Assembly (NCBI GenBank): GCA_035556715.1
Contig: DATMER010000055.1
Span: forward strand, 554-64,553
Direction of reading: 5' to 3'
Length of the DNA stretch: 64,000 nt
From: Thermoanaerobaculia bacterium
Lineage (GTDB): Bacteria; Acidobacteriota; Thermoanaerobaculia; Multivoradales; UBA5704
A model generated the notes under the pieces. That model was not told the origin of the DNA, made no database searches, and saw only the letters and a program-made list of their open reading frames with translations. Each line of letters opens with the position of its first letter. The stretch's first letter is position 1. Of this stretch, positions 1-64,000 are shown piece by piece. The position numbers and the translations under genes were made by a program.

Positions 1-54
1 CGGAAATGCTTCAACATTCGTGTGGCACCTGACGTGGTAGTCCCCAGCTCCGTG

Positions 55-83
55 TTGACACCAGGGGGGTCACCCCGTACCAT
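55..83 (+). promoter_or_regulatory. Candidate sigma70-like promoter with embedded palindrome upstream of the padR-like gene
   Basis: TTGACA (55-60), a 17-nt spacer, then TACCAT (78-83), about 40 nt upstream of the ATG at 126. The spacer holds the palindrome GGGGT-C-ACCCC (66-76), a possible autoregulatory operator. Pattern match only. Confidence 0.3.
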
Positions 84-125
84 ACCTAGCTAGACAGGTA
101 TTGGGAGCGGCTCAGCCGGAGACCG

Positions 126-461
126 ATGACTCGACAGAAGAACGACATTCTTCAAGGCACTCTCGCGCTGCTGGTGCTCAAGACGCTGGCAGCGAACAAG
201 CGCATGCACGGCTATGCCATCACTACCTACATTCAGCACGTATCGGACGACCTCCTGCGGGTCGAAGAGGGCTCGCTCTACCCGGCACTGCATCGGATGG
301 AGCAACAGGGCTGGCTGCGCTCGGAATGGGGCGTGACCGAGAAGAATCGGCAGGCCCGCTTCTACTCCCTCACGGCCAAGGGGCGTAAGCAGCTCGCGCT
401 CGAGGAAGAGAGCTGGGCGAAGCTCACCGATGGCGTCGACCGGGTGCTCCGCTACACGTAA
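126..461 (+). CDS. PadR family transcriptional regulator
   Basis: 111-aa ORF with PadR winged-helix hallmarks (LQGTLALLVLKTL, HGYAI, EGSLYPALHRMEQQGWL, FYSLTAKG). It lies 14 nt upstream of the permease gene. Confidence 0.9.
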   Translation: MTRQKNDILQGTLALLVLKTLAANKRMHGYAITTYIQHVSDDLLRVEEGSLYPALHRMEQQGWLRSEWGVTEKNRQARFYSLTAKGRKQLALEEESWAKLTDGVDRVLRYT

Positions 462-475
462 CCAAGGAGAAACGG

Positions 476-3079
476 ATGTCCTGGCTGCGCCGGTTGTTCA
501 ATACGCTCCGTCCCTCCAGGATCCAGCGCGATATCGAGCGCGAGCTCGCTTTCCACCTCGCCGAACGGGCTGATCAATTGCGGTCTGAAGGCATGAGCGA
601 CGCGGAGGCGAAGCGCCGCGCTCGCATGCAGTTTGGCAACCCGATCGTGCAGGCCGAGCGTACCCTGGAGGTGAATGTCGCCAACTGGGCCGACGCCCTT
701 CTCCGCAATCTCCGCTATTCCGGTCGCACGTTCGTCCGAAAGCCCGGCTTTACAGCGACGGTTGTGATCACACTCGCAGTTTGCATCGGCGCAAACACCG
801 CCGTCTTTTCGGCGATCGATTCCATCTTGCTCAAACCGCTGCCCTTTCCCAATGGCGAGCGGCTCGTGCTCGTGCGCCAGCTATGGGACACAGAAACGCC
901 CATCGCACCGGCTCGCTTGAATGACTGGACACGCCTGAGCTCGACGTTTGCGGCTCTCACCGGCTACTACGTCGAGGACGTTTCGGACATGACGGGTGAC
1001 TTGCCGGAACGCGTCCGCCGCGCGACGGTCGCACCTCGTTTCCTGGAAGTGTGGGGCATGGCACCGGCTCTGGGACGGGGCTTCACGGAGGCCGAGCAAC
1101 GGCTCGGGGGACCACCGGCCGTGCTCATCAGCGACCGCTACTGGCGCAACCGCCTGGGTGCGGATCCGAACGTGCTGGCCGGCTCGGTTCGCATCGAAGG
1201 CCGGCCGTATTCGATCGTCGGCGTCATGCCCGCGTCCTTCCTGTTTCCCGACCGCAAGGTGGACTTGTGGTGGCCTTACCCGGTCGACGGCCCGTCGGTG
1301 CAGAACGATGCGCAGAACAGGCAGCTCCAGTGGTATGTCGGAATCGGCCGCCTCAAACCCGGCGTGACGCCGGAGCAGGCGCGTGCGGATCTGGCCGTCG
1401 TCCAGGCCCGGCTTGCCAAGGAGTACCCCGAGACGGACGCAGAGATCAGCGTGCGCATCGCACCATACAAGGAGAGCGTGATCGGTGGGGTGCGTGGCTC
1501 GTTATGGCTTTTGTTTGGCGCCGTGTCCGTGCTGTTGTTGATCGCTTGCACGAATATCGCCGCCCTGTTGTTGTCGCGGGCCACCCAGCGTGAACAGGAG
1601 GTTGCGCTCCGCTTCTCGCTCGGGGCTTCGCGCGCTGTCGTGGCGTCCCAACTCTTGACGGAGACAGTTCTGCTCGCGTTCGCCGGCGCCGCTGCCGGCC
1701 TGCTCGTGGCGGCGGGCGCCTCCTCTGCCATTCGAGCCTGGGCGCCGGATCTCCCTCGTATCGAGGAGATCGGAATCGATGCCCGGATCCTGATGTACAC
1801 GATGGCTTCGGCCGTTGTCGTGGCGCTTCTCTGTGGTGTGTTTCCGGCGCTGCGAAGCACCCGCGAGGCATCGTCCTTGGCAAGCGGCGGCCGCACGCAG
1901 GTGTCGGCTCGCCACGCAGTGCAGTGGCTGCTCGTCGGTGTGCAGATGGCGCTGGCGGTCACTCTACTGGCGGGCGCAGGGTTGCTGCTGCGCAGTGTCG
2001 AAGCCCTTTCGCGCGTCGATCCGGGTTTCGATCCGGAGCGGGTGCTGGCGTTTCGCCTGAGCGCCAATTGGATCGAGGAAGAGGATCGCAACCGCCTGGT
2101 CCAGCGTATCGAGGGCACGCTCGACGAGGTCGGCGCGCTGCCCGGCGTCGAGTCGGCGGCAACGGCCTGGAGCCTTCCCGGCGTGCCCCGCCAGTACCGG
2201 ATTGAATTCGATCTGGTTGAGGGGCGGTCCGAGGCCGCGGCCCCTCTTTTCGCCGAGTGGCGTACCGTCTCGCCTGGATATTTCAAGACGCTCCGGATTG
2301 CGCGCGTGGCGGGGGAATGGTGTCGCCGCCCGCCGGATGCGCGAGCCACGGCGGAGGTGATGGTGAACCGCAGCTTTGCGGACCGCTACTTCAGCGGCAG
2401 GTCCGTGCTCGGCCTTCGCCTGAGCTGGGAAGACGCATCTCAAACAGGTCGGATCGTTGGCGTCGTCGCAGACGCCCGGGAGCTCGGCTTGGACCGGGAT
2501 CCCGATCCCACAGTGTACGCTTGTGACAGCGCTCCCACTCCGTTTCCCTGGTTCCTGGTACGGACTCAAGGCGAGCCGTTGGCTTTGGCCGGGGCCGTCC
2601 GCCTGAAGCTCAAGGAGCTCGAACCGCTCCGGTCGGTCTACGACATGGCGCCGCTGGAGGAACGAATCGGCGACGCCTATGAGCAGAATCGTTTGCGCAC
2701 GATGCTCCTGGTCCTGTTCGCCGCAACGGCGCTTTTCCTGGCCTGCCTGGGGTTGTACGGAACGCTGAGCTACGTCGTCAGCCTGCGCCGTCGCGAGGTC
2801 GGCTTGCGCCTGGCGCTTGGAGCGCTGCGGAGCGAGATCATCCGGCAGCTCGTCGGGCAAGGCCTGCGAGTGGTCAGCCTGGCATGTCTCTGCGGCCTGG
2901 CACTGGCGGTCGCCTTCACTCGCGTGTTGTCCGGCATGCTGTACGGTGTTTCGCCCTCGGACCCCTTCACTCTCGCCGGCGTTGTCGTGATCGTTCTTGC
3001 CGTTGGATCGCTGGCGGCACTGGTCCCCGCCGCACGCGCCAGCCAGATCGAGCCGATGCGCGTCCTCCGCGAAGAGTAG
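476..3079 (+). CDS. ADOP-type duplicated MacB/FtsX-like ABC transporter permease
   Basis: 867-aa ORF with AAGGAG upstream. It has two halves, each with a large periplasmic region and FtsX-like TM bundles (e.g. LLLIACTNIAALLLSRA, LLVLFAATALFLACLGLYG). The PadR plus orphan duplicated permease pairing is typical of Acidobacteriota. Confidence 0.9.
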   Translation: MSWLRRLFNTLRPSRIQRDIERELAFHLAERADQLRSEGMSDAEAKRRARMQFGNPIVQAERTLEVNVANWADALLRNLRYSGRTFVRKPGFTATVVITLAVCIGANTAVFSAIDSILLKPLPFPNGERLVLVRQLWDTETPIAPARLNDWTRLSSTFAALTGYYVEDVSDMTGDLPERVRRATVAPRFLEVWGMAPALGRGFTEAEQRLGGPPAVLISDRYWRNRLGADPNVLAGSVRIEGRPYSIVGVMPASFLFPDRKVDLWWPYPVDGPSVQNDAQNRQLQWYVGIGRLKPGVTPEQARADLAVVQARLAKEYPETDAEISVRIAPYKESVIGGVRGSLWLLFGAVSVLLLIACTNIAALLLSRATQREQEVALRFSLGASRAVVASQLLTETVLLAFAGAAAGLLVAAGASSAIRAWAPDLPRIEEIGIDARILMYTMASAVVVALLCGVFPALRSTREASSLASGGRTQVSARHAVQWLLVGVQMALAVTLLAGAGLLLRSVEALSRVDPGFDPERVLAFRLSANWIEEEDRNRLVQRIEGTLDEVGALPGVESAATAWSLPGVPRQYRIEFDLVEGRSEAAAPLFAEWRTVSPGYFKTLRIARVAGEWCRRPPDARATAEVMVNRSFADRYFSGRSVLGLRLSWEDASQTGRIVGVVADARELGLDRDPDPTVYACDSAPTPFPWFLVRTQGEPLALAGAVRLKLKELEPLRSVYDMAPLEERIGDAYEQNRLRTMLLVLFAATALFLACLGLYGTLSYVVSLRRREVGLRLALGALRSEIIRQLVGQGLRVVSLACLCGLALAVAFTRVLSGMLYGVSPSDPFTLAGVVVIVLAVGSLAALVPAARASQIEPMRVLREE

Positions 3080-3212
3080 ATCACCTGCGAGCTCGCCGGC
3101 AAACGAAGATTCTTCTCCCAGAGTCCGATCGTCCACGTAACGAACCGCTCCCCCCCGGAGCCCTACTTCAGCGACGTCCGCGCTCGGACCCGAACGCGCC
3201 ACTTGCTGCTTC

Positions 3213-5162
3213 ATGGAGGCCATGATGCCCGACATTCTCAACGACGCCCCATCGACCTTCGAGACGGGGCTTCCTGACCTGAACCCCGGCGATTCGGCCG
3301 ACTTCGAGTTCCACAACGAGGCGCGCCAGGCGTTGCGGGCCCTCAACCAGCTCGCTTTCGCCGATCGTGGCGCACCCGGCCTGACGGTGCGTTCGGTAGT
3401 CGAGGACGGCGCGATCGATGACGGGGTGTTCGACAACCTCGCCGCGTTCCAGGCCACCCTCAACACTGTGGCCGCCGCGGGAGGAGGGATCGCTCTGGTC
3501 CCCGCTGTCCAGGCGAATGGGAGCTTCCTGTTTAAAGGAACGCTCACCATCCCGGCCAACGTCATCCTCCGCGGGCTCGGTGACCGCTCGGTCCTCAGGG
3601 GACGCCCTCCAGAAGGGCCAGCAATTCGCTTCGCGCCAAGCGCTCACCGCGGAGGGCTGGAAAGCCTGTACCTCCTCGGGGACGAGGGCTCCCCACCGGC
3701 CATCGGCATCGACCTCACTGGAGCCCAGTTCCTGCGTCTGCGGAACTTCCAGGTATGGGACTTCCAGCTCGGCGTCTGCATGTCCAATGGCCTGACGAAG
3801 TTCGCCGGCTGCAATCACGTGAGCGACTTCGAGATCAACCGGTGCCATGTCGGGATCCGTGCCTCGACGCACTGCAACCAGGCCTCCGTGCTCAACGGAC
3901 GGATCTGGCTCTGCCGCAACATGGGCGCCGGGACGGCAATCGACATTTCGCCGCCCGAGGCCGGCGAACAAGAGGACGCGGTTCCATCGGCGGAGGCGCT
4001 GACGATCGCCCATGTAGCGATCGAGGACTTCGACCTGGGGGTTCGTATCCGTGGCCGGGCGCACGTCTCGCTACGGGACGTTTACTACGAGGCGGATCCC
4101 GATCCCAACCCCAATCCCCCCGGCCTCTGGATGGATATCCGCCCCGCCAAGGGCTCGACCGTACGGATGGAAAACAGCGTTGCCAACGCCAGCCAGTCGC
4201 TGGTCATGGGCGGCTCGCTCGAGGACGCGATCACAAACGACGAGCGTTCGCACATTTACAACGGCGCCAAGCGCCACCATGCTGCGGCACCCGAGCGCAA
4301 CCTCCTCGAGAACGGCGACTTCCACCGCGCCGATGGCAAGTCGATCCTGCCTTGGGAAACCAACCTCGACCCGGTGCTCGAGGAGAGTACGGACTTCATC
4401 ACCGGTGGCCGCAGCTACGACATCACCCAGTCCTCCAGTGGCAACGACGGGATAAAAACCACGTTCACCGTGCCCGAGACCACCGACTACGTCACCGTCA
4501 TGGTTCGCTACAAAAACATATCGAGCGCCCATCCGCAGTTCGCAGTCGTTTCGGGAACCAAATCGGCGATCTTCGTCGATCCGCTCCCGCCTTCTGAAAA
4601 GGAGTGGCGCGTCGGGACAATCACGGTTGAGGTCGACCCCTTGGCGGCTGGCGTGGTCCTCGTCGTCATTACGGCGGACCAGTCGGCTGCAGGCGGGAAG
4701 ATCCGCCTTGACGAGGCCTGGGCCGTCGTGGGAGCCACCGCCGCGCCGCCCAGGGCTCACGCCCACCGGGTCGAGATGTTGCCCGCGCCAGTCACCGTGG
4801 TGACCCGGGCCGCACTGAAAACCGATTCCGAGTTCGAGCAGACCGAGCTGGTCGGGCTGCCGGGGCTCGGCGGCGCCCCGCGAGGCATCATCGGCGCCAT
4901 TCTGTCGCTGCGGGGGACGGCCACCGCCAGCAAGGACCCGAGCAACATCGGCGCTACGCTGCCTCGAGCGGTAAGACCGTTCATCCGGGAGCCGGAGACG
5001 GGCCAGCAGTGGCCGCTCGATATCATCTTCGACCGGCTGGAGCACGACCGGCAGGTAGTGCTACGGGGCACGTCTTTCGTCGACGGAATCAACGTCTCCA
5101 AGGGTTCGGTGACGATCACGAGCTATCGCGTCGAGGTGGTGGGCTGGATTCTCCCGTCGTAA
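3213..5162 (+). CDS. Right-handed beta-helix (pectate-lyase-3 / tailspike-like) protein
   Basis: 649-aa ORF. Its N-terminal segment (VEDGAIDDGVFDNLAAFQATLNTVAAAGGGIALVPA...GSFLFKGTLTIPANVILRGLG) resembles the pectate lyase superfamily/tailspike entry motif. No signal peptide is seen. The start is ambiguous among ATGs at 3213, 3222 and 3225. Confidence 0.7.
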   Translation: MEAMMPDILNDAPSTFETGLPDLNPGDSADFEFHNEARQALRALNQLAFADRGAPGLTVRSVVEDGAIDDGVFDNLAAFQATLNTVAAAGGGIALVPAVQANGSFLFKGTLTIPANVILRGLGDRSVLRGRPPEGPAIRFAPSAHRGGLESLYLLGDEGSPPAIGIDLTGAQFLRLRNFQVWDFQLGVCMSNGLTKFAGCNHVSDFEINRCHVGIRASTHCNQASVLNGRIWLCRNMGAGTAIDISPPEAGEQEDAVPSAEALTIAHVAIEDFDLGVRIRGRAHVSLRDVYYEADPDPNPNPPGLWMDIRPAKGSTVRMENSVANASQSLVMGGSLEDAITNDERSHIYNGAKRHHAAAPERNLLENGDFHRADGKSILPWETNLDPVLEESTDFITGGRSYDITQSSSGNDGIKTTFTVPETTDYVTVMVRYKNISSAHPQFAVVSGTKSAIFVDPLPPSEKEWRVGTITVEVDPLAAGVVLVVITADQSAAGGKIRLDEAWAVVGATAAPPRAHAHRVEMLPAPVTVVTRAALKTDSEFEQTELVGLPGLGGAPRGIIGAILSLRGTATASKDPSNIGATLPRAVRPFIREPETGQQWPLDIIFDRLEHDRQVVLRGTSFVDGINVSKGSVTITSYRVEVVGWILPS

Positions 5163-5189
5163 TAACCAGCAAGTGATAGACTTTTCCGC

Positions 5190-5927
5190 ATGCCGGAAGG
5201 TCGAACTGACTGGCGGCTCTGGCCGAGGATCTTCGACGCCCTGCCTCCCTTGCGAGGACAGACCGTCCTCGACCTGGGGTGCGGGATCGGCGATCAAGCG
5301 GCCGAGCTCGTGGACCGAGGAGCGCGGGTGATCGGCGTCGACATGAATGAGGATCTCCTCCGGGCGGCGCAGGACAGGCAGCTCCCCCAGTTCTGCAATA
5401 TCGAGCTCCGGATGGGTGACCTGCGCGCGTTGCCGGACCTGGGAATCGTGGCGGACGGGATCTGGTCCAGCTTCGCCGCGGCGTATTTCCCGGATCTGCC
5501 CGCGGTGCTCTCCGCGTGGGCGCGGCACCTGAAACCGGGGGGTTGGCTTGCGCTCACGGAAATCGACAACATGTTCGGACACGAGCCACTCAGCGTCCGC
5601 ACCAAAGCCTTGTTCGAGGCCTATGCCCGGGATGCCCTCTCGGCCGGACGGTACGATTTCAACATGGGCCGCAAGCTCCGGAATTACCTCGAGCAGTCCG
5701 GATTCCCGGTCTCGACGATGCTGACGCTCGAGGACCAGGAACTGTCTTTCGACGGTCCGGCCCTTCCGGAGGTGGTCGAATCCTGGCGGGCCCGGTTCGA
5801 CCGCATGAAGCTGCTCCGCGACTTCTGCGGCCCGAGCTTCGAGCAGGTGCGGGAGGAATTCCTGGGCTGCCTGACACGTGCGGACCATCGCTCTGCCGCG
5901 AAGGTGTATTGCTGCATCGCCACCTAG
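5190..5927 (+). CDS. Class I SAM-dependent methyltransferase
   Basis: 245-aa ORF with SAM-binding motif I (VLDLGCGIGDQAAEL) followed by an acidic loop (VIGVDMNEDLL). Confidence 0.9.
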   Translation: MPEGRTDWRLWPRIFDALPPLRGQTVLDLGCGIGDQAAELVDRGARVIGVDMNEDLLRAAQDRQLPQFCNIELRMGDLRALPDLGIVADGIWSSFAAAYFPDLPAVLSAWARHLKPGGWLALTEIDNMFGHEPLSVRTKALFEAYARDALSAGRYDFNMGRKLRNYLEQSGFPVSTMLTLEDQELSFDGPALPEVVESWRARFDRMKLLRDFCGPSFEQVREEFLGCLTRADHRSAAKVYCCIAT

Positions 5928-5971
5928 TCGCTTGCGTCATTGCCGGGAAGCAATGAGCATCTGCTGACGCC

Positions 5972-6508
5972 ATGCGTATCGCCATCTCCGGCACTCACCG
6001 CTCGGGCAAGTCCACCCTCCTCGAGGACCTGGCCGAGGTCCTACCGGCCTACACGGCGATCGAGGAGCCGTACCACCAGCTCGCGGAGGAGGGCTACGAA
6101 TTCGCCGAAGCACCGTCTCTCGAAGACTTTGTAGAGCAGCTCGAACGATCCATCCTCTGTCTGCAGGAGAGCGAGGCGGACATCCTCTTCGATCGCTGCC
6201 CCGCCGACTTCCTTGGTTATCTCCTGGCCCACGAGGATTCCGAGGCTTTCGACATCGAGGATTGGCTGCCTCGCGTTCGGGCCGCGGTTCAGACGCTCGA
6301 CTTGATCGTGTTCGTGCCGGTCGAAGGCCGGGACCGGATCGCGCTCTCCGCTTCCGAGGACAACGCCTTCAGGCTGGACGTCGATGACAGGCTCAGGACG
6401 GTCCTTTTCGAGGATCCGTACGATCTTCACGCGGAAGTGCTGGAGGTGGCGGGAGATCGGAAGACACGCGTGAAGCAGGTCCTGGAGCGCATCAAGGAGC
6501 AGGCATGA
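5972..6508 (+). CDS. P-loop ATPase (AAA_28/NadR-like small ATPase)
   Basis: 178-aa ORF with Walker A ISGTHRSGKST and a hydrophobic-strand/acidic Walker B-like ILFDRCP. Confidence 0.8.
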   Translation: MRIAISGTHRSGKSTLLEDLAEVLPAYTAIEEPYHQLAEEGYEFAEAPSLEDFVEQLERSILCLQESEADILFDRCPADFLGYLLAHEDSEAFDIEDWLPRVRAAVQTLDLIVFVPVEGRDRIALSASEDNAFRLDVDDRLRTVLFEDPYDLHAEVLEVAGDRKTRVKQVLERIKEQA

Positions 6509-6654
6509 AGGACCGGTCTCGTGCAGTAGCTGGTGTCATCGCGGGTATCTGCCTATCTCGCGACCATGGAGCCGCCGCGCTGATCAACGCGGGCTTTCCG
6601 CAGGAGCCTCTGCAACCGATCGTGGTGCCCTGCGACGATCAGGGTTGAGAACAG

Positions 6655-6687
6655 GCCCGCCTCCACCCTGCCAGGGTGGAGGCGGGC
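6655..6687. terminator. Perfect 15-bp stem hairpin between convergent genes (candidate bidirectional terminator)
   Basis: GCCCGCCTCCACCCT (6655-6669), loop GCC, then AGGGTGGAGGCGGGC (6673-6687). It sits between the stop of 5972..6508 (+) and the stop of 6695..7465 (-). There is no U-tract. Confidence 0.55.
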
Positions 6688-6694
6688 TCATCCG

Positions 6695-7465
6695 CTACCG
6701 GGGACCCTTCGACACCGCGTCCCAGAAGAACAGCTCATAGGCCTGGAGGAGACGCGCCGAGCGCTTGATCTCGAAGGGATCGGCGCCCCTGGCCAGGCCG
6801 GATTCGATCACGGCCATGGCATCCGGCTCGAAGTTCGGGGGCAGGCCGCCGAAGAAATCGAAGAAGGCCGTGTCCTCCGCCGTGAAGCCGTACTGGTTCC
6901 GCAGCGCGGCGCCCATGCGGCCCGTCAGCTCCCCGAAGACCGGGAAGTTCACCAGGAACGATGCCACCACCTCCGCCTCCGAGCCGTGGAGCGTGAAGGC
7001 GGTCACGAAGGACGGGTAGGCCTGGGCCAGGGCGCGGGGTTGGTATCTCCGGAGGTCCTCCTCGGTCATGCCCAGGGCCTCGCCGAAGTCGATGATGAAT
7101 CCCAGGGCGATCACCTCGCCGTTCACGATGTCCTGGAAGAAGTGCCGCGCAGCGGGGTCCGTGCCGAAGCGGCTCACCATCTGGGCGCCGCTCCGCAGAT
7201 CCTTGTTGATGATGTGGTACTGCTCCCCCGCGAAGGCTTTCAGGTTCTCCAGCGACACCTCCTTCCGCTCCAGCGCTCTCATGTAGGGGTGGTTGCGGAT
7301 CTGCTCCTCCACCGGGCGGAGCTCCGCGCGCAGCTCGTTCACCAGCCTCCTGGCCCGCTCGGCGGGAGTCGCCGCCGCGGCCGTCTCCGCGATTCCTTCA
7401 CCGGCGTGCGCGGTTCCCCCCAAAGTCAGCAGCAGTATTGACGCCACGAGAATGATTCGGCTCAT
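6695..7465 (-). CDS. Secreted TenA/PqqC-like (heme-oxygenase-like fold) protein
   Basis: The ORF begins with the signal peptide MSRIILVASILLLTLGGTAHA. An AAGGAG lies 6 nt upstream of the ATG at 7465. The helical body (HPYMRALERKEVSLENLKAFAGEQYHII...) resembles the TenA/THI-4/PqqC family. The family assignment is tentative. Confidence 0.65.
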   Translation of the reverse strand: MSRIILVASILLLTLGGTAHAGEGIAETAAAATPAERARRLVNELRAELRPVEEQIRNHPYMRALERKEVSLENLKAFAGEQYHIINKDLRSGAQMVSRFGTDPAARHFFQDIVNGEVIALGFIIDFGEALGMTEEDLRRYQPRALAQAYPSFVTAFTLHGSEAEVVASFLVNFPVFGELTGRMGAALRNQYGFTAEDTAFFDFFGGLPPNFEPDAMAVIESGLARGADPFEIKRSARLLQAYELFFWDAVSKGPR

Positions 7466-7545
7466 CTCGATCTCCTTTCCGGTCTTGTGACAGACAACGT
7501 TCATAGCCCTGTATGGATCTACGGATGTGCTAGCGTTCTCCCGCC

Positions 7546-8484
7546 ATGGCGTCCCCGCCCTCCTCCACTCCGGCCATCCGCTGCCGCGGCCTCGTCAAAC
7601 GCTTCGAGGACGTCGTGGCCGTCGCCGGGCTCGACCTCGAGATCGCGCGCGGCGAGTGCTTCGGGCTGCTCGGGCCGAACGGCGCGGGCAAGACCACGAC
7701 CATCGAGATCCTGGAGGGCTTGACCGAGCCGGACGAGGGGGAGGTCGAGCTTCTGGGCGAGACCTGGCAGGGGGACGGCCGCGAGCTCCGCGAGCGGCTC
7801 GGCGTCTCGCTCCAGGAGACGCAGCTCAACGAGAAGCTTACCGTGGCCGAGACGATCCGGCTGTTCCGCTCCTTCTACCGCGAGGGGCGCGACCCCGAGC
7901 AGGTGCTCGCGGCGCTCGCCCTGGAGGAGAAGCGCGACGCCCGCGTCGGCAAGCTCTCGGGCGGGCAGAAGCAGCGCCTGGCCGTGGCCTGCGCCCTGGT
8001 GGGAGACCCCGATCTGCTGTTCCTCGACGAGCCGACCACGGGTCTCGATCCGCAGAGCCGCCTCCAGCTCTGGCAGCAGGTCACCGCCTTCCGCGCGCAG
8101 GGCGGAACCGTGCTGCTGACCACTCATTATATGGACGAGGCCGAGCGCCTCTGCGACCGGGTGGCGATCGTCGATCATGGCCGCGTCATCGCCCTGGGTA
8201 CGCCGACCGAGCTCATCCGCTCGCTGCACGCGGCCGACGTGATCGAGTTCATCTCCGAACCCATGCTCATGGAAGAGGACCTGCGGCTCCTCCCCGGAGT
8301 TTCGGACGTCCACCGGCGCGGCCCCAACCTAGCGCTCGCCGTCACCTCGGTGACTGAAAGCGTTCCCCCTCTGCTCGCCGCGGTCGAGCGGGCCGGGGCG
8401 CGGCTCACCCACCTCTCGACCCACCGCGCCACCCTCGAAGACCTGTTCGTATCCCTCACCGGCCGGGAGCTGCGCGATGCCTGA
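7546..8484 (+). CDS. ABC transporter ATP-binding protein (ABC-2 subfamily)
   Basis: Walker A GLLGPNGAGKTTT, ABC signature LSGGQKQRL and Walker B LLFLDEPTTGLD. Confidence 0.95.
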   Translation: MASPPSSTPAIRCRGLVKRFEDVVAVAGLDLEIARGECFGLLGPNGAGKTTTIEILEGLTEPDEGEVELLGETWQGDGRELRERLGVSLQETQLNEKLTVAETIRLFRSFYREGRDPEQVLAALALEEKRDARVGKLSGGQKQRLAVACALVGDPDLLFLDEPTTGLDPQSRLQLWQQVTAFRAQGGTVLLTTHYMDEAERLCDRVAIVDHGRVIALGTPTELIRSLHAADVIEFISEPMLMEEDLRLLPGVSDVHRRGPNLALAVTSVTESVPPLLAAVERAGARLTHLSTHRATLEDLFVSLTGRELRDA

Positions 8485-9529
8485 GAGCGCGGCCCGCATC
8501 CGCCTGCACTCATTGCGCGAGCTGACCGCGAGCCGCATGCGGGAGTTCCTGCGCGAGCCCGAAGCGCTCTTCTGGGTCTTCTTCTTCCCGGTGCTGCTCG
8601 CCATCGTGCTCGGCCTTGCCTTCCGCGAGAAGCCTCCGGACCGTGCCCCAGTCGGCGTGGTCGCCGGGCCGGGCGCCGAGCCGGCCCTGGCTGCCCTGGC
8701 GCGCTCGCCCGGACTGCTGCCGAAGACGTATGGCGTGGAGGAGGGCCGCGAGGCCCTGCGCACGGGCAAGATCTCGCTCCTGGTCGAGCCCGGCCCGCCG
8801 GTCGTCTTTCGCTTCGACGAGACCCGTCCCGAGTCGCGCATCGCCCGCCTCGAGGCGGACGACGCCCTGCAGCGCGCCGCCGGGAGGGCCGACCCGTTGC
8901 CGGTGCGCGCCGAGCGGGTCACCGAAAAGGGCTCGCGCTACATCGACTTCCTGATCCCGGGCCTGCTGGGAATGAACCTCATGGGCACCGGCATCTGGAG
9001 CCTCGCCTTCTCGATCACCTCCGCGCGCAACCGCCGGGTGCTCAAGCGCCTGGTCGCCACCCCGATGCGGCGCAGCGATTACCTGCTGTCTCAGATCCTG
9101 GGGCGGATGGTCTTCCTGCCGCCCGAGATCCTGCTGCTCGCCGGTTTCGGCTGGCTCGCCTTCGACGTGCCCATGCGCGGGTCGCTGATCCTGTTCTTCG
9201 CCGTCTGCCTTCTCGGGGCCATGTCCTTCTGCGGCCTGGGGCTCCTGATCGCCTCGCGGGTGCGCACCATCGAGGGGGCGAGCGGGCTCGCCAACCTCGT
9301 GATGATGCCGATGTGGCTCCTGTCGGGAGTCTTCTTCTCCGCAGAAAGGTTTCCGGACGCCGTCCAGCCCCTGATCCGCGCCCTGCCCCTGACCGCGCTC
9401 AACGAGGCCCTGCGGATGGTCACGAACGAAGGCCGCGGCCTGGTCGCGATCGCTCCCCAGCTCGCCATCATCACCGCCTGGGGTCTCGTCAGCTTTGCCG
9501 TCGCCCTGAAGATCTTCCGCTGGAAGTAG
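8477..9529 (+). CDS. ABC-2 type transporter permease
   Basis: 350-aa ORF overlapping the ATPase gene by 8 nt. It has multiple TM segments in the C-terminal half (FLIPGLLGMNLMGTGIW, ILLLAGFGWLAF, LILFFAVCLLGAMSFCGLGLLIA). Confidence 0.9.
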   Translation: MPESAARIRLHSLRELTASRMREFLREPEALFWVFFFPVLLAIVLGLAFREKPPDRAPVGVVAGPGAEPALAALARSPGLLPKTYGVEEGREALRTGKISLLVEPGPPVVFRFDETRPESRIARLEADDALQRAAGRADPLPVRAERVTEKGSRYIDFLIPGLLGMNLMGTGIWSLAFSITSARNRRVLKRLVATPMRRSDYLLSQILGRMVFLPPEILLLAGFGWLAFDVPMRGSLILFFAVCLLGAMSFCGLGLLIASRVRTIEGASGLANLVMMPMWLLSGVFFSAERFPDAVQPLIRALPLTALNEALRMVTNEGRGLVAIAPQLAIITAWGLVSFAVALKIFRWK

Positions 9530-9542
9530 GGAGGAAGAGCGT

Positions 9543-9812
9543 ATGGACGCCGATCTCGAGCAGATGTCCCGCGAGCAGCTCATCGACGAAGTCAGGAAGC
9601 TGCGACAGGGCATCCGCGATCATCGTGACAGCAAGGGGCACGAGCTGTGCTGGCATCATCCGGCGCTTTGGGGGCTCCTGCCGGAGAAGACGGATCCGAT
9701 TCCCGTGGTGCCCGACTGGCCTCAGTTCATGCGGGGCTGCATCAAGTACCGCCAGTCGCTCGACGAGCAGGCGCCTGACGCACCGCGATCCGGGGAGCCT
9801 TACCAGAGGTGA
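9543..9812 (+). CDS. Conserved hypothetical small protein
   Basis: 89-aa ORF with protein-like composition (EQLIDEVRKLRQGIRDHRD...CWHHPALWGLLPE). It is coupled to the downstream GNAT gene through a GTGA overlap. Confidence 0.6.
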   Translation: MDADLEQMSREQLIDEVRKLRQGIRDHRDSKGHELCWHHPALWGLLPEKTDPIPVVPDWPQFMRGCIKYRQSLDEQAPDAPRSGEPYQR

Positions 9813-10276
9813 AGATCAGGCGCGCGCAGGAATCCGACTCGGCCGAGCTCACGAGGATCGCCCACGAGTCCAAGAGGCACTGGGGATATCCCGAGCGCTG
9901 GATCGAGATCTGGCGGGACGACCTGACGATTTCGCCCGCCTTCATCGCCGCGAACGAGGTGTACCTGGCCGAGGATGGCAGCGAAGTCCTCGGCTGCTAC
10001 GGCCTCGCCGCCGGGACGCCGAACTGGACGCTCGAGCACTTCTGGGTCCGTCCCTCAGCCATGGGAAAGGGCGTGGGACGGCTCCTGTTCGAGCATGCCC
10101 GGGAGATCGCCTCGGATGCGGGCGCTCACGGCCTCGAGATCGACGCCGATCCCAACGCCGAGCCCTTCTACCTGCGAATGGGCGCTCTCCGGGTCGGCGA
10201 AGTCCAATCCCAGGTCGAGGGCCAGTCGCGGGTCCGCCCTTTGCTGCACCTGCCGCTCGTCAAAGCTTTCCGCTGA
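9809..10276 (+). CDS. GNAT family N-acetyltransferase
   Basis: 155-aa ORF with the acetyl-CoA binding motif region WVRPSAMGKGVGRLLFEHA. GTG start at 9809. Confidence 0.85.
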   Translation: MKIRRAQESDSAELTRIAHESKRHWGYPERWIEIWRDDLTISPAFIAANEVYLAEDGSEVLGCYGLAAGTPNWTLEHFWVRPSAMGKGVGRLLFEHAREIASDAGAHGLEIDADPNAEPFYLRMGALRVGEVQSQVEGQSRVRPLLHLPLVKAFR

Positions 10277-11594
10277 CGACACCCCAGAAGGGGGAAGCCT
10301 CGAAGTCGGCGGCATTCGTGAAGGGGCCGTGCTCCAAATTGTTGTGTACGTCTCCGTCGGCGGCCCAGAACTCCAGTGCGTCGATGGTGGCCCCACAGGT
10401 TTTGAGGTCTCCTCCGGGGGGCCGGTACTTGTGGCTGCAAGAAGGCGACATGGTGCGTAGGGTCACGAATACCTGGCTTCCACCCTTGCGGAGGAAAACA
10501 CCCGCGAAGGCGTTCCCGAAGCTCACGCTGGTGCACCCAGCCGCCCGGACCTGGGCGTTGGTGGTGAACCAGCAGCGCCGCGGGAACTTGCCGGCCTTGG
10601 CTCGGTCGTAAGTCGGAGCCGGCTCGTCAGGCTTCAAGCCCGTCGGAGCCAGGATACAGCTCGCCCCGTCCGTCATCTGGTCGCTGCCGCTGTGCCCAAA
10701 CATGATGGCCTCGGCGAGCGGGGTCTGCCCCTCCCCGGAGGCTTTCTCGATCTCTCCAAGCGGATCAGCCTTGATCTGCTTGGTGCCGGGATAGAAGCGC
10801 TTGGCCGAGACGAGAGCCTGGTTCCCCGCGCTCGGATGGAAGTTGATGCGCAGGCTGCTCCCGCTCGTCGCCTTGAGGTTGGAGAGGTCGAAGGTATCCC
10901 CGATCTGGAGGTACTTCTCGTAGTGCGTCTGAAAGTCGGCGGGCGGCGTCGCGTAATCTGCCGTCTTCATGGCGAGGGGCTTGATGCCAACCCAGTTCAG
11001 AGGGTTGGACTGGACCTTCCCGGGCAACTGGCCCAGGCGGTCTTCCTCGGAATTGACCGTGGCCGTGTTGTCCTCGATCTTCCAGCGGGCCAGTTGCGCG
11101 GAGGCCTGGGAAAGAGGGGGCGCCGGGCAGTCCTGGAGCACGGCCTCGGCCGCCCGTTCCGCCTCCCGCTCCGAGGCATCACCCGGCTGCGTCACCTCGA
11201 GCCGGGCCTGCAGGGACGGCGGCCGGCCCCCCTGCTGGACCACGTGAGCCATCTCGTGGGCCAGCAGATGCAGGCCCGAACGGGTATGCGGCTGGTACTG
11301 CCCGGCTCCGAAGACCACGTGCGGACCCACGGTGTAGGCCCGGGCGCTGACCGCCCGGGCGGACTCCGCGGCCGTGGTATCCGCGTGGATACGCACCTGG
11401 CTGAAGTCGTGGCCGAAGCGTGACTCCAGAAGAGTCCGCGGCCCGGTGACGACCGGCTGGCCCGGGGACCGCAGGACCTGCTGGACGAGAGGGGACGACA
11501 GCCGCGAAAGCGGATTCGCGGCCTGCCGCGCCGGGCTCGCCGGCGAACGGGTATGCGCCTTGGGCGATGGACCTGGCCGGTCGGACGTGGACAT
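10260..11594 (-). CDS. DUF4157-domain (HExxH) toxin-like protein with uncharacterised C-terminal domain
   Basis: DUF4157 hallmark ESRFGHDFSQVRIHAD...AYTVGPHVVFGAGQY...LLAHEMAHVVQQ. I chose the start at ATG 11594 (MSTSDRP), because the longer ORF to 11741 would run through the divergent neighbour's start region. A C-terminal region of about 300 aa has no motif I recognise. Confidence 0.85.
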   Translation of the reverse strand: MSTSDRPGPSPKAHTRSPASPARQAANPLSRLSSPLVQQVLRSPGQPVVTGPRTLLESRFGHDFSQVRIHADTTAAESARAVSARAYTVGPHVVFGAGQYQPHTRSGLHLLAHEMAHVVQQGGRPPSLQARLEVTQPGDASEREAERAAEAVLQDCPAPPLSQASAQLARWKIEDNTATVNSEEDRLGQLPGKVQSNPLNWVGIKPLAMKTADYATPPADFQTHYEKYLQIGDTFDLSNLKATSGSSLRINFHPSAGNQALVSAKRFYPGTKQIKADPLGEIEKASGEGQTPLAEAIMFGHSGSDQMTDGASCILAPTGLKPDEPAPTYDRAKAGKFPRRCWFTTNAQVRAAGCTSVSFGNAFAGVFLRKGGSQVFVTLRTMSPSCSHKYRPPGGDLKTCGATIDALEFWAADGDVHNNLEHGPFTNAADFEASPFWGVVSGKL

Positions 11595-11670
11595 GGAGAG
11601 CGTTTTCCCCCGGGGAACAGGTTCCGGATACACTGGAGAGTGCGCACGCGCATCTTTCCATTTCAAAAAG

Positions 11671-12186
11671 ATGGCCGACCCTCCCCGCCTTCCCCACTTG
11701 CCCCGAGCCCTGTACATCATCGGGCTGGCCGGCGTCGGCAAGAACCACGTCGGCGACCTGATCGGCCGGCTCTCCGGCTGTCATGTCTACCATGCCGACG
11801 AGGACCTTCCAGCGGACATGCGCGACGCTGTCGACAGGAACGAGCTCTGGACGGAAGAGCAGGTGGACGGATTCTACTCCATCATCCGCAGGCGAGCCCT
11901 GGAGCTTCTCGAGGTGCATCCCAGGATCGTCATCACCCAGGCGACCTACTTCCAGAAATACCGCGACCTCATCCGCGAGGCGATCCCGGACATCGAGCTC
12001 CTCTGGGTCGTTGCCGGTCAGGACGTCAATCTCCGAAGGCTCCGGGAGAGAGGCGACTACGTGTCCGTTGAGTATTTCGAGAAGACCCGGCTCTACTTCG
12101 AAACGCCGCCGGAACCGACGAAGACGCTCCTCAACGACGGCGACGACTCCGACATCATCCGGCAATTGGCCGCCCTTTACGGCTAG
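11671..12186 (+). CDS. P-loop kinase-like protein (atypical Walker A)
   Basis: ATG at 11671 (MADPPRL). Walker A-like IIGLAGVGKN ends in GKN rather than GKS/T. Overall it looks like a small-molecule/nucleotide kinase. The upstream part of the 11374 ORF is off-frame-like junk. Confidence 0.7.
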   Translation: MADPPRLPHLPRALYIIGLAGVGKNHVGDLIGRLSGCHVYHADEDLPADMRDAVDRNELWTEEQVDGFYSIIRRRALELLEVHPRIVITQATYFQKYRDLIREAIPDIELLWVVAGQDVNLRRLRERGDYVSVEYFEKTRLYFETPPEPTKTLLNDGDDSDIIRQLAALYG

Positions 12187-12341
12187 TCATTTCGTGCGAG
12201 CCGGCATACACCGGATGTCCTGCGGCGCGGTGGCGCCGATAGAGGGGACGGAGCCGCAATCCCAACGGCCTCAGGATCTTGCCTGGTCCGGGCTCGTTAT
12301 GGCACGGCCATGGCTATGTCCGGCCGGGAGGAGGTGTTCCC

Positions 12342-12638
12342 ATGGGCTGCCTTGACCTGCTTTTCCTTCCCCTGGAGGCCTTCGTCTGGCACCCGGAGAG
12401 GATTTTTTTGATGGCAGGAGTCCTCTGCCTGCTCTTCCTGCTCCTTCACTGGCTGCGGCGGCGCGCCTGGCCCGTCCTCTCGGTCGCGATCGCCTGGGGG
12501 CTCTGGGCTCCCTGGGAGGCGTACTGCAAGGCAGGGGGATTCAACATCCGGATCGACCTTTTCCTGATCGGGCCCGTCCTGCTGATCGCCACGATCGGAG
12601 GACTGATCGTGGGGCTCACTCCGCGCTCCCCGGATTAG
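12342..12638 (+). CDS. Small integral membrane protein
   Basis: GGGAGGAGG lies upstream of the ATG at 12342. The protein is about 98 aa with 3-4 hydrophobic helices (IFLMAGVLCLLFLLLHWL, WPVLSVAIAWGLWAPW, LFLIGPVLLIATIGGLIVGL). It ends 25 nt before the S8 peptidase gene. Confidence 0.6.
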   Translation: MGCLDLLFLPLEAFVWHPERIFLMAGVLCLLFLLLHWLRRRAWPVLSVAIAWGLWAPWEAYCKAGGFNIRIDLFLIGPVLLIATIGGLIVGLTPRSPD

Positions 12639-12663
12639 CTATAGAATTCAAGGTAACAGCGAG

Positions 12664-14667
12664 GTGACAATGGCGAGCAACCCCGAGAACAGGCCCGAGA
12701 GCAAGCCCAAGCTCGACCGCAAGCTGATGGAGCAGCTCATGTTCGGCACCGGCCGCGTGCGCCGCTTCACGCAGGATTCCCCCGTGCTGCCGGACGTCTG
12801 GCTGGAGTATATGAAGGAGCCGGGCGAGCGTCTCACCGGCAAGCCCGAGAAGCCCGAGCCGTTCCCGTCGGTGAAGCTGCTGCTCACACCCTTCCGGGAG
12901 AACTACGCCGGCGACATCCGGCGCGAGCTGCGGGAACGGCTGGAGAAAGAGAAGAAAGAGGGCAAAGAGGTGCCGCGCGTCATCTACAACCAGTCGACCG
13001 TAGCGGCCACGCTCTGCTTCGAGGACCTCGTCCGGGTGGTCCTTCCCATGACCTCCTTCTGGGAGCGCCTCGACAAGCAGTGGAAGATCGAAGCCCTGGA
13101 CTCTGAGACCGCCCATAAATACCTTGCCGAAGCGGTCAAGGACCCGGAGCATCCGCCGCTCCTTCCCACCGGGGAGAAGGAGGGCGAGATGAAGCGTCCG
13201 CCTCCGGCCCTCCTCTGGATGATCCGCGTCGTCGGAGCGCTGGCCCTCCTCCATCGAAGAGAGCCGCTGCCGAAGAGGTTCTTTGGGCCGGAGGGCGTGG
13301 CCGGGGTCACCACCGGGGACTGGAAGGTCCTGGTCAAGGCCGTGGCCGACCTGATCCGCGGCGTCGAGCCCGGCAGCAAGAAAGGCCGCATCTATTCGGT
13401 CAGCCTGAACCGCGAAGCCTCTCCGACGGTCTCCCGCTCGATGCTTGCGGTCAAGGCCGATGCCGCCCGGCGCCTGTTCGAAATCTCGTGCAGCGAGCTG
13501 GCCTGGGCCGTCATCGACAGCGGGATCGATGCCAGCCACCCCGCATTCCGCCTGCGGAAGAAAGAGGATGGCAAAGAGGTGCCGTGCAGCCAGACACCTT
13601 TCGAGAACGACAAAGGCGAGCCGGAGAACTGCACCCGCGTCGTCGAGACCTACGACTTCACGCAGATCGAGCGGCTCCTCGATCCCGACACGCCCGATCT
13701 GCCCGAGCACCTGACCGAGAAGCTCAAGGGGAAGTCAAAGAAGGCGCAGGACCTGCGGGAACAGATCGCAACTGTCAATGAGGCGCTGGCCTCCGGCCGC
13801 TCCATCGATTGGAAGCTGATCGCTCCGCTGCTGCGCATCCCGCAGGACGAGGGGAAGGACAAGTACATCCCACCGGGCCACGATCACGGGACCCACGTTG
13901 CCGGCATCCTCGCCGGCAAGTGGCTGCACGCCGAATGCGAAGAGTTGGAGGAGGACCTCCTCGGCGTCTGTCCCGACATCCGTCTCTATGACCTGCGCGT
14001 ACTCGACGCGGACGGGCGCGGCGACGAGTTTGCCGTCATGGCCGCGCTGCAGTTCATCCGCCATCTCAACTCGACCAACGACTACGTGGCCGTGCACGGC
14101 GTGAACATGAGTCTTTCGATCCCGCACGAAGTCTCGAATTATGCCTGCGGCCGCACGCCGGTCTGCGAGGAGTGCGAGCGCGTGGTGGGCTCGGGCGTGG
14201 TAGTGGTGGCCGCGGCCGGGAACCAGGGCTATCGGAAGTCGCTCACTGCCGAGGGGGTCACGACCGAGTCCTACAGCGACATCAGCATTACCGATCCGGG
14301 CAATGCCGAGCTCGTCATCACCGTCGGGGCCACGCACCGCTACCGGCCGCACACCTACGGGGTGAGCTACTTCTCCAGCCGGGGTCCGACGGGCGACGGC
14401 CGTCTCAAGCCCGATCTGGTGGCGCCGGGAGAAAAGATCACGGCGCCGTTGCCCGGTGACACGTTCGGCCTGAAGGACGGCACGAGCATGGCCGCTCCGC
14501 ATGTGAGCGGCGTGGCGGCGCTGCTCATGGCCCGGTACAACGAGCTGGTCGGCCGGCCCGCCCGCATCAAGCAGATCCTCTGCTCGACGGCCACGGACCT
14601 CGGCCGCGAAAAGTATTTCCAGGGAGCGGGGATGCTCGACGCCCTGCGCGCCCTGCAGTCCGTCTGA
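12664..14667 (+). CDS. Cytoplasmic S8 (subtilisin-like) serine peptidase with long N-terminal extension
   Basis: Catalytic triad motifs occur in D-H-S order: AVIDSGIDASHPAF, HGTHVAGILAG and GTSMAAPHVSGVAALL, plus AAAGNQG. No signal peptide is seen. The start is GTG 12664 or ATG 12670. Confidence 0.92.
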   Translation: MTMASNPENRPESKPKLDRKLMEQLMFGTGRVRRFTQDSPVLPDVWLEYMKEPGERLTGKPEKPEPFPSVKLLLTPFRENYAGDIRRELRERLEKEKKEGKEVPRVIYNQSTVAATLCFEDLVRVVLPMTSFWERLDKQWKIEALDSETAHKYLAEAVKDPEHPPLLPTGEKEGEMKRPPPALLWMIRVVGALALLHRREPLPKRFFGPEGVAGVTTGDWKVLVKAVADLIRGVEPGSKKGRIYSVSLNREASPTVSRSMLAVKADAARRLFEISCSELAWAVIDSGIDASHPAFRLRKKEDGKEVPCSQTPFENDKGEPENCTRVVETYDFTQIERLLDPDTPDLPEHLTEKLKGKSKKAQDLREQIATVNEALASGRSIDWKLIAPLLRIPQDEGKDKYIPPGHDHGTHVAGILAGKWLHAECEELEEDLLGVCPDIRLYDLRVLDADGRGDEFAVMAALQFIRHLNSTNDYVAVHGVNMSLSIPHEVSNYACGRTPVCEECERVVGSGVVVVAAAGNQGYRKSLTAEGVTTESYSDISITDPGNAELVITVGATHRYRPHTYGVSYFSSRGPTGDGRLKPDLVAPGEKITAPLPGDTFGLKDGTSMAAPHVSGVAALLMARYNELVGRPARIKQILCSTATDLGREKYFQGAGMLDALRALQSV

Positions 14668-14679
14668 AAGGAGACCGCG

Positions 14680-15825
14680 ATGCTGATCCTCGAAGCGCTC
14701 CGCGCGAAATACGGAGACGCCCTCCTCCTCCACTTCGGCACGAAAGAAAAACCGCAGCTCATCGTGATCGACGGCGGCCCGCCCGGCGTCTACAACGACG
14801 CGCTGAAGCCGCGGCTCGAAGAGATCCGCAAGCAGCGCAAGCTTGCCGAGAACAAGCCGCTGGACATCGAGCTGATGATGGTCAGCCACATCGACGAGGA
14901 CCACATCGCCGGCGTCCTGCAGCTCGTCCGCAAGATGAAGGACCTCAAGGAGTCGAAGCAGCCTGTCCCCTGGAACATCCGCCGCTTCTGGCACAACTCC
15001 TTCGACGACCTCCTCGGCAACGACGATGTGTCGGTCGCCTCGTCGGCGTCGGTGATGAGCCCGGCCTCGATCGGCGACATGCTGGGGACGAAGGGCTCCC
15101 TGATCCTCGCCAGCGTCGGCCAGGGGCGCGAGCTCCGCAAGCTGCTCGACGCCTTGCAGCTAGCTGGCAACCCCCCGTTCGATGGCCTGGTGAGGGCCGG
15201 GAAGAAGGCGATCACCCTCGGCAACCTGAAGCTCACGGTCGTGGCCCCGCTCGAAGAGAACCTCCACGAGCTGCAGGAGGAGTGGGACAAGGAAGTAAAA
15301 GCCATCCTGAAGAAAGAGAAGAACAAGGAGGCCCTTGCGAAGGCCGCGGCCTACGTGGACGAGTCGGTCGCCAACCTCTCCAGCATCGTGGTCCTCGTTG
15401 AAGGAGATGGCAAGCGCATCCTCCTCACCGGCGACGGCCGCGGCGACCACACGCTCCAGGGCCTCAAGAAAGCCAAGCTCCTGAAGGATGGCCAGCTCAA
15501 GGTGGACGTACTCAAGATGCCCCATCACGGCAGCGTCCGGAACATCGACGAGGACTACTTCGAGACGATCCAGGCCGATCACTACGTCATGTCGGCGGAT
15601 GGCAAGTTCGACAACCCCGATCTCGCCACGTTGCAGATGCTCTCCAAGATGCGCCCGGACGACGACTTCACGATCCACCTGACCTACCCCACGGACAAGT
15701 TCAACGTGCCGGCAATCGGCAACGAGATCGCCAAGTTTTTCGAGAAGGAGAAAGCCGCCGGCCGGAAGTACAAGGTCGAGACGCGAAAGCCGGACGACCT
15801 CTCGTTCCAGCTCAAGCTCGCCTGA
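14680..15825 (+). CDS. MBL-fold metallo-hydrolase (ComEC/Rec2-like subtype)
   Basis: AAGGAG lies 7 nt upstream, and the gene starts 12 nt after the S8 stop. Motifs are MVSHIDEDHIAG (HxDxDH in place of HxHxDH), LLTGDG and LKMPHHGS. Confidence 0.88.
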   Translation: MLILEALRAKYGDALLLHFGTKEKPQLIVIDGGPPGVYNDALKPRLEEIRKQRKLAENKPLDIELMMVSHIDEDHIAGVLQLVRKMKDLKESKQPVPWNIRRFWHNSFDDLLGNDDVSVASSASVMSPASIGDMLGTKGSLILASVGQGRELRKLLDALQLAGNPPFDGLVRAGKKAITLGNLKLTVVAPLEENLHELQEEWDKEVKAILKKEKNKEALAKAAAYVDESVANLSSIVVLVEGDGKRILLTGDGRGDHTLQGLKKAKLLKDGQLKVDVLKMPHHGSVRNIDEDYFETIQADHYVMSADGKFDNPDLATLQMLSKMRPDDDFTIHLTYPTDKFNVPAIGNEIAKFFEKEKAAGRKYKVETRKPDDLSFQLKLA

Positions 15826-15872
15826 AGGGGGACGGGGGCCGCCCTCACGTCGACACTGAGGTTAGGCGAAGA

Positions 15873-16256
15873 ATGAGGAACAGTAGTTCTATGAAGATGA
15901 ACAGATTGATACCAATGCTGCCGGTCAAGAGCATGCCAGGAAGTGTGGACTTTTACTGCGGGATGCTGGGTTTTGAGGTCGAGAAGAGAAACGACGATTG
16001 GGGCTGGGCAATGCTTCGCTTCGACGAGTGCCGCCTGATGGTGGATCAATCGATCAATGCGCACCCGGCCAAGCCTTGCGACTCGATCCTCTATCTGTAC
16101 CCGGATAATGTCATCGAGTACCACGAGCAAGTCAGGAGGAACGGTTTGGCTGTGCCGGAGCTGACCGTCACCTTCTACGGCCTCACAGAGTTTCGAATAA
16201 GCGATCCGGATGGAAACCGATTATGGATCGGACAAAGCACGTCGCCGGAGGTCTAG
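15873..16256 (+). CDS. VOC/glyoxalase-bleomycin resistance family protein
   Basis: The 127-aa ORF reads IPMLPVKSMPGSVDFYCGMLGFEV... and ends with FRISDPDGNRLWI, a typical VOC fold signature. The start could instead be ATG 15891 or 15897. Confidence 0.8.
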   Translation: MRNSSSMKMNRLIPMLPVKSMPGSVDFYCGMLGFEVEKRNDDWGWAMLRFDECRLMVDQSINAHPAKPCDSILYLYPDNVIEYHEQVRRNGLAVPELTVTFYGLTEFRISDPDGNRLWIGQSTSPEV

Positions 16257-16360
16257 CTATGCGCAGCAATATCCAGGGCCTCCAGCGAACACCTGGGCTC
16301 GCGCCAGGCGCACGCTGAGGCCCCAAGTGTTACTGCGCAGCCGCGATTGACGAGGTTTTC

Positions 16361-17080
16361 ATGGAAGTAGGCCAGGATGACCTTCGCCGCCGCTATCGGG
16401 ATCTCGAAACCTTCGAGCTTCTTCACCTCCATCGCAGAGGTGGGCTTACAGGCTCGGCAATCGCGGTACTCAAAGAAGTCCTCGACTCACGAGAGCCTGG
16501 ATGGGAGCATCGCGACGATCGATGGCTCCGATCGGACTTCGAGAGCTTCCTCCGCGAGGCGGACACGTTGAGTATTCCGGACGAATTCGGTAATCTCGTG
16601 GAGCCCCTTTTTCTCCCTGCCGGGCAGGCACCGGACGAGATGGAGATCCGGGCCGCTGAAGAGCGGATAGGCGCGCCGCTTCCGCAAGGCTACAAGCTGT
16701 TTCTCCGGGTGCTGGGACCGGGCTGTTGGTGCCGTGCGAACGAGATCTCAGCTCCGGCCGACGTGTTCGTGTTCGATGAATCCACTTGGGAAATGAAGGG
16801 ATTCGTTGCTATTGTGGAGAATGTCCAAGGTGTTGGCGACTATTTGGCGTTCAATCCTGCTGATCCGCAAGTCGAAGGCGATAGACCTGTCTACTACTGC
16901 GCTCATGATCCCTATGGCTATGCCAGAGTGGCGGACTCCTTCGAGATCTGGGCCAGGGAATGTGCTGCCGCCGCACGGCAGGAGCAGGACTTCTACCAGC
17001 AGTTTGACGAGGTCGTTTCTGCCAAGTCGAGGGAGCTCGAGGCTAAGGAGCCAAAGAGATGGTGGCATTTCTGGCGCTGA
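16361..17080 (+). CDS. SMI1/KNR4 family protein (immunity-protein-like)
   Basis: Central segment EERIGAPLPQGYKLFLRVLGPG...FDESTWEMKGFVAI...YLAFNP matches the SMI1/KNR4 pattern. Codon usage is visibly AT-richer. Confidence 0.8.
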   Translation: MEVGQDDLRRRYRDLETFELLHLHRRGGLTGSAIAVLKEVLDSREPGWEHRDDRWLRSDFESFLREADTLSIPDEFGNLVEPLFLPAGQAPDEMEIRAAEERIGAPLPQGYKLFLRVLGPGCWCRANEISAPADVFVFDESTWEMKGFVAIVENVQGVGDYLAFNPADPQVEGDRPVYYCAHDPYGYARVADSFEIWARECAAAARQEQDFYQQFDEVVSAKSRELEAKEPKRWWHFWR

Positions 17081-17127
17081 AGCGGAAACAGAGACTCTGC
17101 GGTTGACGCAGGTATAGGGGAACTGAA

Positions 17128-17769
17128 ATGGCAGACTTTCCCACCCTCCAGGATGAGTATCAGATGCTCATAGGTGAGTTACGCCAGAACCGAGAGATTC
17201 AACTGCAGTCGCTCCTCTCCACCCCTATATGGATCGCCCTCTTCTTCGGCTTGCTTTCAGCGGGAGGGCCAAGTGCCTTGCAGACACTACCTGCGCTCGT
17301 ATTAGTTCCCGTTCCGCTGGTGTACATGAGCCTGTTGCTCGTGCTGAACCGCCGCAGCTCCGCGGACCAGATCCTTGCATATTTCCGCACTGCGTTCGAA
17401 CAGAAGCTTGCGCGGGACATCGGCTGGAACTTTCTTCTCCCCGAGTTCCGCAAACAGGTACGCCTACTTCGAGGCGCCAACAAGAAGCTCACGTACAGAG
17501 TACCGCAACGACTCGACTTCATTACGATGATGTGGGCAGTCAACTTTGTAATAGCGCTGAGCTGCTTGGGAAGCTATGGTGCCCTTCTGCCTGGACTCGG
17601 AGTCAAGTTTTGGTCTATTGCGGTTCTTCTGATGCTTGGATACCTTATCGCTATCGTCTGGATCTTCCGCCAGGCAGATGCGAAAGCCTACTTCGTCGAG
17701 GCATGGCAACGTGTACTTCTTGAGCGGGCGGCCGGATCGGCCAACCCCGCCGCCCAGCAACAACTGTAG
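17128..17769 (+). CDS. Hypothetical membrane protein
   Basis: 213-aa ORF with about 4 hydrophobic helices (IWIALFFGLLSAGG, LVLVPVPLVYMSLLLVL, MMWAVNFVIALSCLGSYGALL, SIAVLLMLGYLIAIVWIF). It lies in the lower-GC stretch. Confidence 0.65.
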   Translation: MADFPTLQDEYQMLIGELRQNREIQLQSLLSTPIWIALFFGLLSAGGPSALQTLPALVLVPVPLVYMSLLLVLNRRSSADQILAYFRTAFEQKLARDIGWNFLLPEFRKQVRLLRGANKKLTYRVPQRLDFITMMWAVNFVIALSCLGSYGALLPGLGVKFWSIAVLLMLGYLIAIVWIFRQADAKAYFVEAWQRVLLERAAGSANPAAQQQL

Positions 17770-17869
17770 GAGGGCCGCGGTGCTCAGAGGTGTCGATCCG
17801 GCCCCTGACTCGCGGGGTCCTGAGGAGTGCGATAGCATAAAGCCTGTCGCGACCCTTTCAGGAGGCCTC

Positions 17870-20608
17870 ATGAAGCGTCTCGCCCTGCTCGCTCTCCTCG
17901 CACTCCTCGCACTCCCGGCGGCCGGGCTGGAGCCGTACCTCGTCAAGGACATCAACCCGGTCGCGAGCCCCGTGGGCTCGGACCCGTCGTCCCCAGTCAC
18001 CTTCGGCGGCGCCGTCCTCTTCTTCGCCAACGACGGGATCTCCGGCCGGGAGCTGTGGCGCAGCGACGGCACGGCCGCGGGCACCTTCCCGCTCAGCGAG
18101 GGCGCCGGGCTCCCGGAGCCGCAGCCGTACCTCGTGACAGAGCGGCTGTACTTCTTCCTGTCTGGCAATCCCATCGGCGGCTCTCCGAGCCTGTGGGTCA
18201 GCGACGGTACGCCCGCCGGCACCTTCCGCCTCACCGATCCCGATGTGTGGGTCGTCGGAAGGGCGCGGGCCTGGGTCGCCAGCCAGGGCGTCCTCTACTT
18301 CACGGCCCGCGACCCGGAGCACGGCGCGGAGCTCTGGCGAACCGACGGCACCCCCGCGGGGACCCGCCTCGTGGCTGACTTCCGGCCGGGACCCGAGGGC
18401 TCGGAGATCAACGAGCTGACGGCGTACCGGGGCCGGGCCTGGTTCGGCGCCGACGACGGACAGCATGGCGGCGCCCTCTGGCGCACCGACGGCAACGCGG
18501 CCGGCACGGTCCTGGTGGTAGATCCGATCCCGTCTTCGGCATCCCATGGCGCTCCGGAGTACATCCGGGTCGTGGGCAAGCGCCTCACCTTCTTCGCGCT
18601 GCCCCCGGGCCGGGGCCGGAGCCGGCAGCTCTGGGCCGGCGACGGGAACGCCAATGGGACCCGGCCGATCACGAACCTGCGCAAGGGGAGCGTCGTCCGG
18701 GAACAGCCCGTCGTCGACGGGAACCGGCTCTACTTCGTGGTGGAGCACAGCGGGAACCAGCAGCTCTGGATCAGCAACGGCACGGGGCGCGGCACGCGGG
18801 CGCTGGCCAGCTTCGAGCAGAATTCCGAGTTCCTGGGGCTCCCCGCGCCACAGGGCCTCCGCGGCCTGTTCGTGTTCCGGGCGTTCGACCGTGCCCATGG
18901 CACCGAGCCCTGGGTCACGGACGGCACCCCGCAGGGCACCCGCCTGCTGCGGGACGTCTGCCCGGGCGAGTGCTCCAGCGTACCGTTCCCGCAGAGCGTG
19001 TTCGCCGGCCGGTTCTACTTCACCGCCGAGGAGGCTGACCACGGCCGCAAGCTCTGGTCCACGGACGGCACCCCGGAAGGCACCCGCCAGGTGAGCAACA
19101 TCGACTTCGAGAATCCCTTCGCGTTCTTCGTCGTAGGCGGCCGGCTCCTCTTCGTGGCCCGGGTCCCCGAGACCGGCTGGGAGATCTGGAGAACCGACGG
19201 GACCGCGCAGGGGACCGTCCCGATCACCGATTTCGAGGATCGGTTCATCTGGGAGGACGGGTTCCACGGGGCCGTCCTAGGCGGGGTGCTCCTGTTCCGC
19301 GGCGAGGACAGTCAGCACGGGGCCGAGCTCTGGCGAACCGACGGCACGGCTGCCGGGACCAGGTTCGTCGAGGACATCAACCAGATCGATGTCGGCGGCT
19401 CCTTCCCCATGGGCCTGCGGCCGCTGGGAGACGAAGTCGTCTTCGCCGCGAACGACGGCGTCCCGGGCTTGTGGAGGAGCGACGGCACGGCCGCCGGGAC
19501 CGTGCGGTTCCGGACGTTCGAACCGGATGAGCTGGACGGCGCGCATCCGAACGGAGCGTTCGCGGAGGCCGGCGGCAAGCTCTTCTACTTCGCCTACGAC
19601 AACACGGAGACCCGCTTCACGCCCTGGCGGACGGACGGCACGGAGGCGGGTACCTTCCGGTTGACCGAGGCGGGCTCGCCGGGCTGCTGCAATACGCGGG
19701 AGATGGAGGCCGTGGGGAGCCTGGTGTTCTTCGACCTCCGGGACGAGGAGCACGGGCTCGAGCCGTGGGTGAGCAACGGCAGCCGGGAGGGGACGCGGCT
19801 GCTCCTGGACGTCATGCCCGGACCGGCCGACTCGGGGCCCCGGGAGCTGACCGCTTTCCAGGGGAAGCTCTACTTCTCGGCCGCCGCTCCCGGCATCGGC
19901 CTCGAGCTCTGGCGGAGCGACGGCACCGAGGCGGGCACGGTGCCCCTGGACCTCCAACCGGGCCCCATCAGCTCGGCGCCGGTCCTCCTCACCGTCCACG
20001 CCGACCGTCTCTGGTTCTTCGCGGACGACGGCGTGCACGGCCGGGAGCTGTGGAGCAGTGACGGCATTGAGACCGGATCGAGGATGGAGGTCGATCTCGC
20101 GCCCGGGTCCGCGGACTCCGGAGCCCTGTTCATGGTCTCGCTCGGCGACCAGCTCATCATCTCCATCCACGGCAGCGGCCTCTGGGTGACGGACGGCACG
20201 CCCGCGGGGACCCGGCGCATCAACGACCGGGAGGTCGAAGCCTTCACCTACGGTGACATCTGGACCATCTTCCAGGGCAGGCTCTACTACGTCGCCACCG
20301 ACGGCACCATCTGGGTGACGGACGGCACCGAGGCCGGAACCGGGAAGCTCCTCGACCGCGACGGCCACGAGATCTTTGCCCCACAGAAGTTCACAGTCCT
20401 GGGCGATCGTCTCATCTTCACCGCCCAGAACATCTTCGGCCTGACGCTGTGGGAATCCGACGGCACGCCGGCGGGCACGTTCCCTGTCGAGCCGGCCAAC
20501 ATCAACCCCCCGCAGGAGCTGATGGGCGCCGGGGACCGGGTCTTCTTCCCGTCCTACGATCCTGCCACCGGCTGGGAGCTCTGGGCGGTGGCGCCGGAGT
20601 CACCGTAG
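17870..20608 (+). CDS. Secreted ELWxxDGT-repeat protein
   Basis: AGGAGG lies upstream of the ATG at 17870, followed by the signal peptide MKRLALLALLALLALPAAG. I counted about 18 repeats of the (E)LW(R/S)(S/T)DGTxxGT motif by eye. Confidence 0.92.
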   Translation: MKRLALLALLALLALPAAGLEPYLVKDINPVASPVGSDPSSPVTFGGAVLFFANDGISGRELWRSDGTAAGTFPLSEGAGLPEPQPYLVTERLYFFLSGNPIGGSPSLWVSDGTPAGTFRLTDPDVWVVGRARAWVASQGVLYFTARDPEHGAELWRTDGTPAGTRLVADFRPGPEGSEINELTAYRGRAWFGADDGQHGGALWRTDGNAAGTVLVVDPIPSSASHGAPEYIRVVGKRLTFFALPPGRGRSRQLWAGDGNANGTRPITNLRKGSVVREQPVVDGNRLYFVVEHSGNQQLWISNGTGRGTRALASFEQNSEFLGLPAPQGLRGLFVFRAFDRAHGTEPWVTDGTPQGTRLLRDVCPGECSSVPFPQSVFAGRFYFTAEEADHGRKLWSTDGTPEGTRQVSNIDFENPFAFFVVGGRLLFVARVPETGWEIWRTDGTAQGTVPITDFEDRFIWEDGFHGAVLGGVLLFRGEDSQHGAELWRTDGTAAGTRFVEDINQIDVGGSFPMGLRPLGDEVVFAANDGVPGLWRSDGTAAGTVRFRTFEPDELDGAHPNGAFAEAGGKLFYFAYDNTETRFTPWRTDGTEAGTFRLTEAGSPGCCNTREMEAVGSLVFFDLRDEEHGLEPWVSNGSREGTRLLLDVMPGPADSGPRELTAFQGKLYFSAAAPGIGLELWRSDGTEAGTVPLDLQPGPISSAPVLLTVHADRLWFFADDGVHGRELWSSDGIETGSRMEVDLAPGSADSGALFMVSLGDQLIISIHGSGLWVTDGTPAGTRRINDREVEAFTYGDIWTIFQGRLYYVATDGTIWVTDGTEAGTGKLLDRDGHEIFAPQKFTVLGDRLIFTAQNIFGLTLWESDGTPAGTFPVEPANINPPQELMGAGDRVFFPSYDPATGWELWAVAPESP

Positions 20609-20629
20609 GCCCTGCATAGGAGGTTCTCC

Positions 20630-21418
20630 ATGGCTGCGGACCCTATCGATCAGATTCTCCAGGAGATGGACGAAATCGTCTCCTGGTGCCTCGCGAACGG
20701 CAGCCGCGCCGGATATTTCGCGGCGCTCTACCGGCGGGTGACGCGGACGGTGCGATCCCGCATCGGCACCGGCTACTTCGACGACGACCAGCGCATGGAG
20801 GTGCTCGACGTCACTTTCGCCACGCGCTACCTGACCGCGTTCCGGCAGTGGCAGGCGGGCGATCCCACGATCTCTGCGTGCTGGAAGGTGGCCTTCGACG
20901 CCGTGCCGGACCCGACCCTGATCATCCTCCAGAACCTGCTCGTGGGCATGAACGCCCATATCGACTACGACCTCGGGATCGCCGCCGCCCAGGTGGCCGG
21001 CACTATGGAGGGGCTGGAGAGCCTCCATGATGACTTCGACAAGATCAACGCCCTGCTCGGCTGCCTGGTGCCCACCGTCTTCACCGAGCTGGGCGATCTC
21101 TCACCCCTGATCCATCTGGCCGAGGAGATCGGCGAGCCGGATGAGGAGAAGCTGGTGGACGATCTGATGAAGGTGGCGCGGGACTTCTCCTGGCTGCTCG
21201 CCAACGAGCTGGTGATCCTCCGCGATGCTCCCGACCTCCAGCAGAAGCTTCTGGTCATGAAGGACAAGGAAGCGAGCTGGCTCGGCACGAAGATCGTCCA
21301 CCCCGGCGGCTCGCTCGAGAAGATCTTCCACGTGATCTGGCTCGCCGAGTCCAAGGAAGTGGTCAAGAACATCGAGGTGCTGGCCGCGCCGGAGATGTTG
21401 CCGGCGAGCTGCGGGTGA
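20630..21418 (+). CDS. Conserved hypothetical protein (DUF5995-like)
   Basis: AGGAGG RBS. The 262-aa helical protein has AGYFAALYRRVT...LLVGMNAHIDYDLGIA, which I recall as DUF5995-like. The family call is tentative. Confidence 0.7.
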   Translation: MAADPIDQILQEMDEIVSWCLANGSRAGYFAALYRRVTRTVRSRIGTGYFDDDQRMEVLDVTFATRYLTAFRQWQAGDPTISACWKVAFDAVPDPTLIILQNLLVGMNAHIDYDLGIAAAQVAGTMEGLESLHDDFDKINALLGCLVPTVFTELGDLSPLIHLAEEIGEPDEEKLVDDLMKVARDFSWLLANELVILRDAPDLQQKLLVMKDKEASWLGTKIVHPGGSLEKIFHVIWLAESKEVVKNIEVLAAPEMLPASCG

Positions 21419-21436
21419 AAGAGCCCTCACCTCGCT

Positions 21437-22027
21437 ATGAATCCCATCACTCATCTTCTGGCGTCGTGGTCTCTTGCTGAAGCTTCGGGTCTCGAGGCGC
21501 GCGACCGCGCAATCGTCGCCTGGGTCGGTCTCTCTCCGGACCTCGACGGCCTGGGGGCCATTCCGGACGTCGTCGCTCGTATCCTCGGCCATGGCGACCC
21601 GGCCTTTTATGGCCGCTATCACCATCTTCTTCTCCATGGATTATTCGGCGCGGTCCTACTGCCGGCCATTACCATGACTCTCGCTCGCCGACGGCTTGCG
21701 GTGTTCTTCTGGGGGGTGGCCGCTGTCCACCTTCACCTCGCCTGTGATCTGGTGGGTTCTCGCGGTCCCGCGCCCGATGACGTCTGGCCCATCCACTACC
21801 TTGCGCCTTTTACGGAAGCGCTCACGTTCTCCTGGTCCGGCCAGTGGCCCCTCAACGCGTGGCAGAACGTCATGTTCACTTTTGTCCTCCTCGCGTTCGC
21901 TTTCGTCCGGGCAGCGACGGTCGCTCACTCGCCCGTCAGCCTCTTCAGCTCCCGCGCCCACCAGGCCTTCGTCATGACGGTCCAGAGCCGCTGGCGCCAG
22001 ATCCAGGGGCGGATCAGCTCGGTCTAA
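21437..22027 (+). CDS. Membrane-bound metal-dependent hydrolase (YdjM/DUF457-like)
   Basis: N-terminus MNPITHLLASWSLAE, His-rich hydrophobic segments (HHLLLHGLFGAVLL, HLHLACD) and a membrane topology typical of the YdjM family. Confidence 0.7.
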   Translation: MNPITHLLASWSLAEASGLEARDRAIVAWVGLSPDLDGLGAIPDVVARILGHGDPAFYGRYHHLLLHGLFGAVLLPAITMTLARRRLAVFFWGVAAVHLHLACDLVGSRGPAPDDVWPIHYLAPFTEALTFSWSGQWPLNAWQNVMFTFVLLAFAFVRAATVAHSPVSLFSSRAHQAFVMTVQSRWRQIQGRISSV

Positions 22028-22148
22028 TCCGCGCCGTCGGGCTCGAAGATGGCTTGAAAGCCATGCTTGCTTGCCGTGTAAGGTTCGTGCCCCGCCCGAG
22101 ACTACCTCTTCAGAACGCGGGCAATCCGGCCCGCAAGGAGGTTCCGAG

Positions 22149-23552
22149 ATGGGTGGTCTCGTGCGCAGTCTTTCTGGCGCTCTGGCTTTCGCGGCGATGC
22201 CCTTGGTTCCCTGTCACATCGAGGGGTTCTCCGAGGAGGTGCTCTGCGGCACGCACCGGGTTTTCGAGGACCGGGCGGCGCGGACGGGCCGGACGATCGA
22301 CCTGAAGGTGGCCGTGGTGCCGGCCCTGCGCCGGGAGGGTGCGCCTGATCCCCTGTTCCTCCTGGCGGGCGGACCGGGACAGGGGGCGACGAAGTACGGG
22401 CCCCTGATCCCCACGGCTTTCAAAGAGGTCCGCAAGACCCGGGACGTCGTGCTCGTGGACCTGCGCGGGACCGGCGGCTCGAACCCGCTCGGCTGTGATC
22501 TCGGGGATCCGCTCACATTCCTGAAGGAGGGAGACATCGACGCCTCGTCCTGCCTCCGGGAGCTGAAGGGCGACCCGCGTTTCTACACCACCGAGCCGGC
22601 CGTGGACGACCTCGACGAGGTCCGCGCCGCTCTCGGCTACGAGCGGATCAATCTGTGGGGCGGCTCCTACGGCACCCGGGCGGCCCTGGTCTATGCGCGG
22701 CGGCATCCCGACCGCGTTCGCACCGTCGTGCTCGACGGCGCCGCCCCTTTTGAGATTGCACTCCCGCTCTACAACGCCTGGGGCGCCCAGAGGGCCATGG
22801 ACCGCCTCCTCGCCGACTGTGCGGCCGAGCCGGAGTGCCGCACCGCGTACCCTCGCCTCCGGGAGGAGCTTGCCGAGGTCTTCGCCCGGCTGGATCAGGG
22901 GCCGGTGCGGACGAGCCTGCATCATCCCCGAAGCGGAAAACCTGTCGAGATATCGATCACCCGGGGCGGCTTCGCATCGGGCTTGAGAGGGATGCTCTAC
23001 ACGCCGGCGCACGCCAGCCTCATCCCCTGGGTCGTCCACTCCGCCAGACAGGGGGACTTCGCGCCCTTCGCGACCCTGACGCTCGAAACGGCTTCGTGGT
23101 CCACCGAGACGATGAGCCTGGGCATGACTCTCTCGGTGCTCTGCTCGGAGGACGTACACCGCATCCGGGACGAGGAGGCGGAGCGCGAGGTCCGCGGCAC
23201 CTTCGCCGGAACCTTCGAGATCGACGCGTGGCGGCGGATGTGCGAGGACTGGCCGCGCGGCCCGGTTCCCGCCCTGGACAGACGGCTTCTGCGCGTGCCG
23301 GCCCTGATACTCTCGGGCGATCTCGATCCGGTGACTCCTCCGCGCTGGGGCGAGGCCATGAAGAAACATTTTCCCGGCGCCCTGCACGTGGTGGTTCCCG
23401 GCACCGCGCACAACACGTCCACGACCGGCTGCGTGCCGGACCTGATCGCCCGGTTCGTGGACCAGGGCGGAGCCGGAGGGATCGACCCCTCCTGTGTGCG
23501 CAAGGTCCGCCGTCCGCCGTTCGTGATCGATCCTTCCGGCACCGCTCCGTAG
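22149..23552 (+). CDS. Alpha/beta hydrolase (S33 tripeptidyl-aminopeptidase-like)
   Basis: AAGGAGG lies upstream of the ATG at 22149. Motifs are LLAGGPGQGA, the nucleophile elbow LWGGSYGTRAAL and a C-terminal GTAHN. Confidence 0.88.
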   Translation: MGGLVRSLSGALAFAAMPLVPCHIEGFSEEVLCGTHRVFEDRAARTGRTIDLKVAVVPALRREGAPDPLFLLAGGPGQGATKYGPLIPTAFKEVRKTRDVVLVDLRGTGGSNPLGCDLGDPLTFLKEGDIDASSCLRELKGDPRFYTTEPAVDDLDEVRAALGYERINLWGGSYGTRAALVYARRHPDRVRTVVLDGAAPFEIALPLYNAWGAQRAMDRLLADCAAEPECRTAYPRLREELAEVFARLDQGPVRTSLHHPRSGKPVEISITRGGFASGLRGMLYTPAHASLIPWVVHSARQGDFAPFATLTLETASWSTETMSLGMTLSVLCSEDVHRIRDEEAEREVRGTFAGTFEIDAWRRMCEDWPRGPVPALDRRLLRVPALILSGDLDPVTPPRWGEAMKKHFPGALHVVVPGTAHNTSTTGCVPDLIARFVDQGGAGGIDPSCVRKVRRPPFVIDPSGTAP

Positions 23553-23555
23553 GAG

Positions 23556-24260
23556 ATGACGATGATCGAAGCCCAAGGGTTGCAAAAACGTTTCGGTTCG
23601 AAGCTCGCCGTGGAGGATGTTTCGTTCGCGGCGCCTGACGGATGTGTCACGGCCCTGCTCGGCCCGAACGGCGCGGGCAAGACCACCTCTCTTCGCATTC
23701 TCTACGGATTGCTTCGGCCGGACGCGGGAAGAGCGGTAGTGGATGGCGCGCTCGGCGTGCTGCCGGATTCCTCGGGCCTGTATGCCCGGCTGACGGCCCG
23801 CGAGCACCTGCGCTATGCCGCCCGTCTCCAGGGATTGTCCATGAAGGAGGCGGAAGAGCGGGCCGGCGCGATGATCGATCGGCTCGGCATGCGGGAGATC
23901 GCCGACCGTCCCGCCGCGGGCTTTTCCCAGGGGGAACGGCGCAAGGTGGCGCTCGGCCGGGCTCTGATCCACGATCCTCGCAATGTTGTGCTGGACGAGC
24001 CCACGAACGGGCTCGACGTGCCCGCCACCCGCGCCATGCGCCGCCAGGTGCGCGAGCTGGCTGAGGCCGGAAAGTGCGTGCTCTTCTCCACTCACATCCT
24101 CCAGGAGGTGGCCGCGGTGTGCGACCGGGTGGTGGTCCTCGCCCGCGGACGGGTGGTTGCCGAAGGGACACCATCTGAGCTGCTCGACCGTACAGGCCAG
24201 ACGAACCTGGAAGACGCCTTCGTTCAATTGATCGGTACCGAAGAGGGGCTGGGAGCATGA
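23556..24260 (+). CDS. ABC transporter ATP-binding protein (NatA-like)
   Basis: Walker A LLGPNGAGKTTS, signature FSQGERRKV and Walker B VVLDEPTNGLD. Confidence 0.93.
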   Translation: MTMIEAQGLQKRFGSKLAVEDVSFAAPDGCVTALLGPNGAGKTTSLRILYGLLRPDAGRAVVDGALGVLPDSSGLYARLTAREHLRYAARLQGLSMKEAEERAGAMIDRLGMREIADRPAAGFSQGERRKVALGRALIHDPRNVVLDEPTNGLDVPATRAMRRQVRELAEAGKCVLFSTHILQEVAAVCDRVVVLARGRVVAEGTPSELLDRTGQTNLEDAFVQLIGTEEGLGA

Positions 24261-25435
24261 CATCGAAAACCCTTGCTGTCTTCACCAAGGAAGCTCTCGA
24301 CGCGGCGCGCGATCGCCGGTCTCTCAGCTCGGCGTTGATCTATTCGCTGTTCGGTCCGCTGGTGCTCGCCCTGGCCCTCGGCGCCCTCGCCCGGAGCACT
24401 TCGGACGACGGACCGTTGCGCCTGACTGTAAGCGGCTCGGAGCACGCGCCGTCGCTCATCCGCTACCTGGAGCAGAACGGGGTCGAGGTGGTCCGTCCGC
24501 CCGCGCCGCCCGCGAGCATTCATTCCGCGGTCCGGTCCGGCGATCTCCTCATGGCGCTGATGATCCCCAAGGACTACACCAAGGATTTCCGGGCCTCAAA
24601 ACCGGCACGGGTCGAGCTGGTGTACGACGCTTCGCGCAGCGACTCCCGCAGCCCGGTGCGGCGAGTCGAGGCGCTCGTCCAGCGCTATGGGACGCAGATC
24701 GCGGGGCTGCGGCTCGCCGCCCGCGGGGTGAGCCCGCAGGTGGCGCAGCCGGTGCGGCTCGCCCAGATCGACCTCTCCACCGCTGCATCGCGGGCGGCGC
24801 TCGCCCTCGGCACGTTGCCGATCTTCCTCCTCATGGCGGCCTTCGTCAGCGCCATGAACATTGCCATCGACACGACCGCGGGCGAGCGCGAGCGGGGGTC
24901 GCTCGAGCCGCTGCTCGTCCACGCGGTGCCGCGGACGGACCTCGTCGCAGGCAAGTGGATGGCAGCCTCGCTGTTCAATCTGCTCGGCATGGCCCTGACG
25001 CTCCTGGTCTCGTTCCTGGTGCTGCGCTGGGACCGGTTGGAGGAGCTGGACGTGCCGGTGGCCCTGAGCCCGGGGGATACGCTGCGCCTGTTCGGGCTCC
25101 TCATCCCCCTGGCCCTGTTCGCGCCGGCCCTCCAGATGCTGATCTCGCTCTTCGCCCGGAGCTTCAAGGAGGCCCAGACCTACCTCTCGCTGCTGATCTT
25201 CGTGCCGGTGATCCCGGGCTTTCTCTTCAGCTTTCAGCGGATCGATCCGGAGCCCTGGATGCGGACGGTACCGGTCCTCGCGGAGCAGGTCCTGATATCC
25301 GACCTGCTGCGCGGCCAGGCGGTCGGCCCGGCCATCCAACTGATCGCTGCGGGAGCGACTCTGCTGGCCGCGGCAATCTGTCTCGCTGTGACAGCCCGGA
25401 TGCTGAGCCATGAGCGGATCGTCCTCGGCCGTTAG
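24257..25435 (+). CDS. ABC-2 permease (NatB-like)
   Basis: ATGA overlap with the ATPase gene. The 392-aa protein has an N-terminal TM segment, a large loop and a C-terminal TM bundle. Confidence 0.88.
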   Translation: MTSKTLAVFTKEALDAARDRRSLSSALIYSLFGPLVLALALGALARSTSDDGPLRLTVSGSEHAPSLIRYLEQNGVEVVRPPAPPASIHSAVRSGDLLMALMIPKDYTKDFRASKPARVELVYDASRSDSRSPVRRVEALVQRYGTQIAGLRLAARGVSPQVAQPVRLAQIDLSTAASRAALALGTLPIFLLMAAFVSAMNIAIDTTAGERERGSLEPLLVHAVPRTDLVAGKWMAASLFNLLGMALTLLVSFLVLRWDRLEELDVPVALSPGDTLRLFGLLIPLALFAPALQMLISLFARSFKEAQTYLSLLIFVPVIPGFLFSFQRIDPEPWMRTVPVLAEQVLISDLLRGQAVGPAIQLIAAGATLLAAAICLAVTARMLSHERIVLGR

Positions 25436-25982
25436 CACCAATCCGGAGGGGGTAGACTCCCTGGACGTGTCCCGAGCCCTGGAAGAGCGCTACGACCGGA
25501 TCCTGCGCGAGCACGGCCCTGCATTGCGGCGAGTGGCCGCGATCTACGAAGCCGATCCCGCGCGCCGGGAGGATCTCTTCCAGGACGTCTGCCTGGCTCT
25601 CTGGCAGGCTCTCCCCCGCTTCCGGGGAGACTGCTCGGAGCGGACGTTTGCCTTTCGAATCGCTCACAACCGCGGTCTCAGCCATGGATGGAAAGCGCGA
25701 GGCACAATGATTCCCGGCACGGCGGCTCTCGAAGAGGCGGAGGAGATCGCCGACCACCGCCACGATCCGGAGAGCGAGCTCTATGAGCGCGACCGGCGCG
25801 AACGGCTGCGCGAGGCGGTCCGCCGTCTGCCTCCCGTGGCACGTCAGGTCGTGGCTCTCAGCCTGGAGGGGCTCAGCCACCGCGAGATCGGCGAGGTGCT
25901 GGGCCTGACCGAGAACAACGTTGCCGTGCGCCTGACCCGGGCGAGAAAGCTCCTGCGGCAGATCCTGGAGACAGGGAAATGA
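25410..25982 (+). CDS. ECF-type RNA polymerase sigma factor
   Basis: Region 2 (EDLFQDVCLALWQALPRFRG...FAFRIAHNR) and region 4 (VVALSLEGLSHREIGEVLGLTENNVAVRLTRARKLL). Confidence 0.9.
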   Translation: MSGSSSAVSTNPEGVDSLDVSRALEERYDRILREHGPALRRVAAIYEADPARREDLFQDVCLALWQALPRFRGDCSERTFAFRIAHNRGLSHGWKARGTMIPGTAALEEAEEIADHRHDPESELYERDRRERLREAVRRLPPVARQVVALSLEGLSHREIGEVLGLTENNVAVRLTRARKLLRQILETGK

Positions 25983-26587
25983 ACGCAATGGATCACGAAT
26001 GGCGCGACCTGATGGCGGACTGGCAGTCCGAACCCGAGGAAGCGGTGTCCTCTCCCCTCTCGGAGGAGACCCGGAAGCGCATCCGGCGCAAGGTGCAGCG
26101 CCATGGCCATTGGATGGTCCTCCTCACTCTCTCCGAGCTGACGGGATGCGCGGCCATGCTCGTCTGGATCTGGAAGGAGTCGCTGGAGCAACCGCGGGCG
26201 ATCGGGACCGTGGGCTTCGTGGGCACAGTCATCCTCATCGTCGTGGCCCTGGCCTTCTCCTTCTGGAACCGGCGCGGCACCTGGAAGCCGGCGACCGAGT
26301 CGACCCGCACCTTCGTCGAGCTCTCCCTGGAGCGGCAGCGCCGCAAGCTCGCGGCCCTGCGCTTCTGCCCCTGGTTCCTGGCCCTGGAGCTCGCCTTCCT
26401 GATCCCCTGGTCCATCTGGGCCCTGGTCTCTCAGCCGTCGGAACCCTGGAGATGGCTCTTCGCCTTCGGCTGGATGGCCGGGATGTCCGCCCTTATGCTG
26501 GCTTGGTGGGCCTGGTACAAGAGGAAGACCCTGCGCGAGATGGCAGAGTGGGAGGAGCTGTGGCGGGGCCTGCACGAATCCGGCTAG
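25979..26587 (+). CDS. Putative anti-sigma factor / membrane protein
   Basis: ATGA overlap with the sigma factor gene. The 202-aa protein has about 4 TM helices. The role is assigned from position only. Confidence 0.6.
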   Translation: MNAMDHEWRDLMADWQSEPEEAVSSPLSEETRKRIRRKVQRHGHWMVLLTLSELTGCAAMLVWIWKESLEQPRAIGTVGFVGTVILIVVALAFSFWNRRGTWKPATESTRTFVELSLERQRRKLAALRFCPWFLALELAFLIPWSIWALVSQPSEPWRWLFAFGWMAGMSALMLAWWAWYKRKTLREMAEWEELWRGLHESG

Positions 26588-26638
26588 ACTCTCCGGTTCG
26601 TGGGGTCACGCCGGCCCCGACGCTCTCCGGAGAGACGC

Positions 26639-27463
26639 ATGGAGTTCCAGGGCACCGAACGCTACTACCTCGACCCCGAGCTCGGGGCGATCGTCAACAT
26701 GGCGCTGGTCATGGAGAAGCCGCTTCTCCTCACGGGCGAGGCCGGCACCGGCAAGACCCAGCTCGGCTTCGAGGTGGCCAAGGCCCTGGGCATGCCCATC
26801 GAGGTCCTGCGCTGCAAGTCGACCATCAAGGGCGAGGAGGCCTGCTACGTCCAGGACACCGTCCTGCGCCTCAACGACGCCCGCTTCGGCACCGCCGCGA
26901 CCGGACGGGACGTCAACGACTTCTTCGACTACGTGATCTGGGGACCGATCGGCCGCGCCTTCCGCAGCGAGGAGCGGGAGGTGCTCCTCCTCGACGAGAT
27001 CGACAAGACCGAGTCGGACGTGCAGGACAACCTGCTCGACGTGCTGGAGGACTGCCAGTTCACGATCCGGGAGGTCAACCAGACCATCCAGGCACGCAAG
27101 CGGCCGTTCATCCTGATCACCTCGAACGCCAAGCGCGAGCTGTCCGACCCGTTCCTGAGGCGCTGCTACTGCCATCACATCGCCTTCCCCACCCCGGAGC
27201 AGATGCGAGAGATCGTCAGGCTCCACTTTCCCGACCTGGAGAAGGGGCTTCTCGACGCCGCCCTGGGCATCTTCTACGAGCTGCGTCAGAAAGGTTTCGA
27301 AAAACCGCCGGCCACGAGCGAGCTGCTCAACTGGCTGGGCGCGCTCCAGCACTCGCGGATCACGCCGGAGCGGCTGAACGTCCCCTTTGTAGGTACGCTC
27401 CTCAAGCGCACCGAGGACATCCTCGCCTATCGCGGCGGGTCCAAGCGGCTCAAGGTGCACTGA
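26639..27463 (+). CDS. MoxR-like AAA+ ATPase
   Basis: Walker A LLLTGEAGTGKTQ, Walker B VLLLDEIDK and the sensor region FILITSNAKRELSDPFLRRC. The ATG at 26639 is preferred over the upstream alternative at 26600. Confidence 0.92.
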   Translation: MEFQGTERYYLDPELGAIVNMALVMEKPLLLTGEAGTGKTQLGFEVAKALGMPIEVLRCKSTIKGEEACYVQDTVLRLNDARFGTAATGRDVNDFFDYVIWGPIGRAFRSEEREVLLLDEIDKTESDVQDNLLDVLEDCQFTIREVNQTIQARKRPFILITSNAKRELSDPFLRRCYCHHIAFPTPEQMREIVRLHFPDLEKGLLDAALGIFYELRQKGFEKPPATSELLNWLGALQHSRITPERLNVPFVGTLLKRTEDILAYRGGSKRLKVH

Positions 27464-27472
27464 GGCGCGCCC

Positions 27473-28660
27473 ATGCCTTTCACCGGGTTCCTCTACCGCC
27501 TGCGCGACTACGGGGTGCCGGTCAGCACCACGGACGCGATCGACTTCCACAAGGGGCTGGAGCGGGGGCTCGCGCCCGATCTTGAATCGCTCTTCGTGTT
27601 CGCCCGCCTCTCGTTCGTGCGGCGGGTGGAGCACATGGACGCCTACGAGCGGGCCTTCCTCTTCCACTTCTACGGCATCGACGTGCCGCGCGTGGCCGAG
27701 GGAGACCCGGAGCTGCTCAACACGCCGCAGTTCCGGGAGTGGCTGAAGGCGGCGGTCCGCAACCATGAGCTGCCTCCCCAGGCGCTCTGGACGATGTCGC
27801 CCGACGAGTTGATGAGGCGCTTCTGGGAGACGCTCCGCAAGCAGATGGAAGCCCATCGCGGCGGCAGCAAGTGGGTCGGCACCGGGGGCAACTCCCCCTT
27901 CGGCCATTCCGGCAACGCCAAGGGGGGCGTCCGGGTCGGAGGGCCGGGAGGAGGACGTTCCGCGCTCAAGGTGATCGGCGAGCGGCGCTACGTCGAGTAC
28001 TCGGACACTACGGCCTTGAGCGGCTCCAATCTCTCCCAGGCCCTGGCGTCGCTCAAGAAGCTCGCGCCGGCCGGTGCCCGCGATGAGCTCGACCTGGACG
28101 AGACCATCTACCAGAGCGCCAGGAACGGCGGCGAGATCGACCTCGTGTTCCGCCGCGGTCTGCTCGACCGCATCGAAGTCGTGCTGCTGATCGACAACGG
28201 CGGCAGCTCCATGCTCCCCTTCGTGAGCCTCACCCAGCTCCTCTTCGCCAAGATGCGGGACCGGTTCAAGCGCTGTGACACCTACTTCTTCCACAACACG
28301 GTCTATGGGGTGGTCTACAAGGACTTCCGGCGCCGCGAGCCGCTGCCTACCGGTACCCTGCTCCAGCGCAACCCGGAGACGCGCCTGCTGTTCGTGGGCG
28401 ACGCCTCCATGGCGCCGGAGGAGCTGCTCTGGCCCCGCGGCTCGATCTCCTGGGGCGACGAGGACGGCGAGGCGAGCCTGGTCTGGCTGCAGCGCCTCCG
28501 CGACCGGTTCCGTCATTCGGTCTGGCTGAACCCGATCCCCAAGGAGGATTGGAAGAGCGCCTATGGCGGCACCACGATCCGCCGCATCGGCGAGGTCTTC
28601 CAGATGGAGGACCTCACCCTCGGCGGCATCCGGCGGGCGGTCGAGCATCTGAACGAGTGA
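27473..28660 (+). CDS. CoxE-type vWA domain protein (MoxR partner)
   Basis: Starts 9 nt after moxR. It has an intact MIDAS VVLLIDNGGSSM, RLLFVGDASM and a CoxE-like N-terminal helical region. Confidence 0.9.
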   Translation: MPFTGFLYRLRDYGVPVSTTDAIDFHKGLERGLAPDLESLFVFARLSFVRRVEHMDAYERAFLFHFYGIDVPRVAEGDPELLNTPQFREWLKAAVRNHELPPQALWTMSPDELMRRFWETLRKQMEAHRGGSKWVGTGGNSPFGHSGNAKGGVRVGGPGGGRSALKVIGERRYVEYSDTTALSGSNLSQALASLKKLAPAGARDELDLDETIYQSARNGGEIDLVFRRGLLDRIEVVLLIDNGGSSMLPFVSLTQLLFAKMRDRFKRCDTYFFHNTVYGVVYKDFRRREPLPTGTLLQRNPETRLLFVGDASMAPEELLWPRGSISWGDEDGEASLVWLQRLRDRFRHSVWLNPIPKEDWKSAYGGTTIRRIGEVFQMEDLTLGGIRRAVEHLNE

Positions 28661-28696
28661 CGGACGTTCCGGGCTGTGGTAAAAACACGCCCGATC

Positions 28697-29359
28697 ATGA
28701 CTCGCAAGGACAAAGCGCGCCGCATCCAGGAGAAACTCGACGGGCTCTACCCCACGGTGGACATCCCGCTCGATCATGTTGACCCGTTCTCCTTGCTCGT
28801 GGCCGTGGTGCTCTCGGCCCAGACCACGGACAAGCTGGTCAACCAGGTGACTCCGTCCCTCTTCGCTCGGGCTTCGACACCGGTGCAGATGGCGGCCCTG
28901 CCGGTCGAGGAGATCCAGCACCTGATCCGGCGGATCGGCCTGAGCGCGGGCAAGGCGAAGAACCTCAAGCGGCTTTCGGAGATCCTGGTGACCGAGCATG
29001 GCGGGCAGGTGCCGCGCACGTTCGCGGAGTTGGAGGCCCTGCCCGGGGTGGGCCACAAGACCGCATCGGTCGTGCTCAACCAGGCGTTCGGCATCCCCAC
29101 TTTCCCGGTGGACACGCATATCCACCGACTGGCCGCGCGATGGGGACTATCGAGCGGGAAGAACGTGGTGCAGACCGAGCGCGACCTCAAGCGGCTCTTC
29201 CCGGAGGAGACCTGGGGCAAGGTCCACCTCCAGATCATCTACTTCGGGCGCGAGCACTGCCCCGCCCTCTACCACGACCTCGACTCCTGCCCCATCTGCT
29301 CGTGGGCGGCGTCGGCGAAGAGGAAACGGGAGGAAAAGATGAAGAGGCGGAAAAGATAG
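28697..29359 (+). CDS. nth: Endonuclease III
   Basis: HhH-GPD motif LPGVGHKTASVVL, VDTHIHRLAARWG and a C-terminal 4-Cys cluster (CPALYHDLDSCPICSW). Confidence 0.92.
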   Translation: MTRKDKARRIQEKLDGLYPTVDIPLDHVDPFSLLVAVVLSAQTTDKLVNQVTPSLFARASTPVQMAALPVEEIQHLIRRIGLSAGKAKNLKRLSEILVTEHGGQVPRTFAELEALPGVGHKTASVVLNQAFGIPTFPVDTHIHRLAARWGLSSGKNVVQTERDLKRLFPEETWGKVHLQIIYFGREHCPALYHDLDSCPICSWAASAKRKREEKMKRRKR

Positions 29360-29370
29360 ACTCGGTCCCC

Positions 29371-30432
29371 ATGCGCCGCCTCCCGCTCCTCGCAATCCTC
29401 CTTGTTGCCCTCTTTCTGGCCGCCTGCGACTCCCAAACCGAAGTCTCGAGCATCGCGGCCGAGCCGGTCTCCGCTCCGGCCATGGGGGACATCTGCCCCG
29501 CGCTGATTTCGGAGGAGGCCCTCTCGAAGCCGCCCGCGGTCCCCCTGACCGATCCGATGATCCGGATCCTGGCGTTCGGGGACTTCGGCGAGCAGCCAAA
29601 CCGCAACACGGAGCCGCAGCGGCGGGTCGCCGCGGCCATGGCGGGCTATCACGCCGAGCATCCCTTCGACTTCGGGCTCGTCCTGGGCGACAACTTCTAC
29701 CCGGCAGGTCTCGACCGGCCCGACCATCCCCGTTGGGCCAGCCAGTGGGAGCGGCTGTACAGCCCGCTCGGCATCCGGCACTACGCGATCCTGGGGAACC
29801 ACGATTACAAGAGCTCGGCGAGCCCCGCCGCCCAGATGGAGCGCTCGCGCCGCAGCGCCACCTGGTGCCTGCCTCGCCGGCAGTATACGTTCACCGCGGG
29901 GCCGGTGCAGCTCTTCGCCATCGACACGACGCCCGTGGAAGAGCCCAGACGGGACTCGGGAGACGCCATGGCCGACCAGTTGCGGTGGCTCGACGAAGCC
30001 CTCGGCGCCAGCCGGTCCACCTGGAAGGTCGTCTACGGCCATCACCCGGTCTACACCACCGGCGACCATGGAGACCGGATCGGCTACCTTCCGCGGGTCC
30101 GGGATTACCTCCTGCCGGTGCTCCGCAAGCACAAGGTGGATGTCTACCTGGCAGGTCACGATCACGACCTCCAGGCTTTGGAGCCCCAGGATGGGGTCCA
30201 TTTCTTCGTCTCGGGGGCCGCCGGCCGCCATCTTCGGGGGTTCGAGTCGAGCCGGTGCCGCCGCTGGGGCACGGCCCAGACCTACGGGTTCACCGTGTTG
30301 GAGACTGACGCGGCCGGGCTGTCCCTCAGGGTCTCTTTCGTGGGTTACGACGAGGACAAACCGTACCGCGTGCTCTGGGGTCCCGTCGCGGTCGAGAAGG
30401 GCGCCAGCTCCGGCTGCCGGACCGGCAGGTAA
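29371..30432 (+). CDS. Lipoprotein metallophosphoesterase (purple-acid-phosphatase-like)
   Basis: Lipobox LFLAAC. Metallophosphoesterase motifs are ILAFGDFG, LGDNFY, ILGNHDY and GHDHD. ATG at 29371. Confidence 0.88.
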   Translation: MRRLPLLAILLVALFLAACDSQTEVSSIAAEPVSAPAMGDICPALISEEALSKPPAVPLTDPMIRILAFGDFGEQPNRNTEPQRRVAAAMAGYHAEHPFDFGLVLGDNFYPAGLDRPDHPRWASQWERLYSPLGIRHYAILGNHDYKSSASPAAQMERSRRSATWCLPRRQYTFTAGPVQLFAIDTTPVEEPRRDSGDAMADQLRWLDEALGASRSTWKVVYGHHPVYTTGDHGDRIGYLPRVRDYLLPVLRKHKVDVYLAGHDHDLQALEPQDGVHFFVSGAAGRHLRGFESSRCRRWGTAQTYGFTVLETDAAGLSLRVSFVGYDEDKPYRVLWGPVAVEKGASSGCRTGR

Positions 30433-30435
30433 AGG

Positions 30436-31377
30436 TCAGACCGGGGCTCTCCACTCCGGGATGTCGAGGGTGACCACGGCCCCGCCCTCAGGCCGGTTCG
30501 CGGCAACGAGGCGGGCCCTCTGCTCCTCTACCACCCTCTGGACAATCGAGAGACCCAATCCGGTGCCTCCCCGCCGCCGGGTGAAGAAGGGCTCGAAGAG
30601 ACGGGGCAGATCCTCCTCCTGGAAGCCGGGACCGGAGTCCTTGACGGAGCAGCGCGCCCACGGCTGCCCTCCCTCCTGCACCGCGGTCATTTCGACCACG
30701 ACCTCGCCGCCCGCGGGGGTGTGCTGGACGGCGTTCTGGACCAGGTTGTCGAGCGCCATGAGCAGGCGGGAGCGGATCATGCCCACGGTCCGCTCGCGGT
30801 CCCCGAGCTCCGCCCGAAGCTGGACGCCGCGGGACAGGGCGAGCGGCCGGCAGTCCGCGAGCGCCTCCAGGATCACGGCGCCCAGGGGTCCGGCCGCCAG
30901 GTTCCGGCCGAGGGGCTTGCCGTACTCCAACAGCTCGGCCATCAGCGCGCTCAGCCGGGCCGTGGGCTCCATGAGCCCCTGGAGGGCCCGCCTCACGGTC
31001 TGATGCTCGGGCGTGTCCTCGAGGTTCGCCAGCAGCGCGTCCAGGGTGGCGGTGATGGCGAACAGCGGGTTGCGGACCTCGTGCGCGAGCCCTCCCACGA
31101 GATGCCCGAGCGCCCCCATGACCTGGAGGCGCGCCCGCTCCTCCTCGGCGGCCTGGAGCTGCGCGAGCGACTGCCGGAGGGCGTCGTTGGCCTGGAGCAG
31201 CTCCTGGGAGCTCAGGTCCATGGAGCGCTCCAGCAGGGCGCGGTCGCGGTCGGCCTGCCAGTAGGCATCGTCGACCGCATCCAGGAGCGCCTTGCACCGT
31301 CCGGAGATCCCCTCGTCCGAGCCGAGGAAGCGCCGGATCTGGCGGGCGAGCAGGCTGTGGCGCTCGGTGGCGATCAT
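30436..31377 (-). CDS. Soluble sensor histidine kinase
   Basis: H-box GGLAHEVRNPL, N-box LDNLVQNAVQH and G-boxes DSGPGF and GTGLGLSIV. The start at ATG 31377 is 5 nt after the FIST gene stop. No TM segments are seen. Confidence 0.9.
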   Translation of the reverse strand: MIATERHSLLARQIRRFLGSDEGISGRCKALLDAVDDAYWQADRDRALLERSMDLSSQELLQANDALRQSLAQLQAAEEERARLQVMGALGHLVGGLAHEVRNPLFAITATLDALLANLEDTPEHQTVRRALQGLMEPTARLSALMAELLEYGKPLGRNLAAGPLGAVILEALADCRPLALSRGVQLRAELGDRERTVGMIRSRLLMALDNLVQNAVQHTPAGGEVVVEMTAVQEGGQPWARCSVKDSGPGFQEEDLPRLFEPFFTRRRGGTGLGLSIVQRVVEEQRARLVAANRPEGGAVVTLDIPEWRAPV

Positions 31378-31382
31378 CCCAG

Positions 31383-32516
31383 TCAGCGTTCCGTCAGGGT
31401 GGTGATGGTCATGGTCTGGTTGTGCAGCTCGCAGCGGGCGTCCGGCGTGAATGGGGAGATCTCGCCGTAGGAGTAGAAGCCGGCGAGGACCGTGCGCTCG
31501 CCCAGAACCTCGCGCACCCCTTCCACCTCCTCCTCCACCCGCTGCTTCAGAACCAGCTTGCGGCCGACGCAGCTCACCAGCAGGGCCAGGTCCGGCGATG
31601 TCGCCCCGACGGCCTCGTAGCTGGTCCGGGCAGCCCCCACGGCGCCGTCGATCAGCCGGTCGAAGTTGGCTTTCATGAAGCGCGCGTAGCTCCCGGTTGG
31701 AACGTCGCCCGCGAAGGTCATGCTGCTCTCCGCCTCGTCCACCGAGAGGATGGTGCGCACGACCGGGGTGTCCCCTTCCCCGGTCCGGAGGCTCAGCGGG
31801 AAGAGCAGGCCGCTCGCCGGGAGCTCGCGGGCGTGCGGCCCGAGATAGGTCTTGTAGAGCTCCAGGGCCGAGCGGCCGTCCAGCTCGTAGAGGACGTTGT
31901 CGCAGGAGCGGGTGATCAGGCGCTCGGGGCCGAAGGGGTCCCAGCCGCCCAGGGAGGCGTAGCCCACCCGCAGGCTGCGGCCGTAGAACCCGACCGCGGC
32001 GATGGTGCACGGCTCGGGGTTCCCGCCGCCGATGACCAGGGTCTCCTGGAAGCGGGGGCCGTCCCCGGACAGTCCGCCGGTGAGCGTTACGGCGCTCGGC
32101 AGGTTGCGGGCGAGCCCCTCCACCAGCTTGCTGCCGTTGACGTGTAGACCGTCCGAGAGCACGAAGACGTGGATCAGGTCCTCGGCCTCCAGGGACCGGG
32201 CCAGCCGCTCCCCCGCCGCGAAGCTGTCTTCGGGTCCGCTGATCCGCGTGGAACGGGCCTGGATGCGGGTGCGGTCGAAGCGCAGCGCCGTGACGACGAG
32301 GGAGTCGTCCGAGACCTGGGTCCCGAAGATGTCTCCCGCGGTCGAGCAGCCGAACACGTGCGCTTCGGGGTACGCGGCGGCGGCCTCCTGGAGGGCTGGT
32401 TCCTTCAAGGCCCCGGGAGCGCCAAAGACGAGAGCGAGCTGGGCATCAGGAAGGCGACCCGGGTGATGGGGCTCCCATCCACTGGACGCGGTCCAGCGCG
32501 ACTGTTCGATTTCCAA
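31383..32516 (-). CDS. FIST N/C domain sensor protein
   Basis: 377-aa ORF with a TTG start preceded by AAGGAGG. It shows the FIST-like pattern (ALVFGA...HVFGCSTAGDI...; C-terminal GFYSYGEISP). Confidence 0.85.
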   Translation of the reverse strand: MEIEQSRWTASSGWEPHHPGRLPDAQLALVFGAPGALKEPALQEAAAAYPEAHVFGCSTAGDIFGTQVSDDSLVVTALRFDRTRIQARSTRISGPEDSFAAGERLARSLEAEDLIHVFVLSDGLHVNGSKLVEGLARNLPSAVTLTGGLSGDGPRFQETLVIGGGNPEPCTIAAVGFYGRSLRVGYASLGGWDPFGPERLITRSCDNVLYELDGRSALELYKTYLGPHARELPASGLLFPLSLRTGEGDTPVVRTILSVDEAESSMTFAGDVPTGSYARFMKANFDRLIDGAVGAARTSYEAVGATSPDLALLVSCVGRKLVLKQRVEEEVEGVREVLGERTVLAGFYSYGEISPFTPDARCELHNQTMTITTLTER

Positions 32517-32668
32517 ACCTCCACCTCCTTGGAGCGCGGCCGTGCCCGGCCATCGGCGCGCACGTCGATCGCGCGCCGATCGCGAAGACCCAGGCCGCTC
32601 TCGACAAAAAGAATCGCTACAGGATGAGGGGATTGTAACATGGTCGATCCCGTTCCCCCTCTCCCCGG

Positions 32669-32695
32669 CCCTCTCCCCCGTGCCGGGGGAGAGGG
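32669..32695. repeat. GC-rich hairpin CCCTCTCCCCC-N5-GGGGGAGAGGG
   Basis: 11-bp perfect stem at 32669-32679 and 32685-32695, in the divergent intergenic region between the FIST gene and the response regulator gene. Related CCCTC(T)CCC/GGGAGAGGG motifs recur at 53335-53351 and inside 61666-61828. Confidence 0.6.
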
Positions 32696-32755
32696 AGAAG
32701 GCCCACGGCGGCTCCGGCGCGCATAGAATGGTCCCCTCTTTACCGGAGGATTCTG

Positions 32756-34252
32756 GTGGCCAAGGTTCTGCTGGTCGAAAAGGATGCCGTGTTCGCCGCG
32801 GTTTTGGAGGACCGCCTTCGGGTGACCGGGCACAAGGTTCGTCTGCTCGACGACGGCAGCCGCCCCGCCGATGCCGCCCGCGAGCAGCACTCGGATCTCG
32901 TGATCCTGGATACGGGCTCCGACTCCGCCGTGGATGAGCTCCAGGCCCTGCGCGACCAGCCCGAAACCCGGACCCTGCCCGTGCTCGCGATGTCCGACCG
33001 CGGCGAGCCCGCCGAGCGGGTGGCGGCCCTGCGCGCCGGAGCGGACGACTACCTCGCCCGGCCCTTCGACCTGGAGGAGCTGCTCATCCGCGCCGAGCGC
33101 CTCCTGGGCGGCCGCGGCGCCGAGCAGATGCTCCAGGGCGACCTCGCGACCCACCCGCTCTGGGCGGTGCTCCAGTACCTCCAGCAGGTGCGCAAGACCG
33201 GCTGCCTCCGGGTGCGGAGCGGCAACACCTCCGGCACCATCGAGCTGCGCGACGGCGATCCCGCGGCGGCCCGCTGGCAGACGCTGCGCGGCCGGGAGGC
33301 CTTCCTCGCCCTGCTCTGCGCCGAGGAGGGGAGCTTCCGCTTCGAGGGCGGCGCGCCCGTCACCTCCCAGGACGAGCGCCTGCCCGTCAACGAGCTGCTC
33401 ATGCACACGGCCTGGCTTAAGGACGAGATGGAGCAGCGGCGGCACCTCCTCCCGGGCGCGGGCGAGCCGCTCCACACCTTGACCGACTTCCCGCCCCGGG
33501 TCGGCGAGGACTTCGGCCAGCTCCCCCTCCAGCGCATCCTCTCGCGCATCCACCAGCAGCCCGGGGTGCGGCTCTTCGACCTGATCGCCGAGGAGGCCGA
33601 AGCGCCCCTGACCATCCGCCTGGCGATCGCCTGGCTGGTGGAGCACGGCTTGGTGGCCACCCGCGACAAGGTGCCGGAATCCGCCCCCCAGAACACCATG
33701 GAAATCTCGAGCGCCATGGTCTTCGATGTGGCGGTCGCCTCCCTGCTCGACGCCGCGAAGAAGGCGGGGTTCGACACGGCTGCCCTCCCCTTCCTGGTGC
33801 TCGCCGAGCCCTCGGCCTGGCCGGCCCTGCGCAAGCTGATCGAGGAGGCGCCGGGGGTCCGCACCAACGAGCCGCTGCGCAAGCTCATCGAGCAGGTGGA
33901 GCTGCGCCGGGCGGGCAGCGCCACGTTCGCGAACACCGCCACGAGCGGCGGCAAGCTCTCGCTGCACGTCCAGATGCTGACCAAGGCGGCGCAGCCGCAG
34001 ATCGCGGCCATCCTCTCCGGGTGCGCTGGCGTGCTCGCCTGGATCGACGGCCCCGAAGGCGCCGGCGCCGCGGAGAGCGTCGTCCAGAAACTGGATGCCA
34101 CGGGAGGCCGCGGGTCGGGTATGCTGGTGGCAGGAACCGCGGCAGTCCAGAAAGAGGTCGAGAAGCTGGCTGGGCGGAGCCGCCGCTGGCGCTCCAGCCC
34201 GCACGCTCCCAAGAGCCTGCTCGGCCTGTTCCGCCTGCTGCAGCCGTACTGA
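32756..34252 (+). CDS. Response regulator receiver + DUF4388 (PATAN-associated) protein
   Basis: GTG start with GGAGGA upstream. REC motifs are VLLVEKD, DLVILD, VLAMS and GADDYLARPF. The DUF4388-like segment reads LQGDLATHPLWAVLQYLQQVRKTGCLRVRS. Confidence 0.85.
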   Translation: MAKVLLVEKDAVFAAVLEDRLRVTGHKVRLLDDGSRPADAAREQHSDLVILDTGSDSAVDELQALRDQPETRTLPVLAMSDRGEPAERVAALRAGADDYLARPFDLEELLIRAERLLGGRGAEQMLQGDLATHPLWAVLQYLQQVRKTGCLRVRSGNTSGTIELRDGDPAAARWQTLRGREAFLALLCAEEGSFRFEGGAPVTSQDERLPVNELLMHTAWLKDEMEQRRHLLPGAGEPLHTLTDFPPRVGEDFGQLPLQRILSRIHQQPGVRLFDLIAEEAEAPLTIRLAIAWLVEHGLVATRDKVPESAPQNTMEISSAMVFDVAVASLLDAAKKAGFDTAALPFLVLAEPSAWPALRKLIEEAPGVRTNEPLRKLIEQVELRRAGSATFANTATSGGKLSLHVQMLTKAAQPQIAAILSGCAGVLAWIDGPEGAGAAESVVQKLDATGGRGSGMLVAGTAAVQKEVEKLAGRSRRWRSSPHAPKSLLGLFRLLQPY

Positions 34253-34280
34253 TTGATTTCAATCTGTTTCGAGGGAAGCC

Positions 34281-36095
34281 TTGGCCCGTCCTGCAGTCCT
34301 ATTCATTGATCCTGATGCCGGCAATACTGCTCGCCTGGCGGAGCTCAGCCATGGGCTGGCCGCCGAGGGTTACGAAGCCGTGCCCGTGTCCGACCTCGCC
34401 CTGGGCCTGCGCCTCGCCCAGGGCCTGGGCGAGGCGCTCGTCGTCACAACCACGAAGACCCTGGCGGAAAGCCCCGACCCGGAAGCTCTCATCTCCGAGC
34501 TCCACGCGGGCGGCCGGCGCACGCTCGTCCTGCTCGGCGAAAAGCCCGAGGAGGAAGAGGGGCTCCCCGAGACCGTCTCCTTCCTGTCCGTGGGCGGCCT
34601 GGACCTCCGGGAGATCGAGCGCCGGCTGCTGCTCGTCCTCCTCGGTCGCGAGGTCGGCGCGGAGCCCGACGTCCGGCTGGAGTCGCTGGTGGGCGACCTG
34701 GCGCAGACCCCTTTCCTGGAGCTGCTGCGCGGCCTCCATCGAGCGAAGACGAGCGGGCGCATCGAGCTGCGCGGCGGCCAGGTCTGGCTGGAGCGCGGCG
34801 AGGTCGTCGCGGCTGTAGCCGGCGCGGTCGAGGGAATCAAGGCGTTCTGCCGTCTGGGGCGGATGCACGAGGGTCCGTTCCAGCTCTTCCCCAGCGAGAT
34901 GGTCCCTGACCACAGCATCCAGGAAGATCTCAGCTCTCTGATCATCACCGCGATCGAGGACTCTCTTGGCGAGTTCCCGGACGCCCGGGCGCGCCTGGAG
35001 GTCCGGCCGGGCTCCGAGCCCCTCTCCCCGGCCGCCCCCCCGCTCCAGCAACAGATCCTCGAAATGGCCCGGCGCGGCGCCACGCTCCAGGAGGTCCTGG
35101 ACGGGCTGCCGGTCCGCGACGGCGAGATCGTCCAGGAGCTGCTGACCTTGGAGGAAAGGGGCGTGCTCGCACGGCGCGAGCCCCGCCTGCCGAAAGTTCA
35201 GATCGTCACCGACTCCACCGCGGACCTGCCGTCCGACGTGGTCCAGGCCCACGGCATTGCCGTGGTGCCGCTGACTGTGGCCTTCGGCAAGGAGGTCTTC
35301 CGCGACCGGGTGGACATCCAGCCCGGGCAGTTCTACAAGAAGCTGACCGAGAGCAAGGCGCACCCGGTGTCGAGCCCTCCGTCGCCGTCCGACTTCGCGG
35401 GGCGCTACCGCGAGTGGCTGGCCCAGGGGCACGAGGTGGTCTCCCTCCACATCTCCTCAAAGCTGTCAAAGACCTTCGAGCACGCGAGCGCCGCCGCCGC
35501 GGAGGTCAATGGCAGCGGCGGTATTGGCGGGGTTGGCGGGGTTGGCGGGGGGCTGGCCGTGGTCGACACCGGCCAGGTGAGCGCGGCCCTGGGCATGCTC
35601 GTCCTCTTCGCGGCGCGCATGGCCGCCCGCAACGAAACCGCCGGGATTATCCAGCAGCGGCTGCTCGACATGGCGCCGCGCATCCACACCCTCTTCGTGG
35701 TGGACACCCTGGAGTTCCTGGCCCGGAGCGGCCGGATCGGCAAGGCGCGCGCCTTGGTGGGCAGCCTCTTGGGGATCAAGCCGATCCTCGGGATGTTGGA
35801 CGGCGAGGTCGCGCCCATGGACCGGGTGCGCGGCGGCCGGGCCGCCCATCCGCGCATCCTGGAGATCCTCCACAAGCAGGTGGACCGCAAGCGCCCGGTT
35901 TTTGCAGGGATCAGCCACGCCAACGCGCCGGTCTGGGCCGACCGCCTGCGCGCCCTGGTTCGCGACCAGTTTCAGGTGGCCGAGCTGATCCAGACCGAGA
36001 TCGGCCCCGTGGTCGGAGCCAACGTCGGCCCCGGCGTGGTCGGCGTCTGCCTGTTTCAGCCGGGGGAGGACGAGATCGACTGGATTGCGCCGTAG
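34281..36095 (+). CDS. Pseudo-receiver + DUF4388 + DegV fatty-acid-binding domain fusion protein
   Basis: TTG start. The N-terminal REC-like fold lacks the phospho-acceptor Asp (ALVVTTTK). DUF4388 reads LVGDLAQTPFLELLRGLHRAKTSGRIEL. The C-terminal DegV domain reads VQIVTDSTADLP...SSPPSP...VSLHISSKLS. Confidence 0.85.
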   Translation: MARPAVLFIDPDAGNTARLAELSHGLAAEGYEAVPVSDLALGLRLAQGLGEALVVTTTKTLAESPDPEALISELHAGGRRTLVLLGEKPEEEEGLPETVSFLSVGGLDLREIERRLLLVLLGREVGAEPDVRLESLVGDLAQTPFLELLRGLHRAKTSGRIELRGGQVWLERGEVVAAVAGAVEGIKAFCRLGRMHEGPFQLFPSEMVPDHSIQEDLSSLIITAIEDSLGEFPDARARLEVRPGSEPLSPAAPPLQQQILEMARRGATLQEVLDGLPVRDGEIVQELLTLEERGVLARREPRLPKVQIVTDSTADLPSDVVQAHGIAVVPLTVAFGKEVFRDRVDIQPGQFYKKLTESKAHPVSSPPSPSDFAGRYREWLAQGHEVVSLHISSKLSKTFEHASAAAAEVNGSGGIGGVGGVGGGLAVVDTGQVSAALGMLVLFAARMAARNETAGIIQQRLLDMAPRIHTLFVVDTLEFLARSGRIGKARALVGSLLGIKPILGMLDGEVAPMDRVRGGRAAHPRILEILHKQVDRKRPVFAGISHANAPVWADRLRALVRDQFQVAELIQTEIGPVVGANVGPGVVGVCLFQPGEDEIDWIAP

Positions 36096-36225
36096 CGCTC
36101 ATACCCTTCCTCTCATCCGGGTACCGCCAGACGTGAGACCGAGGCCGGGAGGTGGGCAGAGTCCGCCACCCGTTGCACAAACGCGCGGAAGGCCTGTCGC
36201 GTAGCAGATGTGCTACACTCCCTTC

Positions 36226-36480
36226 ATGAGGAAGATCCCGCAACGCGAGCTGCGCAACCAGAGCGGCGAGATCCTGCGCGAGACGGAGAAAGGAGAGAGC
36301 TTCTTGATCACCGTGGAAGGGCGCCCCATCGCCCTGCTGACCCCCTATCCCAAGAAGCGGTGGGTCCCGAAGGCCGAGGCCATGAAGCTCCTCCGGGACG
36401 GCCGGCCCGATCCCGGGTTCTTCGAGGACGTTGCCGAGCTCGGAACGCTGGACGACCTGGGCGATCCATGGCAGCGGTGA
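36226..36480 (+). CDS. Type II antitoxin (Phd/YefM-like)
   Basis: 84-aa ORF: MRKIPQRELRNQSGEILRETEKGESFLITVEGRPIALLTP. It overlaps the PIN toxin gene. Confidence 0.85.
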   Translation: MRKIPQRELRNQSGEILRETEKGESFLITVEGRPIALLTPYPKKRWVPKAEAMKLLRDGRPDPGFFEDVAELGTLDDLGDPWQR

Positions 36481-36872
36481 CCCGCGGCCTCCTCGATACC
36501 TCGGTCGTCATCGGCCAGTCCGAAGAGGAGCTGGAGGCCTCGCTGCCCGGCGAGGTCGCCATTTCCGTGGCAACCCTGGCGGAGCTGCACTACGGCGTCC
36601 TCGCCACCTCCGACCCCGAGATCCGCCGCCAGCGGCTCCACCGTCTGGGCATGGTCGAAGCCATGTTCGACCCGCTTCCTCTGGATGCCGGAGTCGGACG
36701 CGCCTTTGGCATGATGGCCAACGCCGTGAAGACGGGCGGCGGGCAGCCCCGCTCCCGCGTCATGGATCTCTGGATCGCCGCCACGGCTCACTCCTACCAG
36801 CTTCCTCTCTACACGCGGAACTTCGACGATTTCAAGCTCCTCCAGAGGATGATCGAGGTCCGGAAGCTCTGA
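36468..36872 (+). CDS. vapC: PIN-domain toxin (VapC-like)
   Basis: LLDTSVVI (first acidic residue), ISVATLAELHYGV and DLWIAATAHSYQLPLYTRNFDDF. The start is ATG 36468 or GTG 36477, the latter in a GTGA overlap with the antitoxin stop. Confidence 0.88.
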   Translation: MAAVTRGLLDTSVVIGQSEEELEASLPGEVAISVATLAELHYGVLATSDPEIRRQRLHRLGMVEAMFDPLPLDAGVGRAFGMMANAVKTGGGQPRSRVMDLWIAATAHSYQLPLYTRNFDDFKLLQRMIEVRKL

Positions 36873-36880
36873 AATCGGCA

Positions 36881-37105
36881 CGGAGAGCCTCTCAGCCACG
36901 CTGAGAGGCTCTATCTGGTGTGGAGAGCCTGTTTATCCCACGGATAGTCTCTCCACAGCGCTGAGAGCCTCTTCATCCGCGTGGATAGCCTGTTTTTCTG
37001 GCGGATAGCCTCTCAGCCGGCGCGGAGAGACTGAATTTGGCGCGGAGAGGCTGTTTTTCCCACGGATAGCCTCTCCGTGGCGCTGGAAGCCTCTATTTGG
37101 CCTGG
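36881..37105. repeat. Array A: ~11 degenerate tandem units of 19-22 bp (GGA[G/T]AGCCT...)
   Basis: Units start at 36881, 36901, 36922, 36942, 36961, 36983, 37003, 37024, 37044, 37064 and 37085. Adjacent units are partly inverted, e.g. GAGCCTCTCAG-N5-CTGAGAGGCTC at 36885-36911. The array lies between the vapC stop and the secreted S8 peptidase gene. Confidence 0.8.
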
Positions 37106-37195
37106 CTCGCCCCCAACCTCCGTCCGCACCCTGTCTTTCAGAGATGTCCGAAGTCCGCTTCTCTGATACGAACTTTTCCGCGGTACGGAGGAATC

Positions 37196-39931
37196 ATGAA
37201 GACGAGAGTGCTGTGCGGGTGGAGCGTTGCCGTCCTGCTCCTGGGCTCGAGCCTGGTCCAGGCGCAGCCGAAAGCGGCGGATGAGTCGAGGCTGATCCTC
37301 CTCAACTCCCATATCATCGACACGAGCCGGCCCAGGCCAGCCACCCTGGCGATCCCGGAGGCCCTGCGGCTCCCCGGTGATGATCCCAAAGCCGACGAGA
37401 TCGTTCTCCTCAAGTTCCCGCGCCCGATCACCGCTCAACAAGAAAAGGCCCTGCGCGCGGCGAGCCTTCAGGTCTACGCCTACCTCCCGCACTACGCCTT
37501 CCTCGTGAAAATGGCCCCGGGAGGGCAGCAGAAGGCCAGGGCCCTCGGCGCGAGTTGGACCGGCCCCTATCACCCCTACTACAAGATGTCGCGGCCGGTC
37601 TCCGAGATCCCGGAGCTCGACTTCGCCCTCGATGCCTCGGGAGACGAAGAGCAGCCGCGGATCGTCATGCTTCAGGTCTTCCCGGATGCCGACGTGCGCG
37701 AGGTCGTCAGCCAGATCCGGGACGAGCTGGGCGTGCCCGGCGTGGTGGGCTGGGGCCGCGGCCAGCGATTCTCCCGCGTGCGGCTGCTGCTCACACCATC
37801 CGAAATTGCAAAGCACCGCGTGGCCCTCGCCCAGCTCGGCGAGGTGTTTTGGATCGACGTGGAGCCGCGGCGGGTCCTGCTCAACGACACCACGATCTGG
37901 GTTGGACAGTCGGGCCTGAGCGGCAGCCAGACCACCCCGATTTTCAGCCAGGGGATCTTCGGCGAGGGGCAGACGGTCGCCGTCCTCGACACGGGCATCG
38001 ATCCCGACATGTGCTTCTTCCGGGACACCGGACTGGGCCTGCCTCCCACCAACGCCTGCAACGGCGGCACGGTTGCCAATCAAAGCCAGCGCAAGGTGGT
38101 GGCGGTGAACTTCCTTGCGTCGGGCGAGTGCAGCGGCGGCATCGCCAACAACGAGTGGGACACGCACGACCACGGCTCGCACGTGGCCGGCACCGTGGCC
38201 GGCGACAACTTCACCAACCTGCTCCTCCATAACACCGCAGACGGCATGGCTCCCGGCGCCAAGCTGGTCATCCAGGACGGCGGCTTCCAGACGGACAACT
38301 GCGGCGACCTCCCCGGCATCGGTTGCCCGGTGGTGGACCTGAACCCGATCTTCCAGCAGGCCTACACCCAGGGCGCGCGCATCCACACGAACTCCTGGGG
38401 CGACAACGAGAACTCCGGGGTCCAGAACAACTACTCGTCAGGCAGCCAGGACGTGGACGAGTTCATGTGGAACCACAAGGATTTCCTGATCTTCTTCGCG
38501 GCGGGCAACTCGGGGCCGGGCACCAGCACGGTGGGCAGCCCATCGACCGCGAAGAGCGGCGTGTCCGTGGGCGCCACCCTGCGCGGCACGAGCGCCAACA
38601 GCATGGCCTCGTTCTCCAGCTGCGGCCCGACGCTTGACGGCCGCATCAAGCCGGACATCACGGTGCCGGGCTCGAGCATCGTCTCGGCCAACAACGACAT
38701 CAACGTCACCACGAACAACTGCGGCACGATCTCGATGAGCGGCACCAGCATGGCCACGCCGGGCGCCGCGGGCCTGACCGCCCTGATCCGCCAGTACTAC
38801 ACGGACGGGTGGTACCCCACGGGCAGCGAGAATTCGGCGAACGGCTTCACCCCGTCGGCAGCGCTGCTCAAGGCCACGCTGGTCAACTCGGCGGTGAGCA
38901 TGACCGGCACGACCGTGATCCCGGCCAACTGCCAGGGCTGGGGCCGGGTGCTGCTGGACAATGCCCTCTTCTTCACCGGCCAGGCGCGGGAGCTCTGGGT
39001 GCGGGACGACAATACCGGCTTCCCCACCGGCTCGACCAGTGCGCAGACCTTCACGTTCACGGTGGGCAGCGGCGAGCCGTTCAAGGCGACGCTCGCCTGG
39101 ACCGACTTCCCCTCGACCCCGGCCGCGAGCGTGAACCTGGTGAACGACCTGGACCTGACCGTCACCGGCCCGACCAGCACGATCTGGCGCGGCAATGTGT
39201 TTGCGAGCGGCCAGTCGGCCACCGGCGGCAGCTCGGACCGGCGCAACACCCTGGAGCAGGTGCTCCTGAACGTCCCGGCCGCGGGGACCTACACCGTCGA
39301 GGTCCGCGCCTTCAACGTGCCGAGCGGTCCGCAGCCCTTCGCTCTGGTGGTGACCGGCGATGTGGCCGCGGGCGGAGGCGGCAATCCCCCGGTGACAGTC
39401 TTCTCCGACACCTTCGAGACGAACCTGGGATGGACGGTGAACCCGCTCGGCACGGACACGGCCACGCTCGGCCTGTGGGAGCGGGGCGACCCGGCGGCCA
39501 CGAATTCGAGCGGCGCCAAGCAACTCGGCACGACTGTGAGCGGAGTCAACGACCTGGTGACCGGCCGTCTCGCCGGAGCCGCGGCGGGCGACCATGACGT
39601 GGACGGCGGCCTGACCACGATCCAGTCGCCGGCCATCGCGCTGCCTTCGACGGGCACTCTGACCCTGTCCTTCTCCTTCTACATGGCGCACGGCACCAAC
39701 TCCTCGACCGCGGACTCCTTCCGGGTGAGAGTGGTGGGCTCGACGACCTCGCTGGTCTTCGAGGAGCTGGGCGCGGCCAACGACGACGACGCGGTCTGGG
39801 AGTCCCGCTCGATCAACATCAGCTCGTTCGCGGGGCAGACGGTGCGCATCCGCATCGAGGCGGCGGACGCCAGCACCGCCAGTCTGGTGGAGGCGGCGGT
39901 GGATGATGTGAGGATCGTGCAACAGCCGTAG
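37196..39931 (+). CDS. Secreted S8 (subtilisin/kexin-like) peptidase with C-terminal jelly-roll-like domains
   Basis: GGAGGA RBS and signal peptide MKTRVLCGWSVAVLLLGSSLVQA, followed by an I9-like propeptide. Triad motifs are VAVLDTGID, HDHGSHVAGTVAG and SGTSMATPGAAG, plus AAGNSGPG. Confidence 0.93.
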   Translation: MKTRVLCGWSVAVLLLGSSLVQAQPKAADESRLILLNSHIIDTSRPRPATLAIPEALRLPGDDPKADEIVLLKFPRPITAQQEKALRAASLQVYAYLPHYAFLVKMAPGGQQKARALGASWTGPYHPYYKMSRPVSEIPELDFALDASGDEEQPRIVMLQVFPDADVREVVSQIRDELGVPGVVGWGRGQRFSRVRLLLTPSEIAKHRVALAQLGEVFWIDVEPRRVLLNDTTIWVGQSGLSGSQTTPIFSQGIFGEGQTVAVLDTGIDPDMCFFRDTGLGLPPTNACNGGTVANQSQRKVVAVNFLASGECSGGIANNEWDTHDHGSHVAGTVAGDNFTNLLLHNTADGMAPGAKLVIQDGGFQTDNCGDLPGIGCPVVDLNPIFQQAYTQGARIHTNSWGDNENSGVQNNYSSGSQDVDEFMWNHKDFLIFFAAGNSGPGTSTVGSPSTAKSGVSVGATLRGTSANSMASFSSCGPTLDGRIKPDITVPGSSIVSANNDINVTTNNCGTISMSGTSMATPGAAGLTALIRQYYTDGWYPTGSENSANGFTPSAALLKATLVNSAVSMTGTTVIPANCQGWGRVLLDNALFFTGQARELWVRDDNTGFPTGSTSAQTFTFTVGSGEPFKATLAWTDFPSTPAASVNLVNDLDLTVTGPTSTIWRGNVFASGQSATGGSSDRRNTLEQVLLNVPAAGTYTVEVRAFNVPSGPQPFALVVTGDVAAGGGGNPPVTVFSDTFETNLGWTVNPLGTDTATLGLWERGDPAATNSSGAKQLGTTVSGVNDLVTGRLAGAAAGDHDVDGGLTTIQSPAIALPSTGTLTLSFSFYMAHGTNSSTADSFRVRVVGSTTSLVFEELGAANDDDAVWESRSINISSFAGQTVRIRIEAADASTASLVEAAVDDVRIVQQP

Positions 39932-39946
39932 GCTTTCTTCCTTGGT

Positions 39947-39970
39947 GCGGGACGGGCTCTCCCGTCCCGC
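39947..39970 (+). terminator. Hairpin after the S8 peptidase gene (candidate intrinsic terminator)
   Basis: GCGGGACGGG, loop CTCT, then CCCGTCCCGC, a 10-bp perfect stem 16 nt after the stop. There is no clear U-tract. Confidence 0.5.
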
Positions 39971-40007
39971 GCACCTGCTGCTATCCTACGGGCCGAGCGC
40001 CTGACAA

Positions 40008-43000
40008 ATGACGATCGGCCCCGACCGGATCGATACCTCGAACCTCTTCCCCCTGGCCGAGTTCCTGACCTCGCTGTCGGATCTCGGCATCCGGGGCACG
40101 CTGGACGACTACCGGCGCATCGACCTGGCGTTGCGGGCGGGGGGGCCCTGGACGGTGTCCCAGTTCCGGGAGGTGCTGTCGTCCCTCCTGGTGCGGGACC
40201 GGGAGCAGGGGGTGGAGTTCCGGCGGCGGTTCAACGACTTCTTCTCGCTCCCTGGCCAGGATCAGGCCCGGTTCTCCGGCGTGGACCTGGAGCGGGCGCT
40301 GCCAGAGCTCCGGGGGCTGACCCCTGAGCCGAGGCTCCGGGCGATCCGGTTGCCGGACCTCTGGAAACCGCCTGAACGGAAGCGGGCCGCGCCCCGGAGG
40401 TGGCGGCGGTGGAGCTCCCTGGCGGCGCTCGTCCTCGCGGGCGCGCTCGGGTTGCAGGAGGGGCGCCCGCCGGTACCCGAGGACGCGCCGGTCGCGCAGC
40501 AGGCACGGGTCCAGGATGTCCCAAACCCGGCGACCCGGACCTATCCCCACGCACCCGTCCTGGTCCTGAAGGAAGTTCTTCCCACAGAAAGACCTCCCGC
40601 CTGGCCCGACCTCCGCCTGCTGGGCATCGCGGCCCTGGCCTATGGCTGGTGGCTCTGGAAGTGGCTCGCCGCGACGAGAGGGGGTCCGGACCCCGGAAAG
40701 ATCGACGACTCCCGGCCCCGGCTCTTCCGGCCGGAAAGCATCGGCGGGGCTCCGGCCCCACGGCTCGACCGGCAAACCCTGGACCGGCTGGCGGACTCGC
40801 TGGGATATTTCCGAAGCGAGGAGACCGGGCAGGACCTCGACGTTCCGGCTTCGGTCGAAATGACCGTCCGAAACGGCGGCATTCCGACTCCGGTCTTCGA
40901 GCTGCGGAAGCGGGTGCGGAGCCTCCTGGTTCTGGAGGACCTCCAGGCCGAGGCGCGGGCCTGGAATCCGATCGCCCGGGAGCTGGCGCTGGGGCTCGAC
41001 CGGAGAGGGATCTCCGTGGTGTACGGGACCTTCGCGGGGATACCGGACCGGTTCCGCACCGCGGACGGCCTGGACCGGCGCATCGAGGACCTGGAGGACG
41101 AGCGGCACGGCTACCTGGTGCTGATCTTCAGCGACGGCAAGGGCTTGCGTCCGGCGGAGGTCACCTTCGTCCTGGAGCGTCTTGCCCGCTGGCCGCAGGT
41201 GGCCTGGATGCAACTCCAGGAGCGGAGGGGCTGGGATTGGATCGCGGCGCGGCCAGCAGTCCACGGCCTGTCCGTGTTTCCGGCCGATCGGGAGGGCCTG
41301 CTGAGCGCCCTGGCTACTTTCACCACGGAACGGGCTCCTCTGAAGGCTCCCCGGGACCCGGAAAGCTGGCGAGGTCTCCCCCCTTTGCCCGTACAAGGGA
41401 GCCTGGAAGAGCACGTCAAGGGGATCCTGAGGGACAGCCTGCTTTGGGCCCAGGGCTGCGCCATGGCGCAGCCCCCCATCGGTCTGGGGTTGGCCGATCG
41501 CCTTCGCGAACGGTTCCATCCCTGGCTGCCGCCGGAGCGCGTCGAACGCCTTCTCGCGCTGCCGGGCAGCCGCCTGATCACGGGAGGGCTGAGGTTCGGG
41601 GACCCGGTGCTGGCCGTGCTCCGGGAGGGCTTCGTCACAGGGCGCGGCGAGGCCGAACAGGAGGCGGTCCTGGGCTTCCTCCTGGAGCAGACCCGCCTGG
41701 CGGAGCCCGACGATCCGGAGAGCCTGGCGCACCAGGCGTGGGAGTGGCGGCTGGAGCGGACGCGGTTGGAGCTCGAGCCGGAGCCGGCCGTGAAGCGCCT
41801 GGCGGTCCTTTCCCGGGGTCCGTTGGGCGAGTCCATCCGGGCCGACCTGGCCAGGGTGCAGGGTTCAGGTCCCGGGCCGAGGCGGCTCCCCCTGCGCGCT
41901 CAGCCCGGTCCGCAGGCCGCGGATCAGCTCGCCGCCATCGTGGAGGGCCGGGAGGTCTACCGGCCCGGTCTCTGGCCCGAGGCGGGGCTCGCCATCGCAG
42001 CCGTCGCGCTCCTGGCGCTCTCACTGTGGCGGATCGGCTCCTCCGATCCGGAGCAATTTGGGATGCAAGTCCAGTGGAGCGGACTGAAGGTCAACCAGAG
42101 CGCGGCCGTGAGGATCGAGCGTCGTGAGGGAGCGCGGTGGAGGCGCGTAATGGGCACGGAAAATGGGGGAGTGAGCTTAATCAGTGACAGCGAGTCCTCC
42201 GAGTATCGTGCCGTCGCCCTCATAGATGGGCTTACCGCTCCCCCCCTTCTCCTGGGAGGAACCTCCGGGACTTTCGAGATCGAGCTGAAGGTGGAGGCGC
42301 GAGAGATACCTTGCCGCGAGGAACACCCGGAGATCGGGTTGGTTGTGGATCGATGCGCGTCACCGCTGATCCATTCGGGCACACACTCTCCCCCTTCGGA
42401 AAGGAGATGGCCGGCAAGGATCGGCATCGAGATCGGAAACCGGATCACGGGCATCGGGACCGCAGACAGCCTTCTAGCTTTAAGTGAGGTCGACGTCGTT
42501 TATCGTCTGGATCCCGGACTTGGCCAATCTGACCGGACCATGAATTGGATCCGGGATGCATGGGGCTCTTGGGGCGATCGCGTCCATGTTCGATCCTGGA
42601 CGGTAAGTGAAGTCTCAACGGAAACCTTCTGGCTCGTGCATGCTTCCGACGAAGTTTCCCTTGACCGCTGGTCTCCCCCGACACGCTCGCAGCTTCAGTT
42701 TGCGTGGAGTCGCGGGATCGGGCCGACCCCGACGATACAGGAAAGCCCAGGTCGGGACGGAGCTGCCTCGATGGTCGCTTCGGAAGCGGATGGCCTGGCG
42801 AGGAACCCGGACACGTCCAGCCCGGTCCAGTCGACGGCCGAAAGCGTGAGGAGCCTGGAGGAAGAGGTCATCAGGGACCTGGAGTCAGCGCCGGCAGGCG
42901 ACCGGCGATCCGAGCTCAATCCCACGGTTCCCGGCCCGTCACCCTGTCCGGACCCGCAGCTCACCCTTTGCGGAAACGCCTGTGTGGACTTGAACACCCA

Positions 43001-43490
43001 TCCGTTTCACTCCGGGAGCTGCTTCCAGATCGCCCTAAGCCTGACCCGGACCGCCGCCGAGGGGGTGGACGAGCCGCCGGCGTGGACCGATGAAGGGATC
43101 CAGCCCCGGCGCTACTACCGTCTGTTCTATGCTTGGAACGAATCGAAGACCGCTGTCGTCGTCCGCAGCCTGCCCGCTCGGAGCCGGTGGGACCGGGGCG
43201 AGGCTCCCGGCTCGGTGGAGCTGACGCTGAGCGCGGAGGCGGTCGTCCGGCCGGGGTACACGCTGGCGGTCACCGACCTGGAGGTCCACTGCTCTGGTCC
43301 AGCACGGGTCGCGGGCTTCAACGGCACGTCGAGGAAGATGTACGAGAAGCTCAGCACTCAATCCACCTGGAGACCCTTCGGAGGGCAGCCCTGGCGCGGT
43401 CCGGCCGAGATGTCCATCCATAGCGGCCTGGCCCGGACCCTGGGCCCCGCCCTCACCCCTTGGGAGGAGCTGTGCGCCCGGCAACGTTGA
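40008..43490 (+). CDS. 3-TM membrane protein with CoxE-type vWA domain (MIDAS degenerate) and large C-terminal extracytoplasmic region
   Basis: 1160-aa ORF. The N-terminus (FLTSLSDLGIRGTLDDYRRIDLAL...LLVRDREQGVEFRRRFNDFF) parallels the CoxE-vWA paralogue at 27473. DLDVPASVEMTVRNGGIPTPVFELRKRVRSLLVLEDLQAE aligns by eye with ELDLDETIYQSARNGGEIDLVFRRGLLDRIEVVLLIDNGGSS. Hydrophobic helices lie at about aa 135-150, 203-222 and 658-676. Confidence 0.85.
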   Translation: MTIGPDRIDTSNLFPLAEFLTSLSDLGIRGTLDDYRRIDLALRAGGPWTVSQFREVLSSLLVRDREQGVEFRRRFNDFFSLPGQDQARFSGVDLERALPELRGLTPEPRLRAIRLPDLWKPPERKRAAPRRWRRWSSLAALVLAGALGLQEGRPPVPEDAPVAQQARVQDVPNPATRTYPHAPVLVLKEVLPTERPPAWPDLRLLGIAALAYGWWLWKWLAATRGGPDPGKIDDSRPRLFRPESIGGAPAPRLDRQTLDRLADSLGYFRSEETGQDLDVPASVEMTVRNGGIPTPVFELRKRVRSLLVLEDLQAEARAWNPIARELALGLDRRGISVVYGTFAGIPDRFRTADGLDRRIEDLEDERHGYLVLIFSDGKGLRPAEVTFVLERLARWPQVAWMQLQERRGWDWIAARPAVHGLSVFPADREGLLSALATFTTERAPLKAPRDPESWRGLPPLPVQGSLEEHVKGILRDSLLWAQGCAMAQPPIGLGLADRLRERFHPWLPPERVERLLALPGSRLITGGLRFGDPVLAVLREGFVTGRGEAEQEAVLGFLLEQTRLAEPDDPESLAHQAWEWRLERTRLELEPEPAVKRLAVLSRGPLGESIRADLARVQGSGPGPRRLPLRAQPGPQAADQLAAIVEGREVYRPGLWPEAGLAIAAVALLALSLWRIGSSDPEQFGMQVQWSGLKVNQSAAVRIERREGARWRRVMGTENGGVSLISDSESSEYRAVALIDGLTAPPLLLGGTSGTFEIELKVEAREIPCREEHPEIGLVVDRCASPLIHSGTHSPPSERRWPARIGIEIGNRITGIGTADSLLALSEVDVVYRLDPGLGQSDRTMNWIRDAWGSWGDRVHVRSWTVSEVSTETFWLVHASDEVSLDRWSPPTRSQLQFAWSRGIGPTPTIQESPGRDGAASMVASEADGLARNPDTSSPVQSTAESVRSLEEEVIRDLESAPAGDRRSELNPTVPGPSPCPDPQLTLCGNACVDLNTHPFHSGSCFQIALSLTRTAAEGVDEPPAWTDEGIQPRRYYRLFYAWNESKTAVVVRSLPARSRWDRGEAPGSVELTLSAEAVVRPGYTLAVTDLEVHCSGPARVAGFNGTSRKMYEKLSTQSTWRPFGGQPWRGPAEMSIHSGLARTLGPALTPWEELCARQR

Positions 43491-45916
43491 GAAAGATCCT
43501 GCTGCCCCTGACCCTCACCCTGGCCTCCCTCCCCGCGGCCGGGCAGGACGCCGAAATCGACCGCCGGATCGCCAGCGCTCAGGGGTGGGATGTGGTCGAA
43601 ATGGCGGCCTTCCCTGAGGTCCTGGTGGTGCGCCAGGGTGCCGCCGTCTACGGCCTGGACCCGTATAGCCTGCAGCAGCTCTGGGTTTTCCAGGGCACGG
43701 AGCTCGTGAACGGCCCGATCCTCCTCGGCGAACGGCTGTTCGTGATCGACAGGGAGATCAGGGAAAGCAGCTCCGGCTACGGGACCAGCCGGACCACGTA
43801 CCACAACGTCATCGAGCTCGACCCGGCCACAGGACGTCTCCGCTGGCAGAAGGAGTCCGCATCCTCGTCCGCCCGGGTGCTCTCCGCGTGCGAGAGGGTG
43901 GTCTTCCTCCTCGACAAGTTCATCCTATCCGTGTCCGGGGAGGCCCGGCCGGTCCGGGTCGCTCTGGTGAAACATCTCGGTCCCGACCTTGCGCGGGCCG
44001 TCTCTCCCGAGAGGATCTGGCTCGCCGGCGACCACTTGGTGGCGTGGGTGCCCGACCTTCGCCTCGCCGCCACCCTCCCGCTGGACGAGAGGGCCCGGCC
44101 ATGGCGGCGACCCTTCTCGGAGGGAGTCATGGATGTGGCGGGGTGCGGAGACGTGCAGGTCGTGACCACGGCCGGAGACACCCTCCTCGGCGTGGACGCA
44201 CGCACAGCGAAGACGATCTGGCAGCTCACCCGCCCCTGGGAAGACCGGCCCATCCTCCGGTTCCAACCCGGAGACTTCGTCCCCATGCCCGCAAAGCAGC
44301 GCCTGGAGGCCTACCGTTTCGTTCCGCTTGGCATTGGCAGCGATGCGCCCAAATGGCGGCTCGAGCTGGTTGAAGCTGAAGACGTTCCGGCGCACAGGCT
44401 GACCTGGATCGATCCGAAAGACGGGTCGATTCTTCCCTTTCCCCTGGAAGACGCTCTGACCGACGCCCGCGGGTTCCTCCAGGACGGGCATGAGCGTGCC
44501 GTGCTCTTTATGGGCAGCCGGCTGACCGTCCACAGCTTCGCGTCGGGAGCCAGGGAGTGGACCTACGACGCTGGAGAGCCGATCCGGCTCACGGCTCCGG
44601 CCGAAAGCTACGTGGCCCTTGTTACCGAGAGCGGGAGGCTCGACGTCCTGGGCCAGTCCCGGCCGCGGTCCCCCGAAGAGCAACCCCTCCCCGATGCGGG
44701 CGGGATCGACCTCTCCACGGATCCGGAGGACGCTGCCGTCTGGCTGGATGCCTCCTTCCTCGGCCGCGGCGGCCGGCGGATAGGGGACCTGAGCCCGGGG
44801 ACGCACCGGCTGCGGCTGGTCCATCCCGACCGCAAGAGGCTCGAAACGGTGGCGGAGGTGGCTCCCGGCCGGATCACGCCGCTCGTCCTCACCATGGAGA
44901 GCGGCGATCAGGGCACGGTCCTGATCGACTCCGACCCGGCCGGGGCGATCGTCTCTATCGACGGGGAAAAGGCCGGCAAGACCCCTTTCACTGACTACAA
45001 GTACCCGGCGGGCCAGAGCCTTCAGGTGACCGTGGAGAGAATGGGTTACTGGGATGTCCGGCAGATCCTGTCCGTCGGAGAGGAGGGTGCTACGCTCTCC
45101 GCCTCTCTCGAGCTGGCTCCTCCGCTCCTGAGTGTGTTCGGCATCGTGGGGAGGGCCGGAACAGGCCCGATCCGGGGGTGGAGGGAGACCGATATCCGGG
45201 AAGGGCAGGTAGCAGGAAGGCCCTATCGTCCGGCGGACGGCGATACATTCCTGAAGGGCACCTACTCTCTGGAGATCGGACCCCCTCGCTGGCGCTTCTT
45301 CGGCCGGGGCAACTTCTCCAGCCATGAGGACATTTTCTCCGAGTTCCAGGGCGGTGTCTGGCTCTCACTGAAGAAAGGGCTTCGAGTCGAAGCCGGAATC
45401 TCCTACCTCGCCATGGAAGGGGGCCTGGAGAGCTCGCCGCCCTCGCGCCGAGGGGAGGGCTTCGAGGGCACTCCGGACCGGGATGCTCCCCTTGAGGAAT
45501 GGGAGCATCCGGTCCCCGGCGTCTTCGTCAGGAACGACGCGCCCCGCTACTGGCTGGGACAGATCCGGCTCCGGCCGCGGGCGGGCCTCCTCGTGGAGCT
45601 TGGCGCCGGGCGCCCGCAGAATGCGAGGCTGAATGGCACCGCTCTCGTAGAGGATGCCTCCGGCCACCTCGTTCGGGACCCGGCCCGGTTCTACGACTTC
45701 CGCGCTCGTGGCGGCGAGATCCTGGACGCGCGGCTCCATCTGGCGTTGGGCACCTTCCGGATCTGGAAGCTCGCCCCCAGCACGGCGGTCGAGATCCACT
45801 ACCGGTTCCGCCGGACGGACTTCGGCGCCGTCGAAGAGAAGACCAGCGAGCTCACACTCGGGTTCGGGGTCCTCTTGTTTCGCAGCCAACCGTTGGATGT
45901 GTGGGGTCTGCGGTGA
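43460..45916 (+). CDS. Secreted PQQ-like beta-propeller + tandem PEGA domain protein with beta-rich C-terminus
   Basis: Signal-like LRKILLPLTLTLASLPAAGQD. BamB/PQQ-type blades include VYGLDPYSLQQLW, ELDPATGRLRWQ and GVDARTAKTIWQ. PEGA motifs are DAAVWLDASFLGRGG...GTHRLRL and GAIVSIDGEKAGKTPF. The start is TTG 43460 or GTG 43472, and the gene overlaps the upstream gene by about 20-30 nt. Confidence 0.85.
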   Translation: MGGAVRPATLRKILLPLTLTLASLPAAGQDAEIDRRIASAQGWDVVEMAAFPEVLVVRQGAAVYGLDPYSLQQLWVFQGTELVNGPILLGERLFVIDREIRESSSGYGTSRTTYHNVIELDPATGRLRWQKESASSSARVLSACERVVFLLDKFILSVSGEARPVRVALVKHLGPDLARAVSPERIWLAGDHLVAWVPDLRLAATLPLDERARPWRRPFSEGVMDVAGCGDVQVVTTAGDTLLGVDARTAKTIWQLTRPWEDRPILRFQPGDFVPMPAKQRLEAYRFVPLGIGSDAPKWRLELVEAEDVPAHRLTWIDPKDGSILPFPLEDALTDARGFLQDGHERAVLFMGSRLTVHSFASGAREWTYDAGEPIRLTAPAESYVALVTESGRLDVLGQSRPRSPEEQPLPDAGGIDLSTDPEDAAVWLDASFLGRGGRRIGDLSPGTHRLRLVHPDRKRLETVAEVAPGRITPLVLTMESGDQGTVLIDSDPAGAIVSIDGEKAGKTPFTDYKYPAGQSLQVTVERMGYWDVRQILSVGEEGATLSASLELAPPLLSVFGIVGRAGTGPIRGWRETDIREGQVAGRPYRPADGDTFLKGTYSLEIGPPRWRFFGRGNFSSHEDIFSEFQGGVWLSLKKGLRVEAGISYLAMEGGLESSPPSRRGEGFEGTPDRDAPLEEWEHPVPGVFVRNDAPRYWLGQIRLRPRAGLLVELGAGRPQNARLNGTALVEDASGHLVRDPARFYDFRARGGEILDARLHLALGTFRIWKLAPSTAVEIHYRFRRTDFGAVEEKTSELTLGFGVLLFRSQPLDVWGLR

Positions 45917-47838
45917 CCGAGGCAATGACCGAGCCGGAGCGCTGGTTCGTCGAGCTCTGGATGGAAGGGGGTTCCCATCAGGGCCGCATCCACCGCGGCA
46001 GCTCCGACCGTGGTTTTTCCTTCGAGGCACCGGCCCTTGGCCCCGATGCCACGATCCCCGGATGGCCCGAGACCCTGGGCACTCTTCTGGAGCGCCTGCT
46101 GAAGCTGGACGTGAGCTTCGAGCGGATCTTCGACGAGCGGCTCCAGGTCGAGCTCGGCAAACACCTCTGGACTCAGACCTTCGGCCGGATCGACAACCTG
46201 GACTTCCCCGAGGAAGGGGATGTCGAGGTACAGATCGTCACCGAGGACGAGCATCTCGCCCGTCTCCCCTGGGTGCTCCTGAACCGGCGCGGACCGTTCC
46301 TCTGCGCGTGTGGCTGGTCTGTGGCCCTCACCCGCTCGGCCGCCGGCCAGGAGGACTACATCCTCTCCCCTTCCCCCAAGATGCTGATCGTCGCGCCGGA
46401 GCCTGTGGGCCCGGGCCTGCCGCCCACCCATGCGGCCTCCCACGTGGAAGATCTGGAACGGATGCTCTGCGAGGCAGACCACCGCCTTCAGAGAGGCAAG
46501 AACCTGCAGGTCGTCTCCGGATGGGACGAGGTCGGACCGGCCCTGCAGCAGCTCCAGCCCCATCTCCTCTACTACTACGGCCACGGCAGGGGGAGCGCGG
46601 CCCGGTCGCGGCTCGTCTTCACCCGGAGCTCCGACCCGAAGCCGCTGGAGGTCCCGGTGGCCGACTTCGCTCACGAGCTCCGGCGCTTCGCTGGGCCGCA
46701 GCTCCTCTTCGCCTATATCAACTGCTGCCAGGGCGATGCCGGCGGCCTCCTGGGCGCGGGCTGGCAGTTGGGCGAGGTCGTGCCCGCAGTCGTGACCAAC
46801 CGCACCCTGGCTTACGTGCCGGCCGCCCGCGCCCAGGGCCTGGAGCTCTGGCGGGCGCTTCTGATCGAGGGCGATCCGCCGCACAGCGCCGTGGCGAACC
46901 TCCACGCGCGCCTGGAGATCCCGGAGCAGAGCTTCGGGAACACCCGCTGGATGAACCCGGTCCTCCACCGCCGGTATGCGCGCTGGATCTCCACTCCGCC
47001 GCGGCGTCGCTCCCGCCTGGACCGCGATCCGCACTGGAACGTGAAGCTGGACCGGTCCAATCAGTTCGGCCGGGTCTTCAACGACACGGACCTGATGCTG
47101 TATGAGAAAAGGCCTCGGGTCCTCGCCTACATCTGGTACGGCGAGGAGGGCCAGGGGGTCGATCTCTTTCATCAGCGCTTCCAGGTGGAGCTGCAGGAAC
47201 GACTGAAAAAGGCCCTCCTCCTGGAGGTCAAGCCTGAGTGGCCCCAAGAGCTGCGCAATCCCTACCGGTCGTTCGCGGACATGATTGCCCACGCCTGCGA
47301 CATTCAGGATCTCTCCGACTTCACCGCCTGGGTCCGCTCCGAAGGGCAGATCGACCGGCGGCGCACTCCCCTCGTCCACGTTCGCCATGAGCCCCTGAAC
47401 CAGGGGGAGGCCGTGAAGCCCTCCACCCTGAAGACTTACCTGGAGTGGTGGAACAAGCAGCTCGTCCCGTGCCTGGAGGAAGCCAAAGCCTTCGGCCTGC
47501 TGGGCATCTCCTTCCTGGCGCAGAAGAACCCCGCCCGCCTCCGGGATCGGCTGAACCAGGAGCTTGGAGGGCTGGACCTCGACGACGTCACATTTACGGT
47601 GCTCGATGAGCTCGAGGAGCTCGTCCTCCAGGACCTCAGGACCTTCCTTAAGGGTCACCACGTCGCACTGCCCCCCTCCCTGAGGGACAACGTCCTGGCC
47701 CGTATCCTGGAAAAGACCGGCGGGCGCTACGAGATGACCCTGGAGGAGCTCAAGAGAGTCGTGGATAAGGCCTGGGACGACGAGGACCAGGCGGAGGAGC
47801 CGGTCGCACAGCCCGGCGACAACGAAGACGACTGGTAG
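45913..47838 (+). CDS. Caspase-like (CHAT-type His/Cys) protease domain fused to a degenerate P-loop NTPase-like module
   Basis: The GTG at 45913 forms a GTGA overlap with the upstream stop, with an alternative ATG at 45925. A His motif LLYYYGHG (His codon 46582-46584) is followed about 47 aa later by LLFAYINCCQG (Cys codons 46723-46728). This mirrors VHFATHG...VVLSGCETALG of the CHAT protein at 56513. A later segment, VLAYIWYGEEGQGVDLF, looks like a decayed Walker A. Confidence 0.8.
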   Translation: MTEAMTEPERWFVELWMEGGSHQGRIHRGSSDRGFSFEAPALGPDATIPGWPETLGTLLERLLKLDVSFERIFDERLQVELGKHLWTQTFGRIDNLDFPEEGDVEVQIVTEDEHLARLPWVLLNRRGPFLCACGWSVALTRSAAGQEDYILSPSPKMLIVAPEPVGPGLPPTHAASHVEDLERMLCEADHRLQRGKNLQVVSGWDEVGPALQQLQPHLLYYYGHGRGSAARSRLVFTRSSDPKPLEVPVADFAHELRRFAGPQLLFAYINCCQGDAGGLLGAGWQLGEVVPAVVTNRTLAYVPAARAQGLELWRALLIEGDPPHSAVANLHARLEIPEQSFGNTRWMNPVLHRRYARWISTPPRRRSRLDRDPHWNVKLDRSNQFGRVFNDTDLMLYEKRPRVLAYIWYGEEGQGVDLFHQRFQVELQERLKKALLLEVKPEWPQELRNPYRSFADMIAHACDIQDLSDFTAWVRSEGQIDRRRTPLVHVRHEPLNQGEAVKPSTLKTYLEWWNKQLVPCLEEAKAFGLLGISFLAQKNPARLRDRLNQELGGLDLDDVTFTVLDELEELVLQDLRTFLKGHHVALPPSLRDNVLARILEKTGGRYEMTLEELKRVVDKAWDDEDQAEEPVAQPGDNEDDW

Positions 47839-47858
47839 AACCGCGAGGAGGAGCCCTG

Positions 47859-48809
47859 ATGACCGCTGCCTATCCCTTCCGGCTGATCGACCGCCGCCGA
47901 GAGGGTCCCATGGAAGACCCGGGGCTCCTGCGCCAGCGCCCCTTCATCCAGCTCCGGCGGACCTTCGAGGACGACGCCAGGCTGTTCGACTCGGGCGACG
48001 AGTTGGAGACGGCCATGAACACGGCTCTCGCCGTGGGACTCCCTCTTCTGATCACCGGCGAGCCCGGCACGGGCAAGACCCAGGCCGCGTACTACGCAGC
48101 GTGGAAGCTGAGAGCCGAGCCCGTGATCCACTTCCAGGTCAAGTCCGACAGCACGGCCCGCGACCTCCTCTACTCCTTCGACACCGTGCAGTACTTCCAC
48201 GACGCCCATCTCGCCGGGTCCGGGGAGCTCCCGGACAAGATCAAGTACCGGACGCCGCGGGAGCTCTGGGACGCCCTGAAGTCGCCCAACCCCCGCGTGC
48301 TCCTGATCGACGAGATCGACAAGGCCCCCCGCGACTTCCCCAACGACCTGCTCCATGAGCTGGACAAAATGGAGTTCACCGTCCGGGAGACCCGGGAGAA
48401 GATCGACGCCGAGCCGGAGATGCGGCCGGTGGTCTTCATCACCTCCAACAGCGAGAGACGCCTCCCCGAGCCCTTCCTGCGGCGCTGTGTCTACCACAAC
48501 ATCCGGTTCGATGAGGAGCTGGTCCGGCGGGCGGTGAGGGTCCGGCGCGAGCGCGGAGAGTACGGCAACCTGAGCGACGGGTTCCTGGAGATGGCTCTCC
48601 AGCGCTTCCTGGCCCTGCGGGAGCGGAGCCTGCGCAAACCGCCAGCCACCGGCGAGCTTCTGGTCTGGCTGCGGGTGCTCGCCCTGGCCGCCGGAACCTA
48701 CCCGGAGAGGCTGGAGGAGAGGGACCTCTCCAAGCTGCCTTACTTGGGGACCCTCCTCAAGGACCACGATGACATTGAGAGCCTTCCGCGCGAGAAGGGC
48801 CGGCCATAG
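47859..48809 (+). CDS. MoxR-like AAA+ ATPase
   Basis: GAGGAGGAG RBS, Walker A LLITGEPGTGKTQ, Walker B VLLIDEIDKAPRD and VVFITSNSERRLPEPFLRRC. It is a paralogue of 26639..27463. Confidence 0.92.
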   Translation: MTAAYPFRLIDRRREGPMEDPGLLRQRPFIQLRRTFEDDARLFDSGDELETAMNTALAVGLPLLITGEPGTGKTQAAYYAAWKLRAEPVIHFQVKSDSTARDLLYSFDTVQYFHDAHLAGSGELPDKIKYRTPRELWDALKSPNPRVLLIDEIDKAPRDFPNDLLHELDKMEFTVRETREKIDAEPEMRPVVFITSNSERRLPEPFLRRCVYHNIRFDEELVRRAVRVRRERGEYGNLSDGFLEMALQRFLALRERSLRKPPATGELLVWLRVLALAAGTYPERLEERDLSKLPYLGTLLKDHDDIESLPREKGRP

Positions 48810-48830
48810 GCGGACGGCCTGGCGGCCGTA

Positions 48831-51332
48831 TCACCTCCCGATCTGGCTCAGGATCTGGGGGTCGGTGATTTTGGTGTCCTCAGCCAGGAGGAACGCCTTG
48901 CTGAGGATGACTGCCAGGGTGCCGTCCCCCTCGAAGGGGAGGACCGGCTGGGCTCCGCGCGGAGACCGGTCCGCAACGATACAGAGATATTGGTCGTTCG
49001 GCTCCAGCAGAATGTTGCCGCTGCCCAGGTGGATCTTGTAGGTCTTCCGTTCTCCCCGGACCACGAGGAAGCGCTCGGTCAGGGTGCAGCGGTCCGCGAT
49101 CTTCAGTCGAGGGACCAGCCTCCCGAGCAGCTCCCGGCGGGTGCGGGCGCTCTCGCCCAACTCGCCGAAGGAGTACTCGCGCCAGTAGCCCGTCCCCGGA
49201 CGATCCCCTCCGGCAGTCCAGTTGGGGTCGTTGCCCACGCTGCAGACCCCCACGAAGAGGTCCACGTCGCGCATCAGCTCGGAGAACAGGAGGGGCGGCA
49301 CCTGCTCCAGGGGTTGCGGCACGCCTGCCAGGTCGCAGAACCGCACCTGGTCGGTGGCAACGTAGAGGTAGATGGCCATCTCCGAGGCGTCTTCCCCGGC
49401 GGCGTCGACCCAGAATTCGACCCGGAGGCCGTGCTCCGGGATCATCAGGAACGGGGTGTTGTGGGAGTCGAACTGTCCCTGAAGCCCGTAGGTCCAGCCT
49501 CGCTGCCTGCAGAGTGCCGCGAACTGGTGCTGCTTGAGGATGTGGGCGGCGAACCGGTTCGAGTAGATGGCCGTCTGCCGCTCGGCGTCGGTGAGCAGGT
49601 AGATCTCGCGGTGGGCCTGCTTGAAGGGCTGAACCACCTCCCAGGCTTCGAGGCGGGTGCGCCAGGCCAGCACCTCGTCCGCCTGGGAGTCGAGAGGGTG
49701 CCATAAGGAAACCCGGGTGTCTTCCGGAAGATCGAGCGGCTGCTCCTCGGCATCCACGATCCGGTCCTCGCGCCAGAAGCCAGTCTGTGTCCCAAAGCAC
49801 CAGATCAGGCGGCGCGCCAGGGTTCCGACGAGAGGATGATCCAGGTAGCGCTCGCGCCAGGTGGCGAGGTCCCAGTCGCGAGGAAACAGGTAGAGCCGCT
49901 CCAGGCGGTCGCGCTGGCCCGGGAGGAGCTTCTGGATCTCCCTGGCCGCGGCGGTCAGGGCTTTCAGCTCGTCCGCGTGGCCCTCCTTGACCGCCTTGGG
50001 TACGGACTTCTGCGGCTTGCCCTGCTGCAACCAGGTCAGCTCGGTGGAGGCCGTGCCGGTGACCCGCAGCTCGGCGGTGAAGCCGCCCAGGGTCTCCCGG
50101 CGCAGCCCGGGCTCCGTAAGGCCCAGAGTGGGGACCGCCATCTCCTCCAGCTCGGCCTTGGTGAGACCTTGCCGCTCGGCCGCCTTGCCCAGGAGGGTTT
50201 CGAGCTGCTTGCGCGAGGAGGGGTGCTGGACCCGGGTACGCAGACGGCTGAGCTGGGCCACGGCCTCCGGGGTGCCCAGGCGGCTCAGGGTGTCCAGGCA
50301 GGCGTTGCCCACCTTGGCATTGCGTGGGCCGTGGCCGTCGACTTTCCGGAAGCAGGCCTCCGCGGCCCTGCCGACGGCGGCCGTGAGCGCGGGATCGTCC
50401 ACCAGGTTGGCGCACCAGGCCAACCCCCGCAGGAGGTCGGTCTGCTCGTCGTCCAGGAGGGTAGGTTCGATCTCGTACTGGTGACTCATGAATGTCTGCA
50501 CCTTCCTCATCCCCGGCTCGCCGACCCGGCCCAGGCAGAGGGTCAAGACCCGGGAGACTCCCTCCGGGGCCAGCACGCCCGACAACTCCTTCGCCCGGGA
50601 GAGCCATTTCGACGACGGCCTGGCCGAGGTCGCGGTCGCGCAATGCGCGAGGAGGTCCAGCCAGGCCGCGGCGTCTCCGGGCAGCATGGCATCGAGCGCG
50701 TCCAGGAGTGTGTTGGCCCAGGCGTCTCCGCGGCGCAGGTCCAGGCCCGGCTCCTTGGGGCTGCCGTGCCGGAGGAGGTGGCGGAGCCTTTCCAGAACCT
50801 TCCTCTGCTCCAGGTTGGGATGACGGGCGAGCCGGTCCGGCAGCGTGCCCAGGGTAGCGCGCAGGTGCACGCCGAGCCCGTGCTCCCGGACGTGGTCCTC
50901 CAAGGTGCGCAGGAAGACCGGGACCGGCATCATACAGGCGCTCTCTCCGAGGTCGCGGACGGCCTCCGCGAGCCGGACGAGTTGCTCCTCCTGGAAAACG
51001 GGCTTCCGGCGCAACAGAGGCCCGGCCAGACTCGTAGCCATCATCATGGCGTTGTGGTTGTGGCTCCGGGCCGCGTGCAGGTATCGCAGGAACACCTCGA
51101 CTGCCAGCTCCGCCTGGGCACGGGGATCAAGGCCGAAGATCGTGCGCCCGGCAGCATGCTCGCCGGGATCGAACCGGATGTTGAGCTGGCGCCACGGCCC
51201 GCCATGTCTTGTGAGCGCCTGCGCCAGGAGATCATCGAGGAGAGACGGGCCCGCAGTGGGATGGGGGCCGGGCGTCTTCTCCTCCGTCCGGGCACGGCCT
51301 TTCCCCGTGAGGCCCTCGAGCCACTTCCACAT
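48831..51332 (-). CDS. DUF4132 domain protein (helical-repeat N-terminus)
   Basis: 833-aa ORF with GGAGGG upstream. The C-terminal half (WRERYLDHPLVGTLARRLIW...PFKQAHREIY...FAAHILKQHQFAALCRQRGW...YKIHLGSGNIL) matches my memory of the DUF4132/MolR-like family. Confidence 0.8.
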   Translation of the reverse strand: MWKWLEGLTGKGRARTEEKTPGPHPTAGPSLLDDLLAQALTRHGGPWRQLNIRFDPGEHAAGRTIFGLDPRAQAELAVEVFLRYLHAARSHNHNAMMMATSLAGPLLRRKPVFQEEQLVRLAEAVRDLGESACMMPVPVFLRTLEDHVREHGLGVHLRATLGTLPDRLARHPNLEQRKVLERLRHLLRHGSPKEPGLDLRRGDAWANTLLDALDAMLPGDAAAWLDLLAHCATATSARPSSKWLSRAKELSGVLAPEGVSRVLTLCLGRVGEPGMRKVQTFMSHQYEIEPTLLDDEQTDLLRGLAWCANLVDDPALTAAVGRAAEACFRKVDGHGPRNAKVGNACLDTLSRLGTPEAVAQLSRLRTRVQHPSSRKQLETLLGKAAERQGLTKAELEEMAVPTLGLTEPGLRRETLGGFTAELRVTGTASTELTWLQQGKPQKSVPKAVKEGHADELKALTAAAREIQKLLPGQRDRLERLYLFPRDWDLATWRERYLDHPLVGTLARRLIWCFGTQTGFWREDRIVDAEEQPLDLPEDTRVSLWHPLDSQADEVLAWRTRLEAWEVVQPFKQAHREIYLLTDAERQTAIYSNRFAAHILKQHQFAALCRQRGWTYGLQGQFDSHNTPFLMIPEHGLRVEFWVDAAGEDASEMAIYLYVATDQVRFCDLAGVPQPLEQVPPLLFSELMRDVDLFVGVCSVGNDPNWTAGGDRPGTGYWREYSFGELGESARTRRELLGRLVPRLKIADRCTLTERFLVVRGERKTYKIHLGSGNILLEPNDQYLCIVADRSPRGAQPVLPFEGDGTLAVILSKAFLLAEDTKITDPQILSQIGR

Positions 51333-51422
51333 GGTCCCTCCGTCCGGCGTGTCAGCTTGGCTTCAGATTAGCACGCGCGCCCGGCTACAATGGCGCGAGA
51401 GCCCGCATACAGGAGGCGAAGG

Positions 51423-51818
51423 ATGACCACGGCCCTGACCATCCACGACGAGACTACCTCGGGGGAGAGGCGCCAGAGCCTGACGCTCCAACTGCCGGAG
51501 CCCACGATCTCAGCCCGGGAGCTGATCCGTGCCCGGGTCTTCGAGGAGGTCAAGGCATTCAACGAGACCCTCCCCGAGCGCTTCCAGGGGCTGGTCCAGC
51601 CCACGGATACCGAGCGGGAGCTGAACGGCTTCCGTCTCAAGGAGCGGCGCAAGCTGGACTGGCACGAACAGAGCCGCGCCGCCCTGGAGGATTTCGAGCG
51701 CAACGGCTTCCTCATCCTCGTGGACGACCGCCAGATCGAGTCGCTCGCAGAGGAGATCCGGGTGCGGCCGGAGACCCGGGTCACGTTCCTGAAGCTGGTC
51801 CCGCTGGTCGGAGGATAG
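51423..51818 (+). CDS. Small protein with ThiS/MoaD-like C-terminus ending in Gly-Gly
   Basis: CAGGAGG lies upstream of the ATG at 51423. The 131-aa protein ends FLILVDDRQIESLAEEIRVRPETRVTFLKLVPLVGG-stop. Its stop is 5 nt before the next gene, and its last codons (GGAGGA) double as that gene's RBS. Confidence 0.7.
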   Translation: MTTALTIHDETTSGERRQSLTLQLPEPTISARELIRARVFEEVKAFNETLPERFQGLVQPTDTERELNGFRLKERRKLDWHEQSRAALEDFERNGFLILVDDRQIESLAEEIRVRPETRVTFLKLVPLVGG

Positions 51819-52741
51819 TTCCAATGCGTTGCGGCGTTCTCCTGGCCTTCCTCCTGACCGCAGCAGCAGCTCACGCCCAGGAGCCTCGCTTCGCGGACGA
51901 GCTGGATGTCGAGGTCGTCAGCGTCGACGTGGTCGCCACCGCCGAGGACGGCACGCCGGTGGCGGACCTCACGGCCGAGGACTTCGAGGTCCTGGACGGC
52001 GGCCTGCCGGTGCGGCCCACCCACTTTGCCAGGGTCGGACGGGAGGGCCAGGTCGGCGCTATTGAGCCAGGCGAGCCGCTCCACCTCATCCTCCTCTTCG
52101 ACGACGCGCAGATCCCGCCGGCCGACCGGACGGCGGCCTACGAGGGGGTCCGCCGGCAGCTCGACCGGCTGCTCGCCGCGGCCGACCGCATCCTGGTGGC
52201 GCGCCAGGGCGCGGGAATCCGGATCGTGCAGCCGTTTACGTCCGACCGGGCTCTCCTGGACGCCGCCATCGAGCGGCTGGAGAAGGACCCTCCGGGCGTC
52301 CCTTCGAACATCTCCGCCCGCAAGGCCGTGCTGGACGAGATCCGCTCCGGCGACGCTCCCAGCGCCACGGCCCTGGGGTCGGGGATGGTCGCCCAGGGCG
52401 GGCAGATGCAGTCGAACGCGGAGCTGGCCGCTGGCACCTCGCTCGCCTCGGTCCGCGCCTTTGCCGAGCGCTACCGGTCCGAAGTGGTGGAGTCACTAGG
52501 GTCCCTGGAGCGCCTCGTCGCCGCCCTGGCCGGCCTGCCCGGACGCAAGGCGGTCCTCCTGCTGGGCCCGGGGTACGACCTGCGCCCGGACCACCTCTCC
52601 TTCTCTCTCCAGACCCGCCCGCTGCGCGGACTGCAGGGTCCCATCGCCACCCTGCTGACGACCGGCCAGGAGGGCGGCGGCCTCCCCATGGCCGCGCTCG
52701 CGGTCCCCTCCGGGGAAAAGGGGGAGGACGGCCGCTTTACC

Positions 52742-53382
52742 GCAATACTGTCCAGTTAGCCGAGCGCCGGGCGGGAGGCGGTCCTCCCCCGCGCAGCGGG
52801 GGAGGACCGAGGAGGGGGCCCCGGGCGTGCGGCCATACCCTGCGGGTAGCACCTCGTACCCGGCGGGTACGGACCAATACCCGGTGGGTACGGGTCCGTA
52901 CCCTGTGCTCGCGCCTCGTACGCAGCGAGGGCAGCCTGTACCCACCGGGTACGAGGTGCTACCCGCAGGGGGCGACGGATACCCTGTGGGTACGAGGTGC
53001 TACCCGCCGGGTACGAGGTCCTACCCTCCGCGTACGGCCGATACCCTGCGGGTACGGGCTGCTACCCTCCGCGTACGCCTCGCAAGGAGCGCGTACGGCG
53101 CAGAACGGCAGGGTATGGGTCGTACCCGCCGCGTACGCTTCCTGCGCGCTCCGTACAGCGTAGAACCGTCGCGTACAGGGTACGGCCCTCGGGTATGGTG
53201 CTCTACCCGGCGCGTGCGCCTCCCGGACGCTTCTTGGACTGAGACCGAGGACGGGAGGGGGGCGTCGATGGCTTCTTGGAAATGCCCCGGTTGCTTCGCC
53301 GCCCCCTCCTAACCTCCTCCAGTCCCAACCCCTTCCCTCCCCGGGGGAGGGACCCCTCACACCGCTAACTGGACAGTATTGC
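52742..53382. mobile_element. 641-bp non-autonomous TIR element (MITE-like) with 8-bp target site duplication
   Basis: Perfect 19-bp terminal inverted repeats: GCAATACTGTCCAGTTAGC (52742-52760) and GCTAACTGGACAGTATTGC (53364-53382). They are flanked by direct GCTTTACC at 52734-52741 and 53383-53390. The element holds no credible transposase ORF. Its interior is array B plus GC-rich hairpins (52780-52808, 53335-53351). Confidence 0.9.
52829..53217. repeat. Array B: ~19 degenerate units of ~20-21 bp built on TACCC-N3-GGGTA palindromes
   Basis: Approximate consensus is CGnnnnnnTACCCnnnGGGTA. At least seven units carry a perfect TACCC-N3-GGGTA (e.g. 52836-52848, 52981-52993, 53002-53014). The array lies entirely inside the TIR element. 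Confidence 0.85.
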
Positions 53383-54652
53383 GCTTTACCGTGCCCCTGC
53401 TCGTGGAGATCGAGGGCAACGAGCTCCTCGCGGGGAAGCAGGGAGACGTCCAGCGGATTGAGATCTATGCCTATGCCATGGGCTCCGACGGCTCGGTACA
53501 CGACTTCCTGGCGCAGGGGCTGAGCCTCGATCTCTCGCAGGTCGGCGAAGCGGTGCTGGACGGCGCGTCAAGTTCGCAGGCACGGTCTCCATGCCGGCCG
53601 GGCTAGGCTCGGTGCGGGTTCTGGTGGTCGATCCCGACACGCTGCGCTACAGCCTGCGGGTCCTCCCCCTGGCCGTGCCGGCCGCGGACACCAGGCCGGT
53701 CCTCTTCCACCCGCTCTTCAGCGATCCGCGGGGGCGATGGGTCCTGGCGCGTCCGCCGGAGCACGAGCAGTTGGACCGGTCCCTGGCCCCGCTGCTCGTG
53801 GATGAGGGCTGGGGCCTCCCCGCTTCCCTGCCGCTCCTCGCGGGCGGACGGACGCGCAGAGTCGCTCTCCTGGGCCGTGGCCTCCCTACGGAGCCGGCCG
53901 TCACGCTGGAGATCCGGACCGAGGCCGGCAAGAAGGTCCAGGAGGTCGCCGGCCGCGTGGCCGAGCGCAACCGCATCGTGGGGCTCGCGCCCGAGCGGCT
54001 CGTCTGTGACTTCGACCTGCCGAAGCTCGAGACCGGACGGTACCGCGCCGTCCTGACCGTGGCCGGCGCCGGAGGCCGGATGGAGACGCCCGAGCTGACT
54101 GTCCTCTACCTGGGCGAGGGCTCCGGGACCGAGGAGCTGATCTGGGCGCAGCTCCGGCGGCTCGGCGGCGAGAGCGCGCCGGCCCCGCAGGCTGTCGCGG
54201 AAGCTCCGAAGGGCCGCCGGCGCAACGCGGAGCTGGAGCGGAAAGTCGGCGGAGGCGCGGGAGCTCCTGCGGCGGCTGACCATCGAGCCCGTGCCCGAGT
54301 GGGTGCGGACCGTGGCCTGGCAGGAGCTGGTGCACCTTCATCTCCGGGCGGACCGCCAGACCGACGCCGTCGCCCTGCTGCGGCAGGCCGTGTCCCAGCT
54401 CCCGGGCCAGACGCAGCTCGCGGTGCAGCTCGCCTACCTGCTCGAGCGCCAGGGATCGGCCGCCGACGCGCAAAAGGTGCTCGCAGGGATCAGGACTGCG
54501 GAGACCTCCGGCGGCTCTCCGCGCCATCGCTACGGCCAGTGGCCGGCCGCGGCTTTGGACGACGTCCGCCGCTCGTTGACCCAGCAGTCGCTCCTCCGCC
54601 TCGCCGCCCTCGCCCGGGCCCTGGAAAGCACGCCGGCCCGGGGAGGGCGCGG

Positions 54653-55054
54653 ATGAAGGCGCTGCTGCCTTTCCTCCTCCTGCCCCTTCTCCAGGACCCG
54701 TTCCCGCCTCTCCCTCCCCCCCCGCCGGACACCGAGATCCGGGTCGACGAGGTGATCGACGTGGAGCTGCAGCAGCTCTACGTCACCGTGACCCGTCCGA
54801 TCGGCGGCGCTGCCCTCGGCCTGACCGCGGCGGACTTCGAGATCCTCGACGACGGCGAGCCCCAGGCGGTCTCCACCTTCTCCCGGGGGGACCTCGCGCT
54901 CTCGCTCCAGAAGATCCTCCGCGAGCTGCGCGAGCAATACGTGCTCGGCTTCCAGCCGGCGAAGGACCGCGACGACGGCGCCTGGCACAAGCTGGAGGTC
55001 CGGGTCCGCGGCGGCTACAGAGCGCGGACCCGGGAGGGGTACTTCGATAGGTAG
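54653..55054 (+). CDS. Short Acidobacterial-vWA-family paralogue lacking the vWA core
   Basis: ATGA overlap with the preceding reading frame. The 133-aa protein has a signal-like N-terminus. The family N-domain (VELQQLYVTVTRPIGGAALGLTAADFEILDDGEPQAVSTF) is joined directly to the family C-terminal motif (EQYVLGFQPAKDRDDGAWHKLEVRVRGGYRARTREGYF). Confidence 0.65.
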   Translation: MKALLPFLLLPLLQDPFPPLPPPPPDTEIRVDEVIDVELQQLYVTVTRPIGGAALGLTAADFEILDDGEPQAVSTFSRGDLALSLQKILRELREQYVLGFQPAKDRDDGAWHKLEVRVRGGYRARTREGYFDR

Positions 55055-55062
55055 GAAGGGAC

Positions 55063-55902
55063 CTACCCCTTCCACTCCGCCTTGATCTTCGCCAATCCAT
55101 CGATGTAGGCCTGCGGGGCCTTGCCCTTGGCGAGGGCCATGGCTTTGTCCAGGTGCTGCACGGCCTCGTCCACCTTGCCCTGGCGCTGGAGGAGCTTCGC
55201 CTTGTACTCGTGCCCCCAGAAGTTCTCCTGCAGGGCGAGGGCCTTGTCCGTCCAGCCCATGGCCTCGTCGAGACGGGCACCCTTCTCCAGGGCGTAGTGG
55301 ACGGCGGTCAGGTAGATCTCGGCGTCAGGCTTGCCGGCCAGCGACTTGTCGATCTCCGACCAGACCATCCGGTCCACGTCCGCCTTGACGGTGAAGGGGA
55401 CGCGCAGGGTTTCCCAGGCCATCTCGATCACGGCGGAGTCGGGCGGGGTGGGAGTCATGGTGAAGGCCATCCACTCGGTGGCCGGAGCGGTCTGCGGCTT
55501 CACGTCGAAGCGGAGAATGTCCTCCTCCGGCTTGTAGAAGTAGGCGCCCCACTGCTCGGGCTGCTTGTTGAGGATCAGGGTCCACTTGTCCTTGGCAGGG
55601 ATGGCGAACAGCCCGTAGGTGCCGGCCGGCACGTCGTGCCCTTCGACCTTCACGGGAGTCGAGAAAGAGATGGTGGTGGCCTCGTTGGCGCCGAGGCGCC
55701 AGACCTCGCCCCAGGGCACGAGCCCGCCCCAGATGGCCCGGCCCTTGACGCCGGGACGGTGATAGACGATCTCCACGTCCGTGACGCCGACCGTCAGGGC
55801 GGCCTTGGCGGCGGGGCTCGCCTGCGGCAGCCGGGGTGCCTGCGCCTGGGCGGACGTGGACAGAAAAAGGGCGGTGAGCAGGAGCGCGGCAGACGTTCGC
55901 AT
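55063..55902 (-). CDS. Secreted DUF2911 domain protein with C-terminal TPR-like region
   Basis: Signal peptide MRTSAALLLTALFLSTSAQA. DUF2911 pattern VEIVYHRPGVKGRAIWGGLVPWGEVWRLGANEATTISF...GTYGLFAIP...WTLILNK. Confidence 0.88.
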   Translation of the reverse strand: MRTSAALLLTALFLSTSAQAQAPRLPQASPAAKAALTVGVTDVEIVYHRPGVKGRAIWGGLVPWGEVWRLGANEATTISFSTPVKVEGHDVPAGTYGLFAIPAKDKWTLILNKQPEQWGAYFYKPEEDILRFDVKPQTAPATEWMAFTMTPTPPDSAVIEMAWETLRVPFTVKADVDRMVWSEIDKSLAGKPDAEIYLTAVHYALEKGARLDEAMGWTDKALALQENFWGHEYKAKLLQRQGKVDEAVQHLDKAMALAKGKAPQAYIDGLAKIKAEWKG

Positions 55903-56013
55903 TCAGGAGACCTCCATGAGTTCAGGAGGGCGATGATAGCGCCTGCGCGGGCTACGGAGAGAGAAACGGAGCCGGGGAGGTCCCGGCTCCGCCTCCTCAG
56001 GTCCTGCTCCGCT

Positions 56014-56406
56014 TCAGCCGCCGGGGTTCGCCTCTGCGCCCCAGGTGCCCGACTGGCCCGTGGGCTCAGGCCTGCTGCGGAGGGCAGCAGCAGCCTTGGC
56101 CGGCGAACGGAGCTCGAGGCCGCCCTTGAGCTGATCGTTGCCGTTGGCCTCCACCGTGAGCAGGTATTCCCGGCCGGAGAGCCGGATGGGCAGCTCCAGG
56201 CGATTGTTCTGAAACCAGAAGCCATCGAGGACCCGGATAGCCTTGGACTGGTCCACCAGGGCCAAGCGGTAGACTTGGCAGAGAGCGCCGTCCTGCAACC
56301 CGATCATGATCGTGCTGCCTTTCGCGGGAAGGATCTTGGCCGCCAGACCATCGACCCTGGTGATCTTCCAACCCTCCGGCCTGAGGAAGTGGGTGATTCC
56401 AGCCAT
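56014..56406 (-). CDS. Hypothetical protein
   Basis: AAGGAG lies 6 nt upstream of the ATG at 56406 (MAGITHF...). The 130-aa sequence has protein-like composition but no motif I recognise. Confidence 0.5.
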   Translation of the reverse strand: MAGITHFLRPEGWKITRVDGLAAKILPAKGSTIMIGLQDGALCQVYRLALVDQSKAIRVLDGFWFQNNRLELPIRLSGREYLLTVEANGNDQLKGGLELRSPAKAAAALRSRPEPTGQSGTWGAEANPGG

Positions 56407-56512
56407 TTCCATCTCCTTTCCAATAGATTCGAATAGACCCCCTCTCACCCCTCGTCTGTATTGTCGCTAAAGGCCCAATCATTTCACATGAAGAAATAAG
56501 AGAGCACCTTGC

Positions 56513-59500
56513 TCAACGCCAGTCGCCCTGCAGTACGAAAGGAGCCCAATAGAAAGGGTCCTGCCAACGCGGATCGCTGCGGATGGCGAGTTGGGCAGAT
56601 CTCAGGGCCGCAGCCGGAGGGAGCCCCTCTTGGAGCATGGAGCGGTAGAAACGAGTCATGAGCTCGGCGGTGGCGCGGTCCTCCACGAGCCAGAGGCTGG
56701 CCATCACCCTTTCAGACCCCGCATAGAGGAAACCCTGGGTCAGGCCCATCAACCCCTCTCCCCGGATCTCTCGACCGAGCGCGGTTTCGCACCCGGAGAG
56801 GACCACCAGGTCCGCCCCAAGCTCCAGGTTGTAGATGTCGCTCAGGCTGAGGAGCCCCTCCTGGGCCTGTCCCTTCTCATCGACCATGGACAGGGTAAGG
56901 CCGGACAGACGGGGAGTCTCGGAATCGATCCAGCCATGAGTGGCAAAATGGACAGCCCGGAACCTGGCAAGGATGCCGCTCAGCGCGGTGCCGCGGCTCG
57001 CCTGGAAATCGAGGGCCATGAAGACCTGATCAGGAGGCAGCAACGCCGCGATGGCCTTCGCCTCACGCCCGGACGCCGGCAACCGCTGGATCCGGGGCGT
57101 CTCGACAGGCATGCCGTGCGCGGCGGCCGAAGCCGCGCCACGCAGCCGGTTGTCCCAGGGCACGAACACCGGGTCGGCTAAGACCGCGATCGCCTTTTCT
57201 GCACGCGGCCGGCCGGTAAGCACCCGGCGCTGGATGTCCAGGACCGAGGCCGAAGGCAGCGAAACGATCTCATGGCCGACGACGAGCGGGGTACCCCCGG
57301 TCGGGTCGCCCGGGTCCGGCAGGACGGAGAAAGGGACGTACTGGAGAGCGCCGTCCGCGACGATCACCAGACGCTGGCCAGGCAGACGGTCCGCCACTGG
57401 GCCGAGCAGGATTCGGCTCAGCGTGCGGTGAACCTCGGACTCGGTGTCCTCGGTCTTTCGGACCTCCTCGTAGGACCGGCGCGCCGCAGACTCGATCTCG
57501 GTCCGGCCTGGTAGCTCGAAACCATCCACCCGCTCGGAGGTCACCGCCCAGAGGAAGCTCTTCTCCTCTCCCAGGGTGTATTCGAGGAGCAGGGTGTCGG
57601 TATCGAGGAGCTTGCGGATGCCGGCTGCATCCAGGGGCTGGATGAGGCCGGCATAGCGCGGGCTGCGCCGGCGGATCTCTTCTTCCAGGCGGTCCGCTTC
57701 AGCGAGCAGCTCAACCAGCTCGCGCTGGAGGCTCGTCCTCTGCTCGTCCGTGGCCGCGCCGCGCCGCATCCGTGCGTTGACGCTGAAGCGCAAGGCGAGG
57801 GATTCCTTCCGCTCCCGAAGATTCGGATCCAACCCCCGCCGGTTCTCCCTTCCAGCCTCGTGCAGCAGGTCGAGGAGGGAACGGGCTCGGGCTCGCTCGC
57901 TCAGGGCAAGGGCCAGTTCGACATGACCCTTGCCGGGTTGCTTGCGGTCCAGATCCATCCGCAGGCCGACGGCCAGTTCGAAGGCGAGCCTCTGGGAGGC
58001 GAGAAACGAGGCGCGCAGGCTCGGATCGCCTACCGTGGCGCGGACCGATTCAACGAATTCGATGGCTTTCTCGGCATGAGCCAAGGCGTCGTCGAGACGG
58101 CCCATACCGCGCTCCACTGCCGCCAGAGAGGCGAGGCTCCCCGCCTGGCCGGACCGGTCCTCCAGCACCCGGTAAAGGTCCGTGGCCTCGTGTATTGTGA
58201 CTACGGCTTTTTCGCTTTGGCCGAGGCGGGCCTCGGCCTCGCCGGTCCGCTGCCGGGCCAGGGCGACCCCGGAGAGGTTGCCGAGCCCGCGCTGAAGGAT
58301 GGCGGCCCGGGCAAAGAGCTCCAGCGCCTTGGCAGGATCACCGGCCTTGAGGTGCCCCTGGGCCAGGAGGTTGAGGGCCGATGCTTCCCCGGCCCGATAC
58401 CCAACCGCCTGCGCGATCGTCAGGGCCTCCTCATAGGATCTCAGCGCGCTCGAGATCTCCTCGAGCTGTTCCTGAGCCAAACCCAGACTGCACAAGGTAT
58501 TGACCTCGCCTCTCCGGTCCTGGAGCCCACGCCGCATGGGCAGGGCCTTTTCGAAGTAGCCTCGGGCCCGTTGGGTCTCACCCAGGCTCAGGTAGGCATT
58601 GCCGAGGTTGGCAAGGGCCCTCCCCTGCCATTCGCGGTCTCCAAGCTTCTCGAAGACCTCGAGAGCCTGACCGTAGAAGGCCAGGGCCTCACCCATCGAC
58701 CCCTGGTCAGCGGCAAGCACGGCAAGGTTATTGAGGATCTTGGCCTCGGCAGCCTGGTTCTTCAGAGAGCGCTTCTTCTCCAAGGCGTGGTTGTAGTGCT
58801 CCCGGGCCTTCCGTGGCTCTCCGAGGTTGCTGTGCGCCCCGCCGAGCCCGTTGAGCGCGTCAGCGATCGCGTCCGGCTCCCGCACCTCTTCCAGCAGACG
58901 CAGGGCGCTCTCGAAGCAGGGGATCGCTTCCCGGTACTCTCCGAGGTAGAGCCGGATCGTGCAGAGGTTCTGGGATGTGATCGCTTCGCCGTAGCGGTTG
59001 TCGAGGGCACGCCGGATCTCCAGGGAACGGTTGAAGGACGTGATCGCTTCCTGGTAGCGGCTGAGACGGCTCTGGGCAAGCCCCATGTAGGTCAGGATAT
59101 CGGCCTCCCTGGCGCTGTCTTGAAGGGAGGAGTAGAGCGCGAGCGCCTCTTGCAGCCGGTCCAGCGCGGCCTGCGATTCACTCAGGGACATGTGGACGAT
59201 GGCCAAGCGGATGAGCGTTCGTGCTTCTTCCGGCTTCCGTTCCAGCTTCCTCCAATGGGAGCGCGCCTTGCCATACGCCGCCAAGGCCTGTCGCTGTGCC
59301 TCCTCGTTCTCCTGGGAGAAGAGCAGCCCTGCCCCGGTCATGAGCCGCTCGGCCTCGATCCTGGTTTGATCCTCAGAGGTCGCGGATAGCAACTCGTCGA
59401 TCCGAACCCGGAAACGACCCGCCGGGACTTCGGCCACGGGCGAACGCACCTCCAGCCGGTACGCTCCCTCCGCGCCTTCGACCAGCAGAGTTTCGACTCC

Positions 59501-59770
59501 GTCACGCTCCAGGGCCGTGTTCATCATTCCGAGCGGCTTCCCGGACGCGTCTTGCCAGCTCAGGATCACGTTGATCCCGTGCTGCTCCACCGTGACCAGC
59601 AGAGGCTTCCCCGTCTGCACCTCCAGCCGGAAGCTGTGCATATCCCCTCCGGCCAGCTCCCGCTCCACCGTCTCGCCGGGAGCGAGGACAGGCAGCTCGG
59701 GAACCGGCAACAGCCATGGCAGCACCAGCATCACGGCTGGCGCCAGGGCTCGGAAAGGTGCGGACGGCAT
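56513..59770 (-). CDS. TPR-repeat CHAT-domain protein (caspase-like peptidase)
   Basis: About 1085 aa. An N-terminal signal/TM and a beta-rich pre-domain are followed by about 12 or more TPR units (...AL.YY..AL.I....GD...EA..L.NLG...). The C-terminal CHAT domain has VHFATHGW and DLVVLSGCETALG. ATG 59770 is preferred over 59812. Confidence 0.92.
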   Translation of the reverse strand: MPSAPFRALAPAVMLVLPWLLPVPELPVLAPGETVERELAGGDMHSFRLEVQTGKPLLVTVEQHGINVILSWQDASGKPLGMMNTALERDGVETLLVEGAEGAYRLEVRSPVAEVPAGRFRVRIDELLSATSEDQTRIEAERLMTGAGLLFSQENEEAQRQALAAYGKARSHWRKLERKPEEARTLIRLAIVHMSLSESQAALDRLQEALALYSSLQDSAREADILTYMGLAQSRLSRYQEAITSFNRSLEIRRALDNRYGEAITSQNLCTIRLYLGEYREAIPCFESALRLLEEVREPDAIADALNGLGGAHSNLGEPRKAREHYNHALEKKRSLKNQAAEAKILNNLAVLAADQGSMGEALAFYGQALEVFEKLGDREWQGRALANLGNAYLSLGETQRARGYFEKALPMRRGLQDRRGEVNTLCSLGLAQEQLEEISSALRSYEEALTIAQAVGYRAGEASALNLLAQGHLKAGDPAKALELFARAAILQRGLGNLSGVALARQRTGEAEARLGQSEKAVVTIHEATDLYRVLEDRSGQAGSLASLAAVERGMGRLDDALAHAEKAIEFVESVRATVGDPSLRASFLASQRLAFELAVGLRMDLDRKQPGKGHVELALALSERARARSLLDLLHEAGRENRRGLDPNLRERKESLALRFSVNARMRRGAATDEQRTSLQRELVELLAEADRLEEEIRRRSPRYAGLIQPLDAAGIRKLLDTDTLLLEYTLGEEKSFLWAVTSERVDGFELPGRTEIESAARRSYEEVRKTEDTESEVHRTLSRILLGPVADRLPGQRLVIVADGALQYVPFSVLPDPGDPTGGTPLVVGHEIVSLPSASVLDIQRRVLTGRPRAEKAIAVLADPVFVPWDNRLRGAASAAAHGMPVETPRIQRLPASGREAKAIAALLPPDQVFMALDFQASRGTALSGILARFRAVHFATHGWIDSETPRLSGLTLSMVDEKGQAQEGLLSLSDIYNLELGADLVVLSGCETALGREIRGEGLMGLTQGFLYAGSERVMASLWLVEDRATAELMTRFYRSMLQEGLPPAAALRSAQLAIRSDPRWQDPFYWAPFVLQGDWR

Positions 59771-59856
59771 GGCGGGCTCCCCTTCTGCTGAAGCGCTCGA
59801 TAGCCTTTCCATTTTGTCACGCTTAGAATCCAGGCGTCCCGCAAAGGAGAAGACCC

Positions 59857-61662
59857 ATGATCCGGCTCCGCGCCATCGTCCTGTCTACAGCCTTCGCCCT
59901 CACCGCCGCCCATGCCCAGGCGGCCGGCGAGACCTTCGCCGTCACCAACGCCCGCATCTTCGACGGCGAGCGTCTCATCCCCCGGGGGACCGTCGTGGTC
60001 CGGGACGGCCGGATCGAGGCCGTGGGGGCGGACGTGAAGGTCCCCGAAGGAGCGACGCAGATCGACGCGGGCGGCGGCACCCTGCTCCCCGGGTTCATCG
60101 ACGCGCACACCCACGCCTTCCTCGGCGGGCTGGAGCGGGCTCTCGCCTTCGGCGTCACCACCGAGCTCGATATGGGGAACGATCCGGCGACCGTGCGCCC
60201 CTTCCGGGAAGAGCAGGCCCGGCCCGGCGGCGCTCCCGGACGGGCCGACCTCTTCAGCGCCGGCAGTCTCGCCACCGCGCCGGGAGGCCATGGCACCCAG
60301 TTCGGACTGCCGGTCCCGACCCTGACCAAGCCGGAGGAGGCCCGGGCCTGGGTGGACGCCCGCGTCGCCGAAGGCTCGGACTACATCAAGATCGTGGTCG
60401 AGGACTTCTCCGCCTACGGCGGCTCCAGGCCGACCCTCGACATGAAGACCGTGGCCGCCCTCGTCGAGGCGGCTCATGCGAAAGGCAAGCTGGCGGTGGT
60501 CCACGTCAGCACCGCCGCCTCCGCCCGCCAGGTCGTGGAAGCCGGGGCCGACGCCCTCATCCACCTCTTCACCGACCGCGAGGCCGATCCGGACTTCGCC
60601 AAGCTCGCCGCCGAGCGCAAGGTCTTCGTCATCCCCACGCTCACCGTCCTCGAAAGCACCAACGGCATCCCGAGCGGCAAATCCCTGACGGAGGACGCTC
60701 GGGTCCGCGCGTTCCTGAGGCCGGACGAGGTCGAGAACCTCGGCAAGACGTTCCCGGCCACGACCGCGGGCGGCATGCCCGCGGCCTTCAAGACGGTGAG
60801 CCAGCTCGCCGCCGCCGGGGTGCCGATCCTGGCCGGCAGCGACGCGCCCAACCCGGGCACCGCCCACGGCGCGAGCATCCACCGGGAGCTGGAGCTCCTG
60901 GTCCAGGCGGGGCTCACCCCTCAGCAGGCGCTGATCGCCGCGACCTCCGCCCCGGCCCGCGCTTTCAAGCTGGCCGACCGGGGACGGATCGCCCCCGGAA
61001 TGCGGGCCGACATGATCCTGGTGGCCGGCGATCCGCTCAAGGACATCACGGACACGCGGAACCTCGCGCGGATCTGGAAGGGGGGAGTCCCGTTCGAGCG
61101 GCCCGTCCCCTCCCAGGCTCCGGCGGAGGCAGCCGCACCGGCACCAGCCGCTGCGCTGCCCGCGGACGGCCTGGTGAGCAGCTTCGAGGACGGCAAGCTC
61201 TCCGCCTCCTTCGGCTCGGGCTGGTCGGAGTCCACGGACAAGATCATGGGGGGAGTCTCGGAGGTGAAGGCGGAGGTGGTGAGCGGCGGAGCGCAGGGCA
61301 GCAAGCACGCGTTGAAGATCTCGGGCGAGGTCAAGCCCGGCTTCGCCTTCCCCTGGGCCGGCGCGATCTTCATGCCCGGCGCGCAGCCCATGGGTCCGGT
61401 GAACCTTGCGGACGTTCAGGCGCTGGAGTTCTGGATGCAGGGAGACGGCGCCGTCACCGTGATGCTCTTCGCCACCAGCCTCGGACGCAACCCTTCGATG
61501 AAGACGTTCGAGGCCGGCCCCGAGTGGAAGACGTACACGTTCCCGATCTCCGACTTCCCCGGAGTCGACCCGAGCGGGCTCATGGGCATCTTCTTCGGAG
61601 TCAGTCCGGCCCCGCGGAAGTTCGAGATCCGGGTGGACGACGTGCGGCTGGTCAGGAAGTAG
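59857..61662 (+). CDS. Secreted amidohydrolase with C-terminal CIA30-like carbohydrate-binding domain
   Basis: Signal peptide MIRLRAIVLSTAFALTAAHAQA. Amidohydrolase metal motif LLPGFIDAHTHAF, then LAGSDAPNPG. The C-terminal region (SFEDGKLSASFGSGWSESTDKIMGGVS...ISGEVKPGFAFPWAG) is CIA30-like. Confidence 0.88.
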   Translation: MIRLRAIVLSTAFALTAAHAQAAGETFAVTNARIFDGERLIPRGTVVVRDGRIEAVGADVKVPEGATQIDAGGGTLLPGFIDAHTHAFLGGLERALAFGVTTELDMGNDPATVRPFREEQARPGGAPGRADLFSAGSLATAPGGHGTQFGLPVPTLTKPEEARAWVDARVAEGSDYIKIVVEDFSAYGGSRPTLDMKTVAALVEAAHAKGKLAVVHVSTAASARQVVEAGADALIHLFTDREADPDFAKLAAERKVFVIPTLTVLESTNGIPSGKSLTEDARVRAFLRPDEVENLGKTFPATTAGGMPAAFKTVSQLAAAGVPILAGSDAPNPGTAHGASIHRELELLVQAGLTPQQALIAATSAPARAFKLADRGRIAPGMRADMILVAGDPLKDITDTRNLARIWKGGVPFERPVPSQAPAEAAAPAPAAALPADGLVSSFEDGKLSASFGSGWSESTDKIMGGVSEVKAEVVSGGAQGSKHALKISGEVKPGFAFPWAGAIFMPGAQPMGPVNLADVQALEFWMQGDGAVTVMLFATSLGRNPSMKTFEAGPEWKTYTFPISDFPGVDPSGLMGIFFGVSPAPRKFEIRVDDVRLVRK

Positions 61663-61665
61663 AGG

Positions 61666-61828
61666 ACCTCACCCCCTGTCCCCCTCTCCCATCGCACACC
61701 CATCCCCCGGGAGAGGGGGAATACCGCCGCAGCCGAGGCGGCTTGATCGAAGGCAAAGACGGTTCGGAAACGTCCCCCTCTCCCGGTCGGGCGGGTGTGC
61801 GATGGGAGAGGGGGACAGGGGGTGAGGT
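61666..61828. repeat. 163-bp palindromic element: perfect 36-bp inverted arms separated by a 91-bp structured core
   Basis: The arm at 61666-61701 (ACCTCACCCCCTGTCCCCCTCTCCCATCGCACACCC) is the exact reverse complement of 61793-61828, checked base by base. The core holds further hairpins (TCCCCC-N6-GGGGGA at 61703-61720, and CCGCC...GGCGG). The element fills the whole gap between two convergent stop codons. Confidence 0.9.
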
Positions 61829-61829
61829 T

Positions 61830-62471
61830 TCAGAGCCCGGCCAGCAGCGACCGCACCTGCTCCAGCTCGTCCTCGCTGACGGTGTGCGGCATGCCCGGGT
61901 AGATCTTCTCGGTGACCGTGGCGCCCCTCCCTGTGAGGACCTCGGTCGTCTCCTTCACCCGCGCCAGGGGGATGTGCGGGTCCCGGTCGCTGCAGCCCAG
62001 GAAGACCGGCGTGCCGTCGAAGGAGCCCGGATAGTCGCGGGGTGTCCCCGGCGGACCGATGAGCCCGCCGGAGAGCCCCACCAGGCCGCCGTATCGACGC
62101 GCGTTCCGCGCGGCGTACTCCATGCTGAGGCAGGCTCCCTGGGAGAAGCCGAGCAGGACCGTGCGCTCCGGCGGGATGCCCTCCGCCTCCAGCCGGGCGA
62201 CCAGATGCCCGATCAGCGCCAGCCCGGAGGACAACCCCGGCTCGTTCTTCTCCATGGGAGCCATGAAGCTGTACGGGTACCAGGTGTGCCCCGTGGCCTG
62301 GGGTGCGAGGTACGCCAGGTCGGGCCGGCCCAGCTCGCGCCCCAGGCTCAGGATGTCCTCGGCCGTGGCGCCACGGCCATGGACCAGGATCATGGCCGCC
62401 TTCGCCTGCCCGAGAGGACGGCCGGCGGCCAGGACCCGCTCGCCCAGGTGAGGAGGGTGGAGAGCGCTCAC
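61830..62471 (-). CDS. Phospholipase/carboxylesterase family alpha/beta hydrolase (MhqD-like)
   Basis: 213-aa ORF with the nucleophile elbow LLGFSQGACLS. It overlaps the upstream dioxygenase gene by 4 nt. Confidence 0.88.
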   Translation of the reverse strand: MSALHPPHLGERVLAAGRPLGQAKAAMILVHGRGATAEDILSLGRELGRPDLAYLAPQATGHTWYPYSFMAPMEKNEPGLSSGLALIGHLVARLEAEGIPPERTVLLGFSQGACLSMEYAARNARRYGGLVGLSGGLIGPPGTPRDYPGSFDGTPVFLGCSDRDPHIPLARVKETTEVLTGRGATVTEKIYPGMPHTVSEDELEQVRSLLAGL

Positions 62472-63421
62472 ACCGCCACCTCCTTCCGGAGCTCGATCCT
62501 AGGCAGGATGCCTTCGATCTTCTTCCGATCAAGCTCCAGCCAGGGCGGCAGCTTCAGGTCGGTGCCCAGGGCCTCCACCGGCTCGTCCGCGGTGAAGCCC
62601 GGCGGGTCCGTGGCGATCTCGAAGAGCACGCCGCCCGGCTCCCGAAAGTAGACCGAGTGGAAGTACTGCCGGTCCAGGATCGGGCTCACGTGGAAGCCCC
62701 GGCCGACCAGCTCCTCGTGCCAGGCGCGCTGGTTGGTGTCATCGGGCGTCCTCCAGGCCACATGGTGAACCGTTCCGGCCGCGACGTGCCCCCGCGGCGC
62801 GCTCGGGCTGCCCAGGACATCCACCCGCGTGCCGGCTCCGGCGTCGAAGCGGAAGCGGTCGCCGAGCTGGCCCGCGGGGCGGAACCCCAGAAGGCCGGTG
62901 AGCACCTCGGAGGTCACCTCCGGGTTCCACTCGGTCAGGGTGACCCCCGAGAAGCCGCGGACGGCATGCTCCACCGGAACCGGACCGCCCTCCCAGGGTT
63001 TCCGGTCATCTCCGCGGGCGACCAGCTCCAGCAGCAGGCCGTCCGGATCCCGGAGCGTCAGGACCTCCTCATCGAAGCGCTCGTCGAAGCGCGGACGCGG
63101 GGCTTCGTGGTCGATCCCGAGCCGATCCAGCCGCTCGATCCACCAGCCGAGGGAGCCCTCCGGCACCGAGAACGAGGTCACCGTGGCCTGACCGGCGCCG
63201 TGGCTCCCCAGGCGCGCCATGGGCCAGGGGAAGAAGGTCAGGATCGTGCCCGGATGCCCCTCCTCGTCCCCGTAGTAGAAGTGGTAGGTCCCCGGATCGT
63301 CGAAGTTCACGGTCTTCTTGACCAGCCGAAGCCCCAGGACCCCGGTGTAGAAGTCGACGTTGACCTGCGGATCCCGCGCGATCGCGGTGACGTGATGGAT
63401 GCCCCCGATCTGTCTGTCCAT
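62468..63421 (-). CDS. VOC-family ring-cleaving dioxygenase (MhqE/MhqO-like)
   Basis: AAGGAG lies upstream of the ATG at 63421 (MDRQIGGIHHVTAIARDPQVNVDFYTGVLGLRLVKKTVNFDDPGTYHFYYGD). It has two VOC modules. The 5' extension of the 390-aa ORF runs into repeat array C and was rejected. Confidence 0.88.
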   Translation of the reverse strand: MDRQIGGIHHVTAIARDPQVNVDFYTGVLGLRLVKKTVNFDDPGTYHFYYGDEEGHPGTILTFFPWPMARLGSHGAGQATVTSFSVPEGSLGWWIERLDRLGIDHEAPRPRFDERFDEEVLTLRDPDGLLLELVARGDDRKPWEGGPVPVEHAVRGFSGVTLTEWNPEVTSEVLTGLLGFRPAGQLGDRFRFDAGAGTRVDVLGSPSAPRGHVAAGTVHHVAWRTPDDTNQRAWHEELVGRGFHVSPILDRQYFHSVYFREPGGVLFEIATDPPGFTADEPVEALGTDLKLPPWLELDRKKIEGILPRIELRKEVAV

Positions 63422-63441
63422 GTCCCCAGCTCCTTTCACCC

Positions 63442-63476
63442 GTTCCAACAGGAATGTATTCCATCGGAACCGTTCC
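63442..63476. promoter_or_regulatory. Cluster of GGAA(C/T)/(A/G)TTCC half-sites upstream of the dioxygenase gene
   Basis: GTTCC-N4-GGAAT-N2-ATTCC-N3-GGAAC-N1-GTTCC lies 21-55 nt upstream of the ATG at 63421 (minus strand). It is a possible operator. Pattern only. Confidence 0.3.
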
Positions 63477-63491
63477 TCGCCCCATCCCCTC

Positions 63492-63785
63492 GCATGTACA
63501 TCCGAGCAGCTTGTCTGTACATACCCTCGACTTGGGAGCATCCCCGAGTCGCTCGGGTATACAGTTGAGCCGCTCCTCTGTACACCCCAGTCGCTCGGGT
63601 GCATTCCCGAGTCGCTGCGATGTATATGCGAGGCTATCAACTGTACAGTTGAGGCTCTCGGATATACAGCCGAGCCGCTCGGTTGTACAGCCGAGTCGCT
63701 CGGCTCCGCATCCGAGACCCTCGGATGTACAGACCAGTCGCTTGGCTGTACATCCGAGTCGCTCGGGTCTCTAGCCCGAGTGATA
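63492..63785. repeat. Array C: 14 degenerate tandem units of 21 bp (GGnTGTACAnCCGAGTCGCTC)
   Basis: The array has a strict 21-bp register. Seven units carry a perfect TGTACA and two carry TATACA. CCGAG-TCG-CTCGG palindromes bridge unit junctions. The array fills the divergent intergenic region between the dioxygenase gene (start 63421, -) and the fadE-like gene (start 63797, +). Confidence 0.9.
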
Positions 63786-63796
63786 ATCTCTCTCCG

Positions 63797-64000
63797 ATGA
63801 CCTCCTGGCTCCTCAGGTTTGCCAAGGGCAAGATCCCGCGGATCTCCGAGACCGAGCGCCAGGCGCTCGAGGCGGGGACCGTCTGGGTGGACGGCGAGCT
63901 CTTCTCCGGCCGGCCCGACCTCGGACGCATGCTGCGGGAGCCCTACCCCACCCTCACCGGGCGCGAGCAGGCCTTCCTCGACGGCCCGGTCGAAACGGTC
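63797..64000 (+). CDS. fadE: FadE-type acyl-CoA dehydrogenase (5' partial, runs off window)
   Basis: ISETERQALEAGTVWVDGELFSGRPD...LTGREQAFLDGPVE parallels the E. coli FadE segment [23 protein letters not shown]...LTAEEQAFLDGPVEE, recalled from memory. Confidence 0.8.
   Translation, partial: MTSWLLRFAKGKIPRISETERQALEAGTVWVDGELFSGRPDLGRMLREPYPTLTGREQAFLDGPVETV

Follow-up and report, generated by a model that had tools for sequence, protein, structure and literature searches.

A 21-bp tandem array between two divergent genes of a Thermoanaerobaculia genome: probably an old copy of a dispersed repeat element

The spacer between a dioxygenase gene and an acyl-CoA dehydrogenase gene in a Thermoanaerobaculia genome is largely filled by a tandem array of 21-bp units, called array C. 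This array is probably an old, decayed copy of a dispersed, non-autonomous element which carries a 21-bp array and which is tolerated here between two promoters. Array C is not an operator made for its flanking genes. Most likely, array C belongs to a genus-restricted family within a lineage-wide class of non-coding, hairpin-bearing 21-bp arrays. The behaviour of these arrays is that of inserted, dispersed DNA: an orthologous spacer may hold one in one sister species and none in another, spacers of any type are occupied and either orientation occurs.

Array C lies near the end of the window, which is the whole stretch of 64,000 nucleotides that was analysed. The window is part of contig C55 of the MAG of a soil bacterium of the Thermoanaerobaculia (Acidobacteriota), whose assembly comprises 7.84 Mb in 149 contigs with 67.4% G+C. 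Here, the genome carrying the window is called G000 and the other G numbers designate the genomes compared with it. The features of the locus, and the orthologous spacers, are collected in Table 1.

Table 1. Features of the array C locus in window coordinates, and the orthologous spacers of congeners
Feature	Position or length	Strand	Basis or content
Glyoxalase/ring-cleavage dioxygenase-superfamily gene (mhqO/mhqE-like)	62471..63421	-	PF00903, E = 6e-20
Dioxygenase Shine-Dalgarno sequence AAAGGAG	63430-63436	-	in left edge of spacer
GGAATGTATTCC palindrome, 12 bp, conserved left edge	63451..63462	.	alignment of congener spacers
Inserted DNA, 313 bp: 25-bp non-repeat leader (63467-63491) plus 21-bp array	63467..63779	.	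comparison with empty site of G001
Array C (13 units and one degenerate, 21 bp each)	63492..63785	.	register layout, TRF, three-species consensus
TGTACA starts in array C (n = 7)	63495, 63516, 63579, 63642, 63684, 63726, 63747		
TATACA starts in array C	63558, 63663		
TGTATA start in array C	63621		
Perfect CCGAG-N3-CTCGG hairpins across unit junctions (n = 5)	63545, 63671, 63692, 63713, 63755		
TGATAATCT, extended -10-like motif (TGnTAnnnT)	63781..63789	+	alignment of congener spacers
FadE-type acyl-CoA dehydrogenase gene, 5' part	63797..64000	+	PF02771, PF02770, PF00441, PF09317
G001 spacer	68 bp		no array
G004 spacer	82 bp		no array
G006 spacer	78 bp		no array
G000 spacer	375 bp		TGTACA array
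G003 spacer	356 bp		TGTACA array
G005 spacer	543 bp		TGTACA array and an extra palindromic insert
G008 spacer	305 bp		unrelated 21-bp unit CCGCTTCGTCTGAAGCCACGG
G007 spacer	335 bp		unrelated 21-bp unit CCGCTTCGTCTGAAGCCACGG

When array C is cut into 21-mers, 13 units and a degenerate 14th are obtained with zero indels, confirming the strict register of 14 units that was described originally. The consensus is GGCTGTACATCCGAGTCGCTC, in which each unit combines a CCGAG-N3-CTCGG hairpin with the sequence nTGTACAn. Rotation of this consensus separates a 13-bp hairpin from an 8-bp palindrome. The array accordingly has two dyad centres, which are 10.5 bp apart, and it is nearly its own reverse complement. 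The seven TGTACA and two TATACA hexamers counted previously were all located, together with one TGTATA, as were five perfect hairpins bridging the unit junctions. The spacing of the palindromes at 21 bp, or about two helical turns, was likewise described correctly. The remaining 63.7 kb of the window contain four copies of TGTACA, which is close to the number expected from base composition.

The units are unevenly preserved. TRF reports periods of 21 and 42 at 63642-63766 only, that is, in the better-kept right half, because the left half of the array is more degenerate. Approximately every third unit tends to a GTGCAT-type variant. This degenerate look is explained by a 63-bp higher-order repeat, which is seen in a copy of the family in congener G005 (L165) and which consists of two TGTACA units followed by one GACGCA/GTGCAT-type unit. 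The same repeat accounts for the pattern of odd units that is shared between species. As a single strand, the array C stretch folds at -177.5 kcal/mol vs -107.6 kcal/mol for shuffles (z = -12.6). Rfam, searched at a permissive threshold, returned only sub-threshold look-alikes of miRNA precursors, which are long hairpins, and no CRISPR match. A CRISPR array was rejected on the latter result and because the units are contiguous, without unique spacers. A coding reading of array C, in heptapeptide repeats, was set aside because no reading frame is maintained across its degenerate units.

The genes on either side had been identified as mhqE-like and fadE-like, and both assignments are supported by Pfam matches. 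Orthologues of the dioxygenase in congeners are 79-91% identical, and an alpha/beta hydrolase gene (PF02230) lies beyond it. The acyl-CoA dehydrogenase gene extends to the contig end and its domains were matched on the 549-aa translation from the contig. Overall, the neighbours of array C encode the dioxygenase, the hydrolase, an amidohydrolase, a CHAT-TPR protein and the acyl-CoA dehydrogenase. The original prediction proposed to look for a nearby regulator beyond the window; on the window side, no regulator gene was found within 10 kb of array C.

The divergent dioxygenase/acyl-CoA dehydrogenase pair is conserved in eight congeners, and its spacer is occupied in different ways (Table 1). An operator array would be conserved together with the genes it serves. 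Instead, the pair is kept in all eight, while the array is absent in three and a different family takes its place in two. In the alignment of the eight spacers, the inserts of all filled ones sit between ...TATTCCATCG / ...GGAATGTATTCCATCG and GTG(G/A)TAA(C/T)CTCTC. In G000, the junctions are at 63466/63467 and 63779/63780, with no target duplication evident by eye. The array had been taken to end 12 nt from the fadE ATG. This distance needs correction, as the insert stops at 63779 and is followed by 17 nt of ancestral spacer leading up to the ATG.

In a tree of the two genes, G001 and the pair of G004 and G006 fall outside the clade of the five filled genomes. This topology indicates one gain, in the ancestor of the five-species clade, and makes the empty spacer the ancestral state. 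Within the filled clade, the 4-fold distances are 0.18-0.29. The idea that the GAAGC unit of G007 and G008 is a diverged TGTACA unit was rejected: a 4-fold distance of ~0.2 leaves far too little time for such a change, and in G000 the GAAGC unit is no more frequent than chance would have it. As drift from one unit to the other is excluded, either the array was replaced or the site was struck twice. Occupancy of the same site by different families follows from the permissive place being so short, empty spacers measuring 5-80 bp, and from there being no other.

The likelier control elements of the gene pair are the conserved edges of the spacer. At the left edge, GGAATGTATTCC is conserved in all five filled genomes (G000, G003, G005, G007, G008) and almost intact in G001, whose site is empty. 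This palindrome would be a better candidate for a locus-specific operator than array C. At the right edge, TGATAATCT ends 7 nt before the acyl-CoA dehydrogenase ATG in G000, and TGnTA(A/C)(C/T)CT is found at a fixed 7-8 nt from this ATG in 8/8 congeners. The extended -10 consensus is TGnTATAAT. Judged by its letters, TGATAATCT would fit a promoter that does not need a -35 element, and its position suggests a leaderless or very short-leader acyl-CoA dehydrogenase mRNA. The pyrimidine-rich CTCTCTCC ahead of the ATG is not a Shine-Dalgarno sequence. A scan of 63350-63900 for sigma-70 promoters and terminators found no full -35/-10 pair and no terminator, the consensus saying little for Acidobacteriota. 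As the edges are conserved whether or not a species has the array, the putative core promoters are placed beside the insert and not inside it. The original prediction had them in or beside the array; the second option is retained and the first is dropped, with the promoters themselves remaining putative.

The family to which array C belongs is present at other loci. A genome scan for TGTACA arrays had been called for, and the motif TGTACA-N-CCGAG-N3-CTCGG-N-TGTACA, with few mismatches allowed, brings the total in G000 to four loci with unrelated neighbours. The copy on C28 has ~9 units and directly follows the stop of a VapBC pair. On C3, the stop of a large gene is followed by 4 units, and the copy on C32 is a TATATA variant with an AbrB-like gene adjoining. 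No DNA-binding gene consistently neighbours the copies of the family, which lie beside the dioxygenase/ACAD pair, VapBC and a large exported protein. Nor was a small basic protein gene found beside them, with an ORF clustering that would overlook small proteins of high divergence. In G005, the family occupies at least three other loci; three arrays of ~12 units there sit where G000 has different DNA. In G007, the dioxygenase site carries the CCGCTTCGTCTGAAGCCACGG-type family, and TGTACA and GTGCAT arrays are found at two other loci.

Among 41 genomes from 11 genera of the taxonomic family, the motif was found in its own genus only (G000, G005, G007) and in none of the 10 other genera; the reversed pattern, used as a control, gave 0 matches. 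Compared with the other members in several registers and on both strands, array C reaches 66-75% identity with each of them. It was not found to have a leader, a tail or inverted-repeat ends in common with any other copy. The family has multiple intergenic, non-orthologous copies, with empty sites in congeners, as MITE-like elements do.

The TGTACA family is one of many in this genome. Self-matches were counted across the whole genome in 84-bp windows at >=70% identity for a given lag. Here, lag 21 yields 5966 matching windows and its multiples 42 and 63 yield 7109 and 3410, vs 376 at lag 20 and 0 at lag 22, and no unrelated lag rises above ~600. The lag-21 peak is equally strong in 400 kb of the congener G005, present in 200 kb of G016, which is of another genus of the same family, and weak in G025, of the same order. 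When arrays are defined as merged TRF rows with periods of 20-22 bp and multiples and a length of >=63 bp, the genome contains 252 arrays, which total 52 kb or 0.67% of the genome. The longest have up to ~40 units. No account of arrays of this kind in Acidobacteriota turned up in full-text searches of the literature.

The units of these arrays fall into ~74 families, the largest of which comprise 37, 18, 17 and 12 arrays. Families were defined by 80% identity over rotations and strands, a threshold that shuffled units never reach. Palindromy among the units is common and not universal; stems of >=6 bp are present in 22% of units vs 3.7% of shuffles. With a crude GC3-based gene caller, 90 arrays were placed in co-directional, 64 in divergent and 63 in convergent spacers, the remaining 35 being located at contig ends. 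For comparison, the genome has 1111 co-directional, 449 divergent and 340 convergent spacers of >=100 bp. Promoter regions are neither preferred nor avoided by the arrays. Within families, neither an orientation bias relative to the flanking genes nor a preference for the stop or start side was found.

Evidence that arrays can be copied came from a comparison of all arrays together with 150-bp flanks, which yielded 148 pairs with HSPs of >=80 bp at >=85% identity. Family 1, which includes array B of the window (52829-53217), forms an element of ~500 bp. At least 10 copies of it exist that are 86-97% identical, a figure which takes in their non-repeat leader and tail. As family 1 is copied with its flanks, arrays travel as whole elements. 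Array C has neither a close copy nor shared termini; it is probably an old copy.

A search for the agent of this movement centred on PF01797, which has eleven matches in the genome: nine are ~310-aa Y1-domain genes and one is IS200-like. The best NCBIfam match of the ~310-aa genes is the REP-associated tyrosine transposase NF047646, at 44-47 bits vs a cut-off of 80. These genes have conserved sequences of their own upstream and downstream. Two to three of the nine adjoin arrays, of different families, and most copies have no array nearby; arrays of three families abut the left end of Y1 elements (C10 and C110 in G000, L165 in G005). A RAYT was rejected as the mobiliser, since no match exceeds the cut-off and the Y1 genes are IS-like, with their own ends, and not consistently near arrays. 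Among the PF01797 and NCBIfam matches of the genome, no transposase or other mobilising agent tied to the arrays was found.

The arrays of G000, G003 and G005 have probably decayed since their common gain. They are colinear in length (13 units and one), have one consensus and are 62-64% identical. Hypervariability in unit number, which the original prediction had listed as an argument against itself, is not seen, with 13-14 units in three species. Orthologous units are 62.9% identical, as compared with 57.5% for non-orthologous units between species and 58.0% within species; these values indicate that there is no concerted evolution. Only in the closest pair, G003-G005, does a shift of the pairing by whole units reduce identity more than slightly. 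A clear unit-by-unit orthology by position was rejected for G000 vs G003, where shift 0 is no better than other shifts. With 71-80% identity, 4-fold sites in the flanking genes have diverged less than the interior of the array.

Within the units, TGTACA positions are kept at 67-95% (mean 81%) and the remaining positions at ~55%. In the family, 9/75 hairpins are perfect. Hairpin pairing reaches 2.79 of 5 pairs vs 2.58 +/- 0.09 with shuffled partner arms, a weak covariation with few compensatory changes. Template switching at quasi-palindromes restores palindromes without selection. The units thus appear to be decaying with their cores partly maintained, and the candidate causes are such template switching or selection for binding.

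The strongest alternative is a docking track, which we regard as a possible but doubtful reading. Here, the arrays would be same-face sites for small dimeric DNA-binding proteins, with one specificity per family. Their roles, to be taken with the same reserve, would be to organise the nucleoid, to titrate the proteins or to serve in segregation, and a copy lacking a partner gene would work in trans as an orphan site. Several observations that weigh against an element favour this track. The sharp two-helical-turn period holds across families of unrelated sequence and differing hairpin geometry, which selfish spread alone does not explain. The TGTACA core is better conserved than the rest of the unit, as selection for binding might bring about. 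Three species agree in consensus, register and unit number (13-14), with zero indels over 13 units in G000 and G005. In addition, of ~60 HTH_3+TPR paralogues, 13 have an array within 1.5 kb downstream vs ~3 expected, an approximately four-fold excess. The element is also burdened by the lack of a mobilising agent tied to the arrays and by array C sharing no leader, tail or target duplication.

However, ~74 families in one genome would demand equally many specificities, and the TGTACA copies have no DNA-binding gene consistently beside them. Most units are degenerate and their pairing is not kept by compensatory change. Furthermore, divergence between orthologous units outpaces that at 4-fold sites in the flanking genes, and families are gained and lost between congeners. 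A related proposal, which is unlikely, treats the arrays as a functional system of mobile cassettes, whose phased palindromes would stay at exactly two helical turns because oligomerising DNA-binding proteins read them, for example the expanded family of HTH+TPR paralogues. Copies like array C would then recruit the protein and reshape local transcription or nucleoid structure.

Turnover of the arrays was followed at ten other loci of G000, for which the joined flanks were used as a query across the genus and the fetched sites were read. At C111:13721, G000 has 8 units of the GTGCC family and G001 has 1.5 units. At this site, G007 has a 21-bp family with the same stems in another loop partition (4-11-4-2 vs 5-4-5-7), G002 has an unrelated 21-bp family, and a palindromic, MITE-like insert takes up the site in each of G008, G005, G009 and G010. 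The locus C105:112390 is filled by 21-bp families in G000 and G003, which are unrelated to each other, and by inserted genes in G008. G010 and G002 are empty at this locus, with two stop codons 5-15 bp apart. The array at C114:40087 measures 195 bp in each of five species and is possibly coding.

The contrast between a 1.5-unit seed in G001 and 8 units in G000 is what local slippage would produce, and array C is without termini common to other copies. Growth of array C in place from resident sequence, unrelated to other loci, is improbable nonetheless: its unit is not derived from the 68-bp ancestral spacer, the unit family is found at at least four G000 loci and elsewhere in G005 and G007, and sister families are copied with non-repeat flanks. 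Pure replication slippage without function, which was the original alternative, is not the whole story, as the family is dispersed.

A dedicated operator or UAS array, in which a local dimeric regulator would cooperatively bind TGTACA and co-regulate both divergent promoters, was suggested originally by the position between divergent genes, the helically phased palindromic hexamers and an end at the -10 region of the right gene, and is now very improbable, being largely refuted by the comparison of intact pairs with empty or replaced spacers and contradicted by copies at unrelated loci, including the 3' ends of genes, by ~250 arrays genome-wide, by the lack of a regulator gene in the 10 kb on the window side and by a better candidate in the conserved palindrome outside the array.

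How a decayed element could have come to fill this spacer can be outlined as follows. A single insertion, as the orthologous spacers show, put 313 bp between what would be back-to-back core promoters, of the dioxygenase operon and of the acyl-CoA dehydrogenase gene, in the ancestor of the five-species clade. Its arrival as a discrete element is suggested by the behaviour of sister families. The insertion may have been tolerated because the right promoter, if of the extended -10 type, would be independent of any upstream element, and because the left edge retains its own palindrome and ribosome-binding site. The insert would have settled in the only stretch able to accept DNA. Thereafter, the units probably decayed one by one, while whole-unit slippage and template switching at quasi-palindromes may have kept the period and the palindromic cores. 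Most likely, the present effect of array C is that of a passive 300-bp spacer, able to form a cruciform between the two promoters.

For the locus, this result is deflationary, as no 14-site operator controls the gene pair. For the genome, ~0.7% consists of arrays of one sharp 21-bp period, whose dozens of unrelated families turn over between sister species. Knowing the cause of the period and the mover would add a new type to the bacterial interspersed repeats, which include REP/BIME, MITEs, BOX and MIRU. There are practical consequences as well. The arrays break short-read assemblies, with 35/252 located at contig ends, and they create spurious ORFs, such that gene annotation of these genomes would need masking.

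Of the known systems, plasmid iterons and centromeres resemble array C in geometry only. These include the seven 22-bp iterons of R6K, the twelve 43-bp repeats of F sopC and R1 parC. Such arrays adjoin a rep or par gene on their replicon and are bound by its product (Rep, ParB/ParR/SopB). The likeness lies in direct repeats about two helical turns apart, each with a small dyad, in 7 to 14 units. In contrast, there are ~250 arrays here, which are chromosomal and turn over between species, and the TGTACA copies have no adjacent partner gene.

The REP/BIME sequences of Proteobacteria are palindromic repeats tagged with GTAG/CGTC, and Acidobacteria have TIR-flanked tyrosine transposases (Di Nocera et al. 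2013, PMC3733652). As in REP/BIME, the arrays are built from short, imperfect palindromes which are extragenic, present in many copies and divided into several families per genome. In addition, they are present or absent between close relatives, have occasional in-gene copies and form clusters of many units. A REP unit is a palindrome of 20-40 bp that can fold into a stem-loop; here, each 21-bp unit has the 5-3-5 hairpin CCGAG-N3-CTCGG, and the ~310-aa Y1 genes resemble the TIR-flanked transposases. However, the units are strictly head-to-tail at 21 bp, whereas REPs alternate in inverted orientation with variable linkers. Array C has GTAC, in TGTACA, and neither the GTAG nor the CGTC tag; some other G000 families (TACCC-N3-GGGTAG) carry GTAG. 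Finally, there is no RAYT above the cut-off and none flanking the arrays, and divergent promoter regions are not avoided here.

In the BrickBuilt MITE of Porphyromonas gingivalis, a leader and a tail enclose a minisatellite of 23-nt units that follow one another without spacers (Klein et al. 2015, PMC4596501). It is present in ~19-20 intergenic copies per genome, has a limited host range and shows promoter activity (PMC4596501). The arrays described here differ from it in having dozens of unrelated unit families and units that bear hairpins. They resemble it in their spacer-less tandem units of about two helical turns, and the ~500-bp element of family 1 has the same build of leader, array and tail. 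In array C, a 25-bp leader exists, which is common to no other copy; the class as a whole fits the pattern.

The spacer between the divergent dioxygenase and acyl-CoA dehydrogenase genes, which holds the TGTACA-family array (array C), also contains a short palindrome that lies inside a larger nested arrangement, GTTCC-N4-GGAAT-GT-ATTCC-N4-GGAAC. This palindrome, kept across species whether array C is present or absent, could be the operator of a local, perhaps MhqR/MarR-like, regulator; no such regulator was found within the window. In one congener, G005, the TGTACA array has an additional palindromic insertion at its left border, and this spot continues to accept insertions. The coordinates of these and the other features are collected in the table.

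Further features in the window and elsewhere (G000, genome under study; C, contig; C55, the contig of the window)
Feature	Location	Remarks
Palindrome GGAATGTATTCC	window 63451-63462	upstream of dioxygenase gene
Extra palindromic element, ~185 bp, GAAGCCCCGAAGGGGCGCAGGCATATAGCCTGGGGTT...	G005:C3, spacer positions 46-230	orthologous spacer
Palindromic MITE-like element	window 61666-61830	between convergent amidohydrolase and hydrolase genes
Array B	window 52829-53217	copy of dispersed element, ~500 bp
~310-aa Y1 protein family	G000:C55:1-553; also C10, C110, C117, C73, C48, C28, C98, C124	C55 copy immediately before window
21-bp array, unit AGCTCCTCGTTGGTCGTCTGC	G000:C114:40087-40281	adjoins predicted gene
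Phd/YefM-like antitoxin and PIN-domain (VapC-like) toxin pair	G000:C28:157083-157816	
HTH_3 + TPR paralogues (examples)	C45:4400-5896; C14:15158-16540; C76:112150-113364	

The MITE-like element has arms of ~50 bp (ACCTCACCCCCTGTCCCCCTCTCCCATCGCACACCC...), and its matches to Rfam miRNA precursors are all sub-threshold. Its motif also adjoins several other arrays, and two congeners (G009 and G010) carry it at their orthologue of another array site, C111:13721. The element that carries array B is built of a non-repeat leader, TACCC-N3-GGGTA(G) units arrayed with a 21-bp period, some of which bear a GTAG tag, and a tail with inverted units. It looks recently mobile, and at least 10 genomic copies share 86-97% identity (for example C136:169000-169500, and others on C96, C30, C107 and C79).

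The ~310-aa proteins have an HUH/Y1 transposase domain at the N-terminus; their top match is the model for REP-associated tyrosine transposases, with a score under that model's cut-off. As every one of these genes is flanked by conserved sequence, both upstream (..CCAGGAATGACATT..CGTTTTCCGTCT..) and downstream, they look like insertion sequences of the TIR-flanked tyrosine-transposase type. In G000 and G005, 21-bp arrays directly adjoin three of the gene copies.

Not every array may be non-coding: the one on C114, which measures 195 bp in each of five congeners, could be a heptad repeat that is translated. Elsewhere, another TGTACA-family array begins right where the antitoxin/toxin pair ends. 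Finally, 13 members of a large family of HTH_3 (XRE) + TPR paralogues (~60 loci in G000) have a major-family 21-bp array no more than 1.5 kb downstream, which is ~4 times the expectation. These proteins often carry a C-terminal ..DPxLRF motif and their architecture is RNPP-like.
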